Assembly (NCBI RefSeq): GCF_000143415.4
Contig: NW_003314280.1
Span: 1,720,502-1,780,060, forward strand
Length of the DNA stretch: 59,559 nt
Reading direction: 5' to 3'
Source of the DNA: Selaginella moellendorffii
Lineage: Eukaryota > Plantae > Lycopodiophyta
Shown: positions 1 through 59,559 of the stretch, piece after piece
How positions within the stretch are numbered: the stretch's first letter is position 1
How the letters are laid out: the number at the start of each line of letters is the position of its first letter
Notes under the pieces: model-generated
What the model saw: only the letters and a program-made list of their open reading frames with translations
What the model was told of the DNA's origin: nothing
Database searches by the model: none
Program-made: the position numbers and the translations under genes

Positions 1-182
1 CGGAGCTTGATGGCGGTGTTGAGCACAAAGGGCGTGACGAAGGCATGGATCATGCCCAGGCATTCCATGCGGCCAATGATCTCGTCCTCGGTAAATTGGG
101 AATTGCGAACCTCGCCAACGGATTGGTCATCATCGTCAAAGAACAGAGGATCGTGGATCGATAGAGGTGACGTCATTGCCAT
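1..182 (-). CDS. 5' end of an O-methyltransferase copy running off the left window edge (completeness unknown)
   Basis: The reverse strand from ATG at 182 reads MAMTSPLSIHDPLFFDDDDQSVGEVRNSQFTEDEIIGRMECLGMIHAFVTPFVLNTAIKLR, nearly identical to the OMT at 46669. Confidence 0.85.
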   Translation of the reverse strand, partial: MAMTSPLSIHDPLFFDDDDQSVGEVRNSQFTEDEIIGRMECLGMIHAFVTPFVLNTAIKL

Positions 183-375
183 TTGGATCGAGGGCGCAAA
201 AATCGATCAGCAATTGGGGAGAGCTTTCGACAGCAGGAGACTTGCACTTGCGATCGATTCTCTCGATTTTTAGAATCTATTAGAACTGGAATTAGAGATG
301 GAAGAGCTCCAAAATTGTAGAGTGGACCTCAGTTGTGATCGTCGATTTGTGGAGATGTGAGAGAGGAGGCTCCAA

Positions 376-381
376 TTTATA
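376..381 (-). promoter_or_regulatory. TATA box of the left-edge OMT copy
   Basis: TATAAA in the same CCCTGCTATAAATTGGAGCC context as 46454, 29981 and 31139-31144. Confidence 0.65.
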
Positions 382-2199
382 GCAGGGAGGGTTCACAGGA
401 ATAGGCTGGTTCCAGGGCTACCTTATTCTTCACGTGTTTGTGAATTTTATATGGCTGGCCATGCCTCCAGCAACTTACTAATTGAGAGATTTCCATCTCC
501 AAATCGCATGGCAAAGCCCTAGTGCAATTTGGCACTAGGAATGTGAGCAAAGATCAGTCATATAGTGATTGCTAAGAGGAGTAATTGGTAGCAACAAACA
601 TGACAAGGGAGGCTGGGGCTGTCATGGATGACAACAGCTCACAACAATATATTTTCTGGTTTATCACTATTATAATTGATTTAAAATTTAGTAAAAATAA
701 TGACTACATATTTTTTGTTTTATTACTATTATAAATGTAAATTAATAAAATTTCCAATTTGACTTTAAATCTTAAATTTATAAAACTATTGTGTCTTAAA
801 TTATAGTTACAAATATCAATTATAAATAATAACAATCTCAATGTAATGCAATAACTTAAAACTCATGTACCCCTTGTGGGTCATTTCCCATTCTAATACC
901 AAGAAGCAAGTTTTGTTTGTGACTAATGTTGGTGACCATGGGCAATGAACAAGATTGCACGCTGAGATAAGAGGGGTACTCATCTTCTCCTTGAATCTCC
1001 AGGGCCTTCTCTACTTCGGGCTTTTCCAAACATGTCACTGTGCTCTGCTGTGGAGGTTGATGGGCTCGAGTTGGAACCAGCCATCAATCTTTTCCATGGC
1101 TGAGATCCGCCATAACAGAACATGACATTGACATACATTCTAGAGGGACAGAGGTGAGTGAGGGATCTGGATAAATCCACGCCAAGCCAAAGAGCTTGGG
1201 AGGTATTGGCGAGGCTGGATTATTAGACTAAGAACATCATGATTGGATGTTTTCACAACTGTGGTCTTTTTTATGTATGACAGTGACTTGAACAATCCAA
1301 CCAGATCCAAAAACCAGATTTTACTAAATGGACATTTCCTTGCATGGACAACTTTAATTAACCCTTGCATGGATTTTTGCTGTTAGAAACAAAGAAGAAG
1401 AAAAAGTTATTTGAACTAGAAAAAAGAAAAAATGAGATTATCCAACAAGCTCATGTGTCTTTGGCTAACAATAATTATGTGTTGGACTTGTCGTCATTGG
1501 TGTCCACAGCCTGTGTTCCTGGTTGCTCCAAGATGCTAAGTCTTGCATCCGGCTGGGCCAGTCAGCATTTAGTCTCCTTGCAAAATCTTGGGCTTCCTTA
1601 AATCTCAATCAATGTATGTCACCTTGAACGAAACTAGCGCCTGCAAATTGGATTGGAGATGAAAAACCTTGCTTTTTGAGCTCTAGAGACGAGAACAAAG
1701 CTCTCAAGGAAAACAATGTGGAAGAAGGGAGTATACACCCACATACCTCCTTTGAGAAGCTGTCCCGAAGAAGGGGACGTGATTCTCTGGAACACCATGA
1801 TCTCAGCCTAACTCTTCCTGAATCAGAGAACATTTGAGTGAAAGGAATACGAAGTTAAAAAACAGAGCTGATTTTACAAATGTCGTGGTTCCACTCCCCC
1901 GCAAGTATATCAATGTATTGCGCTCCCACGGCACCACTATATGAATCGACATCACAGCTTTGGGAGGGCGATGAAGGCTATGATCTCCATCTGGCGATGG
2001 TGATGGAGTGGCAATGCCATCGATTCGTGTGTGAACAAAGACTCTATTTCCTGCAGCTCCATCCCCCAAGAAGGTAGAGCTTGCTGCCCAGAGCCTGGCA
2101 CACGAATCCCCATGCCTTTGGTGAGGAGGAATCCGGTGCCACTGGGTATCAAAAGCTCTTATCGTCCAAGCCCTGTTTGGCTCTGGAGTCTGGCAAATA

Positions 2200-2619
2200 G
2201 TTGATGAGCAACTGTGAAAGGAGCAGCGCAAGTCTCGTGCACAGGGAAGCGTGCCGGATCGACGAGCTAAGCACCGGCAATTCACATTCTTCTTGCTATC
2301 ACTATATGCCTGGTTTGGGCATATTGACAAGGCAATCAAGGTCTTTCACACGATTCAGGATCCCAATGTCTTCTCCTGGAAAATCCTGTTACAGGCCTTT
2401 TGCGATGACAATCGCGTTGCTGAGGATGGAAACACCTTTGATTCTCTGCAGGAGAGGGACGTGGTGACCTGGACTGCGATGGTGATTGCATATGCCCGCA
2501 TTGGGCATCGTTTGCGCCAAAGTTTTTCTTCACGGGCCGCGGCGAAACCAGGTGGAATGCCTCTCATCCACCGCGAGGTCTTGCTCAATGGATGCTGTCT
2601 CAGGGACAAGTCAAGTTAA
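2200..2619 (+). pseudogene. PLS-class PPR gene fragment
   Basis: SLYAWFGHIDKAIKVFHTIQDPNVFSWKILLQAF and FDSLQERDVVTWTAMVIAYARIGH are typical PPR repeats. The fragment is frameshifted and truncated. Confidence 0.8.
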
Positions 2620-3729
2620 TCCCAGTTGCTACTCGAGTACGTACTGCCACTTCCCGGTCCAATAAGGTCACATCGCTGGTTGGAATTCATGGCTTGGTGA
2701 CTTGAGATCTTCCTTTTTCTTTTCGCAGGAGAGGAAGTTTTTCGATGAGAAGTCCGTCCCGCTAGACACCAAAACGTTGTGTGAGCTCACGTCGGCAGCT
2801 GAAAGCCTTGAGGTGGACTTGACCAGTCGACTCTAGATTGGATGATGGAAGGAAAAACACCGAAAGAGATCTGGACTGCCAGACGATCTAACTGAAGTAG
2901 GAAGCTAATGTTATAGATCTCTCACGGGCATGGTAGCTTGCGAATTGTTTAATTCCAGCTCAGCTGTGGACAAAAAATGCATTTTGCTGGCGAGCTTCAT
3001 GCAGATTGGAGATGTAGACATGGTGGCGTGGTTGAAATTGCAGCACAGCACGAGATGAAGCCAAAGAAATGTTTGATCGATATGAAGGATCAAATCTCAT
3101 GAACATAATGCTAGAAGCATCAAATTCATGATCACGGCTCTTTTTCCCCAGGGTGGATATTGTGAAAAACATTGCTCCTTCAATTCGCTTAGGACCACCA
3201 AAACTACAACACAAGTCCGTCCACAAGCCAATCAGCAGGCTGTCCGATCAGCAGGATTCCTCATCCCCTCCGGCTACTAGCGACAACTAATTAAGTTGCT
3301 TCGTTTGGACTAATTGAGAAAACTCTCCGGTTTTTTATTTCTTCCCCTTTTTTAGCTGCCACTTAGCTCAAGTTTAGGGTTCATCGTTGAAGGGCTCGGA
3401 CGAGATGTCTTGGGGTTGGCACACAAGAATGATCAGTAACCTCTTAGTAAACAACGGAGGCGAACCGCTCTTTTATAAAACTTATGCGTTTGATTGAGTT
3501 TGCTTGATGTTCCATCAACTTTGTTTTTGCGTATGCAATTGTCTTGCTGACGACATCAAAGTTCGACAATACACCAGACTGAATAACAACAAAGTTCCTC
3601 AAAGTTGCTGACGAACAACATCCTACAAAGTGATGAAGTAACACAACACCAAGTTTTCACACCAGTACGTGAGAAGGTCCAAAATAAAATTAAAAAAACT
3701 ATGTATGCCCGCACACCAGCACTGCAATA

Positions 3730-4887
3730 GTGGCTCAAACAATGATTCAAGTATCAAAACTAGACGGTCATTGCCTCGAGGAGGGAATACACATTTGGGT
3801 ACTGTTTCCGAGAAGGATCCCAAATACCATACTTGCCTCAGTACGGCACTCGTTTTCCAGCCATGTGCTGGCTCCGCTGGGTTGTTCCTTGGCCTTTTTC
3901 AAGAGTTTCTGCTTCTCATGGGGAAGGGTCTTTAAGACTAGCTTGATAGCCCCACTGCACATACTTCTAATTTCCTTACCAGTTCCTTAAGAATGTAGAT
4001 TTCATCCTGTCCAAGATTGGTCAAGCACTGGCAGCTCAAGCTCATGCGTCGTGTACGCTACTTTCCCTTCCTCTGCACATGAAACAGCTGCGCTCTTGGT
4101 CGGGGCTGGGCAGATGTACACAGTGTGCACCACGCAATGTCCAGTATACCATTCTTCCTGTGTGTTTCTGGACTAACAGTGACCTGGAGTGCAAGGATAT
4201 GTAACACTCGCTGCTCGTTAACCCACACTAGCACGCGATCCACATACTTGAACGAGTTGTATACTGCCTGGTGCGGCTTCCAGTTATCTGGCCTGATAAT
4301 GCTGGTTCACCCTTTAAAGCTTTCAGCTGGAACACTCCGATTTGTTGCCCTTGGAAGTTCAAACCGGTAGCCTGGATAGCCTCTCCAACCCACTTCCGGC
4401 CAAATCACATATCTTTTCTTGAGTTTGTTCACGAGGTTGGCCTTGAGCTTTGGTGAGCGATAGACTGTGCCCTTCAAGCGCTCTAAAGCCGCTTCACGAT
4501 GACCGAGTTGGTGCAAAAAGATCCACTGCAAACATAGCCCTTGAACACAGATGCGGGATCTCTAAGCTTCTCTACATCCTCTGTGTACCTGTTCTTGATG
4601 TAGTCTCGGATGCATTCAAAGGGCTCAGCTGTCCTGAAGGTAAGCAGGACCATTTCCAGTCTCTCTTTTCATCCAGGTACTTCTCCGGGCTTTCCAGTTT
4701 GGCTGTCATGTAGAGTTCATTTCCCGTCTCCAGATCCAGTAGAGAAATGCCCAAACGTCTCTTCTTGCGGAAGAATTCGTCTTCAATTTACTCTTTACAA
4801 GCCTTGTCTAGGAGGAACAGGGACATTGGGTGCTTGTCAGCATAAAGAATAACATCCGCTAGGATGCTGCTGAAGCATCTTGCCATC
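3730..4887 (-). pseudogene. Unidentified coding-like remnant, 5' end abutting a copia LTR
   Basis: Coding-like segments (DEFFRKKRRLGISLLDLETGNELYMTAKLESPEKYLDEKRDWKWSC; AALERLKGTVYRSPKLKANLVNKLKKRYVIWPEVGWRG) are broken by frameshifts. No family recognised. Second copy at about 40978-42100. Confidence 0.4.
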
Positions 4888-6534
4888 TGTTGCAGAAATG
4901 AAGTATATGTAAATGTCTGGATTTTTGTGTGTGGAATGCTTTGTTGACTTCATTGCTTTGGTATGGTTATGTACATAATGGTATGGGTGTGATGCTTGGC
5001 ATTGGATGGATGACTTGGTTTTGTTTGTTGACATGGAGACTTGTTGTCACTCATCTCCACACTCCTTCTCAAGGCTCTCACTGTCAGTCAAATGGAGAGA
5101 TTTGAGGAAGACTTCATGTTTCACTTGAGGCAGGGACTTCATCAGGATATCAGCAAATTGAGGTGGTTGAGCAAAATTCAAGTTGATGGTTCCATTGTGC
5201 TTGGTGCATGAACCCAATTGAACACTATTGCCAACATACTATTGAAATTTGTATCCTTAATCCCTGCAGTAACATTTTAAGCTAGATGGCTTTTTTCATT
5301 GCTGCTGCAGATCTAATGCATTTAGACTCGCACAAGGACATCATAGTGATCTGCTGCCTCTTGAAACATCAACTAACCACATTATGGTTATACACATTTC
5401 CTCTTCCATATTTCAGTGTGTATTTCCGTGTACCACTCATATACCTCATGATCCGCTTCACAGCAGCCCAAGACTACTCCCACACCAAATGTGAGGTTAG
5501 GCCTAGTTGAGACCATCAAGTAGATGAGACTCTCGACCATTGAACAATATAGTGTTGTGTTATCCTCTTCAGGAGTCTCATTTGAAGTTCATGTTTACTT
5601 CCATAGAATTATCCACTCAAGTTAGCATTAAGCATAGAGTACCTTTGGAGAATGTCATGGATGTATTTTTTGTAGGAGAGCTTTAGTACTCCACATTACC
5701 TATCTAAATTCCCAAGTAGTAGTGCAATTCTCCCATATCAGTCATCTTGAATTTGGCAACAAAGTAAGTCTTAATCCAGTTGATGAGTTGCATCTGATTG
5801 GAGGTAATAGTGTATCATCCACATATAAGGCTAAGAATAGAAATCCTTAACCATCTTGATATGGAGGGGATAGTCTCTAATAGAGTGTGATTGAGTTGCT
5901 TTGCCATGCTATTCTGCTAAAGAGTATAAGCTATTGTATACTGATGAACAATGCCAACCTCAATCAGGAAGTTCAAAAACTCACTGCTCATGTACTTGCC
6001 ACCACCATCCGTGTGTAGCACATGGATTTTCCTTCTAGTAAAGGTCTTTACCCAGCTCTTGAAAAGCTTGAAGTGGTCAAACACTTCACTCTTTGCATAG
6101 AGAAGACTCACCATAGTGTACTTAGAGTGGTCATTGGTAAAAGACATAAAGTACTTCTTGCGGCTAAGTGTTTCCATAAGTAGGTAGCACATGTCATTAT
6201 GAACCAGATTTAGCAAGCTTACTTCATGGTTCTTGATGTGAATGGAAAGTAAATTTGCTTGTCAAGATGGCCAGTTTTACACATGCCCAAATGATGCTTT
6301 CTGTGAGCTTGTTGCAAGCTAAGGTGTGCAAATCTCATTCATTGACATGCCATGAGGATTGAAACAAACCCATGTAGATGTCTGGATTTGTGTGTGTGTA
6401 ATGCTTTGTCGACTTCATTACTTTGGTATGGTTATGTACATAATGGTATGGGTGTGACACTTGGCATTTAGTGTCTTGCATGGATGACTTGGTTTATTTG
6501 CTGATGAGGAGACTTGCCGTCACTTATCTCCACA
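4888..6534 (-). mobile_element. Degenerate, internally deleted Ty1/copia LTR retrotransposon
   Basis: Integrase remnant (HTDGGGKYMSSEF) at 5917-6216, RT remnants, and RNase H end (ADILMKSLP). A purine tract GAGAAGGAG precedes a 174-bp TG..CA 3' LTR at 4888-5061. A truncated 5' LTR lies at about 6372-6534. No TSD found. Confidence 0.85.
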
Positions 6535-7046
6535 AGGCCATGGCATGGTGGTGATCAAGTTTTCAGATGGACCTCTCAAGGAAGTTCATCACATTGACTT
6601 CATCACCATTGATTGCTGCTTTACCACCACTTTCTTCACAGAGTTGGTGGCGGTGCCATAGCTCAATGATTTTGTGTGTTTGAAAAGTAAGCACTTAAGT
6701 TGGAAATATTAGTTCTGCATTAAATAGTAGAGAGTTTCATACCAAACACCACTGGCTATAGATGAGCTCATGTTGTGCACCCTTCTGTGAAGAAAGTGGT
6801 GGTAAAGCTTTGATCCAAGGCTGCATTACAACAAAGTGAATGTGAGAGGTCCATCTAGAAACTTGATCACCACCATGCCACAGCCTTGTGGAGATGAGTG
6901 ATGACAAGTCTCCTCATCAGCAAACAAGCCAAGTCATCCATGCAAGACACTAAATGCCAAGTGTCACACCCATACCATTGTGTACATAACCATACCGAAG
7001 TAATGAAGTCAACAAAGCATTACACACACAAAAATCCAGACATCTA
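6375..7046. repeat. Inverted repeat (arms about 6375-6642 and 6785-7046) made of copia LTR plus flank
   Basis: The arm ATGTCTGGATTT...CTTTCTTCACAG is reverse-complemented across a spacer of about 140 bp. The same structure occurs at 38777-39450. Confidence 0.85.
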
Positions 7047-7697
7047 TAAGGTATTGTCAACAATCTTTCAGGCAACATGTTAACAATTTAAGAGGCAATT
7101 GGTGAAAAGGTGAGTTTTTCTCCATCACCAGTGTTTGTTCTGGAGGTGTTATGGCTGGATTGTAGTGCTTCATTTCACATGACTCCCTTGAGGTTTGTGT
7201 TTCACACTTAGAAGCCTCTCCATGCTCCATAACAGGTTTACATTGGCAATAAATGACCACTTCAGCTGGAAGGCAGTAACATGGTGGTGATCAAGCTTCC
7301 AGATGGACCTCTCAAGGAGGTTCATCACATTCATTTCATCTATATACTCCATAGGTGCAACTTCATATCAAGATTTTGAAAAGAAAAAACTTTTAGGTAA
7401 GAACCAATTTTGTGTTAGTGGCTGCAAAGACTTGGGAGAGAGAATCCCAGATCAAGAAGATGAATGAATTCATCTCCAAGACTCAGTCCAATCATCGAGA
7501 GTGCTTTGCAATTCTTAGAGTCCTAAGTAGCCTACAAGGCGGTGTCAGTGTCAGGAGGTCTTACTTCAGTTCCCTGACCAAGTCCTAGCAAGCTTTAGCC
7601 ATCAAAATTAACTGGACTTTGGTCTTTCATAATGAATGATGCAAAGAAGGCTGCCACCTAGCATATGCTTACTCAAAGCAACTTGTTGTTAATAATG

Positions 7698-8467
7698 GCT
7701 CTTCTCAGCTTGCAGCCACGGTGGTCTCGTCAAAGACGGCGTCCAGCTCTTCGTGTCACTCCTCCACGACTACCCAACGATCTCCCCGCGAGCTGAGCAC
7801 TACTACTGCATGGTGGACCTCATAGCCAAGCTCGACGCTGCTGAGAAGTTTATAGCCGTGGCACCCCGACCGGGTGATCCACTCCACAATGCTGGGAGCC
7901 TCCAAAGTTCACAAGGACGTGGAGCAAGAGAGAAAGTCTGCCGAGCACTTGATGGAGCTCACATCGGATTGCTCCGTGGCGTACATGGTGCTGTCGAATC
8001 TCTACAACGAAGTCAGGAAGAAGGACGAGGGGGGCAAGATCGGGAGGCTCATGTACGAGAAGAACATCAGGAAGGAGCCGGCTTTCAGCTCATTGCGTTG
8101 AAGCGAAGAGTCCACGAGTTCTTCACGGGGGACACGACAATGCTCGAACTCCAGAGATCTTGGAGGAGCTGGAGAGGGTGAGGTCGGAGATGGCCAAGGC
8201 AGGATACACTCCAGACACCACTCTCATGCTTCACGACGTGGGGACGAGCAAAAGAAGCGCTTGCTCTCGTATCACAGCGAGAAGATGGCGATTGCATTTG
8301 GGTTGATCAGCACAGCCCCAGGAACTTCGCTGAGGATCATCAAGAACTTGCGCGTGTGTGGGGACTGTCACACTGCCACCAAGTTTATCTCCAAGATCAC
8401 GGAAAGAGAGATTGTCGTGAGAGACAGCCATCGCTTCCATCACTTTGACAATGGGGGAGACTATTGA
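7698..8467 (+). pseudogene. PPR-E-DYW (RNA editing factor type) pseudogene
   Basis: Contains [56 protein letters not shown] and RFHHF. Several frameshifts. The C-terminus is reduced to GGDY* instead of CSCGDYW. Confidence 0.92.
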
Positions 8468-8584
8468 TAATTCAGGTAAGTTTTAATCTAATTTATTTTT
8501 AAAATAAGGAACAAAGCAAAAAGGTGGTTAAAAAGGGAGCTTAGTTTTATATAAATCCATGAAGGTCTATCAGAAGGAAAAACG

Positions 8585-8923
8585 ATGGGTTCTCACTCAA
8601 GTTCTTCGATCGATCATCCATCCCCAAATTCCTTGAAGCCGACTTGGTCTAACAAGAGGAAGCGTTCTCCACGTCCCCGTTCTTTTAAGAACCTAACTCG
8701 GTCGACCACTCCACACAAGAGGGTCCCTCTGGACCCTCCAGCCCTGTGCTCTCCCATGGATCTGGAAAGATCCGAGATGGATCAAGCAAGTTTCTTTGAA
8801 CTTAGAGAACCCAGAGAGGCGGACAACGAACTCGTGATGAAGCAAGAACCACTTGAAGAGTTAAGATTGGATCAAGTTTCTTGCTCTGAGGTCGACTGGG
8901 GGGAACTTCTCAAAGATCTCTAG
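8585..8923 (+). CDS. Hypothetical 112-aa protein with basic NLS-like N-terminus and acidic C-terminus
   Basis: ATG-initiated ORF kept open in the second copy (17503-17853, in-frame 12-nt indel). No recognised domain. Confidence 0.35.
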   Translation: MGSHSSSSIDHPSPNSLKPTWSNKRKRSPRPRSFKNLTRSTTPHKRVPLDPPALCSPMDLERSEMDQASFFELREPREADNELVMKQEPLEELRLDQVSCSEVDWGELLKDL

Positions 8924-8999
8924 TTTGATGAAAATTGGTCACTTTCGCAAGAGATGTTTTGTAAAAATAAACATTTTTAATAATTTAATTTGAGCCAAG

Positions 9000-10060
9000 T
9001 TGACATCCCTGGGCCAGTTGAAAGTAACTGTCGTCCGGCACTGCTGCTGCTGCTTTCGATCGATTTCTTCTCGATCTACAGCACCATCGAAAGCACTCGA
9101 AACAACCCAAGCATCCACCAACACGAGCCGGGATTTCCAAGAGCTCTGGAAAGCCTATCAAATTTTCCTGAACCGGCTCTCGAGATCACTCGCAAAAGAT
9201 GACAACGATGGCCTTCCCTGGTGGTATAACATCAACCCGCACTTTCCATGGCCCTCCTTTCCATTTCTGCGGCCTCCAATGCTACCACCACCGCCACCGC
9301 CACCTTTGTGCCCACCACCACCGCCGCCAGTAAACTTCACCTCCAGCGATGTCGATCGAATCAACCTTGCTCTCAACGTTCACTATCTCCAAGCCGAGTT
9401 CTTCCTCCATGCAGCGTTTGGACACGGGCTTGACAAAGTTAATGCAAAGCTTGCCGAGAAGGGGCCACCGCCTATTGGAGGCCGCAAAGCTCAACTCTCT
9501 ATACAAATGGAGCATGTTGCCAAAGAACTTAGGCTCCAATCTACAGGTCATATCAGGTAGTTAACATTTCTTTCTCTCAAGTTTTTTTTTCTAAAGTTGT
9601 TTTCACACAGGGCAATCCATGATAAGCTGTCGGCCCCTGCTAAACATAGATGCTGGAGTGTGGAATTCCCTCATCAGCAAGGCTCTCGTTCACACTCACA
9701 CCGAAGTTGATGGTGGTTCTTTGCGGTTTGATCCGTATGAAAACGACGCAAACTTTCTCATTGCTGCATATGTGATTCCGTACATTGGCCTTAACACGCT
9801 CGTAGGTTCGAGCAATCGAGTGACTGGCATTCAAGCACGAAATGTAACAAAGAATTACAAGATTTTCAAGAGATTCTTTGTTTCTTCAAAACAGTTGGTT
9901 GTCCGGATTGATGGGAATCCAAGCTCCACGAATGACTACTCCATGGCCATCTCGAGACCAAGTTCTCCAAGTTTTGTACGGAACAGGGAGACGCTTCCAT
10001 ACCGGGATTGTTCTTCCCCAAGGGGGCTAACGCTGACATCTTTCTCAAACCCAGGGGCCC
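9000..10060 (+). pseudogene. Desiccation-related protein PCC13-62 (ferritin-like) pseudogene, copy 1
   Basis: DVDRINLALNVHYLQAEFFL, GPPPIGGRKA, FDPYENDANFLIAAYVIPY and GLFFPKGAN, with a Pro-rich N-terminus. Frameshift at the start of exon 2 and a deletion of about 200 bp near 9925. Confidence 0.85.
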
Positions 10061-10065
10061 AAACT

Positions 10066-10763
10066 TTAGTGTGAATGACTTTTTGCCTTTCCAGAAGTTC
10101 TAGCAAATGAGATTCCAAACTTAGGATCAGCCGAGGAAACCTTCTTGTAAAAACAAACGGTGTCTCCTTCCTTGAGCGAGTGCTCCCTCACATAATGAAT
10201 CCAGTGTGTTGTGATCAGGCTCCCGGTTTTCCCCTTCTTGCACCGGAGCTCCCAAACTCCGCCCTCTTCGTCCACAAATTCCACGAGAACCTTTTGATCA
10301 TTCGGGAGAATTGACTCGTACTTGACCGGGATGAGCAATCTGTGCAGGCTATTCACGTCGCTGGCGGTCAGCTTCTTGTCAAAAAGTAGAGCCCAACGAG
10401 ATGGATCGCAGGTGACGAGAGGATCCTCGCGTTTCCGGGGTCTCCACTTGTGACACTTCGTTTTCTTGGTGTCTCCCGCCGGCTGAATCGCGCCCGAGGA
10501 CGAGGAATCTTTCACCTCATCAGTCCTTGAACCGTAATCTCGATCGCCCATCTTAAGTTTCTTTACCTTTTGTCCCAGTTGTTGACATTCGTCCATGACC
10601 ACCACCTTTCTTTCATATCCGCCGTGAACCAAAGTAGAGCCCTCCAGAGCATGGATTTCCGTGGAGACCGCTTCCTTCTCAGGACAAATGTCTTCGAAAA
10701 ACTTGGCTGCAAGGCTGCAGCGTCCGCAAGAACCAACAGTCCAGAAAAATCTTTGCTTGTCAT
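10066..10763 (-). pseudogene. B3-domain transcription factor, copy 1 (frameshifted upstream of an intact B3 domain)
   Basis: LFDKKLTASDVNSLHRLLIP...W..YVREHSLKEGDTVCFY is a RAV/ARF-type B3 signature. A deletion near 10612 and an insertion near 10690 relative to copy 2 break the frame. Confidence 0.82.
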
Positions 10764-10773
10764 CTCACCACTA

Positions 10774-10938
10774 GTGAAAAAACCCTTTGCTTTAATCCAA
10801 ACCTATACACTATTCACTGCCTTTTAAATAAAAGTTAAGCAAAAGGTGGTTAAGAAAGTGAAAAAACCCTTTGCTTTAATCCAAACCTATACACTATTCA
10901 CTGCCTTTTAAATAAAAGTTAAGCAAAAGGTGGTTAAA
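10774..10938. repeat. 84-bp tandem duplication upstream of B3 copy 1
   Basis: GTGAAAAAACCCTTTGCTTTAATCC...GCAAAAGGTGGTTAA occurs twice. It is single in the paralogous block near 19979. Confidence 0.9.
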
Positions 10939-11824
10939 AATCTTGGCGGCAAAAGGCTTTGATTTGAAATCCCTAACAAGGGCTCTTCAAATTTGGTTCC
11001 CGGTTCGTCGATCGATCGATCGATCGGAGGAAAGATTGTGTGCCAGTTACTATATATCGCGATGAGGAGCGCATTGCAATTGATGAGATGCCGGTCCTCC
11101 CCGGCGACCAGCGCAAATGCTGGGATCATCGGCGCCACCGCCGTTCCAATTGAGCAGCTTCAATCCTCTCAGCACTGCCGCCGCTGCCGCCGCCTCCAGC
11201 CCAGGAGTGGCATCGACTTGTAGAGATTTCAGGAAGCTCTTGCTCAGTCGCCCATATGTAATCACGAGTCTCTCTCCTTTCTCTTCGATCTTTCGCATTT
11301 AAATGGGCGATGTCGAATCGATTCAACTCTCTTGGATTTCGATGGCGGTGATGCACAAACAGGGGAGGAAGAGGGCTGATCCCGATAATTAGATACAAGC
11401 ACGATCCTATCGTTTGTTTTCTTCCGTAGGTTCTCCAGTACACGAGCTAGAACAAACATTTCTTATCAGGTTTTCATTACACCGGTCTAGAGCTTGCTTT
11501 CAATATTGTTCGCTCGTCGGTGGAGTTTCATCAGGTTCTCTTATCAGGTGTGACCAGTCTAGAGCTTGCATCAAATCCACTCACAGTTTCATAGTTCACA
11601 TCAGGAGCAAGTTCATCAAATCATGCAACACTTGCTCACCGATTGGGTGTGTTTTCATGCTCATTGATTGATATGATTTTGTAATTAATTTTTTTTAATA
11701 GTGCTCTTTGCTCTTGCTGGAGCTGGCAAAGCTGGAGAATCAGTGGAAACGGACCCATAGTGCTTCGATCATGACTATGGTGCTTATTTTGCTAGCCATA
11801 CATGCCACACTTGCGTTACATGGA

Positions 11825-13141
11825 TCAAGAGGGAAATGAGCCAAGCGATCTACTCTTACTTGCGTGTAAGAGGCCTTTGCGTTCCAGGCTCTCAACGCAA
11901 TCGTCGAACATTTGCTCCAGCGACTTGAATTGGATCCCAAGGTCGTTCTGAAGCTTTCTGGAGCTGAATCCCTTGAAATTTGCCGGCCACCGGACCTCGA
12001 TCCTGCAAGAAAGCAAAGGAATGAGTACTAAATTTTTGTTTGCGTGATCTTACTCGTCGGTAGAGGCGATTTTGTGCTTGGGATACCTCTTGGACATGAA
12101 GCTGGCGAGCTCGATCGCACTCATGTTGATAGCAGAGCAAACGTATCTTCCACTGGCTTTGGGATTTGTGTAGGCGAGGAGGTGAGCTTCAGCAACGTCG
12201 TCGAGATGGACGTATCCAGCGTGATCTATCCACTGCTTGGCTCCTGCAGTGAGGTTGGAATCTCAAAAACGTCCTTCTTCTGTTCTTCCGATATAGAAAG
12301 GCTTGCCTTGGAGCAGCCGGAGAATATCGGCAGCGCTTGCGGTGGCCCTGGACGAGAGAAGTTCTCCAACGATTAAGCTGGGAGCGATTGTGATCACATC
12401 TATGCCGCTTTCTTTCCCAAACTCGAGTACTGCTTGCTCGGATAGAGTCTTTCCCAGACCATACCACATCTAGACTTCAAAAGCTTTTTAAGAATTGGTC
12501 CTTTGGAAATAAGACACTTGCCTGAGTCTCACGGCAGCAGTCTGCGGAGCTCCACACCGATTCGTCCAAGACGTCATCGGGCTTGAAGTCGTTCCTCACG
12601 CGGACAGCAGTCACGGATGACGTGCACACCACTCGCTTGACTGTCGTAGATCTCTTGCAGGCATCGAGCACGTTTAGAGTTCCAAGCAAGCATGGATCAA
12701 CAATCTCGGTCTGGAAGAAGAACCGTAAACAAAAACAACCAGTAAAAGTTTGTGATACAAGACTAGACCGAATCGAAGGAGTCAAGCAAAGTTACCTGTG
12801 GATCGTCCTTGTAGCTGAGAGTCACGGCAGCCGCGACATGGAAAACTCCATGGCAGCCTTGAACAATATCGTCAAAGGCCCCTTGCGTGACAAGGTCGGC
12901 CTTCTTGAGCTCCAGCCTCTCTCTCGCCCCTGGAAGCTCGCACAGGTGCGAAGTCTTGCTCGCATCGTCTAGTATCAGAAACAAGAGAATTAAACTATGT
13001 TTCTTCTCGTTTGTATGTACCTGGATCGCGCACAGTCCCGATGACGTGATATCCCTCCTCCAATAGCCGCTTCACGGGCCAAGATGCCAGGAAACCAGAA
13101 GCGCCGGTGACACACACCTTCTTCTCGTTCGCCATCGCCAT
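11825..13141 (-). CDS. DFR/CCR/TKPR-like NAD(P)H-dependent reductase, copy A (6 exons, two GC-AG introns)
   Basis: [21 protein letters not shown] Rossmann motif, [15 protein letters not shown], catalytic [14 protein letters not shown] and ASGRYVC. Exons splice in frame if the GC donors at 12521 and about 12302 are used. Confidence 0.8.
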
Positions 13142-13280
13142 GGAATGACCCTAAACTGGGCCTTGGCTCTCACTCACACAAGAATGATCAGTAACCAGGA
13201 ATTTTACTTTCAAACCTTCAATGCTGGACAATGTACTTGAGCGATGATCTTCCAGAGATTCCTGTGATAGAAAAAGCTTC

Positions 13281-15468
13281 CTAGAGCTTGAGAAACACGA
13301 ACTCCTCCACCGCCGGGATGGCCCCGATCCTGTGCAGCACTTCCTTGCTCGGCTCCTCATCCACGCCAATCGCCATCACCGCCTGCTTCCTGGCGAAGTC
13401 TTCCCCACGCTCATGAAGCTCACGTTCACGTTCCCGTCGCCCAGCAACTTTCCCGGTGATCCCCGGCTGATCCACCTGTTTGCACAGGATGACCGATCCC
13501 TCCAGGCTCACGTCCATGCTAAACTGCCCCACCTGCGAGAGGTGTGGAAGCCCGTTCTTGATCCTGCCCGCCACCGCCACCGCCACCCTTCCACCGTCGG
13601 AGACTGCGGTCGAGAACTTGGACTCGACGTTGGAGATCTTCACCGCGATGCTCTCCAGCGGCTGGGCCTGCGTGCCCGTCCCCTCGGCCGGGTGCCTCTC
13701 CTCGCTGATCCGGATGCCACGCTGCTTTGCGACGTAGTCCGCGTTCACGAGGTTGATGAAGGCGTCCGACACTGGCTCCACCAGGCCCTTGACGATCATC
13801 GCGCGGAGGAGCCGGGTGTCTAGATCGTCCGGGGACCGGGCGGACGTGTAGCTGATGGTTACGTCCTTGACTCCGTCCCCGCCGGCTACCAGCTGCTAGC
13901 TTTCCCAGCTTCTCGGCCAGTGAGCTCGGTTAAAACCTGGAGTTGCGAGCATTGAGTGTCGAGCAAAGCAGTAAAGAGATTAGCATACCTTGGAGGAAAC
14001 CATTGGAGCGTTCACCGCAGTAGCGGAAAGCTCTCCACGCAACGCGCCAACGACAGCTTCAGCAATCTCTACGGCCACGCCTTCCTACAAACTCCATTTT
14101 GATTAGTTGATGATAAGGTGAGCCATGGAAGTTGGGATGCTGCTAACCTGCGCTTCTACCGTGCTCGCACCTAGATGAGGAGTAACTATCACATTCTCGT
14201 GCTGGACCACCTTGTTGTCCTTTGCAGGCGGTTCTTGCTCGAACACATCGTGAGCAGCCTAACAAAAAACACACCAACGTGTCAGATCTCTCTCTCTTGA
14301 ACAAATAAGTAAAAGATCTACCTGAGCCACAGTGCCATTGTCAAGTGCCTTGATCAACGCAGCTTCGTCAATGACACCGCCCCTCGCGACGTTGATGATG
14401 CGAACTCCCTTCTTTACCTTCGCAAAAGTTTCATCGTTGAAAATGCCCCGGGTATCATCCGTGAGCGGCATGTGGAGCGAGATATAGTCGGCTCGAGCCA
14501 GTGCCTCATCGAAGCCAACGATCTCCACTCCAATCGCGCGGGCCCTGTCGGCGGGAGCATACGGATCGTGCGCAATCACGTGCATGCCCAGGCCTTTGGC
14601 TCTTCGAGCAACTTCCGATCCCACTTTCCCAAATCCCATGACGGCAATGGTTTTGTCTACTAGAGAAACGCCCGTGTACTTGCTTCTCTGCCACTTCCCT
14701 GGAGAAACAGAAAAAATAAAGAAACGACTCTCGTGTTAGTTCTGCTTAGACCAAGAGAGTAGAACTTAGTAAACAATGGAGAAAGGTCAGCAAGACAAGA
14801 CCAAACAAAGCTAATGATTTCGAACAATGGAGCAAAATCACCAAGACAAAATCAAGCAAAGTTAGTGATTTTAACCATGGAGCAAAGTCAGCAAGACAAG
14901 ATCAAACAAAGCTAATGATTCCAAACAATGAAACAAAGTCAGCAAGACATTATCAAACAAAGTAACGATTTTAAAAGCACTCGTGCGCAAGAACAAAGTT
15001 GGAGCATCCAGCAAAACACAAACACAATCAAACACGACAAAGAAAAGAAAAGAAATGCCACACAAAGATCTTACCTGACTTGACAGAAGCGTTTGCTTGC
15101 GCGACGTTCCTGGCCAATGCAGCAAGGAGAGCGATGGCGTGCTCGGCCGCTGCCACAGTGTTTGCCGTGGGAGCATTCACTACCAGGCAGCTCTTATCGG
15201 TGGCGGCTTGCAAGTTGACGTTGTCGATCCCAAAGCCAGCCCTCCCCACAACCTTTAGTCTTCCATTGGCCGCCTTAAACACCTCGTTTGTGACCTTGGT
15301 AGCGCTCCTCACGATCACCGCGTCACACAGGGAAATCTTGGCCTGGAGCTCCTCGGGGGAGAGATTGTAGGAGCAGTCGACGTTGGCTACCTTGCGGAGG
15401 AGATCCAGGCCGACCTCTCCCAGCTTCTCAGCGACGAGCACGGTCGGCCTGGGCGTCACGTCTTTCAC
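13281..15468 (-). pseudogene. PGDH: D-3-phosphoglycerate dehydrogenase, 5'-truncated and frameshifted
   Basis: PTVLVAEKLG, LKVVGRAGFGIDNV, MGFGKVGSEVARRAKGLGM, INVARGG and ACT-domain end AVMAIGVDEEP...EFVFLKL. No ATG or transit peptide. Deletion/frameshift near 13440 and 13900. Confidence 0.92.
14771..14972. repeat. Minisatellite, four copies of about 50 bp, inside a PGDH intron
   Basis: Unit approximately AACAATGGAGCAAAGTCAGCAAGACAAGATCAAACAAAGCTAATGATTT repeated head to tail. Confidence 0.85.
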
Positions 15469-17110
15469 TGCACTACTCGGACGAGCGAGGGCGTGATTAT
15501 GGAATCCACTCGGCCGGAGCTTGGCGGTTCGTTTCAGTATTTCTATCGTGTTTTAGGAAGTGGTGAGCCAATTAAGCTAGTGCTTGGAAAGAGCAAGATG
15601 ATTCGAAGGCTGGGAAGAAGGACTACTAACTGTCCCCAAAGGTGAAATTGTGATGGTGGGGAAATTCAGTAGCATCTCTTTGTTTCTCATTCATACTCGA
15701 TGATGCTTTCCCAGCTTAAAATCTTACCTGAGTTTCACTATGGAGATCCCGACCGTCCGGTTAGTGCGCGAGAAGACTTTCCGAAACACGAAATTCTAAT
15801 TTTTGAGATCGACATGCTTGAGATCCGACCTGTGAAGGTCAGTAGGCTTTGCTCTTTTCTTTCTTGACTCGAGTTGTTTTCAGGTGATCACAGATGACTT
15901 TGGGGGTACTCAAGCAGGTTCATATATACTCGGTTTGCAAGCTCCAAAGTTAACTCAACCTGTAGGTTCTCCGTGAGGGCGAGGGATTCGAGACTGCACG
16001 GGAGCCATACGAGATAAAAGTTTGGTGTGTACTGTCCCTTCATCTTTTGGTGTGCTAACAAAAACGCCTTACTCTAGGATAACCGGAAGTGTAAACGGAG
16101 AAGTGTTCTTCAATCACACCAAGGGCAATCCATTCGAATTTTGCTTTGGCAAAAAAGAGGTATAATATCTCTATCTTTGCGCGTCAAACTCGAGTACAAT
16201 GTTTGCCTTGGCCTTGAGAAAGGCATAGGAACAAGGACAAAATGGGAGAAGGCTATTGTATACGTTACCACAGAGTATCTTACTCCATCGTCCGCCATTC
16301 CCGATCTACCTGTTACTTCCGGTGAAGTGGCATTTGAAGTAGAAGTAGTTCAAATAATACAGGTATGATGTTTTCTATTTCCTGATGGTTAAAGCGCGTA
16401 TTTTTAAGGTGCGAGACATGTTTGGCGATGGCTGCGTAGTGAAGCGGCGCATCCGTGATGGAGTAGCCATGGACTGCCCACTTCAAGACAGTACATTACG
16501 TATACACTACAAGGGAGTGCTACCAAGCGAAGGTGGCAAGGTGTTTGTTGATACCCGAAATGACAACGAAGGCGGAGAGCCATTGGTTTTTGCTACAGGA
16601 GAAGGACTGGTATGCTTCGAATATATCGCATTGGAAGCTGAAAATGTTGTTTATGACAGGTTCCTGAAGGTTTGGAAATTTGCATTAAACTTATGCTACC
16701 CGGAGAGCTTGCTCTTATAACTTGTTCTCCTGAATAAGGTGAGAAAACCCGTTTGCTATGGTATTTAACCATCTTTTGGCAGGCCAAAACTTGTTCCAGA
16801 GAATGCCCAAAGGTGGAGCTTTTAAGCTTTGACACTGTGAAGGTAAACTTTTATTCTATGTGCTTTTGTTCTCGGTATGATTTTGGACCGGCAGGATTGG
16901 ACTGGGTACAATTTCAAGGAGATAATGGATGATGCCACTAAAATGAGAACTACCGTATTGTGTAATTCGAGTAGTATTTTATCATCTAATCTTCAGTTTA
17001 CAGGGCAATCGGTTAAAGGCGAAAGCTAAATACGAAAAGGTAATCTTCCTATCTTTTATTCTGAATATCCCAAAGCCCTTCTACACAGATTAGAGTTTAA
17101 ACACGTGAAA
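15460..17110 (+). pseudogene. PAS1: PASTICCINO1 (FKBP72-type PPIase with TPR) fragment, copy 1
   Basis: VFHCTTRTSEGVIMESTR, LEKGIGT, MDCPLQDSTLRIHYKG, GEGLVPEG, DWTGYNFKEIMDDA, AKAKYEK and EFKHV follow the PAS1 domain order. In-frame TAA near 16736. Both ends are missing. Confidence 0.88.
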
Positions 17111-17112
17111 AT

Positions 17113-17385
17113 AAGGCGGGATACACTCCAGACACCACTCTCATGCTTCACGACGTGGGGGACGAGCAAAAGAAGCGCTTGCTCTCATATCACAGCGAGA
17201 AGATGGCGATTGCATTTGGGTTGATCAGCACAGCCCCAGGAACTTCGCTGAGGATCATCAAGAACTTGCGCGTGTGTGGGGACTGTCACACTGCCACCAA
17301 GTTTATCTCCAAGATCACGGAAAGAGAGATTGTCGTGAGAGACAGCCATCGCTTCCATCACTTTGACAATGGGGGAGACTATTGA
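17113..17385 (+). pseudogene. Isolated DYW-domain fragment
   Basis: [29 protein letters not shown]...CGDCH...GGDY*, fused directly after the PAS1 fragment. Confidence 0.9.
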
Positions 17386-17502
17386 TAATTCAGGTAAGTT
17401 TTAATCTAATTTATTTTTAAAATAAGGAACAAAGCAAAAAGGTGGTTAAAAAGGGAGCTTAGTTTTATATAAATCCATGAAGGTCTATCAGAAGGAAAAA
17501 CA

Positions 17503-17853
17503 ATGAGTTCTCACTCAAGTTCTTCGATCGATCATCCATCCCCAAATTCCTTGAAGCCAACTTGGTCTAACAAGAGGAAGCGTTCTCCACGTCCCCGTTC
17601 TTCGAAGAACCTAACTCGGTCGACCAAGAGGACGTGTTCTCCACACAAGAGGGTCCCTCTGGACCCTCCAGCCTTGTGCTCTCTCATGGATCTGGAAGGA
17701 TCCGAGATGGATCAAGCAAGTTTCTTTGAACTTAGAGAACCCAGAGAGGTGGACAACGAACTCGTGATGAAGCAAGAACCACTTGAAGAGTTAAGATTGG
17801 ATCAAGTTTCTTGCTCTGAGGTCGACTGGGGGGAACTTCTCAAAGATCTCTAG
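17503..17853 (+). CDS. Hypothetical 116-aa protein, copy 2 of 8585-8923
   Basis: Near-identical ORF. Confidence 0.35.
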   Translation: MSSHSSSSIDHPSPNSLKPTWSNKRKRSPRPRSSKNLTRSTKRTCSPHKRVPLDPPALCSLMDLEGSEMDQASFFELREPREVDNELVMKQEPLEELRLDQVSCSEVDWGELLKDL

Positions 17854-17925
17854 TTTGATGAAAATTGGTCATCAAGAGATGTTTTGTAAAAATAAAACAT
17901 TTTTAATAATTTAATTTGAGCCAAG

Positions 17926-19200
17926 TTGACATCCCTGGGCCAGTTGAAAGTAACTGTCGTCCGGCACTGCTGCTGCTGCTTTCGATCGATTTCTTCTCGA
18001 TCTACAGCACCATTGAAAGCACTCGAAACAACCCAAGCATCCACCAACACGAGCCGGGATTTCCAAGAGCTCTGGAAAGCCTATCAAATTTTCCTGAACC
18101 GGCTCTCGAGATCACTCGCAAAAGATGGCAACGATGGACTTCCCTGGTGGTATAACATCAACCCGCACTTTCCATGGCCCTCCTTTCCATTTCTGCGGCC
18201 TCCAATGCTACCACCACCGCCACCGCCACCTTTGTGCCCACCACCACCGCCGCCAGTAAACTTCACCTCCAGCGATGTCGATCGAATCAACCTTGCTCTC
18301 AACGTTCACTATCTCCAAGCCGAGTTCTTCCTCCATGCAGCGTTTGGACACGGGCTTGACAAAGTTAATGCAAAGCTTGCCGAGAAGGGGCCACCGCCTA
18401 TTGGAGGCCGCAAAGCTCAACTCTCTATACAAATGGAGCATGTTGCCAAAGAACTTAGGCTCCAATCTACAGGTCATATCAGGTAGTTAACATTTCTTCC
18501 TCTCAAGTTTTTTTTTCTAAAGTTGTTTTCACACAGGGCAATCCATGATAAGCTGTCGGCCCCTGCTAAACATCAATGCTGGAGTGTGGAATTCCCTCAT
18601 CAGCAAGGCTCTCGTTCACAATCACACAGAAGTTGATGGTGGTTCTTTGCAGTTTGATCCGTACGAAAACGACGCAAACTTTCTCATTGCTGCATATGTG
18701 ATTCCGTACATTGGCCTTAACACGCTCGTAGGTTCGAGCAATCGAGTGACTGGCATTCAAGCACGAAATGTAACAAAGAATTACAAGATTTAATGAAGAT
18801 TTTCAAGAGATTCTTTGTTTCTAGTTGTCCGGATTGATGGGAATCCAAGCCGGCCAGGACGCAGTGATCCGGACACTGCTCTTCGAGATCATGGAAAACA
18901 AGTTACCTCCGTACAACGTCACAGTCAAAGTTGACAGGCCTCGTCTCGGATCTCCGTCGCAAGCTTGATCACACAAGAAAGGCCGACAAGGACTTGAGTG
19001 TGCATCAAAACCGTGGAGCCGAGAAGCAAGTAAACGGGAATCTGATCTCCACGAATGACTACTCCATGGCCATCTCGAGACCAAGTTCTCCAAGTTTTGT
19101 ACGGAACAGGGAGACGCTTCCGTACCGGGATTGTTCTTCCCCAAGGGGGCTAACGCTGACATCTTTCTCAAACCCAGGGGCCCAAACTTTAGTGTGAATG
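17926..19200 (+). pseudogene. PCC13-62 desiccation-related protein pseudogene, copy 2
   Basis: As copy 1 but retaining GIQAGQDAVIRTLLFE and KADKDL...GNLIS. Frameshifts at exon 2 and in exon 3. Confidence 0.85.
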
Positions 19201-19236
19201 ACTTTTTGCCTTTCCAGAAGTTCTAGCAAATGAGAT

Positions 19237-19968
19237 TCAAAACTTAGGATCAGCTGAGGAAACCTTCTTGTAAAAACAAACGGTGTCTCCTTCCTTGAGC
19301 GAGTGCTCCCTCACGTAATGAATCCAGTGTGTTGTGATCAGGCTCCCGGTTTTCCCCTTCTTGCACCGGAGCTCCCAAACTCCGCCCTCTTCGTCCACAA
19401 ATTCCACGAGAACCTTTTGATCATTCGGGAGAATTGACTCGTACTTGACCGGGATGAGCAATCTGTGCAGGCTATTCACGTCGCTGGCGGTCAGCTTCTT
19501 GTCAAAAAGTAGAGCCCAACGAGATGGATCGCAGGTGACGAGAGGATCCTCGCGTTTCCGGGGTCTCCACTTGTGACACTTCGTTTTCTTGGTGTCTCCC
19601 GCCGGCTGAATCGCGCCATCTTCACCCGAGGACGAGGAATCTTTCACCTCATCGGTCCTTGAACCGTAATCTCGATCGCCCATCTTAAGTTTCTTTACCT
19701 TTTGTCCCAGTTGTTGACATTCGTCCATGACCACCACCTTTCTTCGTTTCTTCTCATGTAGCTGCCCAGCTTCCTGGTTAATCACTCGTCTTTTGCTGTT
19801 GGAATCGGGCTCGCTGGTGCTCATATCCGCCGTGAACCAAAGTAGAGCCCTCCAGAGCATGGATTTCCGTGGAGACCGCTTCCTTCTCAGGACAAACTTC
19901 GAAAAACTTGGCTGCAAGGCTGCAGCGTCCGCAAGAACCAACAGTCCAGAAAAATCTTTGCTTGTCAT
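19237..19968 (-). CDS. B3-domain transcription factor, copy 2 (243 aa, slightly truncated by GGA>TGA)
   Basis: Single-exon ORF with basic NLS clusters and a B3 domain. It stops just before the GISFAR strand retained in copy 1. Confidence 0.75.
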   Translation of the reverse strand: MTSKDFSGLLVLADAAALQPSFSKFVLRRKRSPRKSMLWRALLWFTADMSTSEPDSNSKRRVINQEAGQLHEKKRRKVVVMDECQQLGQKVKKLKMGDRDYGSRTDEVKDSSSSGEDGAIQPAGDTKKTKCHKWRPRKREDPLVTCDPSRWALLFDKKLTASDVNSLHRLLIPVKYESILPNDQKVLVEFVDEEGGVWELRCKKGKTGSLITTHWIHYVREHSLKEGDTVCFYKKVSSADPKF

Positions 19969-21186
19969 CTCACCACTAGTGAAAAAACCCTTTGCTTTAA
20001 TCCAAACCTATACACTATTCACTGCCTTTTAAATAAAAGTTAAGCAAAAGGGGGTTAAAAATCTTGGCGACGCCTACGTGGCAAAAGGCTTTGATTTGAA
20101 ATCCCTAACAATCTCCCGGGCTCTTCAAATTTTCGTCGATCGATCGATCGATCGGAGGAAAGATTGTGTGCCAGTTACTATATATCGCGATGAGGAGCGC
20201 ATTGGGTCTTTCGGGCCAATTGATGAGATGCCGGTCCTCCCCGGCGACCAGCGCAAATGGTGTGGTCATCGGCGCCACCGAGCAGCTTCAATCCTCTCAG
20301 CACTCCCGCCGCTGCCGCCGCCGCCGCCTGGAGTGGCATCGACTTGTAGAGATTTCAGGAAGCTCTTGCTCAGTCGCCCATATGTAAACACGAGTCTCCC
20401 TCCTTTCTCTTCGATCTTTCGCATTTAAATGGGCGATGTCGAATCGATTGGATTTCAATGGGGGTGATTCACAAACAGGGGAGGAAGAGGGCTGATCCCG
20501 ATAATTCGATACAAGCACGATCCTATCGTTTTTTTTCTTCCGTAGGTTCTCCAGTACACGAGCTAGAACAAACATTTTTCCAGGCAACTTAACCCAGCCC
20601 CCACCGCATGCAAAATTGTTATGTGGATATAGATGATGTAAAGATTCAGTGATTTGAATTTTATAAAATTTGAGATTCAATAACTATTTGATTCAATCTA
20701 CCAAACTCTAGCTAACCATGGCCCTTGAGATGCCAGGGCCTCCACTGATCTGGAGTTTGCTCTCATCTTGTTCTCTTGTCAGGTTTGCATTACATCAGTC
20801 TGGAGCTTACTTTCATCTCATTCTCTTATCAGGTTTTCATTACACTGGTCAAGAGATTGCTTTAATATTGTTCGCTCGTCGGTGGAATTTCATCAGGCTC
20901 TCTTATCAGGTGTGACCAGTCTAGAGCTTGCATCAAATCCACTCACAGTTTCATAGTTCACATCAGGAGCAAGTTCATCAAATCATGCAACAATTGCTCA
21001 CCGATTGGGTGTGTTTTCATGCTCAATGAGTGATATGGTTTTGTAATTATTTTTTTTTAATAGCGCTCTTTGCTCCTGCTGGAGCTGGCAAAGCTGGAGA
21101 ATCAGTGGAGATGGACCTATAGTGTTTCGATCATGACTATGGTGCTTATTTTGCTAGCCATACATGCCACACTTGCGTTACATGGA

Positions 21187-22194
21187 TCAAGAGGGAAATG
21201 AGCCAAGCGATCTACTCTTACTTGCGTGTAAGAGGCCTTTGCGTTCCAGGCTCTCAACGCAATCGTCGAACATTTGCTACAGCGACTTGAATTGGATCCC
21301 AAGGTCGTCCTGAAGCTTTCTGGAGCTGAATCCCTTGAAATTTGCCGGCCACCGGACCTCGATCCTGCAAGAAAGCAAAGGAATGAGTATAAAACAGCGG
21401 CAGAAAACTAAATTTTTGTTTGCGTGATCTTACTCGTCGGTAGAGGCGATTTTGTGCTTGGGATACCTCTTGGACATGAAGCTGGCGAGCTCGATCGCAC
21501 TCATGTTGATAGCAGAGCAAACGTATCTTCCACTGGCTTTGGGATTTGTGTAGGCGAGGAGGTGAGCTTCAGCAACGTCGTCGAGATGGACGTATCCAGC
21601 GTGATCTATCCACTGCTTGGCTCCTGCAGTGAGGTTGGAATCTCAAAAACGTCCTTCTTCTGTTCTTCCGATATAGAAAGGCTTGCCTTGGAGCAGCCGG
21701 AGAATATCGGCAGCGCTTGCGGTGGCCCTGGACGAGAGAAGTTCTCTGGGAGCGATTGTGATCACATCTATGCCGCTTTCTTTCCCAAACTCGAGTGCTG
21801 CTTGCTCGGATAGAGTCTTTCCCAGACCATACCACATCTAGACTTCAAAAGCTTTTTAAGAATTGGTCCTTTGGAAATAAGACACTTGCCTGAGTCTCAC
21901 GGCAGCAGTCTGGGGAGCTCCACACCGATTCGTCCAAGACGTCATCGGGCTTGAAGTCGTTCCTCACGCGGACAGCAGTCACGGATGACGTGCACACCAC
22001 TCGCTTGACTGTCGTAGATCTCTTGCAGGCATCGAGCACGTTTAGAGTTCCAAGTAAGCATGGATCAACAATCTCGGTCTGGAAGAAGAACCGTAAACAA
22101 AAACAACCAGTAAAAGTTTGTGATACAAGACTAGACCGAATCGAAGGAGTCAAGCAAAGTTACCTGTGGATCGTCCTTGTAGCTGAGAGTCACG
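21187..22194 (-). pseudogene. DFR/CCR-like copy B, 5'-truncated
   Basis: Copy of A lacking exon 1 and most of exon 2, with a 12-nt deletion giving IAPRELLSS. Confidence 0.9.
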
Positions 22195-22232
22195 TCCTTC
22201 TCAGCGACGAGCACGGTCGGCCTGGGCGTCAC

Positions 22233-24527
22233 GTCTTTCACTGCACTACTCGGACGAGCGAGGGCGTGATTATGGAATCCACTCGGCCGGAGCTTGGCGG
22301 TTCGTTTCAGTATTTCTATCGTGTTTTAGGAAGTGGTGAGCCAATTAAGCTGGTGCTTGGAAAGAGCAAGATGATTCGAAGGCTGGGAAGAAGGACTACT
22401 AACTGTCCCCAAAGGTGAAATTGTGATGGTGGGGAAATTCAGTAGCATCTCTTTGTTTCTCATTCATACTCGATGATGGTTTCCCAGCTTAAAATCTTAC
22501 CTGAGTTTCACTATGGAGATCCCGACCGTCCGGTTAGTGCGCGAGAAGACTTCCCGAAACATTCTAATTTTTGAGATCGACATGCTTGAGATCCGACCTG
22601 TGAAGGTCAGTACTAAAAGGCTTTGCTCTTTTCTTTCTTGACTCGAGCTTTTGGTCGTTGTTTTCAGGTGATCACAGATGACTTTGGGGTACTCAAGCAG
22701 GTTCGTATATACTCGGTTTGCAAGCTCCAAAGTTAACTCAACCTGTAGGTTCTCCGTGAGAGCGAGGGATTCGAGACTGCACGGGAGCCATACGAGATAA
22801 AAGTTTGGTGTGTACTGTCCCTTCATCTTTTGGTGTGCTAACAAAAACGCCTTACTCTAGGATAACCGGAAGTGTAAACGGAGAAGTGTTCTTCAATCAC
22901 ACCAAGGGCAATCCATTCGAATTTTGCTTTGGCAAAAAAGAGGTATAATATCTCTATCTTTGCGCGTCAAACTCGAGTACAATGTTTGCCTTGGCCTTGA
23001 GAAAGGCATAGGAACAAGGACAAAATGGGAGAAGGCTATTGTATACGTTACCACAGAGTATCTTACTCCATCGTCCGCCATTCCCGATCTACCTGTTACT
23101 TCCGGTGAAGTGGCATTTGAAGTAGAAGTAGTTCAAATAATACAGGTATGATGTTTTCTATTTCCTGATGGTTAAAGCGCGTATTTTTAAGGTGCGAGAC
23201 ATGTTTGGCGATGGCTGCGTAGTGAAGCGGCGCATCCGTGATGGAGTAGCCATGGACTGCCCACTTCAAGACAGTACATTACGTATACACTACAAGGGAG
23301 TGCTACCAAGCGAAGGTGGCAAGGTGTTTGTTGATACCCGAAATGACAACGAAGGCGGAGAGCCATTGGTTTTTGCTACAGGAGAAGGACTGGTATGCTT
23401 CGAATATATCGCATTGGAAGCTGAAAATGTTGTTTATGACAGGTTCCTGAAGGTTTGGAAATTTGCATTAAACTTATGCTACCCGGAGAGCTTGCTCTTA
23501 TAACTTGTTCTCCTGAATAAGGTGAGAAAACCCGTTTGCTATGGTATTTAACCATCTTTTGGCAGGCCAAAACTTGTTCCAGAGAATGCCCAAAGGTGGA
23601 GCTTTTAAGCTTTGACACTGTGAAGGTAAACTTTTATTCTATGTGCTTTTGTTCTCGGTATGATTTTGGACCGGCAGGATTGGACTGGGTACAATTTCAA
23701 GGAGATAATGGATGATGCCACTAAAATGAGAACTACCGTATTGTGTAATTCGAGTAGTATTTTATCATCTAATCTTCAGTTTACAGGGCAATCGGTTATT
23801 TAAAGAAGGGTTGGCGAAAGCTAAATACGAAAAGGTAATCTTCCTATCTTTTATTCTGAATATCCCAAAGCTGTTCTGATTAACCAGGTACGCACAATTA
23901 ATTCTGTTCTTTCTCTAACTTTGGATATGAATATGCAGATGCTAGAAGTAAATCCTTGTCACTCGAAAGAACTGTACCGCCGAGGGAATGCTTTTATGGG
24001 AATGGGGGATTTTGACGACGCAAGGAAGGATTTCGAAAAGGCAAAAGTATGTAATAGTTAGAGGCATGTGTTCTTACAAATATCTTGCAGATGGCCAGTA
24101 CAGACAAGTCGTCGTAAGTGCACGCAAAAGCTGCTCTATCCACACTGAAAAGGAAAGAGCAGGTTGGTAGTTAGCAATTGACCTTCATAATTCTGCTCAT
24201 AATATTTCTGTGGCACAGGAAGCAAATGCTAGAGTTCGGAAGCAGTTTCAAGGGCTCCTTGACAAGAAGCCAGGTGAACTATCTAAAGAGACGCTCGAGC
24301 CAAGAGAGGTAGCTGAGAACAGTGCGCGATCCGAAGAGCAGCAGCCTGAGGAAATTGTTAATCCACCTTCCTCTTTGAGGCAACGAATGAAAACTATTTG
24401 GAACGCTGGGAGGAGTTTATGGAGAGGCCAAAAATGCGTGTCATTTTGTGAGCGGTACGTTGGCGCTGTTCTGACGTTGGTTGTATAATACTGGTTCTTT
24501 TTTGTAGGTGGAATCACGGGCTTGTAG
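22233..24527 (+). pseudogene. PAS1: PASTICCINO1 fragment, copy 2, with TPR and C-terminal membrane anchor
   Basis: Same lesions as copy 1, plus LYRRG and EANARVRKQFQGLLDKKPGEL and a hydrophobic tail (YVGAVLTLVV*). Confidence 0.88.
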
Positions 24528-25002
24528 GAATACAATACATACAACACATGGCATGGTATGGTGTTTTAGAGACGGAGCTTAGTACGTCGTTTCTGCGGTT
24601 TCCGAATGGTTGCTTGGTTGTCATGTTTCTTTAGTTTCTTTGAAATCTTGTTTCCTGTGACGTGTGGCATCCATGATAGTGCTAGTCTTGACTTTGTAGC
24701 TGACAGTCTTCCGTTGAGTGTCGAGGACTTCCGGGTCAAGCGTTTGTGTGAGAAAAGGCAGGAAAAAGAAAGGATGAAAACAATTAAAAGACTTCCGTTT
24801 GATTGTAGCGTGGGGCTAATGGCTGTGTCTTGAATGCAGGATATCTTTGTTCAACTATACGAGCCGTGGCACGGCCCAAAAGGACCTGCTTAATAAAACA
24901 AGAGTCTGACAGTGATGTCTGGACGGTGAAGGACCCAGTAGGCTCTGTGGTATCACCCAACTCCAATTTAAACGGCGCCAGTTGCTGCGGAGGAAGGGAA
25001 GG

Positions 25003-26818
25003 ATGGAAGAGCGCTCCCGTCTTGCTCGTGAGCCATCCGAGTCCTCAGAACATGGAAGGAAGGGTCTGTTCGATTCAGCTAGAAATCTGGAAGGAAGACT
25101 TTCAGGAGGTAATTCTTCAGCACCAGGAGCACCAGCAGCACCAGCAGCAGAAGCCGAGACAGTTCCTGGCAGAAGAAAGAAGAACTACAACAAGTATGTT
25201 GTGTTTTGCACATTGCTGGCTTCTCTCAACTCTATACTGCTTGGATATGGTACGTTCTTCTTCTTCCTTTGGATATGTGTTGGATCTCATTACTTTCCGT
25301 GCAGATATTGGTGTTACGAGTGGTGCCTTGCTGTACATTAAAGATGACTTCAAGCTCAACAGCGTACAGCAGGAAATGCTGGTTGGTATTCTCAACCTGG
25401 TGTCTCTCGTGGGTGGGCTCATGGCTGGGAAGCTGGCCGATGCGGTTGGAAGAAGGAAGACAATGGCTACAGCCTCTGTGATCTTCTTCGTTGGTGCCTT
25501 GCTCATGGCATTATCTCCATCGTACGCAGTGCTCATGGGGGCACGAGTTCTATCGGGAGTTGGGGTCGGCTTTGCTATGATCATCGCTCCAGTGTACACG
25601 GCAGAACTGTCTCCTCCCGGAAGCAGGGGATCCTTGGTGTCGTTTGCCGAAGTTTTTATCAACACTGGGATCCTGGTTGGCTATGTAGCGAACTTTGCAC
25701 TCTCTCCGCTTCCCCAGTGGCTGGGATGGAGGCTGATGCTGGGACTCGGCGCCGTCCCTGCGGTGTTCCTGGCTTGCGCCGTGCTGGTGATGCCCGAGTC
25801 TCCTCGCTGGCTGGTGATGCAAGGCAGAGTCTCTCAAGCCAAGACCGTTCTCATCAGAACTTGCGGCGGGAACAAGGGCGAGGCGGAGTCGAGGCTCACG
25901 GCGATAGTAGAGTCACTGGGGGACGAGTACGAGGCAGAGAAACAAGAGGTCCGGGACGAGCACACCTCAAAGATGGACCCGGAAGCCGATCATCCGGCTG
26001 AGCTGCGAAAGCTCCCGTCGGTGGCTTCGTCGACCACCGAGCAGAGGAAGCGGATGCTCAAAGCAAAGAAAAAAGCAGGTAGCAACGTCTGGAAGCAGCT
26101 ACTGCTACCATCGGCTCCGGTGCGCAGGATGCTACTGGTGTCACTGGGAATTCATTTCTTCCAGCAGGCATCCGGCGTGGACGCTCTCGTGTACTACAGC
26201 CCCACGGTGTTCGCACAGGCGGGGATGAAGAGCAGGACGAGCGTGCTGGGCATGACCATCGCGGTCGGCCTGACGAAAACTCTCTTCATCCTGGTGGCCA
26301 CCATCTATCTCGACACCGTGGGACGCAGGACGCTGCTCCTGGCCAGTGCCACCGGGATGACCATCGCGCTCACCACGGTAGCGGTGACGTTCCGCTTCCT
26401 TCACGTCGGTGCCAAGGTGGACATGAGCAGCTCACAGCACGCGTCAGTGGCGTTGGTGGTCATCGCCATGCTCGCCATCTGCGGCTTCATGGCGAGCTTC
26501 TCCATTGGATTGGGGCCGACGGTGTACGTGCTCACGTCGGAGATCTTCCCGCTCACTCTCAGGGCACGGGCGATGAGCCTGTCCATCGGGATGAACAGGG
26601 GGATCAGCGGGACCGTGGCGCTCACTTACTTGAGCCTGGCCGAAGCGCTCACCACGTCCGGGGCCTTCTTCGTCTACGCCTCCATCGCGTTTGCGTCCAT
26701 CGTTTTTGTATTCTTCGTGGTGCCCGAGACCAAAGGCAAGTCGCTGGAGGAGGTTTGTAAGTATTTCGGGTGGCAGCCGGACGAGGGAGGTGGCGGCCAA
26801 GAGCTCAGAGAGGTTTAA
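25003..26818 (+). CDS. Polyol/monosaccharide transporter (PMT/PLT subfamily, MFS), 586 aa, exons 25003-25249 and 25305-26818
   Basis: NKYVVFCTLLASLNSILLGY|DIGVTSGA across a 55-nt GT-AG intron. Also DAVGRR, PVYTAELSP, MPESPRWL, QQASGVDALVYYSP, SEIFPL and PETKGKSLEE. Confidence 0.95.
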
Positions 26819-27084
26819 ACGTGGAAGTTGGATTCTTAAAGCATGCACGTCAATGATCGTTCGTATTGTCCAGTGTTTCTCTTCGCGTTGAGAGTTCCTT
26901 GGCCCGTTGTTTTGCACTTTGCTTTTTTGAGTTGTTAATTCTTGATCGCCGCTAGCCTTTCTTTTATCTTTGATCATACCTCAGCTCGTTGCAAGCAGCT
27001 TCGCTTTCTTTACTCGCTTGTTGCTCACGCAAAGAAAAGCCCTACCTAAACGAACTTACCGTGTGAAGTGGCCTACCTGGGCAG

Positions 27085-30000
27085 CAAAGCTAAAAAAGGG
27101 GAAACGAAGCAACTTAATTAGTTGTCGCTAGTAGCGGGAGGGGATGAGGAATCCTGCTGATCGGACAGCCTGCTGGATGGCTTGTGGACGGACTTGTGCT
27201 GTACTTTTGGTGGTCCTAAGCGAATTGAAGGAGCAATGTTTTTCACAATATCCACCTTGGGGAAAAAGAGCCGTGATTATGAATTTGATGCTTCTAGCAT
27301 TATGTTCATGAGATTTGATCCTTCGTATCGATCAAACATTTCTTTGGCTTCATCTCGTGCTGTGCTGCAATTTCAACCACGCCACCATGTCTACATCTCC
27401 AATCTGCATGAAGCTCGCCAGCAAAATGCATTTTTTGTCCACAGCTGAGCTGGAATTAAACAATTCGCAAGCTACCATGCCCGTGAGAGATCTATAGCAT
27501 TAGCTTCCTACTTCAGTTAGATCGTCTGGCAGTCCAGATCTCTTTCGGTGTCTTTCCTTCCATCATCCGATCTAGAGTCGACTGGTCAAGTCCACCTCAA
27601 GGCTTTCAGCTGCCGACGTGAGCTCACACAACGTTTTGGTGTCTAGCGGGACGAACTTCTCATCGAAAAACTTCCTCTCCTGCAAAAGAAAAAGGAAGAT
27701 CTCAAGTCACCAAACCATGAATTCCAACCAGCTATGTGACCTTATTGGACCGGGAAGTGGCAGTACGTACTCGAGTAGCAACTGGGATTAACTTGACTTG
27801 TCCATGAGACAGCAACCATTGAGCAAGACCTCGCGGTGGATGAGAGGTATTCCACCTGGTTTCGCCGGGGCCCGTGAAGAAAAACTTTGGCGCAAACGAT
27901 GCCCAATGCGGGCATATGCAATCACCATCGCAGTCCAGGTCACCACGTCCCTCTCCTGCAGAGAATCAAAGGTGTTTCCATCCTCAGCAACGCGATTGTC
28001 ATCGCAAAAGGCCTGTAACAGGATTTTCCAGGAGAAGACATTGGGATCCTGAATCGTGTGAAAGGCCTTCAATATGCCCAAACCAGGCATATAGTGATAG
28101 CAAGAAGAATGTGAATTGCCGGTGCCTAGCTCGTCGATCCGGCACGCTTCCCTGTGCACGAGACTTGCGCTGCTCCTTTCGCAGTTGCTCATCAACTATT
28201 TGCCAGACTCCAGAGCCAAACAGGGCTTGGACGATAAGGGCTTTTGATACCCAGTGGCGTGCCAGGCTCTGGGCAGCAAGCTCTACCTTCTTGGGGGATG
28301 GAGCTGCAGGAAATAGCGTCTTTGTTCACACACGAATCGATGGCATTGCCACTCCATCACCATCGCCAGATGGAGACCATAGCCTTCATCGCCCTCCCAA
28401 AGCTGTGATGTCGATTCATATAGTGGTGCCGTGGGAGCGCAATGTAGTTTTGCACATTGATATACTTGCGGGGGAGTGGAACCACGACATTTGTAAAATC
28501 AGCTTCTAAAATCAGCTCTGTTTTTTAACTTCGTATTCCTTTCACTCAAATGTTCTCTGATTCAGTAAGAGTTAGGCTGAGATCATGGTGTTCCAGAGAA
28601 TCACGTCCCCTTCTTCGGGACAGCTTCTCAAAGGAGGTATGCGGGTGTGTACTCCCTTCTTCCACATTGTTTTCCTTGAGAGCTTTGTTCTCGTCTCTAG
28701 AGCTCAAAAAGCAAGGTTTTTCATCTCCAATCCAATTTGCAGGCGCTAGTTTCGTTCAAGGTGACATACATTGATTGAGATTTAAGGAAGCCCAAGATTT
28801 TGCAAGGAGACTAAATGCTGACTGGCCCAGCCGGATGCAAGACTTAGCATCTTGGAGCAACCAAGAACACAGGCTGTGGACACCAATGACGACAAGTCCA
28901 ACACATAATTATTGTTAGCCAAAGACACAAGAGCTTGTTGGATAATCTCATTTTTTCTTTTTTCTAGTTCAAATAACTTTTTCTTCTTCTTTGTTTCTAT
29001 ACAAAACATTAACAGCAAAAATCCATGCAAGGGTTAATTAAAGTTGTCCATGCAAGGAAATGTCCATTTAGTAAAATCTGGTTTTTGGATCTGGTTGGAT
29101 TGTTCAAGTCCCTGTCATACATAAAAAAGACCACGGTTGTGAAAACATCCAATCATGATGTTCTTAGTCTAATAATCTAGCCTTGCCAATACCTCCCATA
29201 GCTCTTTGGCTTGGCGTGGATTTATCCAGATCCCTCACTCACCTCTGTCCCTCTAGAACGCATGTCAATGTCATGTTCCGTTGTGGCGTATCTCAGCCAT
29301 GGAAAAGATTGATGGCTGGTTCCAACTCGACCCCATCAACCTCCACAGCAGAGCACAGTGACATGTTTGGAAAAGCCCGAAGTAGAGAAGGCCCTGGAGA
29401 TTCAAGAAGAAGATGAGTACCCCTCTTATCTCAGCTCGCGATCTTGTTCATTGCCCATGGTCACCAACATTAGTCACAAACAAAACTTGCCTCTTGGTAT
29501 TAAAATGGGAAAAAAATGGATCATTACTACTGTTTTAAGTTATTGCATTACATTGAGATTGTTATTATTTACAATTGATATTTGTAACTATAATTTAAGA
29601 CACAATAGTTTTATAAATTTAAGATTTAAAGTCAAATTAGAAATTTTATTAAGTTGTTCAATTTATGACTAAATTTTAATAAAACAAAAAATATGTAGTC
29701 ATTAATCAATTATAATAGTGATAAACCAGAAAATATATTGTTGTGAGTTGTTGTCATCCATGAGTTTGTTGCTACCAATTACTACTCCTAGCAATCACTA
29801 CATGACTGATCTTTGCTCACATTCCTAGAGCTAAATTGCACTAGGGCTTTGCCATGCGATTTAGAGATGGAAATCTCTCAATTAGTAAGTTGCTGGAGGT
29901 ATGGCAGCCATATAAACTTCACAAACATGTGAAGAATAAGGTAGCCCTGGAACCAGCCAATTCCTGTGAACCCTCCCTGCTATAAATTGGAGCCTCCTCT

Positions 30001-30370
30001 CTCACATCTCCACAAATCGACAATCACAACTGAGGTCCACTCTACAAATTTGGAGCTCTTCCATCTCTAATTCCAGTTCTAATCCCAGTTCTCCTAATAG
30101 ATTCTAAAAAATCGAGAGAATCGATAGTCACCTGCTGTCGAAAGCTCTCCCCAATTGCTGATCGATTTTTGCGCCCTCGATCCAAATGGCAATGACGTTA
30201 CCTCTATAGATCCATGATCCTCTGTTCTTCGAAGATGATGACCAATCCGTTGGTGAGGTCGCAATTCCCAATTTACCGAGGACGAGATCCTTGCCTGCAT
30301 GGAATGCCTAGGCATGATCCACGCCTTCGTCATGCCCTTTGTGCTCAATGCCGCCACCAAGCTCCGGGTC
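27085..30370. repeat. Inverted copy of arm A (1-3360), including a PPR fragment at 27788-28195(-)
   Basis: Reverse-complement identity with 1-3360. Confidence 0.95.
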
Positions 30371-31179
30371 TTCAACATCGTCACGCACGCCGCAATTCCT
30401 CCCACCACGGAGGAGATCACGGCCAAAATCTCCTCCTCGTCCTCATTCGCCGCTGATCAAACGATCAAACTCATCGATCAAACGCATCGCCGCTGTCGAG
30501 CACGACCTCACGGGAATCTCCACGTGGCTGGCGCCAGGTCGGACTACCTCGCCGCTCGCTATGGAAATGCATGCCAGGTTCAGGCGTCGTGGCAGAGGCT
30601 CCACGAGGTCGTGCTCGACGGCAGCGATGCGTTTGATTGATGCGTTTGATCGTTTGATCGGCGGCGAATGAGGACGAGGAGGAGATTTTGGCTGTGATCT
30701 CCTCCACGGTGGGAGGAATTGCGGCGTGCGCGACGATGTCGAAGACCCGGAGCTTGATGGCGGCGTTGAGCACAAAGGGCGTGACGAAGGCATGGATCAT
30801 GCCCAGGCATTCCATGCGGCCAAGGATCTCGTCCTTGGTAAATTGGGAATTGCGAACCTCGCCAATGGATTGGTCATCATTGTCGAAGAACAGAGGATCG
30901 TGGATCGATAGAGGTGATGTCATTGCCATTTGGATCGAGGGCGCAAAAATCGATCAGCAATTGGGGAGAGCTTTCGACAGCAGGAGACTTGCACTTGCGA
31001 TCAATTCTCTCGATTTTTTAGAATCTATTAGGAGAACTGGGATTAGAACTGGAATTGGAGATGGAAGAGCTCCAAATTTGTAGAGTGGACCTCAGTTGTG
31101 ATCGTCGATTTGTGGAGATGTGAGAGAGGAGGCTCCAATTTATAGCAGGAAGGGTTCACAGGAATTGGCTGGTTCCAGG
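29946..31179. repeat. OMT-derived palindrome: arms 29946-30509 and 30605-31179, 95-nt loop
   Basis: Each arm has the TATA box (29981 on +, 31139-31144 on -), 5' UTR and the first ~90 OMT codons. The loop is internal OMT exon-1 sequence. Confidence 0.95.
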
Positions 31180-31657
31180 AATGGCACCCGGTATGTAAAA
31201 CCTTCGCATTTGTTTTTTTCTTTCTCGGAGGTGGCAGGGTTGACCAGCGCCAGTCAAACTCTCACTGTTTGCCGGTCAAACGTGGTGGTATGGAACTTTT
31301 ACACCAAGTTTTGTTTCACTTGGACACGAAATAATCGCAAGCATCGTATAAAGAGTGGAAATTAGAAAAGAGTTTTTGCGGAGACTGGGTCGCTGCAGCG
31401 ATTGACACAAATTTGGGTTCGTCTTTGACGACTACACAATCGGCACGAATTCTGCATTGAAGACATGCGAGCGAAGATGGTTTGAATGGATGTTCGAGTG
31501 TACATTTTAGAAACTAGTGTCAAACGATTTAGACAGGCATTGATGACAAAGGTATTCTACACATGGACTCTAATCTTGTTTTCTCTTTTCTTGGATGCTC
31601 GATCACAATCACAGACACTTTATTCCAGGAGGATTTCTTTAGCATGAAAGTCAACTA

Positions 31658-32852
31658 TCAAACTCGAGTTATGAGGCCTTTGCGTTCGAAGCTGTCAACG
31701 CAATCGTCAAACATTTGCTCCAGCGACTTGAATTGGATCCCAAGATCGTCCTGAAGCTTTGTGGAGTTGAATCCCTTGAAATATGGCGGGGACAAGACTT
31801 CGATCCTGCAAGCATGCAAAGGAAGGGGAAGTGCGAAAAAAATAGGAAAACTTTGTTGCGTGGTGTCACTCTTGGGGGGGGGCGGTTTGGTGCTCGGGAT
31901 AGGTCTTGGACAGGAAGCTGGCGAGCTCGGTAGCTCATGTTGATCGCACAAACATATCTTCCAGTGCCTTTGGGATGCGTATAGGCAGGGAGGTGAGCTT
32001 GAGCAACGTCGTCGAGATGAACGTATCCAGCCTGATCGAAACAGTTTCCGTGGCTCCTACAATGTGTTTGGAATCTCAAAACTATTTTTGTTCTGCTTTC
32101 GAGATCACTCGCAGTCGGAGAATATCGGCAGCGCATGCGGTGGGGTGGCCTTGGACGAGAGAAGTTCTCCCACGACGCTGGGAGCGATTGTGATCACCTC
32201 TATGCCGTTTTCTTTCCCAAACTCGAGTGCTGCTTGCTCGGGTAGAGTCTTTCCCAGACCATACCACATTTGGACTTGAAAAACTTGTAAGAATTCGTTC
32301 TTTCTTGCTTGTGGAAATAAGAATCTTACCTCAATCTCACGGCAGCAGTCTGGGGAGCTCCACACCGATTCATCAAGTCGTTCCTCGCACTAACAGAAGC
32401 CACGGATGACGTGCACACCACTCGCTTGACTGTTGTGGATTGTTTCCAGGCATTGAGCACGTTCAGAGTTCCAAGTACGCATGGATCAACAATCTCGGTC
32501 TGGAAGAAGAACCAAAGACAAGAAAAAGCGAACCAGTAAAAGTTCGAGATACAAGACTAGACCATAGCTGGCAGAGAGCTGTTGAATCGAAGGAGTCAAG
32601 CAAAGTTACCTCCTTGTAGCTGAAAGTCACGGCCCGCGAGATGGAAAACTTGGACAATATCGTCAAAGGCGCCTAATTCCGTGACAAGGTCGGCCTTCTT
32701 TCTCTCCCCCGGAAGCTCGCACAAACAACAAAAGCAATTTCTAAGTAGAATCGATTAGCCTAAGTACCCTGACAACGTGATGTCCCTCCTTCAGTAGCCG
32801 CTTCACGAAGGAAACCAGATGCCCAAACCTTCTTCTCGTTCGCCATCGCCAT
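31658..32852 (-). pseudogene. DFR/CCR-like copy C, degenerate
   Basis: Contains [15 protein letters not shown] and YVHLDDVA. Multiple deletions and frameshifts, including in the Rossmann motif. Confidence 0.9.
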
Positions 32853-33049
32853 GGAATGACCCTAAAGTTGAACACGGTTCTCTCTCACAAGAATTATCAG
32901 TAACCGGGAAACAGTGCTTTTTAACTATTCAATGCTGGACAATGCAATGGAACTTTCATTCCCTTCGCTTGAGCGATGATGTCTATTAACCTGTAAAGCT
33001 AAAACATAAATCTGGGATGATTCATCTACCTGGTAACTAATAACAGATG

Positions 33050-33200
33050 CGGAATAACTATCACATTGTCGGGCTGGACCACCTTTCTGTCCTTTGCAGG
33101 CCAACACACATTACAAAAGCGCAAAGAGTAAACTCCTCACTAAACTGAATGAAAGATTACCTGCCACTGTGTCAAGTGCCTTAATCAACATGGCAAAGGT
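33050..33200 (-). pseudogene. Highly degenerate PGDH remnant upstream of DFR copy C (also at about 44320-44440)
   Basis: CACATTGTCGGGCTGGACCACCTTTCTGTCCTTTGCAGG resembles 14190-14228, and TGTCAAGTGCCTTAATCAAC resembles 14339-14358. Confidence 0.65.
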
Positions 33201-33821
33201 CTTGTCCGTTATAGTAATCAACGGAGCAAAATCAGTATATGCTCTACCACAGCAAGAGTTTGGATTTAAACCCGAGACTTCAAAGAAGAAGAGCCTTTGC
33301 CTCAAACCAACTAAGTTGGCTAAGTAACGGGTCAGCACCAAAGTCAGAGATCAAACAAGGCTAATGCCAACGGTCTGTTGGCAACTTACCCATGAAAATC
33401 CAATACCCAACCCAAGCCAAATAATGCTAATGATTTTAGTAGTACTTGTAAAAGTTGCTTGAGATAGATAAATATAGAGTCCATAGCTCCGAAGAGCCAT
33501 GCAGTCGTTCCTCTAAGACCTGTATGAATCTGCAGAAATTGGCCTTTGATGGATCGCCCAGAAAGTTGTGCACGTGGAGGGCATCCAGCAAAAACTTCAA
33601 ATAAAAGTTGGAGCATTGTTTTTTCTTGCAGGAACAATTGAGACAGAGAGAGATATTATACTCGTCCAGAGTTATTAGATTATAATTTAAGACACAATAG
33701 TTTTATAAATTTAAGATTTAAAGTCAAATTAGAAATTTTATTAAGTTGACATTTGTAGTTGCAATTTATGACTAAATTTTAAGTCATTTATAATAGTTAA
33801 AAAACAAAAAAAATGTAGTCA

Positions 33822-34320
33822 TTGGCCATCTCCGCCAGCTCCTCCAGGATCTCTGGAGTTCGAGCATTTGTCGTGTCCCCCGTGAAGAACTCGTGGACTC
33901 TTCGCTTCACCGCAATGGAGCTGAAAGCCGGCTCCTTCCTTATGTTCTTCTTGTACATGAGCCTCCCGATCTTGCCCCCCTCGTCCTTCTTCCTGACTTC
34001 GTTGTAGAGATTCGACAGCACCATGTACGCCACAGAGCCATCCGATGTGAGCTCCATCAAGTGCTCGGCAGACTTTCTCGCTTGCTCCATGTCCTTGTGA
34101 ACTTTGGACGCTCCCAGCATTGTGGAGTGGATCACCCGGTCGGGCTTGAGAGGTGCCACGGCTATAAACTTCTCGGCAGTGTCGAGCTTGGCTATGAGGT
34201 CCACCATGCAGTAGTAGTGCTCGGCTCACAGGGAGATCGTTGGGTAGTTGTGGAGGAGTGACACGAAGAGCTGGACGCCATCTTTGACGAGACCACCGTG
34301 GCTGCAAGCTGAGAAGAGCC
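33822..34320 (-). pseudogene. PPR-E fragment lacking the DYW domain
   Basis: ORF 33797-34207 MVDLIAKL...AYMVLSNLY...VHEFFTGD matches 7698-8197 and ends at EMA. Confidence 0.9.
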
Positions 34321-34473
34321 ATTATTAACAACAAGTTGCTTTGAGTAAGCATATGCTAGGTGGCAGCCTTCTTTGCATCATTCATTGTGAAAGACCAAAT
34401 TCCAGTTAATTTTGATGGCTAAAGTTTGCTAGGACTTGGTCAGGGAACTTAAGTAAGACCTCCTAACACTGAC

Positions 34474-37400
34474 GCCTCCCGTTAAACACCATCCTGATTC
34501 ACTCTCTCTCTCTCTGCTTACCTGGCAATGACGTGGCACAGCCCTCCTTTTTGTTTTATCTCCAGCGCACTCCCTCTCCCGTCCGTCGCCGCTGCGCACT
34601 CCCGCCCTCGGCTATCGCCCGCCTGCGGCTCCCGCCCGCACTCCCACGTCCGCCCGCGCCCAGCGTGCGCCCTAAAATTACTTCCACGTGGCCACAGCCC
34701 CAACACTTAGCCAAATTTCAATCAGCCCGCCCTAGTCCACCCATTCACGCCGGATGGTTGCCCCATAATTGACCTAAAAACGTTTCTGTTTCTTTTATGA
34801 TCAAGCATGGCAGCAGCACATCAATTTCCAGAGGTAAGCAATCAATTCAATTTCATATTGATTCAAGAAAATCATTTAGGATGCCCCATGGCTTGATGAG
34901 GTGCAAGAATTCCATGAAAAGGATTATTTTTGTGTAGATGATTTAGATTGGAATTTGTCTAAATCAAATGAAACTATAGCTCCTATTGTGTATATATTAC
35001 AGAAGGATGTGAACAAATTTCTAGATGGTGAGAGGAGAAGGGGTGATGGAGTGGATTTTTGGCGATTTTCTAACAAAAATCGTGATTCTGGAGATTTGAA
35101 ATGACCCAAAAACACAAGCTTTTTATCATTAATCAGGTATATCTTTTTAACAAAATATAATTACTAACTTCTTGATACAAGTATTGGTGTGAATATGGAA
35201 AACAAGATGCTAGTGAAACATCCTCTATTACACCAAAGTTAGGACTTGGAAGTAGACTGGGTCGAAGTTCTAATAAGCAGGGTTGCCTTTGCAATTTTTT
35301 GGTCAAACAGTTTTACAAATGGCCTGATTATGTTTAGATTACATATTATCATAGAGAGCATTGTGATAAGAATGGGATTCCTTGTCATGGTCAACTTGAT
35401 CTGACTGGAGGAAAGTCATTATTTCCTCAGAAGCTTTCAGCAGATATTCGACATTGGGTGATTCATATGATTCAGCAGGATTTCACATCAAATCAGATTT
35501 ATAATGAGCATATACAGATTGTGGGAAGGAACAAGTCAGCTGGTGAACCTCTTCATCGAGATGATTTTCTAACTATGCAGGATATCAACAATCTGCATAG
35601 AAAGTATTTGCTTTCAACTTATCGATTACATGAGAATGACGCATAGAGTGTACGTATTTGGAAGAACACAAATCCTGAGAAAGTATTTTTCTATTAGGAA
35701 GGTGATTGAGGTAAAGATTGTTTTACTATTGGGATCCAGACAACTTAGCAACTACAAAAGATGGTGAACTTTTCAAATAATAATTTATTGAGTCTTGACA
35801 CAACTTTTGGAACTAATTGCTACAAGGTAAAATTTTCATTCAGTTTTAAGTGATTAATACTTAATAATTTACAGTTCCCATTATACACCATGCTTGCTTT
35901 TGATTATCATGGAAATGGTATTCCAATTGCATGGGTTTTAACTTCTAGTGAGAAAGGAGAACATGTGAAGAATTGGATGATAGGTTTTAAAAAGCGAGTT
36001 TTAGAACACATGCCAAATTGGAAACCACGGGCGATAATGATTGATGATGTTGAAGTAGAGATTAATGCTATAAGGTAATTAATTTGATTTGAAATAATTT
36101 AATTGTTTTCTTCTATATAGAGCTACATTTGATTGTTAAATTCTATTATGTATTTGGCATGTAAGGAGGAATTGTCTCAAACATATTATTTGTAAGGTGA
36201 AATCTTGGGATATTAGGATGGAAATATGGAAATGCCTCGGAGATATTATGTATCATTCAATTCATGTAGCTTTTCATGATGATAATATTATGCGAGTTGA
36301 GATTAAACAACTTATTGAACATTTTGAGGTGGATTTTCAAAATGAAGTAGCCTTTATCAAGTATTTTCAAGACGAATGGAAGGACAAAGTTGGTAAGTGA
36401 ATCAATAATTTAATTTTTATAATTTATTTTAATTTATATTTGATAGATATATGGGTTGTTGCTGCTCGAAATTTCCCTCATGCTAACAAGGAGACAAATA
36501 GTTCGATTGAGGCATTCCATGCAAATATGAAAGCTATATTCTTGTCCGAAAAAAAACATGCTCGCAATCGAAGGATGGATTGGGCAATTCATCAACTTAC
36601 TACTAAGGTTCATGCGAGGTACTGGTTTACTAGTTATTGCAAAGATCATGGTTTTATCTGAAACCATGCATATGAAAAACTAATCGATGGTGCAATTGTT
36701 AAAGCAATAAATATTAATGACTCTCAAGTAAAATTCGATAAGGACAATACTCACAAATCCTATGTACAATTCTCTTCAGATCCAGCTATATGGTATCTTG
36801 TTGTCGGAGGTGAAAGACACAGTGATTGGGTTTTTTCGACTTGGTGTAATTGTCCGTGGGCAACCAAAAGAAACTTTTGCAAACATCAAGCAAAAGTTAT
36901 TATGTTAAAACAAGGAGAAAAAACTGATTGGACTACAACTAGTTATGAGGTTCAACCATCACAATCGCATGCAATCTTAGAACTTGGGCCAGATGATTTA
37001 TTTTATCGTCATCAAGATTTTGAAGCACTTGACTTGGAAGCTATGACAGAGGTAATTCACTTATAAATTAAAATTTTGAAATACTTATAAAAATTTGAGC
37101 AGGAAAACATCCATCAAGATGTTTATCATGAGCAAGAAATTCAGTTGGAGACTACATTAGAGGTAAACTAACATATTTTATATACTAATATATATGAATA
37201 TTGAGCAGGAAGATATCCATCAAAATATACAGCATCAACAAGAAATTCAGCTAAGGACTACTATAGAGGTAATTTACACTAAGTAAATTTTAAATATTGA
37301 TATGAACTTTAAGCAGGAAGATATCACTCCATCAAAAGTTACAAAAGCGACATTACAACAAAAGATGATGGATATCTTACAAGATCTTCCTGATGAAGAA

Positions 37401-38086
37401 GCTTTTTTATTTATGGTTGACAACGATTTAGAAATGATATAGCAAAAGGTTGCAACTTTTAAAGCCAGGCCAGACGATCTTATTCATCCTGCAGCAGAAT
37501 TTCAACAGCGTGTTGATAGTTATGGTACATCCTTGAAGCGAGCAAAACCTTTGGTGGAAAAAATTACAAGTAAAAGAAAAGCTTCTAATAGTCTAGAAGC
37601 AACTCCTTTTATTAGGCAGAGGAAGACAAGAAAGAAAAGCTCTTTAAACGAAAAACTCAATCTTAGCAAAGAATAAATAAAAAACAAACTCTTTATATAC
37701 TTACATTGCATATATTTAAATTAGTGAGAAGATTTCATAAGTTTACCACTCCTAATGGTCATCCATGACACTCATTGGCCACGTAAAGCATGTAGGAAGG
37801 CGTCCACGCGGGCGCTGATTGAAATTTGGCTAAGTGTTGGGGCTGTGGCCACGTGCAAGTAATTTTAGGGCGCACGCTGGGCGCGGGCGGACGTGCGGGG
37901 GCGGGTGGGAGTGCGGGCGAGCGGGCGGGCGAGAGCCGCGGGCGGGCGATAGCCGCAGGCGGGAGTGCGCAGTGGCGACGGACGGGAGAGGGAGTGCGCT
38001 GGAGATAAAACAAAAAGGACGGCTGTGCCATGTCATCGCCAGGTAAGTGGAGAGAGAGTGAATCAGGATGGTGTTTAACGGGAGGC
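34474..38086 (+). mobile_element. Full-length Mutator-like element (MULE), 3613 bp, with inactivated transposase
   Basis: GC-rich TIRs of about 250-270 bp begin GCCTCCCGTTAAACACCATCCTGATTCACTCTCTCTC. 9-bp TSD AACACTGAC at 34465-34473 and 38087-38095. Empty site at 7544-7552. Confidence 0.97.
34808..37677 (+). pseudogene. MULE DDE transposase with SWIM zinc finger
   Basis: LSLDTTFGTN, GNGIPIAW, IMIDD, CIWHV, TNSSIEAFH and WCNCPWATKRNFCKH. Several premature stops. Confidence 0.92.
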
Positions 38087-38776
38087 AACACTGACACCGC
38101 CTTGTAGGCTACTTAGGACTCTAAGAATTGCAAAGCACTCTCGGTGATTGGACTGAGTCTTTGAATTCATTCATCTTCTTGATCTGGGATTCTCTCTCCC
38201 AAGTCTATGATGTATGCATGATGATTAGAAGCCAATGGGAAAGGTCCTGCGTAATCAAGGCTCCACCTTGAGAATGGTGCCTCTGGTGCAATAGGATGTA
38301 ATGGGAGCTTTCCCATAGAGTCAGCCAGAAATACCCGCCTGCAACACCTTTTGGCTGGTCGTTAGAGCAGCAAAATGACCACCACAGTCATGGACAGCAG
38401 CTAGCAAAATTGGTTCTTACCTAAAAGTTTTTTCTTTTCACACCGTAAAATCTTGATATGAAGTTGCACTTATGGAGTATATAGATGAAATGAATGTGAT
38501 GAACCTCCTTGAGAGGTCCATCTGGAAGCCTGATCACCACCATGTTACAGCCTTCCAGCTGAAGTGGTCATTTATCGCCAATGTAAACCTGTTATGAAGC
38601 ATGGAGAGGCTTTTAAGTGTGAAACACAAACCTCAAGGGAGTCATGTGAAATGAAGCACTGCAATCCAGCCATAACACCTCCAGAGTAGACACTGGTGAT
38701 AGAGAAAAACTCACCTTTTCACCAATTGCCTCTTAAATTGTTAATATGTTGCCTAAAAGATTGTTGACAATACCTT

Positions 38777-40969
38777 ATAGATGTCTGGATTTTTGTGTGT
38801 GTAATGCTTTGTTGACTTCATTACTTTGGTATGGTTATGTACACAATGGTATGGGTGTGACACTTGGCATTTAGTGTCTTGCATGGATGACTTGACTTGT
38901 TTGCTGATGAGGAGACTTGTCATCACTCATCTCCACAAGGCCGTGGCATGGTGGTGATCAAGTTTCTAGATGGACCTCTCACATTCACTTTGTCGTAATG
39001 CAGCCTTGGATCAAGGCTTTACCACCACTTTTTTCACAAAAGGGTGCACAACATGAGCTCATCTATAGCTAGTGGTGTTTGGTATGAAACTCTCTACTAT
39101 TTAATGCAGAACTAATATTTCCAACTTAAGTGCTTACTTTTCAAACACATAAAATCATTGAGCTATGGCACCGCCACCAACTCTGTGAAGAAAGTGGTGG
39201 TAAAGCAACAATCAATGGTGACGAAGTCAATGTGATGAACCTCTTTGAGAGGTCCATCTGAAAACTTGATCACCACCATGCCATGGCCTTGTGGAGATAA
39301 GTGACGGCAAGTCTCCTCATCAGCAAATAAACCAAGTCATCCATGCAAGACACTAAATGCCAAGTGTCACACCCATACCATTATGTATATAACCATACCA
39401 AAGTAATGAAGTCGACAAAGCATTACACACACACAAATCTAGACATCTACATGGGTTTGTTTCAATCCTCATGGCATGTCAATGAATGAGATTTGCACAC
39501 CTTAGCTTGCAACAAGCTCATAGAAAGCATCATTTGGGCATGTGTGAAACTGGCCATCTTGACAAGCAAATTTACCTTCCATTCACATCAAGAACCATGA
39601 AGTAGGCTTGTTAGATCTGATTCATAATGACATGTGCTACCTACTTATGGAAACATTTAGCCACAAGAGGTACTTTTTGTCTTTTATCAATGACCATTCT
39701 AAGTACACTATGGTGAGTCTTCTCTATGCAAAGAGTGAAGTGTTTAACCACGTCAAGCTTTTCAAGAGCTGGGTAAAGACCTTTACTGGAAGGTGCTACA
39801 CACGGATGGTGGTGGCAAGTATATGAGCAGTGAGTTTTTGAACTTCCTGATTGAGGCTGGCATCATTCATCAGTATACAATAGCATATACTCCCCAGCAG
39901 AATAGCATGGCAAAGCAACTCAATCACACTCTATTAGAGACTATCCTTTCCATATCAAGATGGTTAAGGATTTCTATTCTTAGCCTTATATGGGATGATA
40001 CACTATTACCTCCAATTAGATGTGGCTCATCAACTGGATTAAGACTTACTTTGTTGCCAAATTCAAGATGACCAATATGGAAGAATTGCACTATTACTTG
40101 AGAGTTTAGATAGGTAACATGGAGTACTAAAGCTCTCCTAAGAGAAATACATCCATGACATTCTCCAAAGGTACTCTATGCTTAATGCTAACTTGAGTGG
40201 ATAATCCTATGGAAGTAGGCTCAAAGTTGTCTAAGGCTTCTAGCTTAACATCAACTTCAAATGACACTTTTGAAGAGGACAACACAACACTATATTGTTT
40301 AATGATTGAGAGTCTCATCTACTTGATAGTCTCAACTAGGCCTAACCTCACATTTGCTGTGGGAGTACTCTCGGGCTGCTGTGAAACGGATCATGAGGTA
40401 TATAAGTGGTACAAGGAAATACACACTAAAATACAGAAGAGGAAATGTGTATAACCATAATGTGGTTAGTTGATGTTTCAGGAGGCAGCAGATCACTATG
40501 ATGTCCTTGTGCGAGTCTAAATACATCAGATTTGCAACAGCAGTGAAAGAAGCCATCTGGCTTAAAATGTTACTGCAAGACTTAGGGATACAAATTTGAA
40601 TAGTATGTTGGCAATAGTGTTCACTTGGGATGTGAGATTTCACTCATGCACCAAGCACAATGGAACCATCAACTTGAATTTTGCTCAACCACCTCAATGG
40701 TTGCCGATATCCTGACGAAGTCCCTGCCTCAAGTGAAACATGAAGTCTTCCTCAAATCTTTTCATTTGACTGACAGTGAGAGCCTTGAGAAGGAGTGTGG
40801 AGATGAGTGACAACAAGTCTCCATGTCAACAAACAAAACCAAGTCATCTATCCAATGCCAAACATCACACCCACACCATTATGTATGTAATCATACCAAA
40901 GCAATGAAATCAACAAAGCATTCCACACACAAAAATCCAGACATCTACATATACTTCATTTTTGCAACA
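38777..40969 (+). mobile_element. Second copy of the degenerate copia with its LTR-derived inverted repeat; 3' LTR 40796-40969
   Basis: Integrase HTDGGGKYMSSEF, RT (LIYLIVSTRPNL) and RNase H ADILTKSLP. PPT GAGAAGGAG then TGTGGAG...TTGCAACA. Confidence 0.87.
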
Positions 40970-42452
40970 GACCCTCCTTGGCAAGATGCTTTGGCAGCAT
41001 CCTAGTGGATGTTATGCTTTATGCTGACAAGCACCCAATGTCCCTGTTCCTCCTAGACAAGGCTTGTAAAGAGTATGTTGAAGACGAATTCTTCCGCAAG
41101 AAGAGACGTTTGGGCATTTCTCTACTGGATCCGGAGACGGGAAATGAACTCTACATGACTGCCAAACTGGAAAGCCCGGAGAAGTACCTGGACGAAAAGA
41201 GAGACTGGAAATGGTCCTGCTTACCTTCAGGACAGCTGAGCCCTTTGAATGCATCCGAGACTATTCACCCTTTAAAGCTTTCAGCTGGAACACTCTGATT
41301 TGTTGCCCTTGGAAGTTCAAACCGGTAGCCTGGATAGCCTCTCCAACCCACCTCCGGCCAAATCACATATCTTTTCTTGAGTTTGTTCACGAGGTTGGCC
41401 TTGAGCTTTGGTGAGCGATAGACTGTGCCCTTCAAGCGCTCTAAAGCCGCTTCACGATGTACCGAGTTGGTGCAAAAAGATCCATTGCGAACATAGCCCT
41501 TTGAACACAGATGCGGGATCTCTAAGCTTCTCTACATCCTCTGCGTACCTGTTCTTGATGCCAGCATTATCAGGCCAGATAACTGGAAGCCGCACCAGGC
41601 AGTATACAACTCGTTCAAGTATGTGGATCGCGTGCTAGCGTGGGTAAAGCCGCGAGTGTTACATATCCTTGCACTCCAGGTCACTGTTAGTCCGGAAACA
41701 CACAGGAAAACAGATGGTATACTGGACATTGCGTGGTGCACACTGTGTACATCTGCCCAGCCCCGACCAAGAGCACAGCTGTTTCACACAGTGCAGAGGA
41801 AGGGAAAGTAGCGTACACGACGCATGAGCTTGAGCTGGGCCAGTGCTTTACCAACCTTGGACAGGATGAAATAGGAACTGGTAAGGAAATTAGAAGTATG
41901 TGCCAGTGGGGCTATCAAGCTAGTCTTAAAGACCCTTCCCCATGAGAAGCAGAAACTCTTGAAAAAGGCCAAGGAACAACCCAGCGGAGCCAGGGCATGG
42001 CTGGAAAACGAGTGCCGTACCGAGGCAAGTATGGTATTCGGGATCCTTCTCAGAAACAATACCCAAATGTGCATTCCCTCCTCGAGGCAATGACCGTCTA
42101 GTTTTGATACTTGAATCATTGTTTGAGCCACTATTGCAGTGTTGGTGTGCGTAGATTTTTTAATTTTATTTTGGACCTTCTCACGTACTGGTGTGAAAAC
42201 TTGGTTTTGTGTTACTTCATCACTTTGTGGGATGTTGTTCGTCAGCAACTTGAGGAACTTTGTTGTTATTCAGTCTGGTGTATTGTCGAACTTTGATGTC
42301 GTCAGCAAGACAATTGCATACGCAAAAACAAAGTTGATGGAACATCAAGCAAACTCAATCAAACGCTAGGTCGCTTTTTGCTCCGTTGTTTACTAAGAGG
42401 TTACTGATCATTCTTGTGTGGGAGAGCCGTGGTCAAACTTTAGGGCCATTTG

Positions 42453-43769
42453 ATGGACAGCGAGAAGAAGGTGTGTGTCACTGGCGCTTCTGGTTTCCTG
42501 GCATCTTGGCTCGTGAAGCGGCTACTGGAGGAGGGATATTACGTCGTCGGGACTGTGCGCGATCCAGGTACATAGAAACGAGACGAAACCCCCCTCATTC
42601 TCTTGTTTGTGATATAGACGATGCGAGCAAGACTTCCCACCTGTGGGAGCTTCCGGGGGCGAGAGAGAGGATTGTGCTCAAGAAGGCCGACCTTATCACG
42701 CCAGGCACCTTTGACGATATTGTCCAAGGCTGCCATGGAGTTTTCCATATCGCGGCTGCCGTGACTAACCGGTACAAGGAGGATCCACTGGTAACTTCGC
42801 TTGACTCCATCGATTCAACAGCTCTCTGGCAGCTTCGGTCTAGTCTTGTATCTCGAACTTTTACTGTCTCTTTTTTCTTGTTCTTTGGTTCTTCTTCCAG
42901 ACCGAGATTGTTGATCCATGCGTGCTTGGAACTCTGAACGTGCTTAATGCCTGCAAACGATCCACAACAGTCAAGCGAGTGGTGTGCACGTCATCCGTGG
43001 CTGCTGTTAGCGCGAGGAACGACTTCAAGCCCGATGACGTCTTGGATGAATCGGTTTGGAGCGCCCCGGACTTCTGTCGGGAGATCGAGGTAAGTTTCTT
43101 ATTTCCATGAGCAAAGATTCTTACAAGTTTCTCAAGTCTAGATGTGGTATGGTCTGGGGAAGACTCTATCCGAGCAAGCAGCACTCGAGTTTGGGAAAGA
43201 AAACGGCTTAGATGTGATCACAATCGCGCCCAGCTTAATCGTTGGAGAACTACTCTCGTCCAGGGCCACCGCAAGCGTTGCCGATATTATCCTACAGCTC
43301 CGAGGTAAAGCCTTAATTACAATCTCGGAAGAAAAACAAAAATGATTTCAGATTCCATGCGGGAGCCAAGCAGTGGTTCAATTACGCTGGATACGTCCAT
43401 CTCGACGACGTTGCTCAAGCTCACCTCCTCGCTTATACAAATCCCAAAGCCAGTGGAAGATACGTTTGTTCTGCGATCAACATGAGTACTATCGACCTCG
43501 CCAGCTTCTTGTCCAAGCGGTATCCCAAGCACCAAATCGCCTCCACCGACGAGTAAGATCACGCAAAAAAAAGCTTTGTTTTCTGTCGCTGTTTTATTCT
43601 CATTCCTTTGCTTTCTTGCAGGATCGAGGTCGTCTCTCTGGCAGAGTTGAAGGGATTCAGCTCCAGAAAGCTTCAAGATGAGCTTGGGCTCCAATTCAAG
43701 TCTCTGGAGCAAATGTTTGACGATTGCATTGCGAGCTTGGAGCGCAAAGGCCTCTTAACTTTGAGTTAG
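42453..43769 (+). CDS. DFR/CCR/TKPR-like reductase, copy D (6 exons; intron-4 acceptor altered)
   Basis: [38 protein letters not shown] and YVHLDDVA, ending RKGLLTLS*. All donors are GT. The acceptor CAG is changed to CGG near 43361. Confidence 0.8.
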
Positions 43770-44646
43770 TAGTTTACTGCAACTCAAATAACACGAACAC
43801 ACTTCTTCTCCTTGAATAAAATCTCTCTGATTTGATCCAAGAATTAAAACAAAGAAGATAAAAGTGGACGAGTATAATATCTCTCTCTGTCTCAATTCTT
43901 CCAGCAAGAAAAAAAAATGCTCCAACTTTTACATTTGAAGTTTTTGCTGGATGCTCTCCACGTGCACAACTTTCTGGGCGATCCATCAAAGGCCAATTTC
44001 TGCAGATTCGTACAGGTCTTAGAGGAACGACTGCATGGCTCTTCGGAGCTACGGACTCTATATTTATCTATCTCAAGCAACTTTATGAAAATCATTAGCA
44101 TTATTTGGCTTGGGTTGGGTATTGGATTTTCAAGGGTAAGTTGCCAACAGACCGTTGGCATTAGCCTTGTCTGATCTCTGACTTTGGTGCTGACCCGTTA
44201 CTTAGCCAACTTAGTTGGTTTGAGGCAAAGGCTCTTCTTCTTCAATATCAAACTCTTGCTGTGGTAGAGCATATACTGATTTTGCTCCATTGATTACTAT
44301 ATCAGACAAGACCTTTGCCATGTTGATTAAGGCACTTGACACAGTGGCAAGTAACCTTTCACTCAACTTAGTGAGGAGTTCACTCTTTGCGCTTTTGTAA
44401 TGTGTGTTTGAGGAAAGGTGGTCCAGCCCGACAATGTGATAGTTATTCCGCATCTGTTATTAGTTACCAGGTAGATGAATCATCCCAGATTTATGTTTTA
44501 GCTTTACAGGTTAATATACATCATCGCTCAAGCGAAGGGAATGAAAGTTCCATTGCATTGTCCAGCTTGAATAGTTAAAAAGCACTGTTTCCCGGTTACT
44601 GATAATTCTTGTGAGAGAGAGCCGTGTTCAACTTTAGGGTCATTCC

Positions 44647-45926
44647 ATGGCGATGGCGACACCACCGCCGTCGTTCCAGACGACGTCGATCCATGCCCGG
44701 CGAATCCCTCGTCAGTGCTCAAGAACACGCTGTGCAAGCTCTCGCGAAACTCACCCTTTTCGAAGCTTGGTTTCCTTCGTGAAGCGGCTACTGAAGGAGG
44801 GACATCACGTTGTCGGGGTACTTAGGCTAATCGATTCTACTTAGAAATTGCTTTTGTTGTTTGTGCGAGCTTCCGGGGGAGAGAAAGAAGGCCGACCTTG
44901 TCACGGAATTAGGCGCCTTTGACGATATTGTCCAAGTTTTCCATCTCGCGGGCCGTGACTTTCAGCTACAAGGAGGTAACTTTGCTTGACTCCTTCGATT
45001 CAACAGCTCTCTGCCAGCTATGGTCTAGTCTTGTATCTCGAACTTTTACTGGTTCGCTTTTTCTTGTCTTTGGTTCTTCTTCCAGACCGAGATTGTTGAT
45101 CCATGCGTACTTGGAACTCTGAACGTGCTCAATGCCTGGAAACAATCCACAACAGTCAAGCGAGTGGTGTGCACGTCATCCGTGGCTTCTGTTAGTGCGA
45201 GGAACGACTTGATGAATCGGTGTGGAGCTCCCCAGACTGCTGCCGTGAGATTGAGGTAAGATTCTTATTTCCACAAGCAAGAAAGAACGAATTCTTACAA
45301 GTTTTTCAAGTCCAAATGTGGTATGGTCTGGGAAAGACTCTACCCGAGCAAGCAGCACTCGAGTTTGGGAAAGAAAACGGCATAGAGGTGATCACAATCG
45401 CTCCCAGCGTCGTGGGAGAACTTCTCTCGTCCAAGGCCACGCCACCGCAAGCGCTGCCGATATTCTCCGACTGCGAGTGATCTCGAAAGCAGAACAAAAA
45501 TAGTTTTGAGATTCCAAACACATTGTAGGAGCCACGGACTGTTTCGATCAGGCTGGATACGTTCATCTCGACGACGTTGCTCAAGCTCACCTCCCTGCCT
45601 ATACGAATCCCAAAGGCACTGGAAGATATGTTTCTTCGATCAACATGAGCTCTACCGAGCACGCCAGCTTCCTGTCCAAGACGCATCCCAAGCACCAAAT
45701 CGTCCCCCTCCTCCCCCGACGAGTAAGATCACGCAACAATTTTTTTTAATTTTTCTCGCAGTTCTCATTCCTTTTCATGCTTGCAGGATCGAGGTCGTCA
45801 TATTTCACGGGATTCAACTCCACAAAGCTTCAGGACGATCTTGGGATCCAATTCAAGTCGCTGGAGCAAATGTTTGAGGATTGCGTTGACAGCTTCGAAC
45901 GCAAAGGCCTCATAACTCGAGTTTGA
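44647..45926 (+). pseudogene. DFR/CCR-like copy E, degenerate
   Basis: Mirror of copy C. Foreign sequence at about 44660-44767 replaces the start of the Rossmann fold. Confidence 0.9.
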
Positions 45927-46453
45927 TAGTTGACTTTAATGCTAAGGAAATCCTCCTTGAATAAAGTCTCTGTGATTGTGATCGAGCATCCAAGAAAACA
46001 GAGAACAAGATTAAAGTCCATGTGTAGAATACCTTTGTCATCAATGCCTGTCTAAATCGTTTGGGATTGGCAGACACTAGTTTCTAAAATGTACACTCGA
46101 ACATCCATTCAAACCATCTTCGCTCGCATGTCTTCAATGCAGAATTTGTGCCGATTGTGTAGTCGTCAAAGACGAACCCAAATTTGTGTCAATCGCTGCA
46201 GCGACCCAGTCTCGCAAAAACTCTTTTCTAATTTCCACTCTTTATACGATGCTTGCCACTATTTCGTGTCCTAGTGAAACAAAACTTGGTGTAAAAGTTC
46301 CATACCACCACGTTTGACCGGCAAACAGTGAGAGTTTGACTGGCACTGCGCTGGTCAACCCTGCCACCTCCGAGAAAGAAAAAAACAAATGCGAAGGTTT
46401 TACATGCCGGGTGCCATTCCGGGAACCAGCCAATTCCTGTGAACCCTCCCTGC

Positions 46454-46459
46454 TATAAA
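46454..46459 (+). promoter_or_regulatory. TATA box of the intact OMT
   Basis: TATAAA 215 nt upstream of the ATG, followed by a pyrimidine-rich tract. Conserved in all four copies. Confidence 0.65.
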
Positions 46460-46668
46460 TTGGAGCCTCCTCTCTCACATCTCCATAAATCGACGATCAT
46501 AACTGAGGTCCACTCTACAAATTTGGAGCTCTTCCATCTCTAATTCCAGTTCTAATCCCAGTTCTCCTAATAGATTCTAAAAAATCGAGAGAATCGATCG
46601 CAAGTGCAAGTCTCCTGCTGTCGAAAGCTCTCCCCAATTGCTGATCGGATTTTGCGCCCTTGATCCAA

Positions 46669-47992
46669 ATGGCAATGACGTCGCCTCTATCGATCCACGA
46701 TCCTCTGTTCTTCGACGATGATGACCAATCCATTGGCGAGGTTCGCAATTCCCAATTTACCGAGGACGAGATCCTTGGCCGCATGGAATGCCTGGGCATG
46801 ATCCACGCCTTCGTCACGCCCTTTGTGCTCAACGCCGCCATCAAGCTCCGGGTCTTCGACATCGTCGCGCACGCCGCAATTCCTCCCACCGCGGAGGAGA
46901 TCATGGCCAAAATCTCCTCCTCGTCCTCATTCGCCGCCACCGCCCCCGCCGCCACTCCCCAGCTCGGGGTGCTCCGCCGGATCCTCCGGTTCCTGTCGCA
47001 GAGAAAGGTCCTCCGCCACGTCAGCCGAGACGACGGCCACGTCGGCTACGCGCTCACGGGAATCTCCACGTGGCTGGTCCGGAGCCGCGCCAGGTCGGAC
47101 TACCTCGCCCCGCTGCTCGCCATGGAAATGCATGCCAGGTGTCAGGCGTCGTGGCAGAGGCTCCACGAGGTCGTGCTCGACGGCGGCGATGCGTTTGATC
47201 GTGCGAACGGGAACTACTTCTGGGACACCGGCCGCCATGACGCGCAGTTTAACCGCGTGGTAAACGACGCGATGATCGCGTTTAGCACCGCCACCATGTC
47301 GCTCGTGCTCGAGAGCTACCGTGGATTCGCGGGCATCCGACGGCTGGTGGACGTTGGCGGCGGCATGGGCCACTCAGTGGCCAAGATCGTGGAGGCATAC
47401 CCCCAGATCCAGGGAGTTAACTACGACCTCTCGCATGTCATAACGACGGCGCCGAAAATCCAAGGTAAAAATGCTTGCCGCTGACCTGGGCCTGTGAGAG
47501 TCTTACACGCGGCTGGCTTACATTTGCAGGCGTGGAGCACGTCAGCGGGGACATGTTTGAGAGCGTGCCCGCGGCGGATGCCATTTTCATCAAGGTGAAG
47601 CTATTACTTCTTACTTGGCGGCTAGATTAATTAACGCTGGATTTGCATTAATGCAGTCGGTTTTACATAATTGGGACGACGAGCACTGCGTCAAGCTCCT
47701 CAACAATTGCTACCGAGCGCTCCCGCAAGATGGGAAGCTCATAATCGTGGATATCATCTACAAGTCGAGCGATACTTTCGCAGCGCTGGAGGCCAACTTG
47801 GACATGATCATGCTGGCCTACACCACGGGCGGGCAGGAGAGAACTCCCAACGAGTGGGAAGAGCTTCTCATCTCTTGCGGCTTTGGCGGGATCACGTTCC
47901 ACACAAACATGCCGACCAAGGAGGGAGTGATCGAGGCTTACAAGATGGTAGAGTTGCGGGACGACGAGCAAGAGAGGATCTCAAGGCTGTGA
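46669..47992 (+). CDS. COMT-type SAM-dependent O-methyltransferase, 398 aa; exons 46669-47464, 47530-47594, 47657-47992
   Basis: Dimerisation domain (AAIKLRVFDIV, LRRILRFL), LVDVGGGMG, YDLSHV, GDMFESVPAADAIFIK, SVLHNWDDEHC and GGQERT. GT-AG introns are in frame. Confidence 0.95.
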
Positions 47993-48672
47993 ACGAGAGA
48001 GATGCTTAAGATCTCCATGGAACAACCATGGAGATTTTAAATTCTAAACTGTACATAAATCAAAGCAAAGTCTTCAAAAACATACTTTACATCTGTTATC
48101 TAAACTGTACAAGAATCAAAGCAACGTTTTTAAACAATGTGGATCATACTGCTTGCGAGTAGCAAAGTTTTCTAGCGAGCTTTGCGATATCGTTGGATCC
48201 TGGCTCGTCTTTTCCAATCCTCGAGTCGGCGAAAACCACACACAAACCTGTCGCGCCTGCCAAAAACCACACACGAGTCAACGACCTTAAACATCATCCT
48301 GGCACAAATAGAGAGGGCACAGTGAGAAAAACAAAAACAATCAAAGAGTTTTCTCCTCGAGTTCTTGACAAAAACCTTTGCTTGGTTTGAGCTCCAGATT
48401 CAAAGTAACTGGAACGGTCAGACGAGGAATGCATCAGCCATTCACGCGAAGAGAAGAAACTTTCCAGAGATCTCAAGAGTCGCACAAACGAGGAAACGTT
48501 TTAAACGCCTACTAGTCAAATCGATCACCCACCAAAACAAGGAAAAGAATAAGAAAGATCTAGGAACTCTAGAGCTCTACGCATAGCACGGCCAGCTATG
48601 TCAACACCAAATCCCCCAGAGAAAGACGTACCTCTCACGTATGACCACATGAACCGCTCGAGCGCGGATCCA

Positions 48673-50172
<1,500 letters not shown>

Positions 50173-53100
50173 GGTAACAGAAATGCAATATCAATTGCCC
50201 GTTTGATCAGCTGGATGGACTGATATCCCTAAGGAGTAATATGCTCTTTAACCAGCGTTCTTGCTTCCCCACGACCGCCTGACATTGTCAGCCCTATGAT
50301 TCCATGCGGCACAATGCAGACATCCTCGGGGAGTTATACAATGACATCCCACGTCCAGCACAGGATGAACGTATGGATCTCACCCAGAAATTTTAAGCCA
50401 CTTCATTGATGGAAGTTCTTTCCTTCATTTTGATGCATCCTCGCGATGCTCTCAGTCTGCATTTCCACTCGAAGTTCTGTGCTCCGGCTATGCAGCTGTG
50501 CCATCCTTGCACAATCACTCTAAATGCCCTAAAAGCTTTGATGACTAATTTTTGAGCCAGGAAAGATTTTAGACTTCTTTAATCTGCAACAACTTGAGAA
50601 CTGTTGAGGATTAGAAGGGCTTCAACCTGGAGGTGATCGACTTGGAGCTTTGTGAATAGAACGATTAATACATTTGTCTTCAACACAGAAAGATACTAAG
50701 AAAGGTGGCAGAAAAGATTATTAATCGAAGGAAAATAAACACCACTGTGGAAGTTTTGTTGCTTGAAGCTCTTTCGCTGTTTCCAGCCAAAGAACAAACT
50801 CTGTTGATTAAAAAAATTCTGGAAACGAAAGGGCTTGTGTGAAGAGTGAGCCAGGACTGACTGTCACTCACATTGCCTTTATCCTCCTTTGCTGCCAGCA
50901 TCCTTCTCAAATTTTACAGGTTTGTGCTGGAATCTTTAAATGCAGGGAGTGTGAAGTGAGTACTACTCTTCCAGAGCCTACTTTTTTTAATGAAGAAGAG
51001 TCTAAAGCTATTCACATGCTAATCTCAAGTTTAAAATGTTTATATAACATCTCCAGGCTGTGCAACATCTCACTTGAAAGTGAGTGTTTTAAAGTTGGAT
51101 TCTTAATTTAGTAATAGTTATAATACCTAAGTTTCAAGAGAATAGTCTCAGGAGAAAGCCAGCAGCTTCACGCAGAGGCGGAGGAGGCTGGCTGAGGCGC
51201 AGGGCAAGCAGATGAGCACCATCAATCTAACTATTAGACGACAGTCTATCCTAGTTGTCAGGGTATAATGTTTAGAACTAATTAGATTGTTAAATCCCAT
51301 AAAGCATTAAAGAAGAATTCATTGAAATCATTCCCATCATTTATATATCTATATCTTCAAGAATGCTGGAAGGCCAGCTCAATGATCCTAACAAAATCTC
51401 ACTTTGGGCAGTTTTAATCATCTATAGTCATATGGTTTGGAAGTTGATGATCTATAGCTTGAGAATGGTATTTATGCTTTGCTGATAGCCTTGAGCTTGA
51501 GCAGTCATGACACCTGCTTGAAATAGAGGTCAATTGTTTGCTTACAGTGCCTCAAAGCTGTGCCAAGATGTGGTTTAAGGAAGGATGGTCTTGATGAGCC
51601 AGAAACATATATCATGCTTTCAAACCTTTACAACTAATAGATCTTGTTTGAGATGTTTTCATGTACAACTTTGGCCACTACAATCTTAGTATGTTGTGAG
51701 TGCTAGCTTTGATAGCATTTTGGATGCTGGATTTTTTTTCTATATTTTTAAGGTGTTATGATAATTGATAAATGATAAATAATTTCTGAATTATTCATAT
51801 TAAGAGTGACAGAGCCTTATTAAAATTCATAAATTTTATGATAAATTCAAAGAAAATTAAGTTTTTCTGCTAAGTGCAAAAATTTATTAGATCTTGTAGC
51901 ACTTCAACATTACTTTAATAATATATTATAAAAAACAGAATAGAATATGATAGTGGTTTTCTGTATAAGGTTTTTTAATTAATGACAGATACAAGCTTGT
52001 TCTTGACCTCAAATTGCCCACCTACCCCACTTTAGCTAGAATGCTATAATGCTATAATGAGCAATGTTTCTCCACACAAATTAGCTAGCTATGGAACATG
52101 TGGCCAGAGGTCTTATGTCAAATCTATCAAATGAGTCCATGAGCAAGAGAGAGCCATCCAGGCTCCCCTTTCCCTTGATTATGTCCAGTGATAGAAGAGA
52201 GATTTCTAGTGTTCTCTGTTGGATATGAGTGCATCTTCACCAGTTGCCACTCTCTATCACTAATAAGGAAATTTTAATGTCCTTTAAAATGCATTATTAT
52301 TAAAATTTTGTTTGCCACCTTGAGGCCATGACCTGGTACTTATTAGGAGAGTATAAATGTGGTGGCAGAGGTCCTAGTGCCATAGTTTGAGCCACCAGGA
52401 ACAGTTGAATCTTATATAAATTTAAATTTTTATAAATACTATCTTAGCCATTAATTATATTATAAGATTTAATCTCAGCCATAAGGAAAAGAATATTCTA
52501 AGAATGTCCTCAAGAATTTGATAACTCAAAATAGATTTTTATTAAATTCAAGAGTATAAGTTGATTATATTTTAAGATACTGTTTAATATGAAAAATATT
52601 AAAATAATTATAAATCAATTAAAATTAAATAAATATTGAAAAAAATAAAATAATAAAATAAAATAAGAAATTACCAAATAAAATTTTAACATATTATTAA
52701 AAGAAGTTTTTATTTACATAAGCATGAACCTTACCAAATAATGTTTTAAAGAAACATAATAATAATAAAACTAGAAATATTAAGTGATTCATTATTATAA
52801 ATATCCATTTAGTATGCAGATGGCAGATAGAGGCACTAGAGATGGCTTTGTGTCAAGGTTAGAAGCTAGAGCAGTGGGAGAAACCAACAATGTGGGAACT
52901 AAAAAGGCTAACCATATTAGTGGTGGAGAGACTTTGTTGCAAAAGCTGCAATAAGTGTCAAGTTTACCAAAGGGATGTTCTAGTTGATGGCTTTGAATTT
53001 AAGTTCGAGGCCTTGGATCTACATATCCTTTTTCTTACCCAATATATCGGCTAGAAGAGGACTTGGTGGCCCAAGAGGACTTGCCAAGGGTGCCCTTCAC

Positions 53101-53478
53101 TCTTTGAAAGAACAATGGAATAGAAAATGAAAAAGGGCTTAGTTTTTCTTTGATTTCTTCATATATGCTCATATGAGCTGATTTTAATCTTATTTATTCA
53201 AAAATTTAGAAGGACTTGTTAATACATAACTTTTGATACCTACATATTTGCAACAAAGGAGCTATAGGTGATCAATATCTATGCCATCCACATTGATATA
53301 GTTGACATTCTCCAAAGGTAAAACCTCTTATACTGTGTTGCCATACTTGTTTAGACTGTAAGCAACCAAAGGGAACGACTCGAAAACGATCCATAGGGGT
53401 TCAAATATAGAGGGAAAGGGCCCATAAACAAGAGTGCACCCCCTTTTCCAATCGGTTAAGGGTCTTGGGATACTTGGG

Positions 53479-53533
53479 GTTAAGTGTCCTTGGGTTTGAA
53501 TAGTACTGGGCTGGGTGACCTCCCGGGAAGTCC
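53479..53533 (+). promoter_or_regulatory. 5S rRNA-derived internal Pol III promoter (A box to C box) in the 5' LTR
   Basis: GTTAAGTGTCCTTGGGTTTGAATAGTACTGGGCTGGGTGACCTCCCGGGAAGTCC aligns with plant 5S GTTAAGCGTGCTTGGGCGAGAGTAGTACTAGGATGGGTGACCTCCTGGGAAGTCC. Confidence 0.88.
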
Positions 53534-53877
53534 AAACTCAGAAGCTTACATTTGGTATCAGAGAGGTCTCGGGTCCGACTCTGTTGGTTGGCTAAGGGAA
53601 TCGCACCACATGTTGATTGACATCTGGCTGGTCCAGTTTGCTCCCACTGGGCTCGACCCGAGGGGTAGGGTGTCAAGAGAGCGGGGCTCTCAGGAGAGCT
53701 ACGGCTCTCAGCTTCCGTTCACGAGGGCGTGAACTTGCAGGGAAGCGTGGTGGATTGTAAACAACTAAAGGGAACGACTCGAGAACGATCCATAGGGGTT
53801 CAAATATAGAGGGAAAGGGCCCATGAACAAGAGTGCACCCCTTTTTCCAACCGGTTAAGGGTCTTGGGATATTTGGG

Positions 53878-53932
53878 GTTAAGCGTCCTTGGGTTTGAAT
53901 AGTACTGGGCTGGGTGACCTCCCGGGAAGTCC
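53878..53932 (+). promoter_or_regulatory. 5S rRNA-derived internal Pol III promoter in the 3' LTR
   Basis: Same segment, with the A box GTTAAGCGT intact. Confidence 0.88.
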
Positions 53933-55028
53933 AAACTCAGGAGCTTACATAGACATACTCCTTATCTTGTAGATTTTCCATTGCCCCTAATGGGTTAGTG
54001 CATTCTTCTACTTGAAAAGGAAAAAAATATGACTAGAAATCCCTATATCTATTAGGCAACTTTATCATAAAAGGATAAAAATTTTCTGAGAATATTTTTA
54101 GCTCATCTCAAGCATGCTCTACCCATAATATAAAAGATCTATCTCTAAGAAAAATCACTCCAACTTCATTGTAAGCCAGATATACTTTCTATATATCTTC
54201 TATGGCTTCTATAAAGTCAACACATGTGCCTCCATGAAAATTCTTAGAAAAATGCCTAGGGTACAAATTCTAAAAGTTTAAGTACTAGGTCTGAAACAAT
54301 CTAAAGCAAATTGGATCCAAAATAATGATACAGTAATCTCCAATATTAGTTCCAATATTAAGTTTAAATACAAAGGATAGATGGTGCTCAAAATGATTTT
54401 GCTTATTGGATGAGCATTACTTTTAGTTCCATAACTATATTTTAAATATTATTAATTAAAGTATATAGAAGGAACAGCTTAACTTTTGATTATATGTTTT
54501 TGACCCTTTTACTTACATATTTCTTAATATTATAAAATATTAATTATTAAATTATATTTTATTTGTTTATAATTTGTTTAATATAATATAAAAAGTCAAA
54601 ATTCAATCATAGTGTTTATAGTTCATTGAAATAATAATTTATTAAGTCTTAAAAATCTAATCTAATAATAACATTTAAGGATATAAATGCTTGGGATATG
54701 GGAATAGATATATTAATAGTGGTTTAGACCTTGCTTATATACATGAATGGATAAACTAAATTTCTTTCCAAATAGATAATCCATATGTTATATTACTATG
54801 TATTACTAGGGTAGAGCAAAAGCAAAAAGATAATCTTGAACTCTAAGCAAAATATTCAATTACAATTTATAGTACCCCTCACCTCCACCAATATAAGTGC
54901 TCAAGATATGAGAATAAGTATATTCATTGAGATTTAACATCCTTCTTATATAAAGAAATAAATTTAGTTCTAAATGTAATGTTTATATATTGTACTACTA
55001 TAATTAGTATATTAATTATAATACATGA

Positions 55029-55060
55029 ACACACACACACACACACACACACATACACAC

Positions 55061-55091
<31 letters not shown>

Positions 55092-55104
55092 AGAGAAGAG
55101 AGAG
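55029..55104. repeat. Compound microsatellite (CA)n(TA)n(GA)n
   Basis: Directly visible. Confidence 0.95.
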
Positions 55105-55492
55105 GACAAAATTTATAAGGATATTAAAAGAAACATAAACTTAGCTACAACATTTTAGATTTTTTAAAATATATATAAATTCAAAATGTTCAAATATTTT
55201 GAGGTTTTACAACTTATAAATGCTAATAATCATTTTAACTTACAAAAATGCAGCAGCCATTATTACTATTCAACACTATCTTAAAGAAAGAACTATACAG
55301 CTTAATTTACTATGTGTTACATTGCAATAATACCATATTTTCTTATTTATAATTTAGATATTGTTTCTATAGATTATTTTATTACCTTTTATCCAGATAA
55401 AATCTATTATTTTTATATTACTTAGGGTATTTTTAGTATTTTTAAATTTATTTTTCTATTATTATTTTTACTTGCTTTTGATGTGTTTCTAG

Positions 55493-55634
<142 letters not shown>

Positions 55635-56699
55635 CTAATATTTCTATTTTCAAATATTCTATGTTTTTTATGATTTATATGTCTATTTGTAACATTGCTA
55701 TATGTATATGTTCACTTATATATGTTTTGATATGCTATAACAAATATTGTACTTTAAAATACTCCTGGTAATCATCCTAATTGTTTAGAGTATGTGCTCT
55801 TTATAATGATCCTAATTTTTTGTGTTATCCTTCAAGAAATATTACATACAAAAATTATGAAGAATCTTATTCTTACTAAATAATATGAAATATATGTGTA
55901 ATAATGAAAAACATTCTCGAGATATTCTCAGAGAACAAATAGTTTGTTTTTCAAGCCAACCTTTGGCACTCAATCTTTGCCACCCAGTCCAATTCCATCG
56001 ACATCCTGATTGGGACAAGCCAATTCTAAGATTTTTCACTCCATGATAGGAGGCACCTCTTAACTCAAGGATGTCAAGAGAACAAGCTATAGCAGCCAAT
56101 ACCAACTTTGATGCTGAAGTGATTGGGCAATGCATGGCATTGGCTATCAACCTAAATTCATTGGTCTCATATTTCTTGGGTTTGGAGGAAAACATATAAA
56201 TAGTTACACTATATTATTCTAGGTAAATTGAATTTGTTTTCATTTAATTATTTAACTTTTTTGATACTATTTATAGTGTCTTAAGTTCTAAATTTATTAA
56301 TTAATTTAAATAAATTAAATGTCAATTTTTTTTACTATTTTGTTTACATTCTTATTAGCAATAAAGCTTTTAACTCTTAGAACTCACTGGGATTCTCCAC
56401 AAGTTTCTGGCAGCACAAGCATAGAAGAGCACGTTTCCAAAGCATTTCTCTAGAAGAAGTGGTGTGAATCAAGAGTTCTTCCATGCACGGCCATCCTTGC
56501 ATGCAACCCCCACATTAAACAGTTGAAAAAAAATATGAAGCGATGCATTGCATCAATGATGCTTAATTATATACAATCTTCACCGACCTATACTAATTTT
56601 CATTATTCTTGTCACCTGCCTTAGACATTTAAGGTAGGCTTTCCATCCTTCCTTAGCTTAGTTGAAAGTGAAACCCATTCACATGTTTTATGAGCATTC

Positions 56700-59559
56700 T
56701 TGTTTGCAAGTCCATTGATAAAGTACTCTACATGCAACTTTTCAAGCCAGTTTGCAACTCAAGCAGTACTCTCATATGTACTTTTCCAAACTCTTAGTGT
56801 TGCCAGCCAATATTCATGTCATGATGAACACAACCAAACTCTTTTGAGATACATTAATGGCCCCAAACCATATCATCATGTTTGTCATGGTCTTCATGCT
56901 TAGGATAATCTCATGCTTTGGTAACCTCCTCTAATAGTGAAGTGTTATGAAATTACAAAGCCACCAAACATAACCTATGGAATACACCACTTGGTTCTAC
57001 TCACAAAGCCTAGTAGGTCATGGAACCCTAAATCTTCCTATATTTGTCCTTAGTATGTAGCCACCAGACTCAAGATTGTATGTGACTTCAAAGCCAAGAA
57101 AGTAGGAGACTTGGCCAAGGTCCCTCATTTGGAATTGCTGGTTGAGAGCAGCTTTTAGAGTAGCAATGGCATTGGTGTCATGAGCAAATCATCAATGTAG
57201 AGGGCCACAATAAGCATGCTCTCAGCATGACCATTCACATACACATTGTCATCAGCATAACAGTGATGAAAGCCTTGAGCATGTAGGGTGGCATCAAATT
57301 TTTGATACCAAATATGGTAGTTCTGTTTTAGGCCATACAAAGTTTTTCACAATTGCCATATAACACCATCAGGGGCAACATCGTCCTCAAAACCAGAAGG
57401 TATATGCATATAGATGTCCTCTTGCAAATCCCCATTTACAAAAATGCAATTTTGACATCCATATGTTGGACTTGCCATTTGTGAGTAGCTGTAAGTGCAA
57501 AAAGGGTATGGAGGCTGGCCATTTTTACAACCGGTGAGAATGTTTCATTGTAGTTAAGGCTATGGACTTGGCGAAAATTGTGAACAACAAATTGTGCCTT
57601 ATGACATACAACCTGACCATCTTTCCCATACTTTTTGGAAGAAAATCCATTTTGGATCCAAAACACGTCGTCCCGGTGGTGCTGAATCAATTGGAACATA
57701 AAGTCCATTAATGCGAATGGAAGCAACTTCTTCTGCAATGGCTTCCATCCAAGATGGAGCCTTAGGTCCTAAGACGGCCTCATCATAGGTCATGGGGATG
57801 CCAATGTCAACAAGGCCACAAAAGTCATCAAGCTCTGCAATATCTGCTTCAGCATTTTCCCGGACTTTCAATGAGGGCTGATGTTCCTGGGGGTGGTCAA
57901 GAACTGGCATTGGATCAGGCATGCCACAACGTCGACAAGTGGGTGGAAGGTGTTGAGGGCCTATCCTCGACTGGAGGAGCATTAGCTGTTTCAAGCATGT
58001 CCAAAAGTGGAGGATTCTCCAGTGGAATCTCTAGTGGCAACTCATGAATAGGATCTTGAGGCGGAGGCAAGAGTGGACCATCGCAATGAAAGAAGGATCT
58101 TGAAGAGCCTCTGTACGCATAGGAAAGTCATCTTCATTGAACTTGACATCTGTGCTTACAAGAGCCTTGTGAGATGCAAGATCCCACAACTTGTAAGCTT
58201 TTCTCTTGATGGTGTCGTCTTGTGTATATCCTACGAAGATGAATTTTTTACTTTTGGGATCTTGCTTTTTTCGAAGTTGATCAAGGGTATATGCGTAAGA
58301 CCCAAAAGTGGGACACATCAGGAGTAGAACTTATCCAAAATACCTTAGGGGTTTTTCCATCCAAAGCAGCCTTGGCAAGGTGATTTTGGACATGCATTGC
58401 TGTGGCTATGGCCTTTTGCCAAAACATCTTGTCAAAATGTGCATCAACTAACAAAGTGTGAATAGCATTGGTAAGAGTGTGATTTTTCCTTTTTGCAACA
58501 CCATTTTGCTAGGGGGTGTAGCGGGCTGTGGCTTGCAGTCGTATGTCTACATCACGACAGATGCCTTGAAGCTCATTGTTGAGGTATTCACCACCACCAT
58601 CAACTTGAAAAGCTTTTATCTTTCAATCAAGGAGATTTTCAATGTAGGCTTTGTACATTTGAAAGGTAGCAACTGCATCACTCTTACGCATCAAGAAGTG
58701 GATGCATGTTCGATGGCTATAGTTATCAATGAATGTGACGAAATATCTTGCACCATCGTGGCTTGGCACATCCATAAGGATGTAAAGATCAGAATGGACT
58801 AAGTCCAGAAATCCAATTGCTCGATGCTTGCTCAACGAAAAATTCCGGTGGTGATGCTTGTCTAAAATGCAAGCTTCACAAAATATAGATGGGATACATT
58901 GGAAATCCAATCCAGTAATAATATCTTGGGATTTCATCTGTTGAAGAGATTTGTAATGGATATGACCAAGTTGCTTATGCCAAAGCTCCGCACGAGAATT
59001 TGCCTCCACAGTTTGAAAGGCCTGAATCTGGTCAGCAGCAGTAATCTCATACAAGTCCCCAAATGCATGGCCCACGAAGCAACTGTGTACCAAGTATGTG
59101 AAAGTCACTAGAGTCAACCAAAGAGACTCCCTTTGCATCAAAGACTACCACTGCATTTTGATCACATATTTTAACAATGGACATTAAGTTTCATTGCAAG
59201 GAGGAAATATGCATGGCACAATCAAATGCCATGGTCCTCTTATGATCAAGTGAGAGCTGAAATTGCCAAATGCCTTCCATGGGGATAGTGGTATTGTCAC
59301 CTAAATAAACACCATGTTTTCCAATGTTTAGCTGATAACACTCAAAAATACACTTCTTATTGCCCATAAGATTAGTACAACAAAAGTCTAGAAGTCACCT
59401 ACTTGGTGTTGCAATTGCCTCTATGTTGTAGAGCTCCTCAACAGCCTCATTTGCTATAGCAATTCCATCACCCTCGAGCAAATTGGGTTTTGCCGGCATA
59501 GCTAGTCGCTTGACAGGCTTGGGAGCAAGGCAATCTCGAGCCCAGTGGCCCATCTCCAA
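56700..59559 (-). mobile_element. Degenerate Ty1/copia pol running off the right edge (appears distinct from the 4888 family)
   Basis: GAG-pre-integrase LWHKQLGH/CEAC, integrase LVHSDL...YFVTFIDNYS, SH3 FIFVGY...YKLWD, and RT ETFSPVVK, HMDVKIAFL, YGLKQ, ALYIDDLL. Many stops. Confidence 0.92.

Follow-up and report, generated by a model that had tools for sequence, protein, structure and literature searches.

A tail-to-tail inverted repeat of SmCOMT-like 3 fragments in Selaginella moellendorffii, probably a self-silenced relic of rearrangement

Architecture of the inverted repeat

We analyzed a stretch of 59,559 nucleotides from the lycophyte Selaginella moellendorffii (GL377584.1), referred to here as the window. 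An inverted repeat of ~1.2 kb lies in it in tail-to-tail orientation, and an intact O-methyltransferase (OMT) gene, SmCOMT-like 3, is found 15.5 kb away. Coordinates of all features are given in Table 1. A plant COMT-type O-methyltransferase gene has complete Dimerisation and Methyltransf_2 domains in an open frame. The product of SmCOMT-like 3 contains both Pfam domains and the gene qualifies in full; neither arm of the repeat does.

The two arms, of 564 nt (left) and 575 nt (right), face one another across a spacer of 95 nt between their inner ends, much as an earlier note on this DNA had described them (arms of about 560 bp). Each arm carries the TATA box CTATAAAT, a 5'UTR and the OMT ATG followed by 89-90 OMT codons, and the coordinates of both copies bear out what the note had said of these elements. 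Judged from sequence, the inverted duplication covers the first ~520 bp of SmCOMT-like 3, comprising the core promoter, the 5'UTR and 90 codons. Identity between the arms is 94.9% at aligned bases (89% when indels are counted), and a BLAST comparison of the segment with its own reverse complement gives 89.4% identity over 1248 columns with 28 gap positions. Folded as RNA, either strand forms a single almost unbroken stem with a minimum free energy of -985 or -963 kcal/mol, in agreement with the long fold-back that the note had envisaged. The loop was correctly recognized there as OMT-derived, and differs from the gene by 10-, 5- and 1-bp deletions and one substitution. The innermost 56 nt of each arm are not colinear with the OMT gene and consist of a 21-nt filler followed by an inverted copy of a short OMT segment. 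The notion of a promoter in each arm holds for the TATA box, present in both, but not for the DNA beyond it, since OMT homology upstream of the TATA box ends after 35 bp in the left arm and extends for ~2.5 kb in the right.

Table 1. Features of the inverted repeat, its flanks and the intact gene (window coordinates).
Feature	Position	Strand	Description
Inverted-repeat block 1	29946-30125/31000-31179		98% identity
Inverted-repeat block 2	30126-30259/30856-30989		93% identity
Inverted-repeat block 3	30259-30509/30605-30855		93% identity
Left arm	29946..30509	+	core promoter (TATA 29980-29987), 5'UTR, ATG 30186, ~89 OMT codons
Left-arm inner end	30454-30474; 30475-30509		filler (21 nt); inverted copy of OMT 47165-47199
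Loop	30510..30604	+	OMT exon-1 sequence, gene positions 47053-47164
Right arm	30605..31179	-	mirror of left arm; TATA mirror 31138-31145, ATG 30929
B-type flank	31180..33668	-	inverted copy of 2.5 kb upstream of intact OMT; 87-100% identical
A-type flank	27102..29945	+	unrelated to OMT upstream region; CpG o/e 0.60
Third OMT 5' fragment (S)	1..416	-	inverted copy of 29946-30366 plus flank
JGI gene model SELMODRAFT_413041	30002..30923	-	242 aa
Intact SmCOMT-like 3	46419..47992	+	homology from 46419; TATA 46453; ATG 46669; exons 46669-47464, 47530-47594, 47657-47992; 398 aa

The intact gene shares 96.7% identity with the right arm and 93-95% with the left, close to the nearly identical target some 16 kb distant of which the note had spoken. 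The right arm shares 223 and the left arm 125 perfect 21-mers with the sense strand of the intact OMT, an identity sufficient for slicing. Both arms are dead gene fragments, because the left arm has a 10-bp deletion in its 5'UTR and a 1-bp frameshift in its OMT codons, and each arm holds half a Dimerisation domain (profile positions 7-55 of 93, with no match to Methyltransf_2). In the right arm the frame of the 90 OMT codons is uninterrupted and continues through the filler and the inverted sequence as a 152-aa ORF (30929..30471), and the half domain there scores 31.9 bits. These properties, together with the existence of the gene model SELMODRAFT_413041, would be those of a real gene for a truncated dimerisation-domain protein, such as a dominant-negative OMT partner. 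We find this hardly credible: the second half of the model, joined to the right-arm ORF, is the left arm translated in antisense, and no reads in two RNA-seq runs support it. A look-up of the model returned GenBank, UniRef and MetaClust entries only, with no RefSeq XP accession, and in the protein collection the ORF was found in the reference model and in no other assembly. SELMODRAFT_413041 is an annotation artefact, explained by the hairpin locus.

The two arms are flanked by different DNA. The right arm runs on into the B-type flank, which holds a perfectly identical tract of 625 bp (32145-32769, the reverse complement of 44816-45440) that points to recent gene conversion. The left arm meets unrelated DNA exactly at the end of the repeat. 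This A-type flank is duplicated in inverted orientation at 417-3306, where it is joined to the third OMT fragment, itself interrupted by the window edge. The A-type flank is CpG-poor, and methylation could pass from it into the adjoining left arm with no siRNA involved.

That the structure is an assembly artefact, from a chimeric clone or two haplotypes fused head to head, seems very improbable. The 2011 reference assembly is its only source, and DNA run X1 (contigs only) contains no hairpin-specific contigs, those over the right arm carrying the intact-gene letters. Over the 31 kb compared, the collinear scaffold GL377583.1 has the intact gene and no hairpin, in a stretch that stops ~4 kb before the hairpin-equivalent position. 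Against this, holes in contig data, such as that at the hairpin centre in X1, carry no weight, and there are no Ns in the window. Between the arms there are 5% substitutions as well as indels, the note too having pointed to SNPs and indels, and the mutation spectrum is arm-specific and CpG-biased. The filler at the junction is templated, which is a repair signature, and the two flanks are different sequences, each with its own paralogue.

RNA reads at the repeat and at the intact gene

We examined two raw polyA RNA-seq runs (X16 and X17; 2 x 9.2 million reads). SmCOMT-like 3 mRNA is present in both, and the gene is expressed from both scaffold copies (GL377584.1 and GL377583.1). Zero reads in these runs could be assigned to the hairpin and zero cross its junctions, in a two-sample polyA survey that is insensitive to hairpin RNA diced quickly or confined to certain tissues. 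There is no coverage at 29400-30323, in the left flank and the outer left arm, and each run has one read over the left arm and the loop that is ambiguous as to its copy of origin. Over the right arm and its flank, all reads at diagnostic sites carry the intact-gene letters (3-6 per site per run), and their loose ends continue into intact-OMT sequence. A search of indexed public RNA runs with 31-letter words found none with hairpin-specific words and no RNA assembly with the junction; the sole indexed run with words from the hairpin centre has a contig there that is the intact OMT. The supplements of a small-RNA study have no entry for the locus (PMC5569507), Rfam gave no family match, and a literature search found neither the hairpin locus nor its gene models mentioned in any paper.

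The loop-spanning transcript that the earlier note had proposed to look for is therefore missing from the two runs and the public index, with the intact OMT expressed. This goes part of the way toward the outcome that the note itself had named as counting against its proposal. Its suggestion of a proto-miRNA locus also fares poorly. A young MIRNA gene is a short imperfect fold-back that yields one precise miRNA/miRNA* duplex, and the ~560-bp stem found here is nearly continuous; a near-perfect stem of 1.1 kb is of the hpRNA rather than the MIRNA kind. The repeat has the form of an endogenous hairpin-RNA locus, being long, near-perfect and foldable as one RNA. The further idea of tissue-specific control through the two upstream contexts found no support.

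CpG decay in the stem

CpG sites have decayed in the stem, where 19-27% have been lost through C>T/G>A transitions. The right arm has lost 7 of 37 sites and its flank 2 of 117 (p=0.0007), and the arm remains distinct when the gene-converted tract is left out (flank 2/75; p=0.006). The loop has lost none of ~11. When sites are pooled, the loss is 19/88 in the stem versus 2/86 in unpaired sequence (p=9e-5). CpG transitions account for 10 of 16 lineage-specific substitutions in the left arm and 5 of 8 in the right, small counts that total 24 substitutions. Where the right arm differs from the intact-gene copies B and H, 7 of the 15 differences reflect a CpG lost from the arm and 0 the reverse. 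In other duplicates in the window, CpG transitions make up 7-28% of changes. From this stem-limited decay we infer a probable footprint of germ-line cytosine methylation confined to the stem. In S. moellendorffii, repeats are methylated and genes are not (PMC2442089).

The same CpG loss might reflect heterochromatin of the generic sort found at repeats or pseudogenes, spread for instance from the CpG-poor left flank (CpG o/e 0.60), at an inert scar that never gave rise to hairpin RNA or siRNA. CpG loss is seen in TE-like duplicates of the window as well, at 14-17% of sites, the two RNA-seq runs hold no transcripts of the locus, and 24-nt siRNAs are scarce in lycophytes (PMC5569507; PMC7111516). 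We nevertheless regard this explanation as rather unlikely, given that decay also affects the right arm, at a distance from the CpG-poor flank, but neither the flank adjoining that arm nor the loop. RNA-directed methylation would be expected to leave just such a boundary, one that falls at the edge of the paired region.

The 5' region of the intact gene has a CpG o/e of 1.13 and no CpG loss on the stem of its lineage, which argues against a long-term methylation of its transcription start site (TSS) in trans, one of the effects of hairpin siRNAs that the earlier note had proposed. These observations also bear on whether the locus is an active hairpin-RNA gene, in which the right-arm promoter or a neighbour would transcribe the fold-back and DCL4 or DCL3 siRNAs would slice OMT mRNA or methylate its 5' end. 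The near-perfect stem on both strands, the 21-mers shared with the target and the 2.5 kb of OMT's own upstream region retained by the right arm all speak for it, as do the presence of DCL1, DCL3 and DCL4 in this species (PMC5569507) and a stem-limited CpG decay that implies past siRNA-type targeting. There are precedents in miR163, whose methyltransferase targets gave rise to it through an inverted duplication (PMC5388894), and in the wheat Iw1 inverted repeat, which represses W1-COE (PMC8005961). An active hairpin nonetheless appears improbable when set against the lack of any assignable or junction read, the intact-gene type of every informative read, the lack of the junction in public RNA assemblies, the expression of the intact gene from both scaffold copies, its undecayed 5' region, and promoters that lie inside the putatively methylated stem. 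Of the proposed RNAi against OMT, what stands is the sequence capacity and a CpG decay that fits a target of RNA-directed methylation; what does not is the hairpin transcript, of which none was seen.

Origin of the locus and comparison with known systems

We consider the locus to be, with reasonable probability, a young by-product of rearrangement, a methylated and self-silenced inverted-repeat relic rather than a demonstrated regulator of OMT, given that no polyA RNA was seen from it and that the intact gene is expressed and free of a methylation footprint. Its probable source is one complex repair or replication rearrangement in the gene cluster. A 3-kb piece comprising the OMT upstream region and 5' end would have been copied in inverted orientation. 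A filler, stuttered and copied from local templates, would then have linked its broken end to 147 nt of inverted sequence from slightly further along exon 1, and the fold-back copy of 564 nt would have stopped in unrelated DNA, 35 bp past the TATA box on the upstream side. The junction of filler and inverted OMT piece is common to both arms. Site patterns give a star tree, in which the right arm groups neither with the left arm nor with the intact gene. The simplest cause of the stem decay would be a hairpin RNA whose siRNAs directed methylation in cis, and, with both TATA boxes in the stem, such methylation would shut the locus off, as for hairpin transgenes.

Three other origins were considered and set aside. 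Capture by a transposon (a Pack-MULE or fold-back element) does not match a locus with no target-site duplication outside 29946 and 31179, whose repeats are the gene fragments themselves and whose right side is 2.5 kb of OMT upstream DNA. Simple palindromisation of a single copy of the gene is at odds with the differing flanks and with an inner junction that has filler and an inverted piece. A deletion between two complete convergent genes, of the LGC1 type, is unlikely with the same odd inner junction in both arms.

Natural tail-to-tail inverted repeats that silence or methylate their paralogues include rice Low glutelin content1 (LGC1) and Arabidopsis PAI1-PAI4, for which read-through transcripts, siRNAs or trans-methylation, and a phenotype, have been demonstrated. 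PAI1-PAI4 is driven from an unmethylated promoter outside the repeat. The Selaginella locus resembles both in that truncated or adjacent paralogous copies converge tail to tail around a short spacer, after a rearrangement within a gene cluster that left intact paralogues nearby. It differs from both in having no transcript seen and an intact gene without a methylation footprint, and from PAI1-PAI4 in having its promoters inside the repeat.

The soybean CHS inverted repeats yield tissue-specific siRNAs. The Selaginella locus is similar to these repeats (the I locus) and to wheat Iw1 in being a repeat of a specialised-metabolism gene near its target or cluster, with a proposed role as off-switch. 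Iw1, an inverted repeat of W1-COE, produces a defined 21-nt miRNA, miRW1, that directs target cleavage (PMC8005961). The Selaginella hairpin, by contrast, is known from its sequence, any small RNAs and target cleavage being putative, and its host is a lycophyte with no DCL2, no phased siRNAs and few 24-nt siRNAs (PMC5569507). As in MIR163, which derives from SABATH methyltransferases (PMC5388894, PMC1790633), homology between the arms and the target extends far past 21 nt, and that target, too, is a small-molecule methyltransferase. Unlike young MIRNA genes, the Selaginella locus has a nearly perfect stem of ~560 bp, which places it at the hpRNA stage, and no Rfam match. Hairpin-RNA transgenes silence themselves through methylation of the repeat and the adjacent promoter (PMC9263138). 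The Selaginella locus also has a promoter in or next to a near-perfect repeat, and the methylation of the repeat and transcriptional shut-off predicted for such an arrangement match its stem-limited CpG decay and absence of RNA. The Selaginella locus differs from these transgenes in being natural, with a methylation that is read from mutation spectra only.

It is also conceivable, though a long shot, that the hairpin is a structural allele, present on GL377584.1 and not on GL377583.1, that is transcribed in some organ and diced by DCL4 or DCL3 into siRNAs that tune SmCOMT-like 3, the CpG decay being a footprint left by RNA-directed DNA methylation (RdDM). If so, a natural hairpin-RNA regulator of a specialised-metabolism gene would be on record for the first time outside seed plants, and RdDM could be tested at an existing locus in a lineage where 24-nt siRNAs are few.

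It is accepted that hairpin siRNA loci and young MIRNA genes arise from gene fragments duplicated in inverted orientation, and to our knowledge nearly all such loci studied to date come from flowering plants. The Selaginella hairpin is a clean, young lycophyte example with its intact target 15.5 kb away and a collinear scaffold free of it over the 31 kb compared. As it stands, the probable relic is the kind of by-product ordinarily left by a gene cluster prone to rearrangement. If methylation of its stem and the corresponding siRNAs were confirmed, repeat-triggered RNA-directed methylation would be seen to work in Selaginella despite its weak 24-nt siRNA class, and the locus would illustrate why most newborn hairpins die, silencing their own promoters before they can become regulators.

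Structure of the inverted OMT repeat

The inverted OMT repeat proposed in the earlier note was confirmed by a repeat search of the window, by BLAST and by RNA folding of both strands. Three contiguous pairs of inverted blocks were found (29946-30125/31000-31179, 98%; 30126-30259/30856-30989, 93%; 30259-30509/30605-30855, 93%), with 95 nt between their inner ends. BLAST of 29946-31179 against the window aligns it to its own reverse complement at 89.4% over 1248 columns with 28 gap positions, and also finds a third OMT fragment at 1-416 (fragment S). The right and left arms match intact OMT 46419-46938 at 96.7% and 93.1% identity, respectively, the latter with indels included. RNA folding gives a single near-continuous stem from either strand (-985 and -963 kcal/mol). 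The window, GL377584.1:1720502-1780060, contains no Ns, and an assembly artefact is very unlikely. The structure is known from the reference assembly alone because the right-arm contigs of X1, a DNA contig set, are of the intact-gene type and leave the centre uncovered, although contig holes prove nothing. Coordinates of the main features are tabulated below.

Features of the hairpin and of the intact OMT gene (window coordinates)
Feature	Position	Strand	Description
A-type flank	27102-29945		left of 29946; unrelated to OMT; CpG-poor
Left arm	29946-30509	+	
Loop	30510-30604	+	
Right arm	30605-31179	-	
OMT-upstream copy, inverted	31180-33668		right of 31179; 2.5 kb; matches reverse complement of 43865-46418
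SELMODRAFT_413041 (EFJ26660.1)	30002-30923	-	original JGI/GenBank model; 242 aa; spans hairpin
Intact OMT exons	46669-47464, 47530-47594, 47657-47992	+	introns 65 and 62 bp

A four-copy alignment shows that each arm consists of OMT 46419-46937, a 21-nt filler built from stuttered pieces of the adjoining 'gatgcgtttgatcg' motif, and OMT 47165-47199 in inverted orientation. The first of these pieces supplies a TATA box, 5'UTR and 90 codons. In all copies homology starts at the same base, 35 bp before the TATA box. The 90 codons form an uninterrupted frame in the right arm, whereas the left arm lacks 10 bp of the 5'UTR and carries a 1-bp frameshift; either arm has at most half of the Dimerisation domain. 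The loop is also OMT sequence, as previously suggested, and corresponds to 47053-47164 in the + orientation with 10-, 5- and 1-bp deletions. A promoter had been proposed in each arm. Both arms do contain the TATA box, but they are unequal, because the right side keeps 2.5 kb of OMT upstream DNA whereas the left arm abuts the A-type flank and has a core promoter only, in foreign surroundings. The A-type flank is present again, inverted, at 417-3306, adjoining fragment S; together these form an inverted copy of 27102-30366 that is cut by the window edge. No annotated full-length OMT or hairpin-like gene model matches fragment S.

The intact OMT has Pfam Dimerisation and Methyltransf_2 domains and is 100% identical to ADE88154, 'caffeyl alcohol/5-hydroxyconiferyl alcohol 3/5-O-methyltransferase-like 3' of Selaginella moellendorffii. 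It belongs to the SmCOMT-like set of Weng et al. 2011, as cited in bioRxiv 10.1101/2021.05.27.445924. SELMODRAFT_413041, named 'O-methyltransferase dimerisation domain-containing protein' in UniRef, is an annotation artefact that reads through the hairpin: its N-terminal half is the right-arm reading frame and its C-terminal half is the left arm translated in antisense. Its look-up entries include no RefSeq XP accession, and it was not found in any other assembly of the protein collection searched. A short epimerase-like gene model (31927-32496, -) adjoins the right arm and falls in the inverted copy of a region that carries a 259-aa model (44653-45926, +) upstream of the intact OMT.

CpG loss in the stem

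Deamination of 5-methylcytosine classically shows up as an excess of CpG transitions. When changes were polarised across five copies, CpG>TpG/CpA transitions accounted for 10 of 16 left-arm-specific and 5 of 8 right-arm-specific changes, compared with 7-28% of changes in other duplicates of the window. Seven CpGs of the two intact copies are lost in the right arm, with no change in the opposite direction. The flank co-duplicated with it has lost 2 of 117 CpGs (Fisher p=0.0007 vs the arm), or 2 of 75 with the gene-converted tract removed (p=0.006), and its non-CpG divergence equals or exceeds that of the arm. None of the approximately 11 loop CpGs is lost, and each 35-nt inner stem piece has lost one. 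Pooled, CpG loss is 19/88 in paired DNA vs 2/86 in unpaired DNA (p=9e-5).

If an inverted repeat undergoes RNA-directed methylation, CpG decay would be expected only where a double strand can form, as observed here; the other main alternative, methylation of an inert scar with no siRNAs involved, seems doubtful. In S. moellendorffii, methylation is found on repeats but not on genes (PMC2442089), and the species has DCL1, DCL3 and DCL4, few 24-nt siRNAs, and neither DCL2 nor phased siRNAs (PMC5569507). The intact OMT retains a CpG o/e of 1.13. It carries no methylation footprint, which argues against long-term methylation of its TSS in trans.

Transcription and the case for regulation

In a public run index, DNA runs contained 22-27% of the words of 29600-31500 and RNA runs 7-16%; for the words of the hairpin-specific centre (30425-30695), matches came from one RNA run only, covering 13%. 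Raw RNA-seq runs X16 and X17 (9.2 million reads each), X5 (contigs of the centre-matching RNA run) and X1 were placed on 29400-31700. Each RNA run placed 14-16 reads, nearly all at 30632-31093 and 31556-31700. At seven right-arm diagnostic sites all RNA reads carry intact-OMT letters, three X17 reads diverge at 30660 into intact OMT beyond 46938, and the X5 contig diverges at 30637 into intact OMT beyond 47200. Flank reads at 31616-31646 bear letters of the intact-OMT upstream region rather than the hairpin side. The inner left arm and loop have one read per run, not assignable to any copy. Because diagnostic letters and read ends are those of intact OMT and depth is zero at 29400-30323, no read in X16 or X17 is attributable to the hairpin, a negative of limited power because the libraries are polyA-type, from two samples, with 3-6 reads per diagnostic site per run.

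The same reads show that the intact OMT is expressed. At 30762 (gene position 46836), 4/4 X16 reads are of GL377583.1 type, the collinear scaffold with a second intact copy, and 2/2 X17 reads of GL377584.1 type. OMT copies of both scaffold types are expressed; on these very small numbers, the two may differ in expression level or X16 and X17 may come from different genotypes.

The earlier note had siRNAs from the hairpin acting on the neighbouring OMT mRNA. This mechanism is possible on sequence, with 223 and 125 perfect 21-mers to the target in the arms, but receives no support from the RNA data. With neither hairpin-attributable reads nor a methylation footprint on the target, active regulation of OMT is unlikely.

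Origin of the locus

Over the shared 519 bp, site patterns give a star tree with 13, 6 and 5 unique changes in the left arm, right arm and fragment S; the branch leading to the two intact copies has five changes, and no change groups the arms together. Both arms have an identical odd inner junction. We infer that the simplest history would be a single complex repair or replication event in three steps. An inverted copy of 43865-46937 would be made first; synthesis would then switch via templated filler to the opposite strand at 47199 and copy back to 47053; and fold-back copying of the new strand for 564 nt would end in A-type DNA. Fragment S, with its flank, would have been copied later from the left arm and flank in inverted orientation.

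The region is rearrangement-prone and contains tandem and inverted segmental duplicates and a 625-bp gene-conversion tract. This tract is perfectly identical in inverted orientation (32145-32769 vs 44816-45440), compared with 87-97% for the rest of the OMT-upstream copies, a sign that the inverted duplicates, approximately 12 kb apart, have recently undergone gene conversion. GL377583.1 encodes an identical OMT protein; its sequence runs collinear with window 3420-27053 and from there passes straight into the OMT upstream region, and no additional OMT fragment occurs within the 31 kb examined there. An AT-rich 3.6-kb insert (34474-38086), probably a DNA transposon or a fold-back element, has approximately 235-bp inverted termini (34503-34726/37814-38061, 92-95%) and is missing from the collinear position of GL377583.1. 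A tandem segmental duplication (8196-12826/17113-22194 and 15424-17082/22197-23877, 96-98%) carries Ferritin_2-type (desiccation-related) and epimerase/reductase genes, is single copy on GL377583.1, and has further copies 14-35 kb left of the window.

The hairpin has an architecture in common with rice LGC1, PAI1-PAI4, the soybean CHS repeats, Iw1 and MIR163, but the demonstrated activities of those systems are not seen here. The best-supported reading, which we consider probable, is that a recent rearrangement left the hairpin behind as a by-product, that its stem became methylated, and that the promoters inside it have been switched off.
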